A stretch of DNA of 60,739 nt, the filler included, from Platydemus manokwari (taxonomy: Eukaryota), in assembly GCA_037951405.1 (NCBI GenBank). It is 5 parts of 5 records of this genome, joined end to end, with 100 filler letters (N's around TTAATTAATTAA, not from the genome) between each part and the next. Parts side by side here need not be neighbours in the genome. Positions count along the whole stretch, not along the records: positions 1 to 18,775 come from JBBMOY010233338.1; 4 more parts are not named here. One strand, 5' to 3'. The notes under the pieces are model-generated. The model did not search any database. It saw only the letters and a program-made list of their open reading frames with translations, and was not told the origin of the DNA. Positions 1 through 60,739 of the stretch are shown in pieces (the first letter of the stretch is position 1; each line of letters begins with the position of its first letter). The translations under genes and the position numbers were made by a program.

Positions 1-3000
1 ACAAATAACACACATCATACATGAATAGATAAATATTATTTTTAATAACATTTGTTGAGATTATGTTCATAATCATCGGTGACAGGAATTTATATTGTTT
101 CACGGTGTCAATGATGGCATGATATCAATATTTCTAAAATAATCTCAAATACGAGATCAAAGTCATTATTTTTGACCAACCAATGATTTGTATATTTTAA
201 GGAGCTACGCTATATCGGCATGAAAGAAATCAACATCGTGTTTTGATTATTCTGCATTGATCGTTTATTATTAAGGTGATTCTATATTTAAATTTTTTAA
301 CCAATTATTTATCAAATAATCACACTGTATGATTTGTAAGATTAAAAATGTCAATCAATTCGGAACATTAATGAAGATGGAACTCTAATAACGTTGTACT
401 GATGGTGATAAATGTCGATGATATCTGAGCCATTAATATTAAATAAAATTATTTAATAAAATAATTTATTGAAAAGATCAAAAAATATTTTTGTTTAAGC
501 GAAATATTTTTGATTATCTGATCCCTTCATGTCCTTAAAAATTTGGATTATCCGGTAGTCATTGTATTTCCTAATATCTGCAATTCTGCAATTAGTTATC
601 GCTGATAATAAATTCTATCTGTCAATGTAATAATAAATTTTAAATAATAAATAATCAAGCAGAGTGAAATATCTCGCACAGTAAATTAAATATTCAGTTA
701 GAATAAAATAAATAGCCATGCATTGAAACGCAGAGTTCCTCTCTGCTATAATGGAATCAATAAGATACTATTTCTCTTTGCGACAATAAATTCTAATGTA
801 TTAATGATATATATATACCGCATTAAAAAAATATCTGTGGAGAATATCAACGAATGACTCACTGTTGATTGTATAATGCAGTGATTTCAATCATTAGAAG
901 CACAATTGTTACATTAGCAAAATCAGAACGCAATATCTTGAAAAACACTTCCAAATATCGAGGAAAGGAGTTATTAGTCGACGGTCGGCGGCTTCTCTGA
1001 ATTTTATAAAATTCCACCGTTTAATAAAATGCTAGTGAAACTAAAATCATTTCAGTGGATGGAATTATTGAATTGTAATCCTCAATTTGAATCAATATTT
1101 TGATGTTAAATCGAGTTTTGTCATTCACTCATTAGTAAGCCTTTAGGGGAATAAAATCATTCATGTGAATTATTAAATCAATTAATACTGATAAAAAAAT
1201 TGGCACCCTTGACACAGTTAATGAAGCATTAATAGGATTTAAGTTAGTACAAATCATAATCTATGCCGTTCTACTAATCTAAGTGTAAGTTGAAAACATC
1301 GAGGCGAAGAACGAACATTGCTTTATTAGTCAAAACGTAGATAGTGATAAATAAAATATTCAATAATGAAAAAATCATTAAACCAAAGGCCCTGTGAAAA
1401 AATAAGTAAAATGTTTTAATTTATAATAAAATTGAGTTATATATCTCACTCATATCTTTATAATCATAATTATATTATCAATGGAGAATTGAAATTGATT
1501 GAAAGGAGGAACACATCACCTCAACATATAATTTCTCCTTGATTCCTTGACTAGCCTAATTAAATGGCTATTTAAAGAGTTAACTTCGTTCCATTTATAC
1601 TAAATCACATCTTAAATCCCCTCGATGTGCTTACAACTTAAAATGTATTTTGTTTTCTTTCAAGTTCAGCTTCCAGTTTCTCGACGTTTTAACTTTGAAA
1701 TAATTTTTTGAAATCTTAAGTTATTTATTACTATTATTTATTATTCTTATTGATTATTACTTTCATAATTAGTTGTGTTGATTTTTGTTTTAATAGTATA
1801 AATTAAATTGTTAAAAACAGACTTAATTTGAGTAGATATTAATGGAATTGTTGGAGTTGCTTTTATTTTATAGATTCGGTGTAATCTTGATAAAATAACA
1901 TTTTAATGATGTGATAATTACTTGAATATTATAACCCTGTAAATTATTTGAACTCCATCGTTTTTATTAATAAGTAGTTAGTACACCTGACTCCAAAAGG
2001 TTCATGTAATTATGAAGTAATATAAGATTATTCTATAGATTAAAAATAAAATAAATATCGATTATAATAATCGATAACTGTTTAATCACAATGCAATAAA
2101 ATTTAATTATAAAATAAGCAAAAACAAATAATAATATACTTCAAATAGATTATTATTATTAAAACAAATAATCAGAGATTATGGCAATTTGCTTATTTGT
2201 TTTAGCTTTATTGTTTATTTCTATCTCTTTAGAACTTTAAGATTTTTAAGAGACTCTTATGACAACGCCTGTAGGAGTCTTTTTATTATGTTATGATATA
2301 ATGATTCAGTCGATTATATATTAATAACAACACAATATTTTCTGTTTAAAAATTCGTTATTTGTTCCATTTTTGTCAAATTTTTTATAGTTCGTTGCGAT
2401 AGTGGCGTTAATTAATTATTCCTCTCAATTGCTCGAATTGTATACTTATTAGAATCCAGATGAGATAATTTCAAAGTACGCACAATGAATTTCTAATTAG
2501 CTACGGTATCCCCTATTACGAGATTTCCTGAATTAATCAAAAACTATGATTTTCTGGTCGTAATATAATTAATTAGAATTAATAGAATATGGGGTGTTTT
2601 TATTCTTATCTATTTCTGTTATTTTTATTATTCCTATTTACTATATTTTATTTTTTGTTCAATTCTTGGGATTTATTAATTCTGTCTTATCCTACTTTCA
2701 TAATTTCTGTATTTAGTAAACGGTTTGTTTCAATACTATTTTTGTATTTCTTTTGTCGTATTTTTGTATTATATTTTATTTTGATAAGGGATGACTCATA
2801 TCTTAATAATTGCTTGTAAAAGATTATATATTATTTATTATCATTATTACAGTCATCCAAGAAAACCTATAAGTCATGAGCTTCTTTCGTACTGCCTGAT
2901 TTTTCTGGAATGTTGATATAATTTAAATTATTTTTCGTTAAAGTTATCGTTAGTCCAAAAGAATTGGAAGTTGCAATTGTTGAGTGAGACGAAATTCTAC

Positions 3001-4179
3001 TGAAGAAACTGCACTTGGGAACCTTTATTTTGACACTTCAAATTTTACAATTTTTCATATAAGTCTTCGCTGATTAGTTAGTTGCTATGTCTGTATGTTT
3101 GTAGATTGTCTGTGTGTTTGTAGATTGATGTAAATGTTTAAAGTGCTAAAATATAGGTTTCAATGTGTCAAGTGGTTATTCTTTTAAGAATTTTTCATCT
3201 TTACCTAACTAATATTTGACCTGTCACTGCTTTTGAATAATTGAAAGTATATAATCACATTCCGCCCTATTATAGATTATCCCGATAGGGGTTATATAAA
3301 CTAAAGAATGAATTTTAAAATTTTTAATTACAATTTTTAAAATATTGTTGGGGACAATAACCACTTCTTGCTAAGCATAAATGCGATTGATTTATATTTA
3401 GATTTGAATATGGTTTTATTATTTTATATTTAACCGACTCTTTGTTTCTGGAAATATTATTTTAATAATCACATCTTTTCTGTGAGCAAACATAAAAATG
3501 CAATTAAAAACATCCATTTTCAGAATATGAAACTAAATATTCCTTTTCTTTAAGTTTATTCAATTGGTTATTTGATAAACTTCAGATAATCAATAAATAA
3601 CCAAGTAAATTTCAAAATAATTTATCAAGCTCATAAAACATTTTTAAGATAGCGCAATTAAAATATTGAGTTATATCCAGGAAATCTTTAGGAATATGGC
3701 CAAATACAGGTGTGACTCTCAAAATTTGATTAGATAATGTACAACCCAAAATATTGATTAATTATAAATTAGTAATTTGAAAGTTTTCATTCCAAAGATT
3801 GTAAATTAGGATTTGTAAATTGAATCAATGGCACTTCACAGAAGGATTAGTTTACTATTGATCGCTAAAAACATACTCTCAAAAGGAGATAATTTCAAAT
3901 ATTTATCACTCATCATTTTACCACGTAGATCAGTTGTCAAAGAAGTTTTGGTTTCGCTGCTATCACATATTGATTACCATATATTGATTTACACATAATT
4001 TAATTATTTAGAAATTTATGATGAAAACTTGATTGAAAATAATATTACAGCGAGGCAACTGCAACGATGAAAAATATAGAAATATTTACACTGTTGCTGT
4101 TATTTTTATAATTTATTGATTTTATTATTTTATAATATTATTGATGACATGATAATATATTTATCTAAGAAATAAAAGT

Positions 4180-4471
4180 ATTAGAGTGGCTACAAGGCTT
4201 CGTCCGTTTTCAGAAGTTTCTACATACAGCGTTCCCATAAATGTTTTTGGTATTTTTAATCGGAATTAATATCAACCCTATTGATTTGTTGAAATAATCT
4301 AGTTCCAAAAACTTTTGTCTCTTGTGACATTATTGATTCGTTATCAATGCGTGTTTTATTAAATAACGGTGGCTTACAAAAACAAAAGCAATAAACAATT
4401 AAATATAAGCATATTAATTTATCTAAATATTTTTCAACATTACTCTTTAAATTGTTTAGTTCCATTGTCAA
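4180..4471 (-). mobile_element. Possible decayed non-LTR retrotransposon RT C-terminal fragment
   Basis: Minus-strand fragments 'VEKYL' and 'LYVETSENGRSL' resemble the KYLG and RLYLPRxEGGRGL motifs of R4/RTE-type RTs; heavily degraded. Confidence 0.3.
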
Positions 4472-7339
4472 TATCAGTGAAGTTTACTAGTATTCGATAA
4501 CAAATGCAATTTAAGGAACGTCAGAAATATTTCATTGTGTAATTTTGCTTCTATTTTATTTTTAATTTCAAGAAAATCATCATCTTAAGCGAAGGATACA
4601 CCAAAACCATTCAAAAACCTCTAATATCGATTAGCAATGAAAACAAATTTATTTTCAAATGTTTATTTTTTATGAGTGCGCCCGAGACGAAAAATAATAT
4701 GTAAATCAAAGATAAGTAGTGATGTTTGTCTCTTTAACAACTTATAACGAAAATTAAGGGAGTTCCACTCAGTGTAAATTGAGATATACAGATCGATAAA
4801 CTTCTTTCTTCATTTTATTTATTGATTTGCAGTTATTAGACACACTAGTTTGTCAACAAAACCATCTAAAAAATTAAATGAAAGCAAAATTAATTAAAAT
4901 TATTTCAATTAATAATTCGGTTTTTAAACATTTGGTCTTTAAAAGTATACTACTGATAAATATCTAGTAGGTAATGTGGCGCTTTTGCTAATCATAAATG
5001 ATTGTATATGATTGATAATTACAGGAGTCGCTTAACTAAATTTATTGATTTGAATCTGTTGTAAATACAATTTTAATTCAATAAAAAATTTTATAAAAAA
5101 TTTATCTTGTTCGTAAAGGTAAAAAATACAAGGGTTAATAATACAAGAATCAATATATTTACTTTTCGAGAACTCACATTATCGAAGTCCGATAACAACT
5201 TTCTATGATATCAAATCTAAAATAAATACGAATGAAGTAGTATATATCTAAATATGTTGTACTAGGTCACATAAAATTTCATTCGAATCCTCAATCTTGC
5301 AGCTCAAAAATTGTTGTCGTCCCAATTTCTTAATAAATTTACATTGCCCATCATGATCTAAATAATAATGATTATGATTTTAATGTTATACTTTAGAATT
5401 CCGGTAATGTAGGCGCATCAATCCATATATTAGTTTTTTATATAATTAAAACCTAAACATTAATTGATTTACAAAAGCGATAAATACCAGATTTTAATAA
5501 AAAAAACTAATGATTATTTGATTGTCGATAAATATGATCAATAAATGATCAATAAAATTAAATTTCAATCTAAACCCCAAATACCTTTTCTGGTACAAAA
5601 TATTCATCAGCAATCTTAAATAAATAATTAATCCAGGTCACGTAACACAATTTAACTTCATAACTAAATAAAATCACTACTCATCATAAGAAACAGCTAT
5701 TAAAATATTGATCTCAATTCTTGAAATTTTAAAATAAAACTAAAAAAATAAAATCATAATCAAAAAGTAAAAATTCATAGTGTTTAAAAGTAACAAAAAA
5801 AATGACATAAAAATCACATTCTAGTAACCCCACAACATTATAAAATTCAGGAATTCTCATAATTTTATATATTTTAACTTATCTAAATTTATTTTTATAC
5901 TATTGATTTGAATTGAATCAACTGTATGTCTGGAGCTAGGTTTACGGCTTTAATCGATAATTAAACTTTTATTTATTCTTAATGTCTGCATCTTCATGAA
6001 CTAAATGTGACACACAACGTTTTGAATATGAAGCTTCATTATATATTTGAAAAACAACAAATTCAAATCATTAATCAAAACTGAATTACATAAAATCAAT
6101 AATTGACATTTCATCTCAATATTTATTTTTATATCAAATCGATATTATGTCAGACAAGATAACAATCACATCGGAATAAATCGAAATCTGTCATAAATCA
6201 ATGAGTAATGAAGATTCATATCCGTATCTAAGTAGGACTTCATGGATAAGTACTGATCCCGATTACTTACCAGTTACGAGAAATGATATTGTTCTGCAAT
6301 GAATTAGGTCTTAGTTTTCAAGAATATTTTGCGTATTTCGAGAAATAATTGTGCGAAAAATATAGACTATGAGGACTTATAACAAGGCTCTTATCTATTT
6401 AAAATAGACCTAGCAACAGATTTGTCTTGAAAATATATATCAGAAAGAGAAGAAAAACAGTAACACAGCTTATTTTGCATGTATGTAAGAATCACAAAAA
6501 GACAGAACCAGACACCTAGCTTACATTAATTTAAATTCTGATATTGTGCAAAATATTCTGGTTGTACAGCAAGAAGTTTAAGATAATAGTTTAGAATTTA
6601 CAAATCTTAACGAAAATCTGTTCCATGTTGGAAGTTAAAAAATGTTCTCTCACATAGAAGATAATTTCAATTGTATATTTAGCATTTAAAAGGGTATTAA
6701 ACTAATAAGTTTTCCACAATAAAAAGAAGAATCAACAATTCGCAAATGAAATAAGTTTATTGTCTGCGAGACTGGTTTTTTCCAAACATAAATGCAATAT
6801 ATAAATCAGCAACGATATAATAATTATCTGTCCAATAAAAATAATCAGATAAATATCAATTGCAGATAAATCAATTGCAGAAGCTGAGTAACGAATTTCA
6901 CTAATAAAGGCTTGCAAATTTAAAATTTCAAATCTTCACAACCTCTTTCTTGAAAATCTTTGATTTTCTATTTATCGATAATTATCTCTGCATCGAATAA
7001 ATCTAAACAGAAATTTCTTTTTTTCTTTCTTCACATTTGTTATACATCGTCCACCTTCTCTACTATAAATTCATGACATACATCTTCTCAGAATCGAATA
7101 CAAATACTTGCTCGTCATGTATGTGGCCAATCGATAAAGCACGTATTGAACAGGAATTGCAAACCCAGGACCCAGAATTATATTTTATTGATAATTATTT
7201 AAAAAAATTGACATCTTTTGATGACAATTTATAAAATTTTTTTAATTTAAACTTTCAAATTTTCACATTGAGCATTGACCTCTATGTATTTTCCATTTGT
7301 TTACGTTATCATAAACGCCAATATTATTTTCGCCATTGT

Positions 7340-8863
7340 CTTTACTGCACTTATTTCCTTGATCCTGTAATTTTGAAGAGAGGTGACTGTCAATATGAAG
7401 AAATTAACTCTGACGAAGCCGATAAATGCCATCAAAGCGATCCAAGAAAGACCTTTCAGAAGGAGACCACATTCAAAAACTCAATTCCAATCGTGCAGGA
7501 AAAAGAATTTGGTGTGAAGAAATATCATCGTGCTGCACTTAATCACGTGGAGTTTTCAAACACTACGAGACCAACAAAATAAATGAAGGCTATTGCTTCT
7601 GAAATCCTACATTGCATGGTAATTATTTAAAACCAGCAGATTGTTTTTGCTATGATGAGCTTAGACATCAGAAGTTTGAATGTCCATTGCAGGACATCCA
7701 TTCAGAAAATGCCATTTAGCCAGAAAGTGTAGTTACAATAGTTCGAAGAAAATACTATGCATCAATGACGAAGAAGACGAAGCCGATATTCAAACCTCAA
7801 ATGAAGTAAGTGATTGTGTTAGCTCACTTTCCATGAAAGAAAATAAACTGGAATCAACCTCCCGGGGAACCTATTGAGCAAATCTCCAGAAGACAGGTAA
7901 CAAATTTAGTAACCAAAATTTAAGAATTGATAGAAAATCTTCTCGAAACCAATGTAATAACGCCTTGCAAAAGCTTTTGGAACTCACTTTGGTCGTGGTT
8001 CTAAAGAAAGATGGATCGATTAGGATGTGTTAAGATTTCGGAAAATTAAACGACAATCAGAAGTTTTCTTTTCTGGTACCTGATATCCAGACGTTATTGG
8101 ACTCAGTGTATATAGTGACAGTTTTCTCTACGATAGATTTAAGTCAAACATATTATCACGTCGAAAATGAGGAAGATTCTAAGTTGAAACGACATTAAAC
8201 ACTAGAACTGGGCAGTTCTGTTTTAACATACTACCTTTTGTATTGTGTACTGCACCGCTACATTTCAGAGTCTAATAAATTAGATATTCAAAGGTTTGGT
8301 TTGCAAGGATGTTTTTGTTTATATAAACGATATTTAAGTGTATGGAAGAACAGTAGGGGAATACAACGAAAAACTCGAAAAAAGTGCAGAAGGTATAGAA
8401 AAAAATAATGACAAATTCAAGCAATTAAGCGCGGATAGCATGACTCAGTTGAGGTCGTTCTTAGGATTATGCAATTATTACAGACGGTTTATCGAAAACT
8501 GCGCATAATTACGACTTCGTTATATGGAATGATGATTGGAAGCGAAGAAAATTGAATGGACTATAGAGTATGAAAAAATTTTGGAAATCTAAAGGAAAAA
8601 TTGTGCAAATCGTCAATTTAAGCCTTCCTGGATACAACAAAGATATTATTTAAAATACTGACTTAATTTTCAAAGCAATTGGCGGGGTTTGAAGCCATTT
8701 AGATCACAGTGGAAAAGAGAGAGTAGGAACCTATGGTTCTAGAACTCATAACAGTCATGAAAAAGGTTATCGTGTCACGAGGAAAGAGCTTTTGGCAATT
8801 CACGAGTACACTATGGATTTTAGGAATTTTCTTTTTGGAAAGAAATTTGTGAGCCGCACTGAT
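7340..8863 (+). mobile_element. Decayed Ty3/Gypsy LTR retrotransposon (gag/pro remnant, RT, RNase H)
   Basis: Frameshifted motifs in the expected order: LVVVLKKDGSIRMC*DFGKLN (~7990-8050), FSTIDLSQTYYHV (~8120-8160), FNILPFVLCTAP, VYINDI (decayed YxDD, ~8320), RSFLGLCNYYRRFI (~8450-8490), TRKELLAI and FRNFLFGKKFV.RTD (~8777-8863). Left boundary approximate. Confidence 0.88.
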
Positions 8864-8869
8864 TTTGAT

Positions 8870-10040
8870 GATTTTATTACAATTTTATATTTTTTAAATC
8901 AATTTGTTTGATGTATATTAAAATAGAATTGATGACATTTATATTTATATTTAATAATAATATAATTTAATAATAATAGTATATTCAATGATAATCTATT
9001 CGCAACTTCTTAAAATAAACTCATCACCATTGGGTATTGAGGCATCTTTATTTTTAGATTATCATTTAATATAGAAATATTGATATCGTTCCAAATGTTG
9101 CCATAGCGAGATGATATAAATTCATACCTCCAGATGATCTCGATAATATTGTTGAAGAATTGTAATGAAAATGAATCTATTATATTCTTGTCTGATATGT
9201 GCATTTTGTGATCAGTGTTGTCTACGGAGTCGAGATTGGCCGTGGATCATTGGATATATTGAAACATTATTGGATTTTGAAGATATGATGATGCCATCGA
9301 ATATCAGAATGTTAGATGCTGAACAGAATATTACACTTCAGCCCAAATCATTTGCAGACTCTCGCAACAGATGTCTGGGAGAAACTTATTTACAAATCAA
9401 TCCATGCATGTTTCCTCCAGCATTGATCTTCACAAAGAAATGCTTCGATTATAATAATTGTAAAAATCAATACACACAGTTCAATTACACATATACGATC
9501 ATAGAAGATTCTCAGAAGAAATATTTGACTCGAAAACGTGGTTCCAAAAGATTGCTCAAAAAATGTGTCCGAAAATAACCTATTTAATCAAATCTCGATT
9601 TTCCGTTATTTCTTGAGAAACATATGATTTATTTTATTGATTATTTTTATCGACAATAAAACAATCGTTAATTTATCATTTATTATGAATATCTGGTGTG
9701 TTGAAATCAATGTTTATTTATATATAAATATCATATTTTATAATTATTTAACTTTATTTAATAAATTTGTTTTGATCTATTAAAAATCATTCATAATGCT
9801 GACAAAATAAATGGCAAAATATTTCAATAGGTTACAACAATTCTTATATATAAAATGATTGTTGAATGAATTTAATCAATACGTATTGGCTAAATAGACA
9901 AACCAATCAGCGTTTCCTATTCTCTACCAATCATAGCAACTTCTTGCAATTGTTTACAACTTATCAAAATAATCTGAATTCTATTGGTTGTTATAAATTC
10001 GATTTTTTCTATGTTTAGAAACATTGACATTATTCTCTGA
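8870..10040 (+). repeat. Arm A of an inverted segmental duplication (partner ~12810-14050)
   Basis: Reverse-complement similarity covers the 5' flank, the CDS and the 3' flank (e.g. CTATTGGTTGTTA at ~9981 vs TAACAACCAATAG at ~12869); boundaries approximate. Confidence 0.8.
9165..9578 (+). CDS. 137-aa Cys-rich, possibly secreted orphan protein, paralog A
   Basis: Intact ATG..TAA ORF. Its paralog at 13319-13732 has the same length and all Cys conserved. All 5 differences in the first 41 codons are synonymous, with many more silent changes downstream. Confidence 0.85.
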   Translation: MKMNLLYSCLICAFCDQCCLRSRDWPWIIGYIETLLDFEDMMMPSNIRMLDAEQNITLQPKSFADSRNRCLGETYLQINPCMFPPALIFTKKCFDYNNCKNQYTQFNYTYTIIEDSQKKYLTRKRGSKRLLKKCVRK

Positions 10041-10829
10041 TATAAAGTAATATAAAGGAATTATGACATCTTATGCCAAGTGGCTGATCACAAACCAACC
10101 CAGTTTATTATTAAAATGCTTATTGCTATTAACCAATACACCAATTGTTACGGAACAACAATGAAATAAAAATGCTATAAATCACTGCTATCATACGTAT
10201 GTGATTTTAAATATACTTTTATACCCTTAGACAAAATTTCCTCAATGCGCAGTTCATGATAGCAGATCTTGAATTATCTAGTCCTTCGTGCTATTAGTTA
10301 TGTGCCTCTCTCAAGAGTTTTTACCCACCTTGGCTCGATAATTAGGAAGAATATACGATATAAATATAATTTAACACGAATATATCTTACGTGATCCTCT
10401 GGGTTTTCATCAGCAATAAGAATAATTCTTTTTTATACTTATATAGGGCATATATTTAATGGCAACTTCGGAGAAATTGGCTTTGACTTTGGCTGCAAAA
10501 ATTGGTTTTCAACAATCACGCCCAACGCAATTTACCAGTGGTTTCAGGTCAAAGAAAAATGATGTTTTACTGCCCTATATATGGCTACTGGGTCATGGGG
10601 GAAATAATGCATTCGAATAAAATATGCGGACTTAAATTCCCCTTTATTTTGATGACTTTTCTCAAATTCGATATTTTTCCGAAGATAATTAAACTTTTTT
10701 TATTTATTTTAATTGGTTGTGTTATTAAATTAACCTCTAAATTATCATAAATTGGTGTGTAACTATTTTATTTAATGGTAACAAGACTTTATTATCAAAA
10801 TCTAAAATGGATTTACCTTGATCATCATG

Positions 10830-10884
<55 letters not shown>
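10830..10884. repeat. (ATT)n microsatellite
   Basis: About 18 tandem ATT units. Confidence 0.95.
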
Positions 10885-10885
<1 letters not shown>

Positions 10886-12809
10886 CATCATTAATTTATT
10901 TATAAAATAAAATCCTAATTGAAAATAATAATAAATCTAGGTGCCTGTAACGTTGGAAAATGTAGAAATCTTTAAAGTTATTCACGAAGTACTTGTTTTA
11001 TCTGGATATAAATCATCATTACCCACTGATTTGTGATTGATTTATAAAATATTTAGACTTTGATTGTCATTTCATTTGATATTTATGAAGATGTTTATAT
11101 CTTGTTAATGAATAAATATTGATATTATAGAATTATTGATTTTTTGATATATATATATATCTGATTTGATTACATGTTATTGATGATTTAATTTTATTGT
11201 TTTTCATAATTTATTGATTTATTGATTTTATAATATTTTGATTTATTGATAAACTAATAATCATTGATATTTCAGTCAATAAATTATTGAAATATTTTAT
11301 TTCACTCTCATTTTGGAGATATGCTTCATCACATATGCAAAGAATTCTGTTTGGGTTATCAATATAATACCATATAAAATACCATTCTTTAAATGACTGA
11401 CCTTCTTGACCACATATCATACATACATACAGAACCATCTCTTGGCCTCTAAAATTCAACTTGTTGTGTCAGTGTCTCCAAAATATTTATTAAACTTAAT
11501 GCCTATTTTTACAGATTGTTATTGTCTGTCTAAATTCTAATATATTCATTAAGTTCGAGGTATTTATTGGTGCCGATCCATATTTTCTTTTACACACCTT
11601 GTAGTTTTTTGGACATTTCCTGCTTATCTTTGCTGCGTTATGTGTATTTATAGATACTATTCATAGAATATTCAAGCTAATATCGAAGATAATATCTAAC
11701 TGATATCATTAACGGTTAAGTCAGATTTTTGTAATTCTGGATGAAAAGGCTTAAAGTGCCATTTAATCGAATCTATGGACTTCCTTCGTCTCGTAACACA
11801 ACATTGGTTTGATGACTTTGCGATTGACGTTTAAAATTATTAATTATAATCGGCATCACTGTTGTCATCAATTAATGCAATTTCATTGAAACTAGGGTAA
11901 AAAACTTTAATAATAAAGGAAAAATCTTTCGCTACAATCATGGAAATGGAATGGATCATTACCAAAGATATTTGGCCCTTTACTATTAATATAAATTGAT
12001 ACTGATCAAGAAAATGATATAAAAACTATTAAAATAACTTAAGCTAAACTTCAGATTGTGTTATTAAGTTGGGGTCAAAGATTGAATTCATCGGGGTTTA
12101 TATAGTGTTCCTGAGCTATGATAACTGGTGTCGCAATAATCCTTTAGCTTATTCTAATTTGGATTGCTTTACTAACATAATAATACGGTGATTTTAATTC
12201 TGCCACTTTTCAATAGGCGTGCTTACTGATATTATTTGATACTTTTTGGCAGAATCCAATGTTGCAGTTTTGATTAAATACAAAAAATAAGAAATAAAAC
12301 TGATCGAATTGGAGCCACATCAGAAGGACACACAAATCTAATAAATGAACTCATATGGCTGTGAATAAAGTTAATAATTCGAGTAAAGATAAATTTTCTT
12401 ACTATCATATCGAGCTGAATCAAACTTCCAAAAAATGATTTTCACCAACTTATATTGAGATTAGATATTGATTTGTAATTAAAAAAAATGGAGCAGCTGA
12501 GAAAGAAGTTTTGTTGTTTGAATCCTATTGTGAGTTATTATTAAATCTCATCACTTATTTAACTGATAGATCACGAGAACATATTGTAAATCCTTTTCAT
12601 TATAAATTCTGAGCACTAATCAAGGATCATTTCATATTCCCTACATCATATTGGCAATATCCTACTATTTAAAAATCCTCGGATTGTTTCCTGTACAACC
12701 TAGATTTTTTTAAATCCACCTCTGGAGTCACTTATTATTTTACAATAATAATTGAAGAAGAAATGTTAAAGATAAATGCCGGACGAATGAATTTCTGTTC
12801 ATAAAACCA

Positions 12810-14050
12810 TGAACAGTGAGATTGAAATATTATCGGTGTTTCTAAAATAGAATTTCATTCGGAAAATGTAACAACCAATAGAATTCAGTTTATTAATGGA
12901 ATTAGTGAAACGATTGATAGACTGTGCTATTATTGATATCAAAGTGAAAATGCTTTTGAATATTTTTTGAAAATTTTGTTGAAATTCATTCTAAAATCAT
13001 TTCCTATGTCAGAATTGTTTTAATCTATCAAAATTATTTTCCAATTTATTTTATAAGCACCGTGTATGATATTTAATATATTAAAACAAATTTATCAAAT
13101 ATTCATCATTAAATAAAGTTTAATAATAATAAAAAATGCCATTTATTATTATTTAATGAATTCATATTTTATTTATTGAAACTATTTTCACTTTTAAATA
13201 ATTTAAAATCAATTAATTAAGTAATTAATTATTGTTTCATTATCCATAAAAATAATCAATAAAATAAATCATGTTTCTCCCCGATAAATAACAGAAAATC
13301 GATATTTAAATAAATAATTTATTTTCGAACACACTTTTTGAGCAATCGCTTGGAAACGTGTTTTCGAGACAAATATTTTTTATTCGAATTTGTGACAATT
13401 GTTAATGTGTAATTAAATTGTGTGTAATGATTTTTACAATTGTTGTAATCGAAGCATTTCTTTGTGAAGATCACTGCTGGAGGAAACATACATGGATTGA
13501 CTTGTAAATAGGTTTCTCCCAGACATTGATTGTGCTTGTCTAGATGTGGTTTCGGCTGAAGTATAATATTCTGTACAGTATCTAGCTTTCTGATCTTCGA
13601 TTTCATTGACATATCTTCAAAATCCAATAATGTTTCAATATATCCAATGATCCACGGCCAATCACGACTCCGAAGACAACACTGATCACAGAATGCACAT
13701 ATCAGACAGGAATATAAAAGATTCATTTTCATTCTAATTCTTCAACAATATTATCGAGATCATCTGGAGGTATGAATTTATATCATCTCGCTATGGCAAC
13801 ATTTGGAATGATATCAATATTTCTATAATAAATGATAATCTAAAAATAAAGATGCCTCAATATCCAATGGTGATGAGTTTATTTTAAGAAATTGCGCAAA
13901 GTGATCATAATTCATGATTATTAAATATACTATTATAATTATGAAATTATATTATTAGTTTTATTAGTTCATGTAAATATGAATGCCTATACCAACTTTT
14001 TTTTATTATAAATCAAACATTGATTAAAAAAATCTAAAATTCTCAAAATA
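12810..14050 (-). repeat. Arm B of the inverted segmental duplication (partner ~8870-10040)
   Basis: Reverse-complement match to arm A, including a ~96% identical leader. Confidence 0.8.
13319..13732 (-). CDS. 137-aa Cys-rich, possibly secreted orphan protein, paralog B
   Basis: Intact ORF; the first 41 aa are identical to paralog A despite silent nucleotide changes. Confidence 0.85.
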   Translation of the reverse strand: MKMNLLYSCLICAFCDQCCLRSRDWPWIIGYIETLLDFEDMSMKSKIRKLDTVQNIILQPKPHLDKHNQCLGETYLQVNPCMFPPAVIFTKKCFDYNNCKNHYTQFNYTLTIVTNSNKKYLSRKHVSKRLLKKCVRK

Positions 14051-14428
14051 TTAGTTATTCACATAAATCAAATCTATAATGCTTAATAGCTGTAACTAAG
14101 TGAGTAGGCATTTCAGTGCTCAACATCATAAAATAATTATATCTCAAAAACAATATTTTTCATTTCGTATTTTATTTTTATTTATATTTGTACTTTTTAT
14201 TTATTTATATTTTCATTTATATTAGTAAGTAATATCGATTATAATTGATTATATTATTATTATTTATAATGGAAATTCAAGATATTATCTCATTAATGTT
14301 ATTTATTTAACATTGTTGGCATTTACAATTTTGCTCATCTAGCGGGATTTATTGCCTCTGCGCTATTTTAGGCATTGCTATTTCGATTAAAACAAATATA
14401 TTAAAATTATAATAATATTAAAATAATA

Positions 14429-14775
14429 ATATCTATTTCAATATCAATATCAATCTCTATATTAATTCAATATCAGTTCTAACATCAATGCCAATGTCAA
14501 TATCAACATCAATACCTACTCCAATACCAATAGTAATACCAATATCTATTTCAATATTAATATCAATGCCAATATCAATATCAATCTCTATATCAATTCA
14601 ATATCAGTTCTAACATCAATGTCAATGTCAATATCAACATCAATATCTACTCCAATACCAATAGCAATACCAATATCTATTTCAATATTAATATCAATAC
14701 CAATATCAATACCATTGTCAATATCAATCTCTATATCAATTCAATATCAGTTCCAACATCAATGTTAATATCAAT
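14429..14775. repeat. Minisatellite: ~131-bp higher-order unit (~2.6 copies) built from AATATC-like hexamers
   Basis: AATATCTATTTCAATAT starts at ~14428, 14541 and 14672; the internal AATTCAATATCAGTTC.AACATCAATG occurs three times. Confidence 0.9.
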
Positions 14776-15349
14776 CGAAAAACTTGACAAATCATTGGTA
14801 ATTTTATTAAAAACTTTGTATTTCTTTTAATTATTAAAGTCGTCAACAATGTGCACAAATATCTTTCAATGAATTTTATAAATTATCGATTTGGAAGTAG
14901 ATCTAGTAAAAGGTTATCAATTTGATTCTCGATAACAACTTGATTCTATTTCAGAAATTGACTTCCTCATCACAAACCAAGATGATAACTTGATAAATCT
15001 TAATGATAACTAAATATCATCAAATCTTCATATTAGCCAGATTTAAATGAAATTTATTTTTTAATGTCACTGATAAACACTCTAACTGATGACGACTGGG
15101 AGTTGAATGCTCAGATCACAATGCGATGAACTGACATCAAAAACAACACGGCATTAGTTGCTTTCTGTTAGGTTATGTCCCACAGTTATGATTGCAATAT
15201 TCGCCTAGGTTTTATTAAATATAGGCTTGGCTATCCGAAACGATTCCTGCAATTTAATGTGGACATTCTTTAGGATGAGTAACGTGATTAAATAAAGAAA
15301 GACATTGTATTTGTTTAAATAATTAGAAAGTTTGCCAAAATTTCCATAT

Positions 15350-16950
15350 TCAAAAATTTGATGTTAGAATTTCAAATGAGGCTGCAAAATGGATGCAAGA
15401 TGCAGAGGAGTGTCTATTAATTAATAGTCTCAGCCTGATTAGAGCATTCGATTTATTACTTTCAGACCAGGCAGACATTTTGTGAAAAAACTTCGAATCG
15501 AAAGATACCATAGAAGACTTGGCTAAACCGTGGTTTGAAGATACATTTACATTCAAAAACTCTATGATGGATATGATTGTCGACCTTGCAAATGTTCAAC
15601 AGTAGGAGAGCAAACGGTTTGCCACCTTCAAGATAAGAGTTCACAGATTGGTTGACGCCGTGATGAATTTCGGATTGAAACAAGACTCCATAGTGAAAGA
15701 TATCATTAGCAAGAGAACGTGATAAGATAGATTGAAAGACGCTCTTTCCCTGAAACCAGACATGGATATAACAGAAGTTAGGAGTGCTGCAAAGGTGTTT
15801 GAAAATCGAGAACAAAGCTTACAACGAGATTCTCAGGCAGTCAATACAATTCCTAGAGACAGCTATGTTCAAGCCCTGAAAACTGGAAGAAGCAACCGGT
15901 GGAATAACAGGTTCAAGAAAGCAACGAGTAAAGTAATTATAAACAACTCCATACTATCAGAACACAAAACCCCGAGTCGATAGCTTCAGAACAGAAGACC
16001 ACTTCAGGTAGAAAGACCAGTGTATTCAATGTGATTCATGTCAAAAACAATCATAATAAGTGTCGAGGTATGCCAGGCTTAAAAGAATAACGCTGGCGTG
16101 GAGATAATTGCATCTGCTGTGGAGAAAGCGGCACTACAGAAGTACATAAGCCAGTGCCTCCTAAAGCACAAATATTTAATATGCGAACAAGAAGACCGTC
16201 ATTTAAGACCATGCCACGAGGTATCAGACTTAGAGTAAAAAGTAGAATTTTATGTATTCAAAACTTGATCGAGAAGCGATTTTCTCCAATCGAAGACCCA
16301 GTGATGCATCATGTAGAAAATTAAAAAAACCACAACAACTCTGTCGCATACATTTCGTCGGTGGGGTTGAATCAGTAGATAACAGGAAAAATCTAAATGG
16401 AAAAAGACATGAAGAGATGTTTAAGTAAAGTGTTGATCAACGGAGCTGAAGCATAGATATTATGGGATTCGTTGGCGTCTTTTTCAGTGATTAGCGAGAA
16501 CTATTGAAAGCAAGTGGGAAGTCCAAAATTACAGGATAGTTTGATTACACTTAGTGAGTTTTTTCAACGGATGCCGAATGCCATCTATGTTATTCAGGTG
16601 TGATCACCGAGTGGAAAGAAAAGAAAAGAAAAATAAAGGGTTAGGTGATGACACGATGAATGCATTCGTGATCCAGCTGAAAGAGATGGCCACAATAAAT
16701 TCATCACAATATATATATGACGAAAGATAGAAAGACGCAATGAAAACGATTAAAACTGTGAACACGGGCATAATTGGGAGACTCATCAATGAATACGGAA
16801 AAAATATCCATGGCTTCAAAATTGGATCTAGTTATTTACGATATTGTAATTACCGGAAATCTTTTTTCGCAGAATCTCAGAAGACAGCCCATGTACTTAG
16901 AAGCAAAAATTGAAGATGTGATAGAACGAAATAACTGAGCGTAATGATTA
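15350..16950 (+). mobile_element. Decayed Ty3/Gypsy gag-protease region
   Basis: Gag-like fragment at 15732-15983; zinc-knuckle remnant CICCGESG (~16110-16135); aspartyl protease remnant V.INGAEA*ILWDS.ASFSVISE (~16430-16500); pre-RT motif RRQPMYLEAKIE (~16880) similar to ~7888 in the other relic; many stops. Confidence 0.7.
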
Positions 16951-16989
16951 ACCGTTTTGTTGGGGTTCAAAAATCCTCCAAAACTAATT

Positions 16990-17290
16990 TATAGACATCA
17001 CTAAATTCAATACTCATTTCCTGTAACCACTGATACTTGCAATATTTTCTTGATTCAATCTATTATCTAAAAGGTTGTTTTCATTATTTACATTGAATAT
17101 GGGCCAAGTTCTTTATCATATAAGCTATAAATATTCATATATTCCTGCAACTACGACGGTCGTTGATAAAGTGTCCCAACCACGATATATGGTGTAATTC
17201 GGACTTTTTCCTGTATTGAGATTGTACTACTTAATCATGTCACGCTTTTCATCCAAGCAAACATTTGATGTCTGGTCACATTTCAGGTTC
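16990..17290 (-). mobile_element. LINE apurinic-endonuclease fragment
   Basis: Minus strand at ~17158-17190 reads IVVGTLYQRP, resembling the IVGxxYRPP motif of CR1/L2 endonucleases; otherwise degraded. Confidence 0.4.
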
Positions 17291-18775
17291 TTGGTTCATT
17301 TTTGAATGACAATCTGCGAAATAGCAAGATATTGGATACCTTCTTGTTGATATCATATTTTAGTAGTGGAAGAACCAGGAGATGAAACTCAGGCTCTTCA
17401 TTAATACAATCCAGAATGTGTTTTGTTTAGTTTTTTCAACGATGTATGTGTTCCAGTCGATTAGTCAAAAGACGATTTTCCTAATTGAATAGTTTTGAAA
17501 CGAAAAGGATAAATAAAAAGTCTCAAAGTCTTGGTTCATAATCGCAATAAACAGTTTTCTTTGTTACGTGTAATTTTATTTGAGTTGTAGACTTAAGCTG
17601 CAATGATTAACAGTCATTGTGAGTTTATGTCTTCGGTGGTAACAGAAAAAATACTTGAGCTTGAAATAAAAAGAACTATAGGTCTTCAAATGGAAAACCA
17701 GCTGTAATCATAAAGGTTTTACATTTAAATCAGTGAGGTCTAAATTTTCTTCAACCATCAGGAATTTTCTTGGAATTTATTATCTTGTTAAAGCATGTTA
17801 ATAGCCACACAGTAACACATGCATCGGATTAATCACAAACAATAACACTAAATCAATATATCCAGTTGGTACTTGAGAAATAAAAGATCAACTCAAAATC
17901 TAAAATAATGACTACACAAATCTCAATTGTAAATATAGCATTGAGTGATAAAATAAGGAAATCAATTTTGGATGAAGGTGAGCGTTCCAACATAATCGTT
18001 AATAAAATATTCAATATACACGATATGTTTTGCCTGGCTCTTTTTCGATGACAGAAATACTCTAAGCAAGTATAGGCAAAAGAGATATTACCGAATCCCT
18101 GTCATTCATCTGATTGGAAATGATTTCATCATGTCAAACAAAGTTTTTATCAAACATATAATTATGCTATTTGTGACAAAAATATTGATGGTTGTCATTG
18201 AATAATGTCAATTTTTTACAAGATTTGAAGACAAAGCTAAAAATTATCAACAATTATTTTACATTCACATTTCCAGTCAAATATTGTACAAAATCACAAA
18301 ACACAAAATCGACAAGATGTCACTCAAATCCAGACATGAATAATAATCTGTTGATGTTCATATAAAATACAAAATATCGATATTTATGAATAACTGTGAA
18401 ATCAAAATATTATCGATGTTTATAAAATGGCACGCTAATTTCTGAAAAATAAACAATTTAAAAACAACCAATAGCATTTAATTTATTTTAGGAAATCGTC
18501 AAATTATTGATTGAATGGTGTTTGATAAAAATAAAAAAGAAAATTTTAATCAGTTATTGTTTAAATGACATCTCACACTCGTGTTTATATTAGGATTGTT
18601 TTAATTAATCAGATTATTTTTATCAATAATTTATTATAATTAAATATTATCAGAAAAATGTTTGTCATTATTTAATAATAATTGTTAGCCGCTCATAGTA
18701 TTTAGAAACTACAAACTAAAATCAAAACAAAAAAAGTCAAGACACAATCAATTCTATTTTAAATCCAAATATTTA

Positions 18776-18875
18776 NNNNNNNNNNNNNNNNNNNNNNNNN
18801 NNNNNNNNNNNNNNNNNNNTTAATTAATTAANNNNNNNNNNNNNNNNNNNNNNNNNNNNNNNNNNNNNNNNNNNN
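18776..18875. other. Artificial contig-joining spacer
   Basis: 44 N + TTAATTAATTAA (stops in all six frames) + 44 N; the identical structure occurs four times. Confidence 0.97.
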
Positions 18876-18880
18876 TGTTT

Positions 18881-18899
18881 TTATTATTATTATCATTAT

Positions 18900-18935
<36 letters not shown>

Positions 18936-18965
18936 TATTATTATTATTATTATTATTATCATTAC
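18881..18965. repeat. Compound (ATT)n/(AAT)n microsatellite
   Basis: An (AAT)n run abuts (ATT)n runs at the contig start. Confidence 0.9.
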
Positions 18966-21900
18966 TAATTCTTGCATTTAATTAATATAGTTAAATCTTG
19001 TTTTAACTTTTTCTAGTTATTGAGTTTATTATTTTTTTTAATATTTATTTTCTGGCCTGTCAAACTTGAGCTATCGATATATTTATATTAGCGAAGCCGT
19101 AAACAAAAAACATTCCCCAATGAGTATATTTAAACAAAACATTTCACATAATCCCAGAAAATAACGAACTACCAAATAAATATGGCAAGGGAATACGGTA
19201 TACAGATCTCTGGGTAGCCAAATAAAATAATCAAATCGTTATTTGAAAAATGTTTTTGCCACTGTATTGCTCTTTGACTTTAAATTTCAGTTGTTATATG
19301 CGGGTAATGTTATCCACATATTTGATATTGTTCGTTTTTCTTCTAGAATGTTGTGTCGTAGTTTATATTAATAGATTCATATTTTTATTTTTTTACATTC
19401 AACGTAGGTGTTATAAATATCGACGTTGTATCTCTTCGTTGTATTCTAGGCGTGGCTCTGAGTAACTTGTTGATGTTGTAAACAGAAATTATAAATTATT
19501 TTATAACACGATATTATTAGTTTCATTGCTATACGTGATATACAATAACTATATTATAGGATGATGGAATTGCATTTGATGAATATCTAGGATTACTATA
19601 GGTTAGGATTTTTAAAGGAAAAAATAATAATATATTTATAATAATACAATAATTATTATTATTATTAATATTATTTTGATGCTAAGATATAACAGGTTAA
19701 TTAATAAATCTGGTGGTTATGTTCATCCTGACCAGGTTATTTAAATAATCACAGCAAATTAAATTTAAAATCTGTGCTGATATACACCAGTTTTACCGAG
19801 AAATGTTTTTGAGTAAAAGAGAATTGTCTTTGATAATCGACATGATGAATAATCGACTTAGTTTGTGCATTTTCAATGGTAAATTAACTACATTTAGATA
19901 AAAATTAAATAAAAAAATAAAATTTGAAACGAAAAAGCATATAGTGATTGGAATTAAAGTAGATTTTCTTCATTCTGATTCGCTTACATAAAAACGCAGA
20001 TTTATGTTTTATAATTTTCTCAAACCATATTTTGCGCGCTGAGTAATAATAGTAAGAAACAGTAAGGTTGAAGCAACGACAATGTTCATGCAAATTCTGA
20101 AACTGAATCCCTTTATAACTTATCACAATGTGTAATTCCGAGATTGAGTTGTAAAATGTTGTGCTGCTAATGACAAGCTTTATCAACCAACTATGCTATT
20201 GACTATGCAATTATAAATCATAATTATCTAGTGTTTAACTTAGGAAAAACAGAGTAAAACCCACTTATCGGTGGGCTCGATATCCACCCTAAACAAAAAA
20301 TAAGTTATGAATAGTTTGATAGAGCAAAGTTGAATCTTGACATTGGATACTGATAATCTAAACACGATAAATGATAGTACAATAGTTTGCTAAAAAGATT
20401 ACATTTATTTTGTGGACTTCCTTTCATATGAATTTGACATTTATCTTTGATATATAGAAAATGGCAGGATCACGCAGCACTAGACTTTCAAGAGTAGAAT
20501 TATATTAAGAGTTGATCATATTATGCAACAGTTGGATATAGTTGGTGCCTGTTATCATCACATTAAGAGACATAACATCAAGACTGCGTTGACCTCACGT
20601 GCAATTGCTAGAGTTTTTTAAAGTTGATGAAATGAAATACAATAAATCGAGAAAAAAATTATTTTGTATGTGCTCGCATTTCCTTTTTAATTTATATAAT
20701 TTTATAAACTGAGAAATAATAATAATGGGAATTATTACGAATGAGATAAAGTTAATTATATAAACAAATAAGAATGAGAATAAGGTACAATTGTGATTAA
20801 TTTGGGTGGTTTATGTTTTATATCCCTTATAGTTTAGGATACCATGCACTTTAAAATGTTTATCTGGGTCATAGGGGATTTTTTGTTTAATAACAACTAT
20901 TGTATTGTTAGATTAGAATTAACAGTAGAGACTGTATATGTTACTCACTCTTAGTTATACAGCCAGAATGAGTTTCTTAACTGTTAGTTACACAAGAACC
21001 ACCTGCAAATTCTCGTTTATTACTGATTATTAGAGTTTTACCTTATTAAAAGCATATCAAGTGTTGTATTAAAAACAGTATATTAAACAGAACACTTTGT
21101 AAATTGCTCTCAATGAGAACTTAAATAGCTGAAAACAGTCCGATATAGCTGTATAATCAATTAAGTTGGACCAGTACCAAACGTCAGAGTTCGAAATGTC
21201 AGCAATTCATAGATTTATTCAGCTATTTAAAGGCAAAGGCTTTGCATCTTTCCCAATGTTTTGCATACCTTGATGTATCGAACTTTCTTTTATTATCACT
21301 AAATATAACTTGTCTGTAATAGCATCGCAAAATTTTTAAATAATTTTCTTACACGTTTCACTTCAGGTTTTCATAATTTACTCCAAACGATCTTTGCAAT
21401 CACTCAACTTATTGTACATAAGGTTTTTGGAATGGTTAATTATTCCTCGTTTTTCGTTGGTTATAAAAGATAATATCATTGTTAATAACATCAATAGCAA
21501 TTATACAAATAAAATTGTGAATTTTCTTTACTAACAATTATATTCTTTGAAAAGAAATTTTAATTCTTTTATAATGTAAACATGGACCAGATGTCATCAT
21601 TTCGAAATACGCCACGGGTAAAACAATTGTAATAAAATGAATAATTATATTCGAAAAAATAATCATTTCTATCTCATATTCATCATTCTTCTTCAATACA
21701 CTGCTAAATCAATGGATTTCACAAATTTTAGAAATAATCAATTCTAGTATTTGGTGACATTAATTCATCTTTCAGAACTCTGGATTAATAATGGGATTCA
21801 TAAAATGAAAACAATTTAAATCAATTAGAGATTTGTTTTTACAGTTTATTTTTAAATCCCGTACTTTCACTAATTGATCCGATTCATGAATGCGGAAATT

Positions 21901-22660
21901 GTTTGGAATGGGTTTTACAATTATTCTGTGCCATTATTATCAGATCGATACAATTTACTAAAAATAAAATGTCAGCATGGAGAAATTAAAATTGTTGTTT
22001 TGCGAACGATTTGTTATTGGATTAAAGGACTTCAATAATTTACAGTTTAGGAATTAATAGATTATATATAAATGAAGGATAATTATTAATGTTTCACTTG
22101 CAGTAACAATGTTTAGAGGTCTATCAATTAGTAATGCTTTGATTGGTGTAAGCTCGTAATGTGGTTATTATATTTACAATTTAATACACTTGCTATGCTT
22201 TGACCGGGTCCCCGGTCTGCTTATTTAAAGAAAAATAAGGAAATAAAAATAAACCGTCCTTGTTATTAATTGTTGTCTTTGTTTTCGACACTTTATTCCG
22301 AAATATGTTCATTTTAAAGACTGAATCTCGGTTAATATCACCTGACGTAAAATCACCGATTAATATCAATTCAATAAATGTTTTTAATAAATTTTTTTAA
22401 TAAATTTAATGGATCACTTAAATAAAAGATATTGCATAAATCGAAAAACGAGCTCATAATTAAAAAGGATCACCTCAACATAGATCTTTAGTTTGCCCTC
22501 TTATCAGTAATCACACATAATCGCACTGATGAGTTTATTTTCTTTTTATTTTAAATGTAACGTGGTAGCGTTCAAATGTCTGTCGGGGCGAATACTAACT
22601 CTCCAGCACTGGCCAGCCGAAAAAACAAGTGTATAACAGAGCTATTCGACAATTTTTTAA

Positions 22661-22893
22661 CCCTTTCAATACGACTTTTGGCCAGTGAAAATATTTTTGT
22701 ATAACTGAACTATATGTGCTGCAAATAAATAAAGAAACATATTTACATAATTTCAGATTTTTAGAAAATATGGTTTTTTGAAAAAATGTCTTGGGACACA
22801 TATGTCCCTGCAGTAGTTTAATGCGAATATTTTTCGCATCAGTAATTTTTGAATATTCTCTGGGACTTATATATCCCCGCAGTATTGAAAGGG
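22661..22893. mobile_element. piggyBac-type MITE (233 bp)
   Basis: TTAA target duplication (22657-22660 and 22894-22897); perfect 12-bp TIR CCCTTTCAATAC/GTATTGAAAGGG; subterminal direct repeats TGGGAC..ATAT.TCCC.GCAGTA at 22792 and 22861. Confidence 0.92.
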
Positions 22894-24287
22894 TTAAAGA
22901 TAATGAGAAAGGTTCAAATAAAGAAATATCAAGTCAGAATAACAGAAACATCGATTTTATAAATTCAATTTAAAAGTTGACATGATGACTTGTGTTACCG
23001 TGCCTTGAAAACTGTCATGTTTATGTATAATATTCATTAGTTGTTTAATAAAGGTTTTGTACAATTAGGAATTGATAAAGGTAGATTTGTTCCTGTACTA
23101 ACCTGTATGTGTAGCTAGAAGTCTCTATTAGGTGGTCTAAGTTTGTACAGGAATCATATTCTCGATTTGACTTATCTTAAAATAGTAACATCGATTGAGT
23201 CATTATTTTAAGGATGAGAAAGTTGCAATCCGATTAGAGTGTTTAAAGGTAAAATTTCCCATCAAGTATTTTCAAGATCTAAGTTAATGATCGTTCTCTT
23301 AACAATCGGGAGCTCTCATTAATTGAAATAAATTCCTTGATTTTTATTCTGGCACATTATTACCGCTAAATAAATCAAATCAATTTATTTATTTACGGAA
23401 AAGAAAATAGGTGACACAGGGTCTATGTTTGGCAAGCATGTTGTAAACAAACGAGAAATCGAGAAGAATATTTCTTGATACTAACAGGATTACTGTGAAA
23501 TAAATCGAAACGAAATCAACATAAACACTCGATCATATTTTCGGTAACTTAAAAGCGACGTCTACAATCTCTGGTAAACAATTCTTAATAACTCTAAAGA
23601 CAATAATACAAAAAATTATATTTTTTGCTAAAAATGAAAGGGAATGCATAAATTTCTTCAGTGGGAGAGATAGAATTCAATGAGTTCCATACACATCGTT
23701 GTGAAATCATCTCAATACAATCGTCCAATCATCGTGGAATAAATTATAATAAAATTAATTATACTTTTTATCAATACTGGAGAAAGTTGAGAGAGTTTAC
23801 GGTTCTGATTATGCTGATTTAATTTACGAATTTATTTTCCTTGCATTGTCTGGTCTTTCGGATATTGATTTGATTTAAATTTAATAACTTTATCTTGACA
23901 AAAACAAGTATTTCTATATTCGACAGTCAACAACCCGATTTTACGCTTTCAATTGTTTTCATTTATTTGACACCACTAATCATTCTACGACGCACACTTA
24001 TTGCATGGTCGGTAGGTACGCATCGACTGGAAAACTAGCAAGTAAGCATGTACAATTAACAAGAACAAAAACTTAATTTTGTGAAAACCCTAAAATGAAA
24101 TTTAAAAGTCTGCTGGTGATAATCGTTATAAAAATAATAATAAAATTTATTTTCAAATCAATTTTATTGCTAGCTCAGTGTTTCACTAAAAATCTGAGTC
24201 ATTTAATTCATTCTCAATTCGATATCCTCTGTTTATCGCGTTTTTAATAAATCATTCATCGGCTGAGGAGATATTTAAACATCAATT

Positions 24288-24881
24288 TTAAAATCTTGTC
24301 ATTTGCCTTGTGTACCTTAAAGCTGATGAGTAAGTGATTAATAAGCACACCCGATTACAATTTGCATCAAATTTCACAGATTTATCCACGATTTTCCCAG
24401 TAGTTTTCTTCAGACACGACTTTTTCGGAGCAACATTGAATTTCGGAACATATTTGGAACACTGATAGATGATGGTACCTTTATTTGCCGGTGTTTGATG
24501 AGAACCGACAGATTGGTCATTGGAATCACTAGAATGTGTAACGAAAACAGATCGAAGAAATGAAGCCACTCCCCATGAATGGTTTTGGATTTGTGAAATC
24601 TTTTGACCTATCAACATTTGTATGGCCTCATATTTATGGCTGTAACAATGGCAGAGAAATACCTCTGATTTCGAAAGACAGATCGCTGATGCAAATCGAA
24701 CAATCGAAAAATATTGTTTGTCATAATTTTTATTCTTCATGTCGATATTCATCTGTTTCTGGTACAATCGACGAATGAAGCATTTGTCACACTGCAGTGC
24801 ATTTATAATAATAGAATATTGGTGATCGTCTAGTGAGCCTTGACCAAATATTAATGAATCGTTGCTATTATAAGTGTACAT
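24288..24881 (-). CDS. 197-aa orphan protein with C-terminal PP1-docking motifs (SILK-like KSCLKK + RVxF KSVKF); candidate PP1 regulatory subunit
   Basis: Long ATG ORF in AT-rich DNA; C-terminus PKKSCLKK...KSVKFDANCNRVCLLITYSSALRYTR. Confidence 0.65.
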   Translation of the reverse strand: MYTYNSNDSLIFGQGSLDDHQYSIIINALQCDKCFIRRLYQKQMNIDMKNKNYDKQYFSIVRFASAICLSKSEVFLCHCYSHKYEAIQMLIGQKISQIQNHSWGVASFLRSVFVTHSSDSNDQSVGSHQTPANKGTIIYQCSKYVPKFNVAPKKSCLKKTTGKIVDKSVKFDANCNRVCLLITYSSALRYTRQMTRF

Positions 24882-27800
24882 CGTTAAGCTAAGACTTTAT
24901 TTGTTTATGTTCATTCGATTAAATTCTTTACTTAAACAATTTATTTTTATTTTACATTTCCTTGAAAACTATTATGTAATAGGTATCATATTATTATTAA
25001 TAAATTATTATTATTGATAAATTTATCCATCTTTGCTATCTGGGTTTTTATGAAGTTTAATTTTATTTTAAAAAATACATCCATGTTCGCTAGTCTTCTC
25101 GTACTTAAACAGTGAGCCAGTCGTTACCACCACCACTAATAAATGAATATGAAACTAAAAATGTTGTTGACTCCGAGATTCAGCAAATTCCAATCCGGAA
25201 AATTTTTAGTTCCATATTATTCTCTTTTTTTACATCAATAATCATAAGCAAACAGATAATGGGATTTATTATTTGATTCAGCCAATGAGTTATATACATA
25301 CGAATTATTATTCGAATAATATATTCTGTGACGAGATTTCATGAGATAATAAATCCAAAAGGTTTGTCAAATACAACAATAAACTCGATGAAATCTAATT
25401 GTTAGTCTAATGAAAATAATGAAGGTTATTTGAAAGTGATTTAATGACGGATGGCTTTGACTATTTCTGTAGAACGTTTCCATTGATTTTCTGGATTTTT
25501 TCTGTAGTCATGCTTATCTGTCACGAAATCACAATGATGTCAGTTATACTTGTAGAAAATTCATCATATTTAGAACCATCCTCTCAGAAATCTTTGGTGT
25601 TCAGCTCGATATTCGAAATGTTAACTAATTTAATGAAAATTTAAAACTTAAAAATGGCTCGAAGTCTTCTTTCATGGACCCTTTATATCACAAATTCCAA
25701 AGATAATGTCATAAACTCGTGAAAATATCGATTTTACGTTAATTTTTAATCTTGTTTTTTCATATTTTTAAATTATTGTTGTTAATTCCAACTAAGCCAG
25801 AACACTTAAGTAGATTACAAAACTTTCAATCGAGGATTAAATATTTATAGAATTGGTACGTTTGGGCCTTATTGATTTTATTGTTTTTTAATCTCCTTTC
25901 TATTTGATATCACGGCTGACTTAATTAGTCTCTATGATCTTTTTATTAAGGCCTTGGGTGTAATCTACATTATTTGTTTAATTTTCACTTCGCACAACCT
26001 TACTGTGTGAAGACACTAGGTGTGGCAATAGTGACATAACTTATCTGTTGGTCTCAATAAATGTAGCCTATCTAAATTACTGACGATGACACCATTGACT
26101 ACAAAACATAATTTATAAATAACTAAGGCTTCTACTACCAATGTTTATTAATAACTGACACCGATACAAATTGACTAACGATGATTAAATAACAATTACA
26201 AATCGATTTTATACTACACTATACATCAATTTATAACGAACATTGACAACTTCTCAGTTTGAAGAGACGTTTGATAAACCCCACATTCTTGGGTAAAAAC
26301 CGTTTACGGAACGAAATTTGAGACACAGCTCGATAATAAGAAGTTACAGATAATATTATATTAATCAGAATTTGTATCTTATTGTAGGGAATACTGATAT
26401 TTGACATACGGTTCTTCAATACGGAATAATGTGTCCTATGCCCGTATATAAGAATCGATGTATCTCCTATTAAATTTATTATAACGAGAAATATTCTCTC
26501 TGATTAAATGTAATCGACTGAATATTTTATTCAGTGAATGAATTTATGGGCGCGATAATAGATGGCAATTTATTTATCGATGTTATTTCGCGATAATATA
26601 TTGCGTGTTGTTATTTTATAAATTAATTTATCATTTAGGGAATTTCAATGAATTTGCTCAGAGTGGGATTTACTGATATTATTATTCTTAGATATTTAAA
26701 ACTAATAATTATAAATAAATACTAAATATTTTTACTATTTTAAGCTGATTTCACGTGAATGCTCTGACAGTTGTTAAGATATAGGAAATACACTCTGGTT
26801 AAATAAAATTTAATGCAATAAACATTAATGCACATGCCATACGTATTGTCATGATTGTTATAAAAAATTATACAGTGTTGCACACAGTTTTAGTCTGAAT
26901 TAATCATGTGGTCGAAACCTCAACAGAATTATAACTGTCAGCTTCAGTTAGTAGGCTTCACAAAATAAAGATATCGAGTCAGAATTATTTCCTGGTTGCA
27001 ATGCAATACTCCGGTTAGAATACAGTTAATACTATTATGTTGTATTTCATCAAATAGTATGACACCACTCACGGTTTCTACCAATATTACAAGTCTTCAA
27101 TATAAAACTCATGAACTTAATAACTACTTGAATTTCATGATTTAAATGCGAATTTCTCTTATTCATATACAAAGCCATTATTGACTCTATAGGTTCCTTC
27201 AAATATTCAAATAAAACAATAAATTTAGTAAAAATTCTAATTATTTTATACAACACGAAATTTTTGTTAACAAATATAATAAATTCATTTTGCTGTTTTG
27301 AATTCAATTTTCGGATACTAACGCCATCTTGAGTGATATCTTTTATTGGTTTACTTTGATTTCTAATTGTATTTGGTGACGATTTGAATTTGAAATTTGA
27401 TTTAAATCATCGTTTTCAACATTAAGCGTCAGTTAATAATCCAACTGATCGATAATTTCTCAAGTCAAGCAAGCCAATGGGAATTGTTGAGTATTCCATC
27501 TCAAAGTAATTGTGGTGCTTTGTGAACTGCAACGTTCTTAGCACGATTGATTTTTTTAATAAGCGCGAGTAACTAATCGAAAATTTGTTATAATTCTCAT
27601 TATAATGATTTATCAATATTTCAATTAAAGATGTTGATGTTGCTTCTTTCAACACACAAAATTCCTTGAAAAACAATTACTGTGCAAGTGGAGATTATTG
27701 CTCGAAAACCTCATAAAATAATAATCGATTTTTTCAGCATAACTGACATGATTTAGCTCGAATTAAATCGAAATTCCTTTATTCATAAAAATAAACTTGT

Positions 27801-29624
27801 ACTATATATTCATCAAAATAATATTAGTGAAAAACTTCTCATTCAACCAAATGATTAAAAATGGCATACTTTAGTCAGAGTAGAAGAAATGAGTCTCTAG
27901 CTAATTGTTCGTCATCGCAATTTTTTATACTGAATTATTCCTTTAAATTTCTAATTGTGAAAAAGAATTCACTGTCTTCTAAAGAAATATTTCACTTTTT
28001 GTCGAACATTATAAAAGAACTACAAGCTAATTAATACTCAAATGTTGTGTCAAATGTTCATTTCATTGATTTTTTGTTTATTTTAAAATATTAAAGTATG
28101 TTAAAACAATATATATAATTTTCAACGTAAAAATGTTTTTGAATAATTATGATTTTTTTTAGTTCTGTGTAAGGAAAATATATTGATCAATTTATTTTTC
28201 AGTTTTTAAATTAATTTTTTGAATAAATTTAATTTAAAATTTTATGTTTCATGAGGCTTTTTCATCAAAGTTTAATCTCAAATAACTCTCAGGAAACCAG
28301 TATGTAAGCAACAACACACATTCACTAACACAAACATTCATTTGGGACTCACCGACCAATCAAAACCAATATAACAAAATTATTGTAATCAACCAATCAA
28401 AATCAAGAAAAACGAAAAATAAAGGAATCGAAAATTTGAAAACTTAAAAAAATTCCTAACAAAAATATGCAGATAGATCTCACAAGCATTTAAATAACTT
28501 TCATGAAGTAGACTTGACTTTTTATGATAAAATTTTTTGCAACTGTCATTTATGATTAGGACGACTGTAATTAATTCCTTTTCTTGCCGTTTCTTTCGTG
28601 CAATTTTGAGAACTTTTGGTTTAATTAGATTTATTTCAATTTCAAATGTTTTAAATATGCAAGTACCGGTGAATACATGATAATTGTGACTGCATCCTGG
28701 GATTTTCTAGCGTAGATTTTATTTCAAAGCAACTATAGGGACCCTAGTTGAGATTGATAAAAAGCATCAACTTCTTATAGAATAAAAATTTGATTTACTT
28801 AATTCGAACATAAAAGTAATCAATAATTCATATTTTCACACAATACAATGACTTAAATTTTCGATTTGATGATTGCACTACTTACAACTACTCTTGCCAA
28901 ATACTAAAATCAGGAAATTATTGATGATGTCTATAATGCAAAAGTATGTAAAGGTAATAATATAGGAAGATATATTAACTGTTCTCGTTTCTATAAACGT
29001 AGAAAATGTTAAAAAACAAGACTTAAATTGTTATTTTATCAAACAATAATTGCTGTCTCAACTGTGTTAATGATTATTTATGCCTGGATATCACGATAGA
29101 AATATACGATTCTCTTATTAAGTAAAATTGGAGGATTTGTTTTCGATCCAATTAAATTATTAATGAGGATAAAATAATGAGTTATTGGATTCACAAGAAA
29201 AATAATTAAAAGTGTAAATCAATAATTTAATTTAATAAATATTTATTAGAGTATATCGATTATTTATTAGTTCTTTGTTCACTTGATAAATCAAATAATT
29301 TTTTAGGTAATCAATATTGCATCCATTTTAAGTCGATCTTTTTTAAGAAAGCCATTTAATTCCAAAATAAATTCTTAAATTTGAAAAACCACGTTATCTA
29401 TAATATTTAAACAAATCCACAATTTATTTAACTATTATTAATGTTGTTTATTAAAAGATTTTTTAGTTTATAAATTTCGTACAATAGTTTAAGTTAAATG
29501 GGCTTAAGTTAAGATAAGGGTCCTCTGACCTATTTTCGTGATAATGAATTTTCGTGCATGTGATAATTTTATAACTTAATTTTATATATAACTGCTATGG
29601 TTGATTTATTCGTATAACTTAGTT

Positions 29625-29724
29625 NNNNNNNNNNNNNNNNNNNNNNNNNNNNNNNNNNNNNNNNNNNNTTAATTAATTAANNNNNNNNNNNNNNNNNNNN
29701 NNNNNNNNNNNNNNNNNNNNNNNN
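29625..29724. other. Artificial contig-joining spacer
   Basis: Same N44-TTAATTAATTAA-N44 structure. Confidence 0.97.
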
Positions 29725-29895
29725 CTCTTATCTGTTTGGAGTCCAGATAAGTTGAAGATTAGGGTAACCATCAATTGGGAATTTAATAGCGTTATCTGAA
29801 AACCCTTCTGATCCTACAGCGTTAATCAATATCTTTTTACAAATTGTGCATTTGTAATTTGATCTTATTCTATTAACACCCATCAATCTTTAACA
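29725..29895 (-). repeat. Repeat copy truncated by the contig start; probable LTR 5' end (begins TGTTAAAG on the minus strand)
   Basis: Reverse complement of 39111-39287 with 3 substitutions and a 6-nt indel; identity stops exactly at a TG dinucleotide on the inner side of both copies. Confidence 0.75.
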
Positions 29896-31243
29896 ATATG
29901 TTATATGTTTGACGAAAAAAGTATAAATAAATATTATCAAAAATTAATTTTCAATAAGTACACTAACCACCAATCATATCATAAACTCATTATTCGTAGC
30001 TATTCCTTAAAAACCATTTGTAACTTATTTCGTTGAAAACAATTAAACCAGACAAAATCCACTTAAGATTATGTTCACTCAATATATTATTTTATATACT
30101 TAAAACAGATAATAATGTTTTTTACTCTAGAATTTCACTGTTTATAAATGACTAGCCAATCATGTAATTTCTTGGATTTAAGAGTTTAAATAGAAATTTA
30201 GTTGAAATTAGAAATGGACTTCTGAAAATTTTGAGAAAACTTTAAAATTTGAAACTAATAGTTTATAGTTTTGAAATAAACTTAATGCTTTTATTGATTA
30301 ATTCATTAATTGATATCAATATATTTGATATTCTAGATACTTCGTGGTTTTGATTAAGTAACAATATGTCATAAAATAATAATAACAATTAAACCGGAAA
30401 TGTTGCTCTTTTTAAATAACTGACCCATTATTTTCTTTGGTTCGGTGAGCAGTAAATGAGGCCCTTAACATCAAGTCCCTTTGCCCATTTATTAGAAACC
30501 CCAGAGCCCTTAATATAGAAGCTACTACTAAAATTTTGTAACCCTCAGAGAAGATCAATTTACTGAAGTTAAGCCTAGTGAATTCTCCGATTCAGCTAAG
30601 AGATTTGTGCTCTGTAATTTCTCCAGAAAAAAAATATTTAAATTCTAAAATTACTAGCGATGTTTTAAATGAATAACATCATTTCAAAAAGCACATTTAT
30701 TGACAAATAAAACACTTCTGGAATTGTTGCACAATTTACCTTCGTTTAAGTGTATAAAGTAGAATTTAGAATCAAATCACTGTATCAAAGTATCATAATT
30801 GCATTTTTTAATCGCAATAAACATTTTAGTAGCAAAACGAGTCCAGCTATTCATTAAGATGTTAGCCACAAGGACCACAGCTTCATTAATAAATCATTCA
30901 CCATCTTTTTGAGAGTGTTTTGGTGCAAAAGTAAGTTAAACGAGACTGATAAAATCCTTGACAACATAGTTGAGACAGTTAAAGAAGCATTAATAGGATT
31001 TAAAACATTAAACTCATTATCTTCATATAAATTGTTGAACGTCGAGGCGCAGAAAGATCAAGTAATTAAAATTCAAATACTAAATGGGAATCTAAATGAT
31101 TAGATTTTTAATACATAGACAGTGAGTGTCAAAATCATCAACAATAAAAATAATAATTATAAAATAATATAAGCAAACTATTAAAATCAATATATTTGAA
31201 ATAAAAATCAATTTACAATTTTATTAGGAAATTAATTATAATT

Positions 31244-32425
31244 CTATTGAGATTCAACAAATCTCAAATATACTTGATCTATTAACTTGACCGTAAATAA
31301 TTTACGGCAACTTGAATCAATCTTTCGAAAGATGAAAACACCATCATTTTTGAGATATTTATCAACAAATTCAATCAATTTAGATTCATTGATAATGTTA
31401 CCGTTTTCATGTAGGAGATTTTTCACAAATTTCCTTTTGATGATTGGGAATGATGTTAACAGCAACCATTGAAGTAAGGAAATTACATTGAACAGTGTCA
31501 AGAATAACAAATAAATCCAAGTTACGATAATGATTTTCTCATTAAGAACATTCGCAGGAATTGTACACTGAAAAACGTTGGTGTTTATGGCACTTAGTTT
31601 CTTAATATCATCTACTAAACAGAATGTTGTTGTTGGAAACATTCTCGTTTCTTTCCATGTTTTTCCATTGAAAAAGACATCGATAATAAGATTTGGAAAT
31701 GTAATCCACTGTTCATTAGTGTAAGAGAAAGATTTCTCAAAAGCAAACAACTGTAAAATAGAAATAGATAGGTAAGAAACTTTTACAAGAACGTAATTGC
31801 TAATGAGCCACGTGCCATGTCTTTTACTGAAAGAGAAAACACTGAAATATCTTGCAAAAAATTTTCTAAAGGAAGTAGCATAACCCTCGTTAAAATTTCG
31901 TCGATTAACATAATAAGCTTTATTAAATTTTTCAGAGATTTCACTGATAATTTGATTACTATTCCTGCTTATAATCGAATCAGCTTTGAAAGCTGAATGT
32001 GTAAAGTCCATTAACTCGTAACATGATCGGCTTTGACAAATGATATTCCAGTAAATTTCAGGTAAAAGAAATATTATTCCTTGTATTCCTATCATGATCG
32101 CCATGAATTGAACATAGAATATTGTGTAATTATTCTTGAATTTTGACCAATCAACTCGTGTTTGAGGTATTCTTTCATTGGGTAAAATAGCTATTGTTCC
32201 TTTAGCATAACAATAGGCATTTATAAGTGAGTTTTCAAAAATATGATAAGTAGTGAGACATTCGAAATTATTGATCAGGTAATTATTTGAAACTAAAATT
32301 ATGGACATCACAACAAATAGAAGAGGAGTAAAATAAGAGTTTATTTTATCTAGTTGGCTATTGAAATATTCTGTGTTAAAAATACGAACTGAATTAGAGT
32401 GCTTAATAACATCTAAACCCAACAT
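31244..32425 (-). CDS. inx: Innexin (gap-junction protein), divergent, intronless, 393 aa
   Basis: LDKINSYFT before TM1; two Cys in each extracellular loop (FECL..AYCY; FPTTTFC..QCTIPANVLNEK); Pro in TM2; SKRHGTWL; YLKNDGVF tail; four hydrophobic segments. Confidence 0.95.
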   Translation of the reverse strand: MLGLDVIKHSNSVRIFNTEYFNSQLDKINSYFTPLLFVVMSIILVSNNYLINNFECLTTYHIFENSLINAYCYAKGTIAILPNERIPQTRVDWSKFKNNYTIFYVQFMAIMIGIQGIIFLLPEIYWNIICQSRSCYELMDFTHSAFKADSIISRNSNQIISEISEKFNKAYYVNRRNFNEGYATSFRKFFARYFSVFSFSKRHGTWLISNYVLVKVSYLSISILQLFAFEKSFSYTNEQWITFPNLIIDVFFNGKTWKETRMFPTTTFCLVDDIKKLSAINTNVFQCTIPANVLNEKIIIVTWIYLLFLTLFNVISLLQWLLLTSFPIIKRKFVKNLLHENGNIINESKLIEFVDKYLKNDGVFIFRKIDSSCRKLFTVKLIDQVYLRFVESQ

Positions 32426-33276
32426 TGTTAAAATTAATATTCAAAATAAATTTTACAAACAAATTTTTATAATCTTAAAATTCCAATTCGATTGCTTATT
32501 TAAAACATTAATAGATATTGAAAATTTTAATTAATATATAACTTTGGTTAATAGTTATTTTTAAATGTTACAATTATTTACTGAAAAATATTTTTTTAAA
32601 AACTATATATTAAAAATTACGTCATTTGAAAATCAATATAAATTAGTTCATTAAAATAGGATAAATTTAATACATTTTTACGCATTAAAATTATAACAAT
32701 AAATTTTAATATGTAAAATCTCATTACTTTCCTTATTTAACTGTTATTGAAGTAATTTTGTTCATTAATTAATTATGTTTAATGGCTGTAATTCTTCAAC
32801 GAAAATAGAATAACTAATATTCGAAAAAATATAGTAAAATTTAAATTTAACTTTTATTAGCCTTTACATAATTGTTTCTTTTAAGTTTTTAATTAATTTT
32901 AAATATTACGAGAATGGATTCAAATAAAGTTTTACTATTTGCTCTTGGTATTTACCATTATCCACTATTTTATGAACTAATTTTAGTCGGATTCTGATAA
33001 ATTCATACCAGAATAAAAAATTTATTGAAATAACTTTGACATTGCATCTATTCATTACTTTAATTTTAATTAATTATTTATTATAAATTTGTAACTGAAA
33101 TTTCGAATTGTATTTTAGAATTTTTCCCTTTATTCTATATTTCAAGTTTAAAATAATTAAATAATTAATTCGGTTGTTTGAATGATCTGGAAATAATTTT
33201 TCAAAATTAAAAGTATATTTCATAAAATATTTTAAATAATTTGTTTTCAAAATGAAAATTTTCGTTAATTTTAATT
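32426..33276. promoter_or_regulatory. Putative bidirectional promoter between the divergent innexins
   Basis: 851-bp extremely AT-rich interval between two head-to-head ATGs; positional inference only. Confidence 0.5.
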
Positions 33277-34470
33277 ATGTTAGGTTTAATTGTTTCAAGT
33301 CATTCTCGAGCAAATAATGATTTTAAAAATGAATTATTAACCGACTGTATTGATAAATTAAATTACAAAATTACTCCAATATTGTCCATTATTATTTCAG
33401 TTATTTTATTATCAAATAACTATTGGAATCATGAATTCGAGTGTCTCACCACCGATGATGAAGAACATTTTGCTTTTATCAATGGATATTGTTTAGCTAA
33501 GGGTACCGTAGCAATTTTACCAAATGAAATACTTCCCCAAACCAAAGTGGATTGGTCGAAGTATAAAAGTGATTTCACAATATTCTACATACAATTTCTA
33601 TCGATTATGATTGGTTTACAAGGCATAATGTTCATTATTCCCGAACTTGTTTGGAAAATAGTTTGCCATGGTAAAGCTTCCTATGAATTGATGAATTTAG
33701 CGGAAACTGTTTGTGGATCCAATCCGATAACTCCAGAAGATACCGAAAAGGCTCTGACAGATATTCATCGGAAATTTGAAATTAAAATATTTATTCATCG
33801 AGAAATACGACAAGGATATGCAACAATTGTTCGGAAGTTAATAGCTAGATATTTGTCGGTTTTGTCTTTTAGTAAACGACATGGAACTTGGCTTGTCAGT
33901 TGGTACTTTTTTATCAAGCTGTTTTATATTGGCAATTGTTGGTTTCAATTAATGGCATTTCAAAAATCATTCGATTATACTCAAGACAGTTGGCAAACGT
34001 TTCCTCGGCTTATCGTTGATATTTTGCTCAGCGTTAAGACTTGGACGGAAACGAGAATGTTTCCAAAAAATACGGTTTGCTTGGTTGATGATCGAAGATA
34101 TTTAGAAGCGATAAATACTAATGTTTATTCGTGTGTCATTCCAGCTAATGTTTTAAATGAGAAATTGATTCCTCTAGTTTGGATTTATGTGGGTTTCGTG
34201 ACGATATTGAATATCTGGTCCACTATAGGATGGCTATGTTTGATGATGATTTCCAGATTTCGCAATCAATTCGTTCATGATTTTCTACGGGAATTTGGTG
34301 AGGAGGTTGACCAATCGAAATGTTCGGTGTTTGTAAATGATTATTTGAAATGCGATGGCGTGTTTCTATTGGTGATGATCGATACGAAATGTCGACGATC
34401 ATTCAGTACTAAACTTGTTCATCGGATTTATTTGGAATTTTTGAAGAAACAAATTAAACAATCGATATAA
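33277..34470 (+). CDS. inx: Innexin, divergent, intronless, 397 aa; paralog of 31244-32425
   Basis: DCIDKLNYKIT, FECL..GYCL, FPKNTVC..SCVIPANVLNEK, SKRHGTWL, YLKCDGVF; collinear with the neighbouring innexin. Confidence 0.95.
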   Translation: MLGLIVSSHSRANNDFKNELLTDCIDKLNYKITPILSIIISVILLSNNYWNHEFECLTTDDEEHFAFINGYCLAKGTVAILPNEILPQTKVDWSKYKSDFTIFYIQFLSIMIGLQGIMFIIPELVWKIVCHGKASYELMNLAETVCGSNPITPEDTEKALTDIHRKFEIKIFIHREIRQGYATIVRKLIARYLSVLSFSKRHGTWLVSWYFFIKLFYIGNCWFQLMAFQKSFDYTQDSWQTFPRLIVDILLSVKTWTETRMFPKNTVCLVDDRRYLEAINTNVYSCVIPANVLNEKLIPLVWIYVGFVTILNIWSTIGWLCLMMISRFRNQFVHDFLREFGEEVDQSKCSVFVNDYLKCDGVFLLVMIDTKCRRSFSTKLVHRIYLEFLKKQIKQSI

Positions 34471-34552
34471 ATTTATTTATGAAATAACCATTCGCTTCTA
34501 TCTAGAGTAAATTATTGAAAAATATTTTTTGAATAGATTTTATATTATTGTT

Positions 34553-34700
34553 TATAAATTTTTATTATTAATTATAAATAATTTTTATTATAAAATTTTT
34601 ATTATTGATTATAAATTTTTATTATTGATTATAAATTTATATTACTGATTATAAAATTTTTATTGGTGATTATTAATTTTAAATTATTGATTTAATATTT
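34553..34700. repeat. Degenerate ~20-bp AT-rich tandem repeat (ATAAATTTTTATTATTGATT)
   Basis: About 6-7 imperfect copies just downstream of the second innexin. Confidence 0.7.
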
Positions 34701-35639
34701 TCTTGCATTGATAAAAGATTTCTAACCCTAATAAAATAAGTTATTGATTTTTAAATTATTTTTTTTTCTTAGTCAATTATAATTAAGGAAATTGTAAATG
34801 TAAATTATGAGCTTAATTAAATTGGTAAGTTTTGAAGTCTTTAGTTAATTTTAATTTATTGTTATTGATTTTGATTAATTGATATCTACATCTTTATCAG
34901 TCTATCGAGTTTGTTCTTGACCCTCATGTAGTCGTCATTTTGACCTTGGTTTAATGTTGTTCATTTTCCTCAATTTTCTCAACTTATCTGAAGATAAGTA
35001 GAACTGGGTAGGTAACATTTATTTAATTCATATACACAGTATTATTGTCTGATTAAACTGTCAAAGACCCCAAAACCCAACAAAATTATCAAATTTGACA
35101 TTCATGGAATCACAATCTTTACATTGAAATAGCATTGGTTATTTGAAATCCACTGAAGCCCTTGTAGTGACAAAAAGACTTATAAAATAAATATCCGAGC
35201 GAAGAGAAGATTATGGAAAGTGTTAATAACATTTACAAAATTAATTGTTTTTCCACAACCAGAATTTTCAATAATTAACATTATAAAAGACGAAGGAATA
35301 TTTGGATGATTTTCAAATATTTTATTTTGATTTCAAACAAAAGTCATTTTTCAAATATTTAAATCATTAAAAAAAATTTCATGGGAAGCACTACTGTGAA
35401 ATTTGTATTAAAGATATTTCTAATTCCAATAAAGCAAAACATGAAAAAACTAATAGACGTTTGGGAAGTAAGAATATTATGAATGAAAATCAAAAAAGTA
35501 CTAGAGAAAGTAAGAATAGACCAGTGGTAAAAGAGCTATTCGGAGGAATGTATTTTATAATAGCCATTTTATCACTTTCGTTATAGAATTCTCAACTTGA
35601 AAATATATTCTCTTATAATATTATTTATTTTTAATTCCT

Positions 35640-36760
35640 CTTCGTTTGAAAATCTCCCCATGCATCACTGTCATCTAAATTATATCTTTTGTCATCAAAT
35701 GGGGGAAATTGGATTTTTTCTTGTTCATAATAATATATTTTATGTTTATCAGAAGTAAATCCTTTATTAATATATTGTGTAGTTAAATTATTATAAATTT
35801 CATTTTTAAATTTATCTTCACAAATATCATTATATGAATTTATCCCACTTTATTATTTTATAACCATTTCATGAGTATTACTTGGATACTCTAAAACAAC
35901 CTTATAAACAAATGGATTATAGATTTTAAAATTTCTATTTTTATCATATAAACCTTTAAATGATTCTGTCCTTTTGTAAATTAAACCTGTTTTCAGGAGG
36001 TGCTCTTCACACAATTGCATTTCACCATAAGGTATGGAATTATAGTGATCATGGTCTCTTACTTTTTATGTTTCATTTGAAAATTGTTTATCATAATAAT
36101 AGCATTTAATTTGTCTTCATCTGTCATTATTATATTACTTCTTCCGTTTTCATTTAGTTGTTTTACATTAAATCTTGTTTTTGTTAAATTTCTATTGATA
36201 AGATTTATTTCATTAACAAATTTCTCAATTATATCTTTTCCACATAATTCAATATAACTGCATTCATATAATTGTTCTTAATTACTTTTAATAAGAATAC
36301 CAACTGATAAAGGTTTATGATTATAAAAATATTTTGTATCTCCTTTTTCTATATTAAAAGGAACATTAAAGGTTTCAAAATCTGCATATAATACAAATGG
36401 GTTTTTATTATTTTAATAAAATTTCTTGCAAAATAAAAAATCTTCCCTTTTAAATTAAAATCTTTGTTTAAATGCTTCATAATTTTGACATTGATCATTG
36501 ATTATTATAAATATTTTCTTATGTATGTTTATTCAAACAATTTAGAATTCCCTTTTTTAGAGAATACATTCATATTTCTACACAATATATAATGATTTTT
36601 ATAAAGTAATAAATTACATCCTAGAGGATCAAAATGACTAAAAGATATGGGTAATAAATTTTGTCTACATCAATTTCAAATGTATTAAATTCAATATTAT
36701 TTAGTTTTTTTGAATTTTTTAGTTCCTACCAAACTAATTGAAAATTCTATTCCATTTAAA
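35640..36760 (-). mobile_element. Decayed, internally deleted Polinton/Maverick protein-primed DNA polymerase B
   Basis: Minus-strand motifs in order: LNGIEF (~36750), PFVLYADFETF (~36370-36402), VRDHDHY (~36045-36062), LEYPSNTH (~35870-35895), KFKNE (~35800), PFDDKRY.LDD..AWG (~35655-35703); many stops and frameshifts. Confidence 0.8.
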
Positions 36761-37689
36761 TGAAAACAAATAAGAATAAAATAAAAATAAATTCATATAA
36801 TTATATTTGTTTAGGTTTATTTGAACCTAGCACACATTTAGAAGGGTGATGAAAGGGTTCGAACCTGATTCATGCATAATTTCTAACTTTTGATTCACTA
36901 AACCGATTTTAAAAAATTATATATCAAATTGAAGGGAATTTTATGGATATACTATTTCATTATTACTATATATTGATTTTTGACTTATTATATATTATTA
37001 TGAACAAGTAAAATGTGCAATTTCCCCATTTCATGATAAAAGATATATTTTGGAAGATGGAATACATATATTACCTTGGGGAAATATTCAGATGAAAGGA
37101 AATTAAATATTAATAATACTATAAGAAAATACATTTTCAAGCAGAGCATTTTATAATGAGTATTTGTAGAAAAACTATTATAAAATACATTTCCGACCAG
37201 AGCTTAGCAGATCACTTTGTACTGTACACCTACATTGTATTGTTCACACAAATTAGTATTAATCCATAATTTTAGCGCACGGATATGCTTTATGTATTTG
37301 TTGTTGACTCTACTATATTAATGCTATTTAAATATTATATCTCAATCGCAACATTAAAATTCATTATTGATGTCAATGGTAAAAATCAGAGTATCATTAA
37401 ATTTTCTATCAAACTGTGAACCCAATAAAATAAAGTTGCATAACAAATTAGAAGTCCAGTTCCAACAAATTACCCGATTGAAAAGTAAAATTAAAAATTA
37501 CGAAGATCCGAATCTTAATAATAAATTTATCATTAGAGATAGAGATAATAATCAAATTGTATAAAAAATTTATCAATATAGCCGTCATAAAAGTGATTAA
37601 AATAAATTATGAAAGACAACACTAAATTTTAAAGTTATTTTTCAAATATATTGAAAGTAAAACACATTAAACATTATTAATAAAATTGA

Positions 37690-38490
37690 TCACGATCTTT
37701 GTCTATGTCTGTCCTTTTTTGAATTATGTTTTGGTGATTTATCCCTTTTACTATGTTTACTTTTGGATTTTTTCTCTTTTTTCATCTTATCCAACACTTT
37801 TAAAAGTTCTTTTGGTGATAAATTTTTCCAATCATGCAGTTTTTTCGCAATTTTTTTGCGCTTTTTTTCCGATAATGCATTAATGAATTCTGATAAAGTA
37901 GGATTCGCTTTTTCATCTGAAGTTTCTGACGGGTCGACAATATGAATATTTGGAACAACTGACGCAGCTTGTTTCGATAATTGGAGACCATTACTCAACA
38001 TTCCTAATTTTTGCATGCTCAAAAGTTTAAAGTGTTCAATTGTTGGTTCTTTAGACATAGTTTGATCATACATTGGACATATCTTGTCTGAATTGACATG
38101 ACCCCACTGATGGCATCTTAAACAACGAACATTTCTAACTTCTATACCAAAAGGTTGATCATTTATATCACTAGATCCTTTACAATAATCTTCTCTAGGC
38201 GCACTATAATTTCTTTGCCATTCAAATTTCTTTTCGCCTGTGTCCTCCTTCTTTTCTACTATTGTAGGTTGTTCGTACATCCAACTTAATCCCATAATAG
38301 CATGTTTATCACCCATTGCTATTTTCTTTGTTAAAATATTTTGTTCAGCTTCTCTTGCAGCGAGTAAATCAGACTCTTTCTTCTTCTCGAATTCGTCTTT
38401 TTGTTCAGCCATCCATTTTCTTTTAATATTTTCTCCACTTGTAGGATGGAAAAACTTCTTTGACATAAAATTATGATAGCCCTTACCCAT
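37690..38490 (-). CDS. CIR1: Corepressor interacting with RBPJ 1 (CIR1; Cir_N domain), 266 aa, intronless
   Basis: N-terminus MGKGYHNFMSKKFFHP..NIKRKWMAEQK; DQPFGIEVRNVRCLRCHQWGHVNSDKICP zinc knuckle; Lys/Ser-rich tail. Confidence 0.95.
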   Translation of the reverse strand: MGKGYHNFMSKKFFHPTSGENIKRKWMAEQKDEFEKKKESDLLAAREAEQNILTKKIAMGDKHAIMGLSWMYEQPTIVEKKEDTGEKKFEWQRNYSAPREDYCKGSSDINDQPFGIEVRNVRCLRCHQWGHVNSDKICPMYDQTMSKEPTIEHFKLLSMQKLGMLSNGLQLSKQAASVVPNIHIVDPSETSDEKANPTLSEFINALSEKKRKKIAKKLHDWKNLSPKELLKVLDKMKKEKKSKSKHSKRDKSPKHNSKKDRHRQRS

Positions 38491-39110
38491 TTTGCAAAAT
38501 TGTAGTTAGAAAACTCAAAAAATTTAAAATTTCAAGTAAATAAAATAATATTTAAAATTATTTAAACAAATATTTTAATTAGTTGAATAATTAGAAATTT
38601 AAAAAATTAAGTTTCATTAAAATTTATTATTTTATTAAATTAAAAAGCTATATATTTTTAATAATAAATGTGTTTTTAAAAATTTTTAAATTAAAAAAAA
38701 ATTGTAATTAATAAATAAGTGGAATTTCGATAAAATTAATTTAATAAAATGGTAAAATTTAAATTGTTAAAATTTAATATATTGTACTTGAAATATAGGA
38801 AAATATTTTCCTCAATTATTATTCCAAAAAATATGATTATCTGTAAAATAATAATTACACAATATTATATTATTAACATATTTAATTGCTATTTATTAGT
38901 TGTTACAATTTGTTTTTGGTTAAATACGGATAATAATTGCAGATTATTGTACTAATATTATGTATTTAAAATGAACTATGATTTCTCAGTAGTGATACAC
39001 AAACGTCTATGAAAAGCAAAACAATAAAATATAATCCAGAAATATGATCTGTTGAAGCCCAAACAAGCTCAATTACAAATAAACTCAGCTTAACAAACTC
39101 AGCTTGGTAA

Positions 39111-39293
39111 TGTTAAAGATTGATGGGTGTTAATAGAATAGAGGTAAGATCAGATTACAAATGCACAATTTGTAAAAAGATATTGATTAACGCTGTAAGA
39201 TCAGAAGGGTTTTCAAATAACGCTATTAAATTCCCAATTGATGGTTACCCTAATCTTCAACTTATCTGGACTCCAAACAGATAAGAGGTTGTT
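39111..39293 (+). repeat. Repeat copy truncated by the contig end; probable LTR 5' end (TGTTAAAG...)
   Basis: Near-identical inverted partner of 29725-29895; a decayed third fragment lies at ~47117-47165. Confidence 0.75.
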
Positions 39294-39393
39294 NNNNNNN
39301 NNNNNNNNNNNNNNNNNNNNNNNNNNNNNNNNNNNNNTTAATTAATTAANNNNNNNNNNNNNNNNNNNNNNNNNNNNNNNNNNNNNNNNNNNN
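39294..39393. other. Artificial contig-joining spacer
   Basis: Same N44-TTAATTAATTAA-N44 structure. Confidence 0.97.
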
Positions 39394-40103
39394 TTATATT
39401 AAGATTTAATGATATTTTATAAGTTAGTGATGATATTGCATTATAAAAAATAAAACAATTAATTTCCCATAATAGTCTACTGGGAAATAATCAGTATTTT
39501 AAAAATTATGACCTGCAGTATATATGATATGATCTCAAACTCATATTTCCATAATGAACATACTAATAAATTCGAATCCGTAGCTTACATGCTCAATTTC
39601 ATTTTTCCATTTACATATTAAGAATTTTACAATTGTGCTTTGGCTTCGTATCAATATATTTCTCAGATTTCGTAGTAGATTTTTTCCAATTTTTACTTAC
39701 TATTTGAATCGAAATATGTAATATTTTGAAATCATTTAATTAAATTAGCGTTTAACTTCAAACACAATCAAGGAAACTATTGAAAGTAGCAACTGGAAAT
39801 GTAATTTAGCTGATAAAGCTGTTTGTTAATAGCCATAGTGATTTATGTCACGGAGATCTCACGAATTGGATATGGTTTATATGAAGCATGAATAACTAAA
39901 TATAGTTTATATAGATGTTGAATGACCGTAATTTTCTTTCATTTAATCACAAAAATCTTCGGCAAAACTGGTTTATTTTTGAATCGGCATTGGTAGAACA
40001 TAGCACATTTTGAAGTTTGCCATGTCCAAATATACGATACACATATAATAGATTTAGACGAAAGTAATTGAAAACTATTTAATTGACCAATTTTCAAAGT
40101 ACA

Positions 40104-40457
40104 CTATGACAGAAAAACAGTTTTTAAAGATTTCAGATAATTATTTCTAGCTTGAAAGATATCATATTTTGAAAACTTTTCCTTTTTATTCTCTTCCATC
40201 TCGGCTTCTAATTCTATTTCCAAGGTTGCATCAAAAAGTTTCTCCTCGGCAATTTCCTTTTCAATCTCTTCTTCATAAAACATTTTCTCTTTCAAATATT
40301 CTGATTGGGGAGTATCTTTGTCTGCATCCATAGTTTTAATTATTTCATATAAGGTTGATGGTGGCTTAGGAGCACTTTTACAAATTCTAAACCCACAACA
40401 TTCGTATAATACTCTCAAACCCGAACGTTCGGAATACTTAATATTATTATCTGCCAT
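40104..40457 (-). CDS. 117-aa orphan protein with an acidic, coiled-coil-like C-terminal half (MADNNIK...)
   Basis: ATG start at 40457 (the ORF-track start at 40481 is TTG); Glu/Lys-rich protein-like composition; no family recognised. Confidence 0.6.
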   Translation of the reverse strand: MADNNIKYSERSGLRVLYECCGFRICKSAPKPPSTLYEIIKTMDADKDTPQSEYLKEKMFYEEEIEKEIAEEKLFDATLEIELEAEMEENKKEKFSKYDIFQARNNYLKSLKTVFLS

Positions 40458-40963
40458 AAAATAATTAAAAATCAATTCCAAAAATCGAATTCATTTAGTT
40501 TTATTTTTTGAATTTCTTTGCAACAATTATATTTTATTTATTATAATTATTATGTTAAATAATTTGTATTCTCCAGGATATATAAATAATAATTTTATAA
40601 TTTAAATGAAAGTGCATTATAGAATAATAATAAAAATCCCAGTGAAACTCGCAAAAATTTCGATTACTTAAGCAGCAAGAAGTAATCAAATGTTTTCAAA
40701 CATTTATTATCAGTATTCAAGTTATTGACCATCATGTTTCTCAACCATACAGTTCAGCTTTCGTTGAATCTTCGACACTGTGATATCGTCACGAGCAGTT
40801 TCTCCATTAATAAACCTGTGCTAAAATACAATTTTGTATGAATATTATTATGCTTACAATAAAAAGTTATAACCATATATATCTTATAGACAATCACAAT
40901 GAATACTATTTTATGATCTGTTAACTGAATTGCATGAAATCCTACTTGGTTAAGTTTCTAGTA

Positions 40964-41017
40964 CAGTGGTTCTCAACTCCGGGGTTGGCAAGCATTTTTA
41001 AAGGTTGAGAACCGCTG
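40964..41017. mobile_element. Minimal 54-bp hAT (Buster/Charlie-type) MITE
   Basis: TIR CAGTGGTTCTCAAC / GTTGAGAACCGCTG (13/14); 8-bp flanks TTCTAGTA / TACTAGTA (7/8, central TA). Confidence 0.85.
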
Positions 41018-41825
41018 TACTAGTAGAATGCTTAATTTTGTGAAATCATTAGAAATCTAATAAAACTATATTCTATTACAACAATGTTATGGGAATTCGA
41101 TATTTCTGATATCAAACAATCGCATTGTGTTTGATTCCCATTACAACGATAGATTCCTTGTCCATAGCCATAGAAATTGAAATATTTACTCCAGAAATTT
41201 TGTTGAATGTAAACTCCCGCAATAAATCATTTATCAAAAATCTTGAAATATATTTATTTGATAGCATGATTTTCACCCGTTTGACTATGAGTACGTGAAG
41301 ACAAAATTAGATACCTTTTGAGGAAATCAGAAACTATTTCATGATAATAATTTTTTTTCAACCAAATTTTATGATATTATTTATAATAATTATCTAAAAA
41401 TATTGAATAAAACAATTTTTACAGAAATATTATCTAAAAATTTTTAATGGATGATAAATGACTCATTTAATTAGCTAAGACCCTAATATCTGGTCAACTA
41501 CATAAGTGTGATGTTTAAAGGATTTTACTGACATCATGAAAAAATAATAATTGTGATTTATGAATATTTTATTGAATTATTAGCTAAATATAAGGAAAAA
41601 ATTTTACAATTAAATCTAGGCGTATCAATGTAACCATTTGACATCATTGTTATCATCCATACATATCGTAATGCAACTGTTATTAAAAATTCAGGCAAGA
41701 GAAGATTACTTCAACTACCCGAATTTTATTCAAATGATTGTCATCGGTACGAAAGAAATGATGAATTCTCGAAAACATGGAATCAATGGAAACCTCATTT
41801 TGACAAAAACTTAGATGACGAAACA

Positions 41826-42434
41826 ATGACCGAGTCAAGTAGAAATTCTTCTATTAGATCATATCATAAAGCTTTACCAATTGGGAAATTTGCCACACAG
41901 AAATTCCGTATTGTTCGAGATGAAGAAGAATTATTTGATATTCCAAACATATATGATGTATGTGGGAATTTGGTCTGTAATCTGGAGTTAACCAGTGAGT
42001 TCGATTGCGTTACCGAATGTGTTTCTATCGATATTTGTAATGCAAGTGATGTGAAAATATTCATCAAAATAGAAGTGAATAAATTCTTAAAGAAAAAACA
42101 GAAAAGTAAATCGTGGATGAATAAGCGAATCGACATTACTCGGTCCATAAACTTAGATCTTAATGCTAGTGGTAAATTAGAAGAAGTTGAAAGATTAATT
42201 AGGACATTACAAGAAAATACGAATGAAAATTGTAAAATTCCGTCTGCAAGGTATCATCTCAAAAGTAATAGCATTCAACTATCAGGACTAGCGGCATTTA
42301 GAGTATTTCAGCTATTGATGGATCTGGTTGAGATTTCGGAATGTGGAAGTTCCAAGAATATAGATAAGGCTAAAAATCAGTTTACACCTCATTATCTATT
42401 AGCAAGATTTAAAAATATTGATTTTTCACTGTGA
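41826..42434 (+). CDS. Unknown protein of at least 202 aa; possibly the last exon of a larger gene
   Basis: 609-bp ORF whose frame stays open upstream to ~41634, with an AG acceptor candidate at ~41694; no family recognised. Confidence 0.65.
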   Translation: MTESSRNSSIRSYHKALPIGKFATQKFRIVRDEEELFDIPNIYDVCGNLVCNLELTSEFDCVTECVSIDICNASDVKIFIKIEVNKFLKKKQKSKSWMNKRIDITRSINLDLNASGKLEEVERLIRTLQENTNENCKIPSARYHLKSNSIQLSGLAAFRVFQLLMDLVEISECGSSKNIDKAKNQFTPHYLLARFKNIDFSL

Positions 42435-45400
42435 TTGTTATAATTTTTGTTATGTATGAAATGATTATTATAGTAGCAAAAAAAACTTTGAAATAAGTAT
42501 TTTTTTTAGACTCCCACAAGAAGATTTTGTGTATATAAAAAATTTAAAACATGTACAAATTTAAAGTAATTAAAGGAACTGTATAATTATATTACACATT
42601 TGAAAATCTGTTATTCTAAAATTTGTGTTGCAATATGTCTAACTCATGTGGTTTAATTTGTTTCCAAAATAGTAAAATATTTGGCAATTATTGGCGACAA
42701 ACATGATTTTAAACACATAATGAGAAACTCATAATATCTGCTTTTCCTTACGAAATAATTGTTAATGCGTGTTGATCATTTTATTCTACAATGAACGTTC
42801 AGCAATATTTTTAAATAATATTAATGAATGTTTAGTGAATAATCTGAAAAAAATAATTTTGTACATACACACAAATTTTTGAATGCATGTTTATTATTGT
42901 TGAAAGAAGAATCAAGTAATTCCGGATTATATCACAAGTATTGTATTGAATTTTCTTCAGATTTATTAAAATAAAGTTCTTATGAATAGTTTGGTTTCGA
43001 TTAGTACAGAATAACACTTATATCAATGACAAATTCAGTATATAAAACAAGATTTTCAGTATGAATTCTTAAAATTTATTATAAATCACAAGTAACTGTG
43101 GCCATAATTGGCGAGTAATGAAAAATCTACGAAAAAACGATGACCCCTGACAACTTGAAACGGTTGTTTTGATTATTTTCAAATAAAAATACCTACACAT
43201 CTATGCAAATCATACTAAAATGAAAGTTTCATTTCGACGAAAACTATGGTCATACAATTACACAATCACATGGATTTACTAAACTCGGTCCTTAAAAATC
43301 CCTTACTTCAATGAAAATTCTGGAAACATTAGTGCAGAATGAGAGTCGAACATGCATAACACATACAGACTCACGGTTATAAGTAAGGGATTATTTACCA
43401 CTTTTTACCAGTGAGAATCCGCGTTTTAATTTTTTTGCTTTCTCACTATTGACATGGAACCATATCGATATTTTCGTTTGTGATAATTAAGGTTACTTCA
43501 TTCAATTCATTTTTAATATCCACCAATTTTTATAAAAAAATTTAATTACTCTTCCTCTGCAAATCATCTAGTTGGAGGAGTAGAACCAGTTTCACTGGTT
43601 AATAAAATATAAGTCTTCAATTTTTTATTAAACTTTGCAACAGTTTCATTTTTCAAGTCAAAATCTTGAATCACAGAATATATTAAATCAAAATTTTTCA
43701 ATTCTGGTTTAAATAAATTATATTTCTTCATCTTCTTTATTTATGTTTGATTTTGAATTTAATAAAGTAGATAAATTTTAGCTTGTACGGCATTCACTTT
43801 GAACACTGTAAAAATATTTCATTTTCTAGACATCTGGGAATAAAACAATGTACAATGAGATCGTTTTTTGTAATGGAATACCGTTCTATATATTTTTTTA
43901 TAATCTTAACGCATCGTTATTCATATTTTATTTAGCTATTTATATTTTTTTATACAAAAATAAAATATACTATATATCCTTTGTTATCATTATATTGATT
44001 ACAAATTCTGACAGTTTTTTACTTAGTCCACTTGCTTCCAATTTCCCAATTTGAGGAGTTCTATATATATGTTGGGATCACCCACCCAGCAGCCTCACAA
44101 TAAAACAAAAATCTAACTTTACCGCACATACAACCCCCAGCACAAGGTTATACAATATAACCCATAAATCATTGACTATAGATAGTGCAAAACAGAATGA
44201 GTGTAGCAAAGCGGGGCGAAGAATCAGCTAGAGCGCAGCGGAGTTCAAATATTAGCAATAATTGATATTTTGATTGATATTGTGATTAATAATTAATGTT
44301 TTGATGTTTTGATTAACAACAATTGTTGTGTTATTTTTATGTATATGGGGTATTGGTTAATAATTTATTGACAATAGTAATGGTATAGAATTACGTAATT
44401 ATAATCAATTTATTTTTCCTTTTATGTAAAAAAGAGAAAAGAAGAAGTAATTTCGATAAAATTAAAATAAAAATAAAATAAATATAATAATTAATTAAAA
44501 TAAAAGCACAAAAAATAAAGGAAAATAAACCATATTCAAAAATACACGAACAAAATAAAACATGTTTAGAACATATTTTAAAAAATACATGTATAAGCAT
44601 ATGGAAAATGTAATCATTCTGGAAAATACATGAAATTGTGATATGGCCGTAAAATGTGAAGTATAAATAGCAGACTACCATTTTGAAAAACCACTTGGAA
44701 ATGTCAATGTGAAAATCATAATTTCGAAAATACGAGTTTAAGCTAAAAATTTGAACCACAATTTTGAATAACAATATGTACATTTCGAACCCCGAGTTTA
44801 AACCATATCTGAGAAAATCTATAACTTTAGAAGAATAACCCAAGAAAATCTATAATTTCATTAATATTTGTCTCCATTTTAACAAAAAATAAAATCAATA
44901 AACCCAACTAAAACTGAACTGATCCAGTGTACTGTGTGTGAAATTTATTTTTACAACATAGCTATTTTTATTTGTTTTTGATGTACATCAACATTATTTT
45001 GTGTTTTATCTTTTGTTTATTGTTGAAGAAATAGCATGTTCAAATAGAGCGGATTGAATAGACTATATGACATAACGAAGAAATCAAAGGCAAATAAGCA
45101 AATAATATGTTAACACGATATTACTAATAAAAATTATAACAAAAACAATAATGATTATCAAATAGTTATTACATAAATAAAATAGTGAAAAATAAATACA
45201 AAAAGGTTAATATTCAATAATATAGAAATAATATTATCTTTCGAGCATTGTTAGGTTTGGAAATTATTAGCTCCCAAACTATTGTCTCATAAAGTACATC
45301 AGTCTTGATTCTGCATAGTCTCTCCATATCACTCACAATACAGGTTTGAACAATCAAAATGAGTTGCTCGGTTGAACAGGTTTCCATAACAATGGAATAC

Positions 45401-47505
45401 AAAATTATTTATTTGTCTTATTCAATTCAGCGTTATTGTTGAGGCACCTCTATTATTAATGCTCGATTTCTATCGACTCTTATTCTAAAAATAAATATAA
45501 AGATTTTTTTAATCACGTAAAACTAGCTATGATGTCGGAAACTTTAATTTTGAAAAGATTCCTTTGCAATAATTAATATTCATAAAATTTGTGAAGAATA
45601 TTCTTGATTATTACATATGTGGAAAGGAGTTCTTAAATTGTCTTTCTTTAATATGAAAAACCACAAGGTTTTCTTTCTGTTGGGAATATCACAAATCAAT
45701 CAAAAGTGTCACAAGAATCAATGAAACATACATACCCGATAAGCACACGTGCTGATAACCAATCAGATTTATTCTAATCTCAATCCATATTTAGAAGGTT
45801 AGAATCGACAGAGACATATCTACAAATGGCAGCAAGCTCAAACATCCGTCAATGGCACGAATGATGCGAGGAAAATCTAAAGTATATCGATACACGAACA
45901 AATTCAGCAAATGAAAAACGAAGATCCGTGACATCCAGCAGATGCACTCGAGAGGTCTATAAAAGAGATTGAGTTCCATGAATATCCGCTAGTCTTTATT
46001 GGTCGGTAACATGAGTGTTAAGTTTATCTTGGTGTGATTTTTAGTGATTAGTCTTTTTGATTACTTTCCAATATATTTTTTGACGTTCGGGCATTGATCT
46101 CGTATTGAGTGATTTACTATTGAGAGTTTTGAAAGGATTTATAATAGTTATAGAGATTTTTATTGTGATATTTTGGTTAATACAATTGTCATCTAAATTG
46201 TCGATTAATATATCCAACATTTCCAACTTTCTATTGACCTTTCAAGAGTTTTGATTTTGTAATAAAAGCACTTTTAATTATATAGTTGTGCGCATCATTT
46301 AAATTGTGAGAATTATTAAAATCCCTGATTAAGAAGTTTTGTACGAAGTAAATTTAAACAAATTAAAGTATTTTTACATTTTAAAATAAATAATTAGATT
46401 TTAAAATATTTCCCATATTCATAACACTTCACAAACCATGAATCGAATTCTTAAATTATCCTCATCAATAGAAATAAACATTTTTTCAAAATTTAGCTTC
46501 ATACGCCAATTCTAAACCTCCATAAGTTTTGTTAGTAATACCTCTATTAAATACTGGTCGAATCGAATTAAAATTTCCTGTAACGTTATAATGTGCAAAA
46601 TTGAATTGAGACAATAAATGTGATTTCTTCACTTATTTATTACCGTACAATCAGAATATATTGATTATTTTCACTTAATAATCCTGCACATTAACAATAA
46701 TCCAATTATTTTTCGAGAAAATTAACACAAAGCGAAATAATAAAACTTTCCCAGTTTGCTATATTTGAAAAAATTAAATGAAATAAATATAATAAGACGC
46801 AATAAACACACACAACATGCAGGGTATCAAATAGCATAAATAGACTAGCCATAGTTTTTTGTTGCCCATTGAAGAAACAATTTAGACCAATTATGAAGAA
46901 ATCATAAATCTATCTTGAGTTCACCAGAATCTAAAATATTTCAATCAATCGACTTAAACCAGAGTACATTTATGACCAATAGTTGCACTGAAAGATTTGC
47001 GATAACATCGTCATATAGATACCATTATTCGAGTTGCGCCTCTAATTTAAATCAACTTAACACCAAGATGTCAAAGTCAAAAAAGTTACTGACCACTTTT
47101 TAAATTCGAAATGCAATTGCACAATTTGTAAAAAGAAATTGATTAATACTTCTATATCAGTAAGATTTTATTTTAAATTTTTTTAATTATTTGGACACCA
47201 ACAGATAAGGTTCTTGCTGCAGTTAAATCCTTGGTAATCCTTAAAATAATTTTTAAAATATAAATAATAATTATATTAGAATCAATTAAATATCGACAAG
47301 TCAACAATAGTAATAAATTAAAATAATTTAAAATACACTCGATATAATATATGATGCTATTGTAATGTACCAATACAGAACCCTCGAGATAAAAGTATAG
47401 GACGTGTTGTCTAGGAGGCCGGACAGGCCTCTTATCAATAAATGAAATCGGGGAACCGAAGATGGAGATCTTATGAGATTTTAAAAATACTGCAAGACTA
47501 TAACC

Positions 47506-48280
47506 CAGTGGTTCATAACCACTCTGCGGCGAATGGTGACTGGAGTAATTAATTAGTAAGCGTTGCTATGCTTTACATCATCTTTATATCTCATTTACAA
47601 TACCAACAAACTCTTTGCAGATATTTCTTATTTAATATTTAGGTGTTGTAATTTAAGGTTTTAGTAGGACAAATAAAATACATGATTAAATATGATAAAA
47701 ATTCTCTTAGACTTATTTTCTTCAATTTTAGATTTAATTCACCTTTAAATATGGACAAGTTTTTCAAAAGAAAAATCGATGACCAGAATGATTCTACGAT
47801 TTCTATTAAAAAACCAAAGGTTGTAAAGTAATAATTTCTTGAAATTTGGGTTTCACTGGACTGGAGGTACATAGATTCCTTCTCCGCTGTGCGTTGTGTG
47901 TTGCCAAACGCTGTCTAATGAAGCAATGGTTTCAAAAAAACAAACCATCCTAATCTTCGAACTAAAAATATCGATTATTTCCAAAGGTTGTTAGAATAAA
48001 ATGCAAGGCAAAGACAGGTATTTAATTGAAATATGCTCAACTGTCATTGGACTCCTTTTGGATTTCTGTTATGGAAAAGCATCCAACTCTTAGTAAAAAA
48101 GCAAACAATGTATTAGCGCTATTCTCTACTTCTGGATTTATTGATTACCTAAACAACATTAAAAATAAAAAACGTGAAAGACTTAAACAATTTGAAAAGT
48201 TAAGAGTATGTCTTTCTCACATTCGCCCACAAATTGCAGTAGTAGAAAAGAAGCACCATGCACAACTGTCCCACTGACAT
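47506..48280 (+). mobile_element. Internally deleted hAT Buster-family (ZBED5/SCAND3-like) transposon
   Basis: Left end CAGTGGTTC at ~47506; BED finger remnant CVVCCQTLSNEAMV..TNHPNLRTKNIDYFQRLLE (~47889-47997) joined to the hAT dimerisation domain LSLDSFWISV..HPTLSKKA..L..FST and LRVCLSHIRPQI...QLSH*. Confidence 0.85.
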
Positions 48281-48419
48281 TCACCATTTTATTCTATACC
48301 CGGTATTGAATACAAAATATGTTGTATTTGTGCGAATAAAAATTCTATTTACATGATCTTCTTTGTTTTATACTATTTCATTGCAAAAAGTCCTTGTTAG
48401 CCCCTAGTATTTTAAATCG

Positions 48420-49010
48420 AAAAGTCAAGACAAAAATCTATTTAAATACAAATATTTAAACAAATAAATTTAATTTTATATAAATATGATTTTATATGAA
48501 GTTAGGATTAAATTAGAAATTTAATTCATTCAAAATATTTCATATCCCCATTTCTTTTGTCAATCGTCTCTGTATCGAACACTCTGGATATTTCAGTACA
48601 CGAAAACTCTAATTTTTATATTTTTTAATGTCTTCTTATACATCTCCATTATATATTCTTTTATATCTCCTTTATATCTTTTTTATATCTCTTTTTCATC
48701 TCTTCCTTATATCTTCTTTATATGTTCTCAATATAGTCTCAGTATATTCTTCTTTCTTTTCTATAATTTTCAGTTGTAGATCTTCTCATAATCGAATCCA
48801 ATTGCTCGGTCGCCATGTTAACAGCTATTATTTTAAAAACTACACATTCAAAACTAACTGAAAAGTCAAGACACGAAAAAAATCTATTTTAATACAAATA
48901 TTTAAACAAATAAAATGTATTTTATACATATATGATTTTATATAAAATTTGAATTAAATTTGAATCAATTTTGAATTAAAAATTTAATTCATTTAAAATA
49001 TCTCACAACT
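48420..49010. repeat. Interspersed AT-rich repeat with a ~120-bp direct duplication (48420-48540 and 48861-49005)
   Basis: AAAGTCAAGACA..AAATCTATTT.AATACAAATATTTAAACAAATAAA occurs twice; related copies at ~18734-18775 and, inverted, at ~52660-52970. Confidence 0.7.
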
Positions 49011-50030
49011 ACTATGTGAAAAAATATAAAAAATAATCAAGAAATCAAAAAATATTATTGATCATAAAATTGTATTTTTAGAAGCAAGGAAAATAACATA
49101 AAAAATTCAAGTGCAAATAGCCCTCCGGTTACCAAGCATGTGGTCAGCAGTCGATACTCGAAAAAAGGAAATTAGGAAGAGGGGAAACAAAAACGGAAAA
49201 TCATATTAAAAAATGAATATCAACAAATAGCAATAAAAATATGAATGAAAATTATTTTCAATAGCTTAATGTTAATAGAAATTAAAGACTGATAACTTAA
49301 ATTCTCCGAAGTTAAAGTTCGTAAACTTTTAAATAAAGTTCCTTAACAATTGGTGAATGACTCAATGTGAATTGATTTCATCTATAAAAATTTCTGTTGC
49401 TAACGAAATATAAGGGAATGTAATTATGATGGAGATAGAGTAATTAGGTAATTGCCACAAATAATAATGGACTATTTCTTTTTATCACTGACAATTCTCC
49501 GCTGTTTTGAACTAGTTTGGTGGCTTGTTCAGTTTTGCATCGCCTTTTCATATTGATTTTCGACATGGGTGTAAGCCCCATGTGTATTGGTCACTGCAAA
49601 ATTAAAATTAATTTATTAATAATTAACGATTCCGCTTGTTATTCTTTTTAAATTTTTGTTATATTTTTCATTATATTCTTTTTTCCTTTTATTAATACAA
49701 TTTTTTGTATTTTATTATAACTTTTCTATCTCATTATATCACGGTAATGTATTTACGCTCGTATTCTTTAGCATATTGTTTATCACTTATGTCAATTAAT
49801 TAATATAATTTTTGATTTGTAATTTTATTATTATTGTTACATTTTGCTTTTGATCGTTATTGAAATTGCTCTTCTATTATCAATATCTTTGTTCATTCTG
49901 TCAGCTAATATCTGTCTGCTTCCAAAATCATAAACAAAATTTGAAAAAATATTATTCACCCACACATTATGGATTGAAATTAAACATGCATAAATATTTA
50001 AAATAAAACATAGAAAATAGAGTTTTAAAA

Positions 50031-50176
50031 TATTAGGTTGTCCCATATGAAATGTCCGATTTTTATATATTGAACTTTAAATCAAAATTTTTTAAAAATT
50101 ACTTAACATATACTTTGTTTTAATGTTTTATTTGATAGATATTTAGTGGTATATTCAAATTTCTTATTAAGTAAAT
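50031..50176 (+). mobile_element. Probable mariner terminal inverted repeat, truncated by the contig end
   Basis: TA + TTAGGTTGTCCCATATGAAATGTCCG resembles mariner TIR starts (TTAGGTTG...); the partner TIR is not visible. Confidence 0.55.
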
Positions 50177-50276
50177 NNNNNNNNNNNNNNNNNNNNNNNN
50201 NNNNNNNNNNNNNNNNNNNNTTAATTAATTAANNNNNNNNNNNNNNNNNNNNNNNNNNNNNNNNNNNNNNNNNNNN
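50177..50276. other. Artificial contig-joining spacer
   Basis: Same N44-TTAATTAATTAA-N44 structure. Confidence 0.97.
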
Positions 50277-52223
50277 GCATTGACATGGCTTATCTATTTG
50301 TTTACATCAGTATAAACTTATATTTTGTGAAATTATTAATTTTCTGATGACATACAAGTTATTTTATAAATAAATGATTGAAAAATAACGCCACTGAGTA
50401 GATTATGAGGCCGTTTGATTTATCAAAGAATAAATATTAGACATTTCTACTCTCATTTTTAACAACTTTACTTCTCCATCAATAAAATATCTTTATTTTT
50501 AATAAATCAAGAAATTATAAAACAAGCTTGAATGGGTGGACTTGTGGGAAATCAACCAATTTATAATAAATAATATATAATAAATAATGAAAAATTGAAA
50601 TACAAAAATGCAATATAAGCACACCTGGCGATAGCTACAATATCTATAGCAAATAAGATTAGGTGGGAATGACAATTGTTTGTCGTTTCATTTTATGAAT
50701 TATAAGATATAAACAATTAGTTTTCCGTTGTCATGGCAATGTTTGAATTAAAACTGACGTTTCTCAAGACAAACGTTAGTTTTTAAAAGGATTTTCATTA
50801 ATAACTGATATTTCCATTAAAGTGCAACTAATTGCGAATCATTCTACAACAAATCTTTGAGTGAATTAAATAAATAATATATTAATTGCTCCGGTGAATT
50901 AGTTGAGTTAATTCTAGAGAATGAATAATTAATTTTGACTATTTACAAATTTTAAGTAACACGTGTATCGAATGAGTTGATTTTATTTTTATTAATAGAC
51001 TCTTTCTGTGGAGACTTGAAATAGATTTCTTCACGAAATAAATAAAATTATAAATATTCCTAAATAGAAGAATTAATTCATTGTGTAATATGCCTATTGT
51101 TGTGAATTGTTTCGCTCCACGAGTCTGGGATAAGATAATTGATGTATGAAGATTTGCATATCAACTGTTAATTTTATGGAATTGTTAAGTCTATGGATAT
51201 CATTAGATTCGCTGTGGGGTCAATTAACCCCCCCCCCGAATATATATTTTTTAAAATTTTTAAATATCAGCTATAAAGGAATTCAATTAATTAAATACGA
51301 ATTTAATGGCTGGAATTAAGTTTTCTGAAAATTTTCTAATTTATGCTCCAAATTTAAAATTTATAATAAGGGTAATAATAATAATAATATTTATAATAAA
51401 ATCAATATTTTGATGATACATAGTGTCTAAATGGAAGTAGAATTTTTATTCTTTTAAAAATTATAATGATGATTATATTAATAATATGAATATTTGCACC
51501 TAATATTTTATCTCGAGACTTCGATAAAGACTAAAATTCAAATACTCATATTTGTAAAAATCTAAATCAAAAAGTGTTTCCCTTATACTGGAAACATTGG
51601 ATTATTGTTGGACAAATAAAGGGTTGGTCGCAATTTTCACTATAATTTAAATAAATAATATTATACATATAAATATTTATAATAATAATGTCATTATATT
51701 TTTATAATTATCGTTACATCTATGATAAACCTTAGATATAATATTAAACATTTCATATTATCTCTTCCCGTTTAATACACTACTATCCATACTTGAAATA
51801 GGTTTAAAAAATTGTATCAAAAAGTTATTCACTAATGATAATATTCATATTACTATCCATTTATATTGAAAAAAAAACAATTTATCCACATCTCCAAACA
51901 CAGACAGAAAAAAACAATTCAAGTCAAAATCTATGCAATATGTGACTATTAAATTTTCGCCTCAAAAGAATATCGATGAAGGCATCATTTGTCTCAATCA
52001 TTTCAATGCATCCTTTTTGTAATTGAAAGTCGTTCAAAGAAGTTGGATATGATGCATTCATCAGAAGCTATAGTGAATTATTTGGTTAAAAATATTAATT
52101 GATGTTTAAAGAGTACTTAGCGTTTTATGTGGATCAAATGATAAATGATAAAGATTGTTCTGGTGACGACTAATGTTGTGTATTATTTCCATTCAATAAT
52201 CAAGCTCTTACTTATTAACAAAC

Positions 52224-52262
52224 TTATTATTATTATCATTATTATTATTATTATTATTATTA

Positions 52263-52306
<44 letters not shown>
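52224..52306. repeat. (ATT)n microsatellite
   Basis: About 27 imperfect ATT units; produces a spurious poly-Ile ORF. Confidence 0.95.
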
Positions 52307-54322
52307 TCAAATCAGAGGTTTGGCTGAATATTAAAATAAAACAGGCGCACACTGAGTTTAACATTGTCATTGAACGGTTTAGGTTTTAGCTCAATAAACT
52401 CAATCCAAATCAATTAACACGAAAAAAATGATTGAAATACATGCAAAACGATTTATTAAGGAAATTCTTATTCCTTCATAAATGTGCTGAAATTGCATTC
52501 TACACCACCATGTCTTTTCACGAATCCCTAATGGTTGATGTTGACAAAACATTCCATTTCAATAAGATGATTGTGAGCATTTTAAATTGAAGTGAAATGT
52601 TTACAGATTTAATTCTGTATAAAAGTGTTTGGTATGATATCAATTTAATTTGTTTAAATAACTATGTAGAGAATATATAAAGAAGATGTAGATAAGATAT
52701 AAAGAACAGTTCGGGAAGATATAAAACAAATAGAAGAACAAAAGTTTTTCTATGTCGATAAATATGTGAGCATTCGATACAATGCCAATTTAGAACACAA
52801 ACAAAATCAAAGATTTTTAAAGAAAAGCGGATGAATTAAAATGTTTACAGATTTTTTCTATATAAAATATAATTGTGTATAAAAATTCTTTATATAAAAT
52901 TAAATTAATTATTTTTAGTAATTGTATTTAAATATACTTTGATGCTGTGAATTTTCAGTTTGTTTTTAACTTGTGGTTTTTAATATAGTAGCGGATTGCA
53001 GTGATATTGAAATGGTTAACAAACAAGGCTTCCCGGTTATCAAATGCTTGATTAGAATTATAATGATTTCAACAATAAAATTGGATTCATTGATTAAGGT
53101 TGTCACATCACAAAATCAGCCCATTATAAAGCAGTCGAACAGTATTCAAATCAGTTATTGAAGTGCAATTAGATGAAAATTAAATGAGAAATAAAAAGCA
53201 CTGAAAGGAAAAACGTGCGAAATTATTACTGAGATATATTTATAAAAAGAAAAAGTAATACCTTCGGGAAATGACATACCAAAGGAAATATATTCAAACA
53301 TCGATCAATTCATTTATGGGAAGTGCTCTTTGTTTCGAAACAAATGATATACAGATTTGCAAAGATATTTCAAGCATTACTAAAACGTGTATTGGGAATA
53401 ATAATAATTATTATTATCAGTCCACTATTATTATTATAAAAATGTATTCATTTAGAATCTTTTTTTAACATTATCCATAGTATTTCAAGTTTATTTTTTC
53501 TTTTCTTTGGTTCTATTTAAGTTCAGCTTTTTAAGTATAATCAATAATTATTATACAAAAGTAAAAAATAATCTTTAAATATTACGAAAATTAACAAACA
53601 ACTTTTAACTAAGCTAAAAAAATAATTGCATCAACTTTTAATGGTTTTGTAATTTTGATTACAATGTGTTACTTTAATAATCAACTTAAACTCACAGAAA
53701 CCAATATGGACAGCATAATAATGTCATCGATCACTCTTATTCTATACACAAAAGCAAATTGAGTACAAAGCATCTATCTGAATGAGAATTTAAATTGAGT
53801 ATCTCAATTTTAAAGTGGAATCCTATTACAATTATTAGAAAGCAATGAGGCTCACCATTTAAAAAGCATTCATTAAAAATAGTTATTTACATTTATTTTA
53901 AAGCCAATAACCAAAATAAAATTATTGAAAGCACTAATGAAACCGTAATGATCTACATCGAGTGTGTGCAATAATCAGAAGTTCGTTGCACGGAAATACA
54001 TTACCAGTTTAAAATTATCATCCGAATACATTGAAAAGAAATTGTTTTATTAAATCCAGCAGTACATAAAAATTAAATCGTCTGCAAACAACCTGCAAAT
54101 CGATATGGTGTGCATAAATGTAGATTTGCAGTTTCCATTTGAAATGATTTCATTGCTTGATGACGGAACGAATTTTAATAAATAAATTTTAAACAAAACC
54201 AAAAATCTTGTCTGGTGCTCGGTAGAATATTGAATGAAAAAAAATTAAACTTTATGAAAATTATCCAAATAGCAAGAAGTTATTTAGTTGAAACATGGCA
54301 GCGTTCATTTGCAAAATGTTTG

Positions 54323-54963
54323 TTATTTATTCAAATCGTATTTGTTTCTCATTTTATCAATTTCCAAAGAATTCAAATCAACATCTGCATCCATTAATTC
54401 AGCTAGTTTATCCAAGCCTTTCTGATAATCGGATTTAGGTTCGACTGATTTTTTTTGAAGATTCGCTGTTTTATTTGTAATAGTCGTCTGATTAACTACG
54501 ATTGATGGCTTTGGATTGTTTGTTTGATTGGGTGTTATGTTTGGCTGATTTACAGAACTATTATTCATATTAGTTACATTTGTCGACGTAATAGTTCCTT
54601 GAAAAGTTTCAGACTTTGGTAAACTTGGATTATTTATATTATTACTAGTTTGAGGGACATTGTTGCTTAGTAACGGATTCATATTTTGCGAATAATTATT
54701 AGGCGGAACACAGTCTGGAATAATAAATCCAATAGGTGGTGGAGCTCCTCCTTGATGATAACTTTGTGTCTGAAAAGGAGCACTTGGTGGAGCAGTTGGT
54801 CCAAAATTTTGTTGTGGCTAAGAACCATTAAAAAAATATAAAAATCATAATAAACATAACTGCTTACATATTGATTATAATTTACATTGCTATAATTAGT
54901 AGACCAACCAGCCCCAACATTTGCATTAGGATAATTATACATGTTGTTGTAACCAGGATTCAT
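54323..54963 (-). CDS. Two-exon 196-aa N/P/Q-rich orphan protein (exon 1 54868-54963, 50-nt intron 54818-54867, exon 2 54323-54817)
   Basis: A phase-0 GTAAG...TTAG intron joins the two ORF-track entries into one frame: ...NYNQY/PQQNFGPTAPPSAPFQTQSYHQGGAPPPIGFIIPDCVPPNNYSQNMNPLL...KYDLNK*. Confidence 0.85.
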
Positions 54964-56832
54964 AACTCCGAAAAATTAAAAAATAGACAATTGAACTGTA
55001 ATGATTTATAATTGATTAAAATTAAGTATTTAAACAACTCATTATTGTCAGAGGAAAATTACAAAAAGGTTTATAAATACGAATTTTAAAAATTGATTGA
55101 TACTTTGATAATACAACCTTATCCTGTTATCCATTTAAAGTAATAGAATGCGAAGTCTGGATTTATTTCTGTAAATTTTAAAGATTATTTTTAATATTCC
55201 TAACTTAAATTTTTCAATTATTTTAATTGATAGACTGAAACTGAAGTACTTAGTCTTATTTACCTTTTAAATAAAATAATTATTACAACTTTTCATTAGG
55301 CTTTATTGAAATATTTTCACATAATTATTTTTTTAAAACTTTTTCCTATAATATTACATAAACGTTTTTTTTTACATTTTCACAATAAAATAATTACATT
55401 GAAAATTATTTACTTTTATATATTAAGAATAATCAAATAATCAGTAAATGCCTTTAATGACAGAAATGTTAAATATACTTACAGCGACTTATGTTTTCAA
55501 TTATTAAATTATTAGACATTGTTAGATCCCGAAACATAACAATTTTTTTGTATAACAATTAATGCATGTTTTTTTTTTATTTTTTACAATTTTAACAAAT
55601 AATTGTAAACGTGTCTTTCTTTTTTAATAATTTGATTGTAATTTTTCTATATTTTTGTAAAAATGTATCAATTATAAATGAACAATAAAGCAAAGTGTGC
55701 TATCTGTAAATGAATGGGACCCACAGCCAGAGACTGTCACACCTCCATAATATTAACGGAAACAAAATTCCTTGTGAAAAAAGCGGCTCTGATAACCACC
55801 ATAAAGACTTGTGCAATCATGAATTTACAATACCAGGAATTCGTCCACCTATCATCAAATGACAACTCACCCAGACAATATAAGGTGAACTGATAAGAAA
55901 AGTCAGATGTTTTTATAGCTGGAAAGTTGGCCAGATTAACCTAGTTTACCTTCGAAAAACATTAATAAAAGTAGATGCAAACGGCCACAACAGCGGGTTT
56001 CTTACGCAATTACATCTTCAGGATTTGAAAATTGGACCAAGCTCCAGTAATTCGAATACGAGTATCTAGAATAGATGAAACGCTACAGGAATCACACGAA
56101 AATACCTGTGTTAATTCTAATTTCAAAATAGCATACATTACATATAAAATTTACAAAAAATAAATCTCTTGAATATACATAAATAAATCATTTTTATCTA
56201 ATACAACTAAAATAAAATAATTCAAAAGTGAAAGTTCAAGAGCACAGAGAGCGATCAATATTGTATGAATACCCAACAAAAGACAATAGCAAGCCTATTA
56301 ATTTTCAAACCACTAGCAATCGTAAAATTAACATTTACATACTGCAGGCTACAACCTGTTGTTTATTATTTTAAGTCTAATTTGATTCTGTAAATCATCC
56401 GAAGTGGACCAAGATTTCATGAAAAATCACCAGCCACCATATATTCGAATCAGGAGAAACAAGAAGCAAAGATTAAACCCGCATATAAATTCAATCTGTA
56501 ATTAATTTTCATATTTCATATTTATTTTGGTTTAACACTGCCTTGACAAAGTGATTTAACCCTAAAAGTACCTATAAAGCAGGTCAATTTTGAATTGGAG
56601 TTTAAAATTGATATGGTGGTAAAATTTAATATTTGTTATAATGTAAGTTGTCACTATTTTATAAAACACGAATCGAAAACGAACTAAAAATACACGACAC
56701 CAAATTATTTATTTAAATGCAATTATATAAACTAATTAATATAATTTTTTATAAAATTAAATTCTATACACAATTAAATCTTTAATTCAATTTTAATTTA
56801 ATTTAATTCAATTAAAAATTATCACTTTATAC

Positions 56833-57110
56833 CAGTGATTCCCAAAATTTTCGGGCGTACCGTCCCCTTTTCAAAATAAATATTACTTCAAACTACACAT
56901 ACTTCAATAAAAATTGGTGAGAACGGGGAGTACGTTGTTTAAAGACAAATTAAGCGTTTTGAGCAAACTAGATACATCAACATTTTTAATAATCATTTTA
57001 TTACATGTTTATAGTATTATCGCCCCCAAATGAGCTTGTATTCACCACCAACCCCCTGGATCCTTGCAGCGCCCATCAGGAGGCGGAAGCACCCACTTTG
57101 GGAATCACTG
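56833..57110. mobile_element. hAT (Buster-type) MITE, 278 bp
   Basis: Perfect 14-bp TIR CAGTGATTCCCAAA/TTTGGGAATCACTG; perfect 8-bp TSD CTTTATAC (56825-56832 and 57111-57118). Confidence 0.95.
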
Positions 57111-57320
57111 CTTTATACATTATAGATAAAGGTTTTTATATTAAATTGACTTCAATTATTAATCCATAGGATTCTATAATTCTAGTGTCATTTTGTAAAG
57201 CATTTTTATTAATGATTTGTATAAACGTCATTTGATAATTTCTGATTTGTAAATTAAAATCAGTTAAACAGTTAATTAAAACCAGACTTATATCTCATGT
57301 AAGAGTCATCGAAACTAATT

Positions 57321-57394
57321 TTTCGATTAATAACAAAGTTAAAGAAATATTTGTATACTGTTAAATATTTCTTTAACTTTGTTATTAATCGAAA
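57321..57394. repeat. Perfect 32-bp inverted repeat with a 10-nt loop
   Basis: TTTCGATTAATAACAAAGTTAAAGAAATATTT - GTATACTGTT - exact reverse complement. Confidence 0.95.
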
Positions 57395-58588
57395 TCCACC
57401 AAAAATCTGACTCTTCACAGAAATAAAGTTAAGGTTATAAATAATGAATATGAATCAGTAAATAAAAACGAATATGATAAAAATACTTTTATTGATGAAC
57501 TTGTATACAAATATAAATTGATAAAATGATAAAATTAAACGGGTAAGCTTTATGCCTTAAAGAATGAAAATCGGTGGAGGGTCTACATGCGCCCTACTCC
57601 GAATATAAACTAAAGAAATGATAGCTAAGTTTAAAAATCTGCAAATTCTTACGAATTTGAATAATGAGTCACTGATAATCGATTGTTATTGTTGATAGAT
57701 AAAAATTTATTCTAGAAATTTTGTGCGTTTTGCGTCTTTTGGAATATATAGTTATATAGTTATTTGTATCTATGTAGGTTCTGTTTCGTGCTTGCTTATG
57801 TTCTATTACTTGCATATATTTATGTAGGCCACGATTTGTGCTCGTTTTGTGCGTTGGCCTTCTCTGATGATTTGATTTATTATTGTTGTGGGCTTTGATG
57901 AATAAGCCATTATTCTTTAAATTGATCACTGTTGACCAAAACCGGCTGCCGACAAACTCCACATGCTTGTACTAATGATTAATTCCATTTGGAATTTTGT
58001 TTTTATTTGTAATTTTTTATTATTATTATATTATCTTTACATCTAATTATATTGTGTATGTATTCATTTTGAAAATAATGTCATAATTGGATCTTGATGA
58101 AAATTTAATTTGAAAATTGCGACAATGATTAATATAACAAATACAATTTCCATCTTTTAATTCAAGATGAAATAATTGCAAATGACTGTAAGAACAGAAC
58201 AGTTTATATACTAATTGGAGCAGAAAATTGGAAACTGCTGCTTATTTTATGAAAATGATTATTTATTTTAAATTTGTAATAAATCCATCTCTATTTCCAT
58301 AATAATTCATTGATTATTATTTACATTGAATCATTGCGTTTATACTGCCGCTTATAATTCAAATATCAATCAATTACTTGTCGTTGTCAATCATTTCGCT
58401 AAATAACCAGTGAGTGTTTACATTTGATGAATTGAGTTGAATTTTATATAGCGAATAATGAATTAGATTTGATACATTGAATTATATTATTGAATTAATT
58501 ATTGATATTTTGTTGAAGTATTTTTGAAAACAAACTGGTAGATATTTTTGATTAGCGCTAAAATTCAAACATTAATTATTTACAGATG

Positions 58589-58810
58589 TACCTTCTTGTC
58601 CGGAATATAAGCTGCAGCTTAAAACAGATTTTTAGGATTTATTAAGGCTGGAATATTAGAAGAAAAGCTGGTGATGATGCTAATAAAAGCAAATGTGACA
58701 TTTTAGATGATGAAGAGCATAAAATCTTGCTATACATTTTTAATTTAATTTAATGTTTTAATCAATCAACTCACAGTTAGAGTGCGTCTTATAGTCCGGA
58801 AAATACGGTA
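58589..58810. mobile_element. pogo/Tc2-like (Tc1-mariner superfamily) MITE with TA target duplication
   Basis: The right end reverse complement TACCGTATTTTCCGGACTATAAGACGCA matches the left end TACCTTCTTGTCCGGAATATAAGCTGCA at 22/28 positions. Confidence 0.75.
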
Positions 58811-60739
58811 AGTGTAATCGATGTTATATTAAAGAATTGGTTTTGAAAAATATGGCAACCATCTTCTACAAATAGACATCTCAGTGAAACATTCGTTTAA
58901 TACGGATTGTAAATCTTCATATTTAAAAATGAAAATCTTGATAATTTTGTATGAGAAAATGTTAAAAAAATGTGTAAATTATTCATGTAAAAAAGAGATA
59001 ATTGATGATATATTAATGTTAATGATATATTATTAAAATTAAAAAAAATTAAAAATTAAAAAATTTTAAAACATCATAAACATCCATGCATATGGTAAAT
59101 GCAACCCCGTCAACGCCGTAACGAAATCCAGAACCATAGCAGTAGTGAAGAGTTCCGGTCACAATTCTGACCCCGAAGAATTAATACATCGACAATACTT
59201 AGGTATGAACTTTGAAATTACAATCACCAACTTAAATAAAATTAAAACTTTCAAGATTGAAGCTTCAATTTAAAACACTGACACCAAACATACGTCATTA
59301 TATCACCCTTACAGTGCAGCAATTGGCTGAAAATTCTCAAAAGAGACCTAGCGTTTAAGCTCATACATACGTGATACGCATTTGCGAAACAGACGAGAGT
59401 GACAATTATACCTTATTAGAAGATTAAATGGCATTGAATACTTAATATAACCTTGAAAGTTCCTTAACATTAGAAAAATGTTGTAATAACTATTTGTAGA
59501 AGAAATGATGTCTGTTTAAATCAGTTCAAGTTTTTAATTAATAATACCAATTATATATGAACAAAAATATGAATATGAGTAAAGCAACAATAATTTTTAT
59601 CCATGATTCATCACTTAAATTAGTAATATAAGTTAGAATGGATAGCTGATTTCTCCAACCAAATTCCGACACCTAACAGATTAAAATGTTGCGTGGTACT
59701 GTGTATCAGATTTAAAAATAATAGCCGAAATGATAATATTTAAAAATTATAATAGACATTGACAAATATGTAATACTTTAAATTGATAGAGGAAGTTTAT
59801 TGTCCTGAAGATATGACTAAACGACGGAGAGAACTAACGGTACTCCAATACGATATGTAAAACAATTGTAGCTTGATTTTATGATCCCAATAAATTTTAA
59901 TTGATTTTGTGGACTTTTAGTGATGAATTAAGTGTTCACAAAGAATATCCTGTCAAAGATTAATCCGAAAAAAGTAACTTAAATGACAATAACAATTCAA
60001 TAAAATGGAATAATAAATGCGATATTCCTGTAATCTGACGATTTTACTTGCCAGTAATATAATTGTACTGCTTACCAGTGAACTGTTTTCCCTGCGTGTA
60101 AAATAAATTTCTTGAGAAATTGCACATTTGTATTTAGTGGTTGATTTCGTGAGAAATATCTTGTGCCAAAACTGATTTATAGTTCTGGTTTATATTTAAC
60201 TTAATTCTGTGGCTGGAATGACTAATTTCTTCAATTTTTATTTTTGCTATTGAATTACTAATTAATTTTATTAATATGAATTAAATTTTTGTTGGGAAAC
60301 CACCCACAATACCCAAATGAAAATACAAATCTGAATCTAGAAAAATCCTTGTAAATGTACCATATCTATAGTGAGACTGTCAATAATCCCAATAAATTCA
60401 GTCAAACCGAATTATCAATCGATACAATAACCCAAATAATTTTTTTAATCAAACCAAATGATTTCAATAGTCAATCAATCTGTTAACTGTTCATCGGACA
60501 TTCTGCATCTTAATTCTAAAATTCTTTGATTGAAAGATAACAACTTCATTCTGATTTATAATCTGATTACAGTTTAACTTGATTATTCTTGTGAGAAATG
60601 TTGTACTTAATTGATGATTTTGTTGGAGAAATGGCAAACTCAATTCAAATTAACTGTAACATTATTCACCATTCATTCGAGACCAAAATTATCTCGCTTT
60701 ATTGCATGAAAAACATTTAATATTGATGTAGCTTGCTTA

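What the first reader, a model, noticed from the sequence alone, without database searches (positions are those of the whole stretch)
9165..13732. Inverted pair of orphan 137-aa Cys-rich genes under purifying selection; possible degenerate IL-17-like cystine-knot ligands
Seen: two convergent intronless ORFs of identical length with all Cys conserved. The first 41 codons differ at 5 sites, all silent (CTA/CTT, TCT/TCC, TTT/TTC, CTA/CTT, CGA/CGT), and at least 15 more silent codon differences follow. Amino-acid changes cluster in aa ~42-70 and ~110-126. This strongly supports a real protein family. Established: IL-17 and related cystine-knot cytokines have the layout C-x-x-x-Y...DPxRxP..I..AxC..xxC followed by two beta strands and a terminal CxC. 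Inference: 'NRCLGETYLQINPCMFPPALIFTKKCFDYNNC..YTQFNYTYTII...RLLKKCVRK' follows that layout but lacks one terminal Cys, behind a weak signal-like N-terminus. It could be an undescribed lineage-specific secreted signalling family.
Basis: partly seen in the sequence, partly recalled or inferred. Interest (0 to 1): 0.7.

Follow-up and report, generated by a model that had tools for sequence, protein, structure and literature searches.

The report
Planarian ston-family genes, IL-17-like fold
Two tail-to-tail genes encode small secreted cysteine-rich proteins related to the planarian wound- and bacteria-induced gene ston, and a structure prediction puts their C-terminal half closest to the cytokine IL-17, which gives a testable idea of what this flatworm-only family does.

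Summary
ORFs 9165-9578(+) and 13319-13732(-) are convergent, each 137 aa, 82% identical, with every Cys kept and dN/dS 0.26 (P about 1e-5 against neutrality).

They are not orphans. The same 911-Mb AT-rich genome holds about 10 intact paralogs (17-58% identity) plus edge-cut copies and pseudogenes. All have a hydrophobic signal-like N-terminus and a shared cysteine framework. A profile search of 1.84 billion proteins found only nine true relatives. One is Ston of Schmidtea mediterranea, and homology is confirmed (hhalign 96%, E 1e-9, signal peptide removed). Published work describes ston as a planarian-specific epidermal gene induced by injury and by heat-killed E. coli.

An AlphaFold model of the window protein (pLDDT 81, pTM 0.73) has IL-17A/F/25 as top match in four structure searches. 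The best fits are Z 5.0-5.9 and rmsd 2.1-3 A over about 70 of residues 62-137. By endpoint arithmetic, C93 and C134 fall on a bonded IL-17 knot pair.

Against IL-17: no sequence method detects it, the terminal CxC is missing, Z is modest, and a Ston model did not reproduce the match.

Verdict: a real, lineage-restricted secreted family. The IL-17-like fold is plausible (about 55%). Descent from IL-17 is unproven.

The parts
9165..9578 (+). Gene A: intronless CDS, 137 aa, stop included. A ston-family secreted Cys-rich protein.
13319..13732 (-). Gene B: inverted paralog of gene A, 137 aa, 82% aa identity.
9165..9212 (+). Signal-peptide-like N-terminus of A (aa 1-16, hydrophobic core LLYSCLICAFC). 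The B equivalent is 13685-13732(-). The cleavage site is inferred from the family alignment, just before the conserved C-x3-(S/D)W motif.
   Evidence: No SignalP was available.
9348..9575 (+). aa 62-137 of A: four beta strands (72-78, 86-93, 99-115, 120-136) that superpose on the IL-17 core. Holds C70, C81, C93, C99 and C134. The B equivalent is 13322-13549(-).
8996..9164 (+). Conserved upstream block of A, 95% identical to B. It holds TATAAAT at 9115-9121, 50 nt before the ATG. Blocks of it, including the TATA motif, are also kept upstream of the more distant paralogs L003 and L006. Likely promoter and short 5'UTR.
13733..13901 (-). Conserved upstream block of B, the mirror of 8996-9164. TATA equivalent at 13776-13782.
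9579..9950 (+). 3' flank of A, homologous to 12976-13318(-) at about 75% identity. AATAAA lies at 9656-9661. The same flank accompanies other family copies in the genome.
12976..13318 (-). 3' flank of B, part of the inverted duplication.
8693..8908 (+). Remnant of an LTR-retrotransposon RNase H domain just outside the duplicated unit. It is a neighbour, not part of the gene.
   Evidence: PF17917, E 5e-11

Best explanation
The two ORFs are a recently duplicated, tail-to-tail pair of functional genes. They belong to a planarian-restricted family whose one named member is ston of Schmidtea mediterranea.

Each encodes a precursor of about 137 aa. It has a cleavable signal peptide followed by a basic mature protein of about 120 aa (pI about 9). 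The mature protein is held by three disulfides on a conserved framework: C-x3-(S/D)W-P-x-I ... Q-x-I-x-L ... C-x3-Y-x3-I-(N/D)-P-C-x-(D/F)-P-P-x-x-I-x4-C-x(1-5)-C ... C.

An N-terminal helix is followed by four long beta strands. In the AlphaFold model these strands take the shape of the IL-17 cystine-knot core. C93-C134 would stand in for one IL-17 knot disulfide. The second knot disulfide is replaced by a family-specific pairing that involves C70, C81 or C99.

By analogy with ston, I infer that these proteins are secreted from epithelium as extracellular cytokine-like or defence ligands, and that the family has expanded and diversified quickly.

Shown: gene reality, purifying selection, family membership, homology to Ston, and the fold resemblance of one model.

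Inferred: secretion, disulfide pairing, descent from IL-17, inducibility and signalling function of these two particular genes.
For: Structure of the locus and selection:
- ORFs and inverted duplication.
- dN/dS 0.26, P 1.4e-5. dN/dS is 0.23-0.47 in all ten paralog pairs that could be scored.
- A TATA-containing upstream block is conserved even in paralogs with dS about 0.8-0.9.

Family:
- About 10 intact paralogs plus fragments in the same genome.
- Hydrophobic N-termini are present in 18 of 20 members, and 16 of 20 carry an even count (6 or 4) of Cys after the conserved N-terminal motif.
- The HMM search of 1.84 billion proteins gave nine true relatives, including Ston AFJ24718.1.
- hhalign of mature parts, family against Ston plus its ortholog in this genome: probability 96.4%, E 1.1e-9.
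- Tree: the Ston clade and the L011/P0003 clade each pair a gene of this genome with a protein from elsewhere, while the window pair lies in a clade made up only of this genome's own copies.

Biology of ston:
- An epidermal gene induced by injury and by heat-killed E. coli (bioRxiv 10.64898/2026.05.17.725704).
- Listed among wound-response genes (PMC10560571).

Fold:
- AF2 model: pLDDT 80.7, pTM 0.73.
- Foldseek: IL-17F top, probability 0.99, E 0.04.
- VIA wide search of 48,161 chains: ranks 1-3 are IL-17A, an unnamed Fab-antigen complex (6wio_C, which one search lists among IL-17A chains with the same residue range) and IL-25 (Z 5.2, 4.9, 4.4). PTTH, myostatin, Noggin, NGF and SOST follow.
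- VIA second look: all top 50 are IL-17 family, Z 4.5-5.9, rmsd 2.1-3.0 A over 66-76 residues in most rows. Model 62-137 aligns to IL-17A 63-147.
- Atlas: top row is the IL17 cluster, TM 0.46.
- Invertebrate IL-17s that lack one knot disulfide are documented (PMC11087794).
Against: - No sequence method links the family to IL-17.
- Z of 5-6 lies in the range that the tool's own notes call common for unrelated arrangements.
- The terminal C-x-C of IL-17 is absent from the window genes.
- The Ston model (pLDDT 77, but only about 60 in the C-terminal hairpin) matched only generic alpha+beta rolls and no IL-17.
The Cys mapping rests on alignment end points.
- There is no expression evidence for these two genes.
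- SEFIR and canonical IL17 domain hits in this assembly lie only on contigs of 233-715 bp with atypical GC (0.38-0.58 for the five hits that pass or nearly pass the Pfam cut-off, against 0.27 for the planarian loci), so they may be contaminants.
Confidence: 0.6

Rival explanations
1. The family is secreted but is not a cytokine. It is a compact alpha+beta roll (helix packed on a curved antiparallel sheet, cystatin/NTF2-like topology beta-alpha-beta4). It would act as a direct defence effector, for example a cationic antimicrobial protein or an inhibitor or binder of microbial factors, released by wounded epidermis. On this reading the IL-17 resemblance is just two long hairpins lying side by side.
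For: - The Ston model matches only generic alpha+beta folds: RIO-kinase N-lobe, NTF2/ketosteroid isomerase and a designed cystatin fold, Z 3.3-4.3.
- The same hits appear lower in the list for the window model over residues 21-95.
- pTM 0.73 suggests the helix and sheet form one packed domain.
- Mature proteins are basic, pI 8.2-9.6 for most members, with a very cationic C-terminal tail.
- Ston is induced by bacterial particles.
Against: - Real cystatins and NTF2 proteins do not score above Z about 3.5.
- Pfam finds no cystatin or other family.
- For the better model, IL-17 chains outrank every alpha+beta roll in all four searches and fit at 2.1-3 A.
Confidence: 0.25
2. The apparent purifying selection is an artefact of recent gene conversion between the inverted copies. 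The ORFs would then be non-functional, or passengers of repetitive DNA, since they lie beside retrotransposon remnants and have many fragmentary copies.
For: - A tract of about 290 bp (8996-9287) is only 4-5% diverged, against 19-25% elsewhere.
- An RNase H remnant lies 250 bp upstream.
- There are many partial copies and copies with stops.
- A paralogous locus keeps the retroelement and the 3' flank but lacks the gene.
Against: - Outside the tract, dN/dS is still 0.33, and 0.09 in the core aa 70-109.
- Distant paralogs (23-35% identity) keep an open frame, signal peptide and cysteines, with dN/dS 0.23-0.47.
- The ORF has no transposon domain.
- The retroelement lies outside the duplicated unit.
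- A homolog in another species is a regulated host gene.
- Many of the 'fragments' sit at contig ends of a very fragmented assembly.
Confidence: 0.05
3. The family belongs to another cystine-knot ligand class (PTTH/Trunk, Noggin, neurotrophin/Spaetzle, TGF-beta/DAN) rather than being IL-17-like.
For: These families occupy ranks 4-15 of the wide structural search, Z 3.0-4.0. PDGF/VEGF appear in Foldseek at low probability. IL-17 and neurotrophins are proposed to share an origin (PMC11087794).
Against: - All score below IL-17 and align fewer residues at higher rmsd.
- The second look gave IL-17 chains only in the top 50.
- The motif P-x-x-I-x4-C before the first knot Cys is IL-17-like in register (not significant).
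Confidence: 0.07

Closest known systems
Ston (Smed-ston, AFJ24718.1 / UniProt I1ZI64), a wound-induced epidermal gene of Schmidtea mediterranea
   Same: - Homologous: the family profile finds it (E 4.9e-4 in 1.84 billion proteins), and hhalign of mature parts gives 96.4%, E 1.1e-9.
- Same length, signal peptide, N-terminal C-x(3-4)-SW motif, Q-x-(I/V)-x-L, C-x3-Y, I-N-P...P-P-x-x-(I/V)-x4-C and a C-terminal Cys.
- This genome has its own ston ortholog (L028, 40% identity).
   Different: - Only 17-19% identical to the window proteins.
- Ston lacks C81 and C99, has an extra Cys before the conserved Q, and ends in C-x-C.
- Its beta3-beta4 hairpin is shorter.
- The window pair lies in a separate clade made up only of this genome's own copies.
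- Inducibility is known for ston only.
Interleukin-17 family (Pfam PF06083), especially invertebrate types with an incomplete knot (T1B/T1C of PMC11087794)
   Same: - Secreted ligands of similar size.
- Predicted four-strand core superposes at 2.1-3.0 A, Z up to 5.9.
- Model residues 93 and 134 fall on IL-17A C94 and C144 by end-point arithmetic.
- A P-x-x-I-x4-C motif leads into the first knot Cys.
- One relative is induced in barrier epithelium by injury and by bacteria.
   Different: - No detectable sequence similarity.
- No terminal C-x-C.
- No (S/C)PW motif next to the core.
- Extra cysteines C19, C70 and C81, and an N-terminal helix.
- No receptor shown.
Other cystine-knot ligands (PTTH/Trunk, Noggin, NGF/Spaetzle, TGF-beta, sclerostin/DAN)
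   Same: Elongated paired beta-hairpins tied by disulfides; they are secreted ligands; Z 3.0-4.0.
   Different: Lower scores than IL-17. Their six-Cys knot spacing (C-x-G-x-C ... C-x-C) is not present.

Membership tests
ston family (planarian-specific secreted proteins) | Significant profile-level homology to Smed Ston outside the signal peptide | tested here: met
   hhalign probability 96.4%, E 1.1e-9, 73 columns. HMM hit E 4.9e-4.
ston family (planarian-specific secreted proteins) | Signal peptide followed by the conserved Cys framework and the SW, Q-x-I-x-L and PP-x-x-I motifs | tested here: met
   Alignments A3 and A4. Hydrophobicity and Cys counts.
ston family (planarian-specific secreted proteins) | Induction in epidermis by wounding or bacteria | not testable with these tools
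The exact proteins are not on record. Known for Smed-ston only.
IL-17 (PF06083) | Match to the Pfam IL17 model above the gathering score | tested here: not met
   0 of 20 family members match at E up to 10. The PDB profile search found no IL-17.
IL-17 (PF06083) | Four-strand elongated cystine-knot-cytokine core | tested here: inconclusive
   Window model: IL-17 is the top hit in four searches, Z 5.0-5.9, rmsd 2.1-3 A. Ston model: no IL-17 hit. These Z values are modest.
IL-17 (PF06083) | Two knot disulfides joining beta2 (C-x4-C) to beta4 (C-x-C) | tested here: not met
   Only one C-terminal Cys (C134) in the window genes and most paralogs. C93 and C134 are placed like IL-17A C94 and C144 by alignment end points (inference). 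Loss of one such bond is known in invertebrate IL-17s.
IL-17 (PF06083) | Profile-profile similarity to canonical IL-17 sequences | tested here: inconclusive
   hhalign against three canonical-looking IL-17 fragments of this assembly: E 0.28, 12 columns. The register puts PP-x-x-I-x4-C on the motif before the first knot Cys. This is a thin profile. No full IL-17 alignment could be obtained.
IL-17 (PF06083) | Cognate SEFIR-domain receptor in the same genome | tested here: inconclusive
   SEFIR hits of 59 and 31 bits, but on 233-254 bp contigs with GC 0.44-0.58 against 0.27 for planarian loci.
Cystatin/NTF2-like alpha+beta roll | Fold match and family motifs | tested here: inconclusive
   Only weak generic hits, Z 2.6-4.3. 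No Pfam hit.
Transposon-encoded protein | Similarity to transposase, gag or pol, or position inside an element | tested here: not met
   No Pfam domain in the ORF. The RNase H remnant lies outside the duplicated unit.

The most novel reading that the evidence does not exclude
The ston family is the planarian version of IL-17. These would be true, extremely diverged descendants of invertebrate IL-17 ligands with a rewired knot. Barrier epithelium would secrete them after injury or microbial contact, and they would signal through a SEFIR-type or replacement receptor. The family would have expanded by local inverted and segmental duplication into a fast-evolving cytokine repertoire. That would give planarian regeneration and immunity research its first candidate wound cytokine family with a known mode of action.
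Probability: 0.3. Interest if true: 0.8.

Novelty: new variant of a known kind. Interest (0 to 1): 0.6.

Why it matters
ston is cited as a 'planarian-specific' injury- and bacteria-induced gene, and the papers I read give no known fold or mechanism for it.

If it is one member of a conserved, expanding family of secreted proteins with an IL-17-like core, that suggests a concrete hypothesis: an epithelial cytokine that links wounding, infection and regeneration. The hypothesis can be tested by RNAi of several paralogs together, by recombinant protein, and by receptor searches.

It would also add flatworms, which none of the three IL-17 evolution papers I checked covers, to the picture of how IL-17 knots lose and rewire disulfides.

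If the fold match is only a resemblance, the result is still useful. It annotates two genes and about ten paralogs, and it defines a family that Pfam lacks.

Tried and rejected
Searches that found nothing:
- Word-index protein search with the window protein: nothing.
- The same with a canonical IL-17 fragment, to build an IL-17 profile: nothing.
- The same with Ston: itself only.
- ESM-Atlas feature search, whole protein and mature part: no usable hit.
- Pfam on the two proteins and on all 20 family members: only scattered chance hits.
- PDB sequence and profile search: one chance hit, 4jrf.

False positives and name clashes:
- Hits P0008, P0010 and P0012 of the big search are false positives. 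P0008 and P0012 are bacterial repeat proteins with SpaA or PKD-type domains.
- 'ston-2' in the planarian literature is a different, neural gene.

Tools or papers not available:
- The Wenemoser 2012 paper, which I recall from memory as the original description of ston, is not held.
- The search of earlier findings was not open.
- Exact-protein look-ups for A and B found no record. Relatives P0003, P0004 and P0005 come from metagenome or Logan contigs without useful context.

Ideas rejected:
- A transposon-borne ORF.
- An antisense 64-78 aa ORF at 9010-9246, which looks like chance.

Other limits:
- Species identity was not determined. It is not S. mediterranea, because the best match to Ston is 40% identical.


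Full report
1. THE OBSERVATION

The ORF listing returns two ORFs of exactly 137 aa, at 9165-9578(+) and 13319-13732(-). They lie inside an inverted repeat whose best arm is 616 nt at 88% (8996-9611 against 13286-13901), with further arms on both sides. The proteins are 82% identical and all ten Cys are invariant.

My Nei-Gojobori count gives 25.7 synonymous and 33.3 non-synonymous differences. That is dS 0.42, dN 0.11 and dN/dS 0.26. The binomial probability of so many synonymous changes under neutrality is 1.4e-5.

By segment:
- Codons 1-41: 5 differences, all silent.
- aa 42-69: dN/dS about 1.05.
- aa 70-109: 0.09.
- aa 110-137: 0.21.

The other two frames are closed.

The 169 nt upstream of the ATG are only 4.7% diverged and codons 1-41 only 4.1%. 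The rest of the ORF is 19% diverged and the outer flanks 21-25%. Part of this is functional. TATAAAT at 9115-9121, 50 nt before the ATG, and several other blocks are also kept upstream of the paralogs L003 and L006, whose dS to the window genes is about 0.7-0.9. A gene-conversion tract of about 290 bp cannot be excluded, and it would explain why amino-acid changes begin abruptly at codon 42.

2. NOT ORPHANS: A MULTIGENE FAMILY

A six-frame search of the window's own genome (911 Mb in 1.99 million contigs, GC about 0.27) found 20 places. A second round with the family alignment gave the same set.

About ten copies are intact and full length, at 23-58% identity to gene A among this genome's paralogs and down to 17% in the ston-type copy. 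Several copies are cut by contig ends. At least five carry stops.

Almost every intact member begins with a hydrophobic stretch (maximum Kyte-Doolittle over 10 residues, 1.9-3.5). This is followed within a few residues by C-(I/L)-x-S-x-S-W-P-x-I. After that motif, 16 of the 20 members carry six or four Cys, an even number in either case. The window pair (an extra C18) and L012 carry seven, and the N-terminally truncated P0007 carries four in all. Most mature proteins are basic, pI 8.2-9.6.

dN/dS is 0.23-0.47 in all ten paralog pairs that could be scored.

The ORF has no Pfam domain. An LTR-retrotransposon RNase H remnant at 8693-8908 (PF17917, E 5e-11) lies outside the duplicated unit. A paralogous locus, contig C548219, keeps the retroelement piece and the 3' flank but lacks 8381-9597. 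That points to segmental duplication and loss, not to a transposon-borne ORF.

3. RELATIVES ELSEWHERE

The word-index search found nothing. An exhaustive HMM search of 1.84 billion representative proteins with alignment A3 gave 12 hits. Three are false positives, two of them bacterial proteins with SpaA or PKD-type repeats. Eight are unnamed proteins from metagenome or Logan contigs that share the full framework.

The last hit is Ston of Schmidtea mediterranea (AFJ24718.1, UniProt I1ZI64). With signal peptides removed, hhalign of the family against Ston plus its ortholog in this genome gives probability 96.4% and E 1.1e-9 over 73 columns.

The genome's own best match to Ston is 40% identical (L028). 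So the organism is a planarian, but not S. mediterranea.

A maximum-likelihood tree separates these groups:
- a Ston clade;
- an L011/P0003 clade;
- an L015/18/19/20 plus P0001/P0002 clade;
- a clade of this genome's own copies only, made of gene A, gene B and L003.

Two clades (Ston and L011/P0003) each pair a gene of this genome with a protein from elsewhere, which suggests that the subfamilies predate the split between species, while the window pair is a recent local expansion. The sources of the unnamed metagenome proteins are not known.

4. WHAT IS KNOWN OF STON

A 2026 preprint calls hadrian and ston epidermal, planarian-specific injury-induced genes. It shows both are also induced by heat-killed E. 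coli without wounding (bioRxiv 10.64898/2026.05.17.725704). PMC10560571 lists ston among wound-response genes altered by alx-3 RNAi. Neither paper mentions a fold or IL-17. 'ston-2' is an unrelated neural marker.

5. FOLD

AlphaFold2 on the nine-sequence alignment gave pLDDT 80.7 and pTM 0.73. The elements are strand 18-20, helix 25-38, strand 54-57, then strands 72-78, 86-93, 99-115 and 120-136.

Structure searches with this model:
- Foldseek against the PDB ranks IL-17F first (probability 0.99, E 0.04, TM 0.42-0.51). IL-17A/F/25 fill most of the list.
- VIA-align against 48,161 representative chains, which does not depend on Foldseek, ranks IL-17A first (Z 5.2), an unnamed Fab-antigen complex second (6wio_C, Z 4.9; one search lists the same chain among IL-17A chains with the same residue range) and IL-25 third (Z 4.4). 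PTTH, pro-myostatin, Noggin, NGF, sclerostin and other cystine-knot ligands follow.
- The second look gives IL-17 chains only in the top 50, Z 4.5-5.9, rmsd 2.1-3.0 A over 66-76 residues in most rows. Model 62-137 aligns to IL-17A 63-147 and to IL-17F 71-155.
- The ESM-Atlas shape search also puts an IL17 cluster first (TM 0.46).

From the alignment end points, model residues 93 and 134 fall on IL-17A residues 94 and 144. From memory, those two form one of the two knot disulfides. This mapping is an inference, because no residue-level alignment or coordinates were available.

Cys presence and absence co-vary across members:
- Ston-type members lack C81 and C99. They gain a Cys before Q54 and a terminal C-x-C.
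- L020 and P0009/P0013 lack C70 and one of C93/C99.

So the remaining bonds are family-specific, and I could not assign them.

PMC11087794 documents invertebrate IL-17 types that have lost one or another knot disulfide. An incomplete knot is therefore not disqualifying.

6. EVIDENCE AGAINST THE IL-17 READING

- No sequence method sees IL-17. This covers Pfam on 20 members, PDB profiles and Atlas features.
- hhalign against three canonical-looking IL-17 fragments from this assembly gives E 0.28. Its only aligned stretch does put PP-x-x-I-x4-C in the IL-17 register.
- The Z values are in the range the tool itself flags as common.
- An AlphaFold model of Ston (pLDDT 76.9, but about 60 in the last hairpin) matched no IL-17. 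It matched only generic alpha+beta rolls at Z 3.3-4.3.
- The overall order of elements (strand, helix, four or five antiparallel strands) is also that of cystatin/NTF2-like rolls. I keep this as the main rival.
- Canonical IL17 and SEFIR domain hits exist in the assembly. They sit only on contigs of 233-715 bp, with GC 0.38-0.58 for the five hits that pass or nearly pass the Pfam cut-off, so their origin is doubtful.

7. MECHANISM PROPOSED

Shown:
- two intact paralogs under purifying selection with a conserved TATA-containing upstream block;
- membership of the ston family;
- a signal-like N-terminus and an even cysteine framework across the family;
- an IL-17-like core in the best model.

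Inferred:
- The proteins are secreted, disulfide-stabilised extracellular ligands or defence factors of barrier epithelium, inducible by injury or microbes as ston is.
- The variable segment aa 42-69, where dN/dS is about 1, is a surface loop that is free to change.
- The extra C18 in A and B makes an odd Cys count that could serve an inter-chain bond.

My probabilities:
- real secreted gene family: about 0.9;
- IL-17-like core: about 0.55;
- true descent from IL-17: about 0.3.

8. LIMITS

No spliced model was needed, since the CDS is intronless.

Noticed in passing
window 7000-8908 (+), especially 8338-8505 and 8693-8908: Decayed LTR (gypsy-type) retrotransposon pol remnant. It has an RT-connection motif and an RNase H domain (PF17917, E 5e-11). 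It ends just before the duplicated gene unit.
   Followed up: partly
window 15726-16321 (+): GC-richer stretch with open frames that include a CCHC-like zinc-knuckle pattern (C-x2-C-x...H). It may be a gag remnant of another retroelement. Pfam gave no hit.
   Followed up: partly
window 14416-14820: Minisatellite with a 131-nt unit of about 2.7 copies, itself built from a 12-nt AATATCAATATC motif (about 29 copies). It lies just outside copy B.
   Followed up: no
window 10830-10893: (ATT)21 microsatellite in the spacer between the two genes.
   Followed up: no
L042 = G000:C548219:1-5391: Paralogous locus. It carries the 3' end of another family gene at its start. On the other strand it has the homolog of window 7523-8381 joined almost directly to the homolog of 9597-10043, so the gene and the RNase H piece are missing there. 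The tail-to-tail layout seems to recur.
   Followed up: partly
L034, L035, L036 (G000 contigs C1653798, C60835, C374767; 269-715 bp): Canonical-looking IL-17 domain fragments. They show C-P-W...N-R-x-P-x-x-I-x-E-A-x-C, and A-K-C-x-C-x-x-C ... G-C-x-C. They score 27.4, 24.1 and 22.4 bits for PF06083. GC is 0.38-0.48 against about 0.27 for planarian loci. They are either genuine canonical IL-17 genes of this worm or contamination.
   Followed up: partly
L047, L048 (G000 contigs C344733, C906202; 233-254 bp): SEFIR-domain fragments (59 and 31 bits) on tiny contigs with GC 0.58 and 0.44. The same doubt about origin applies.
   Followed up: no
window 9216-9221 and 13676-13681 (codons 18-19): A and B have a Cys-Cys doublet where the closest paralog L003 has Tyr-Cys. 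This gives an odd number of Cys in the mature protein and so a possible free or inter-chain cysteine.
   Followed up: no
L028:904-1305 (-): The ortholog of Smed-ston in this genome: 133 aa, 40% identical, ending in C-D-C. It is intact and intronless.
   Followed up: partly
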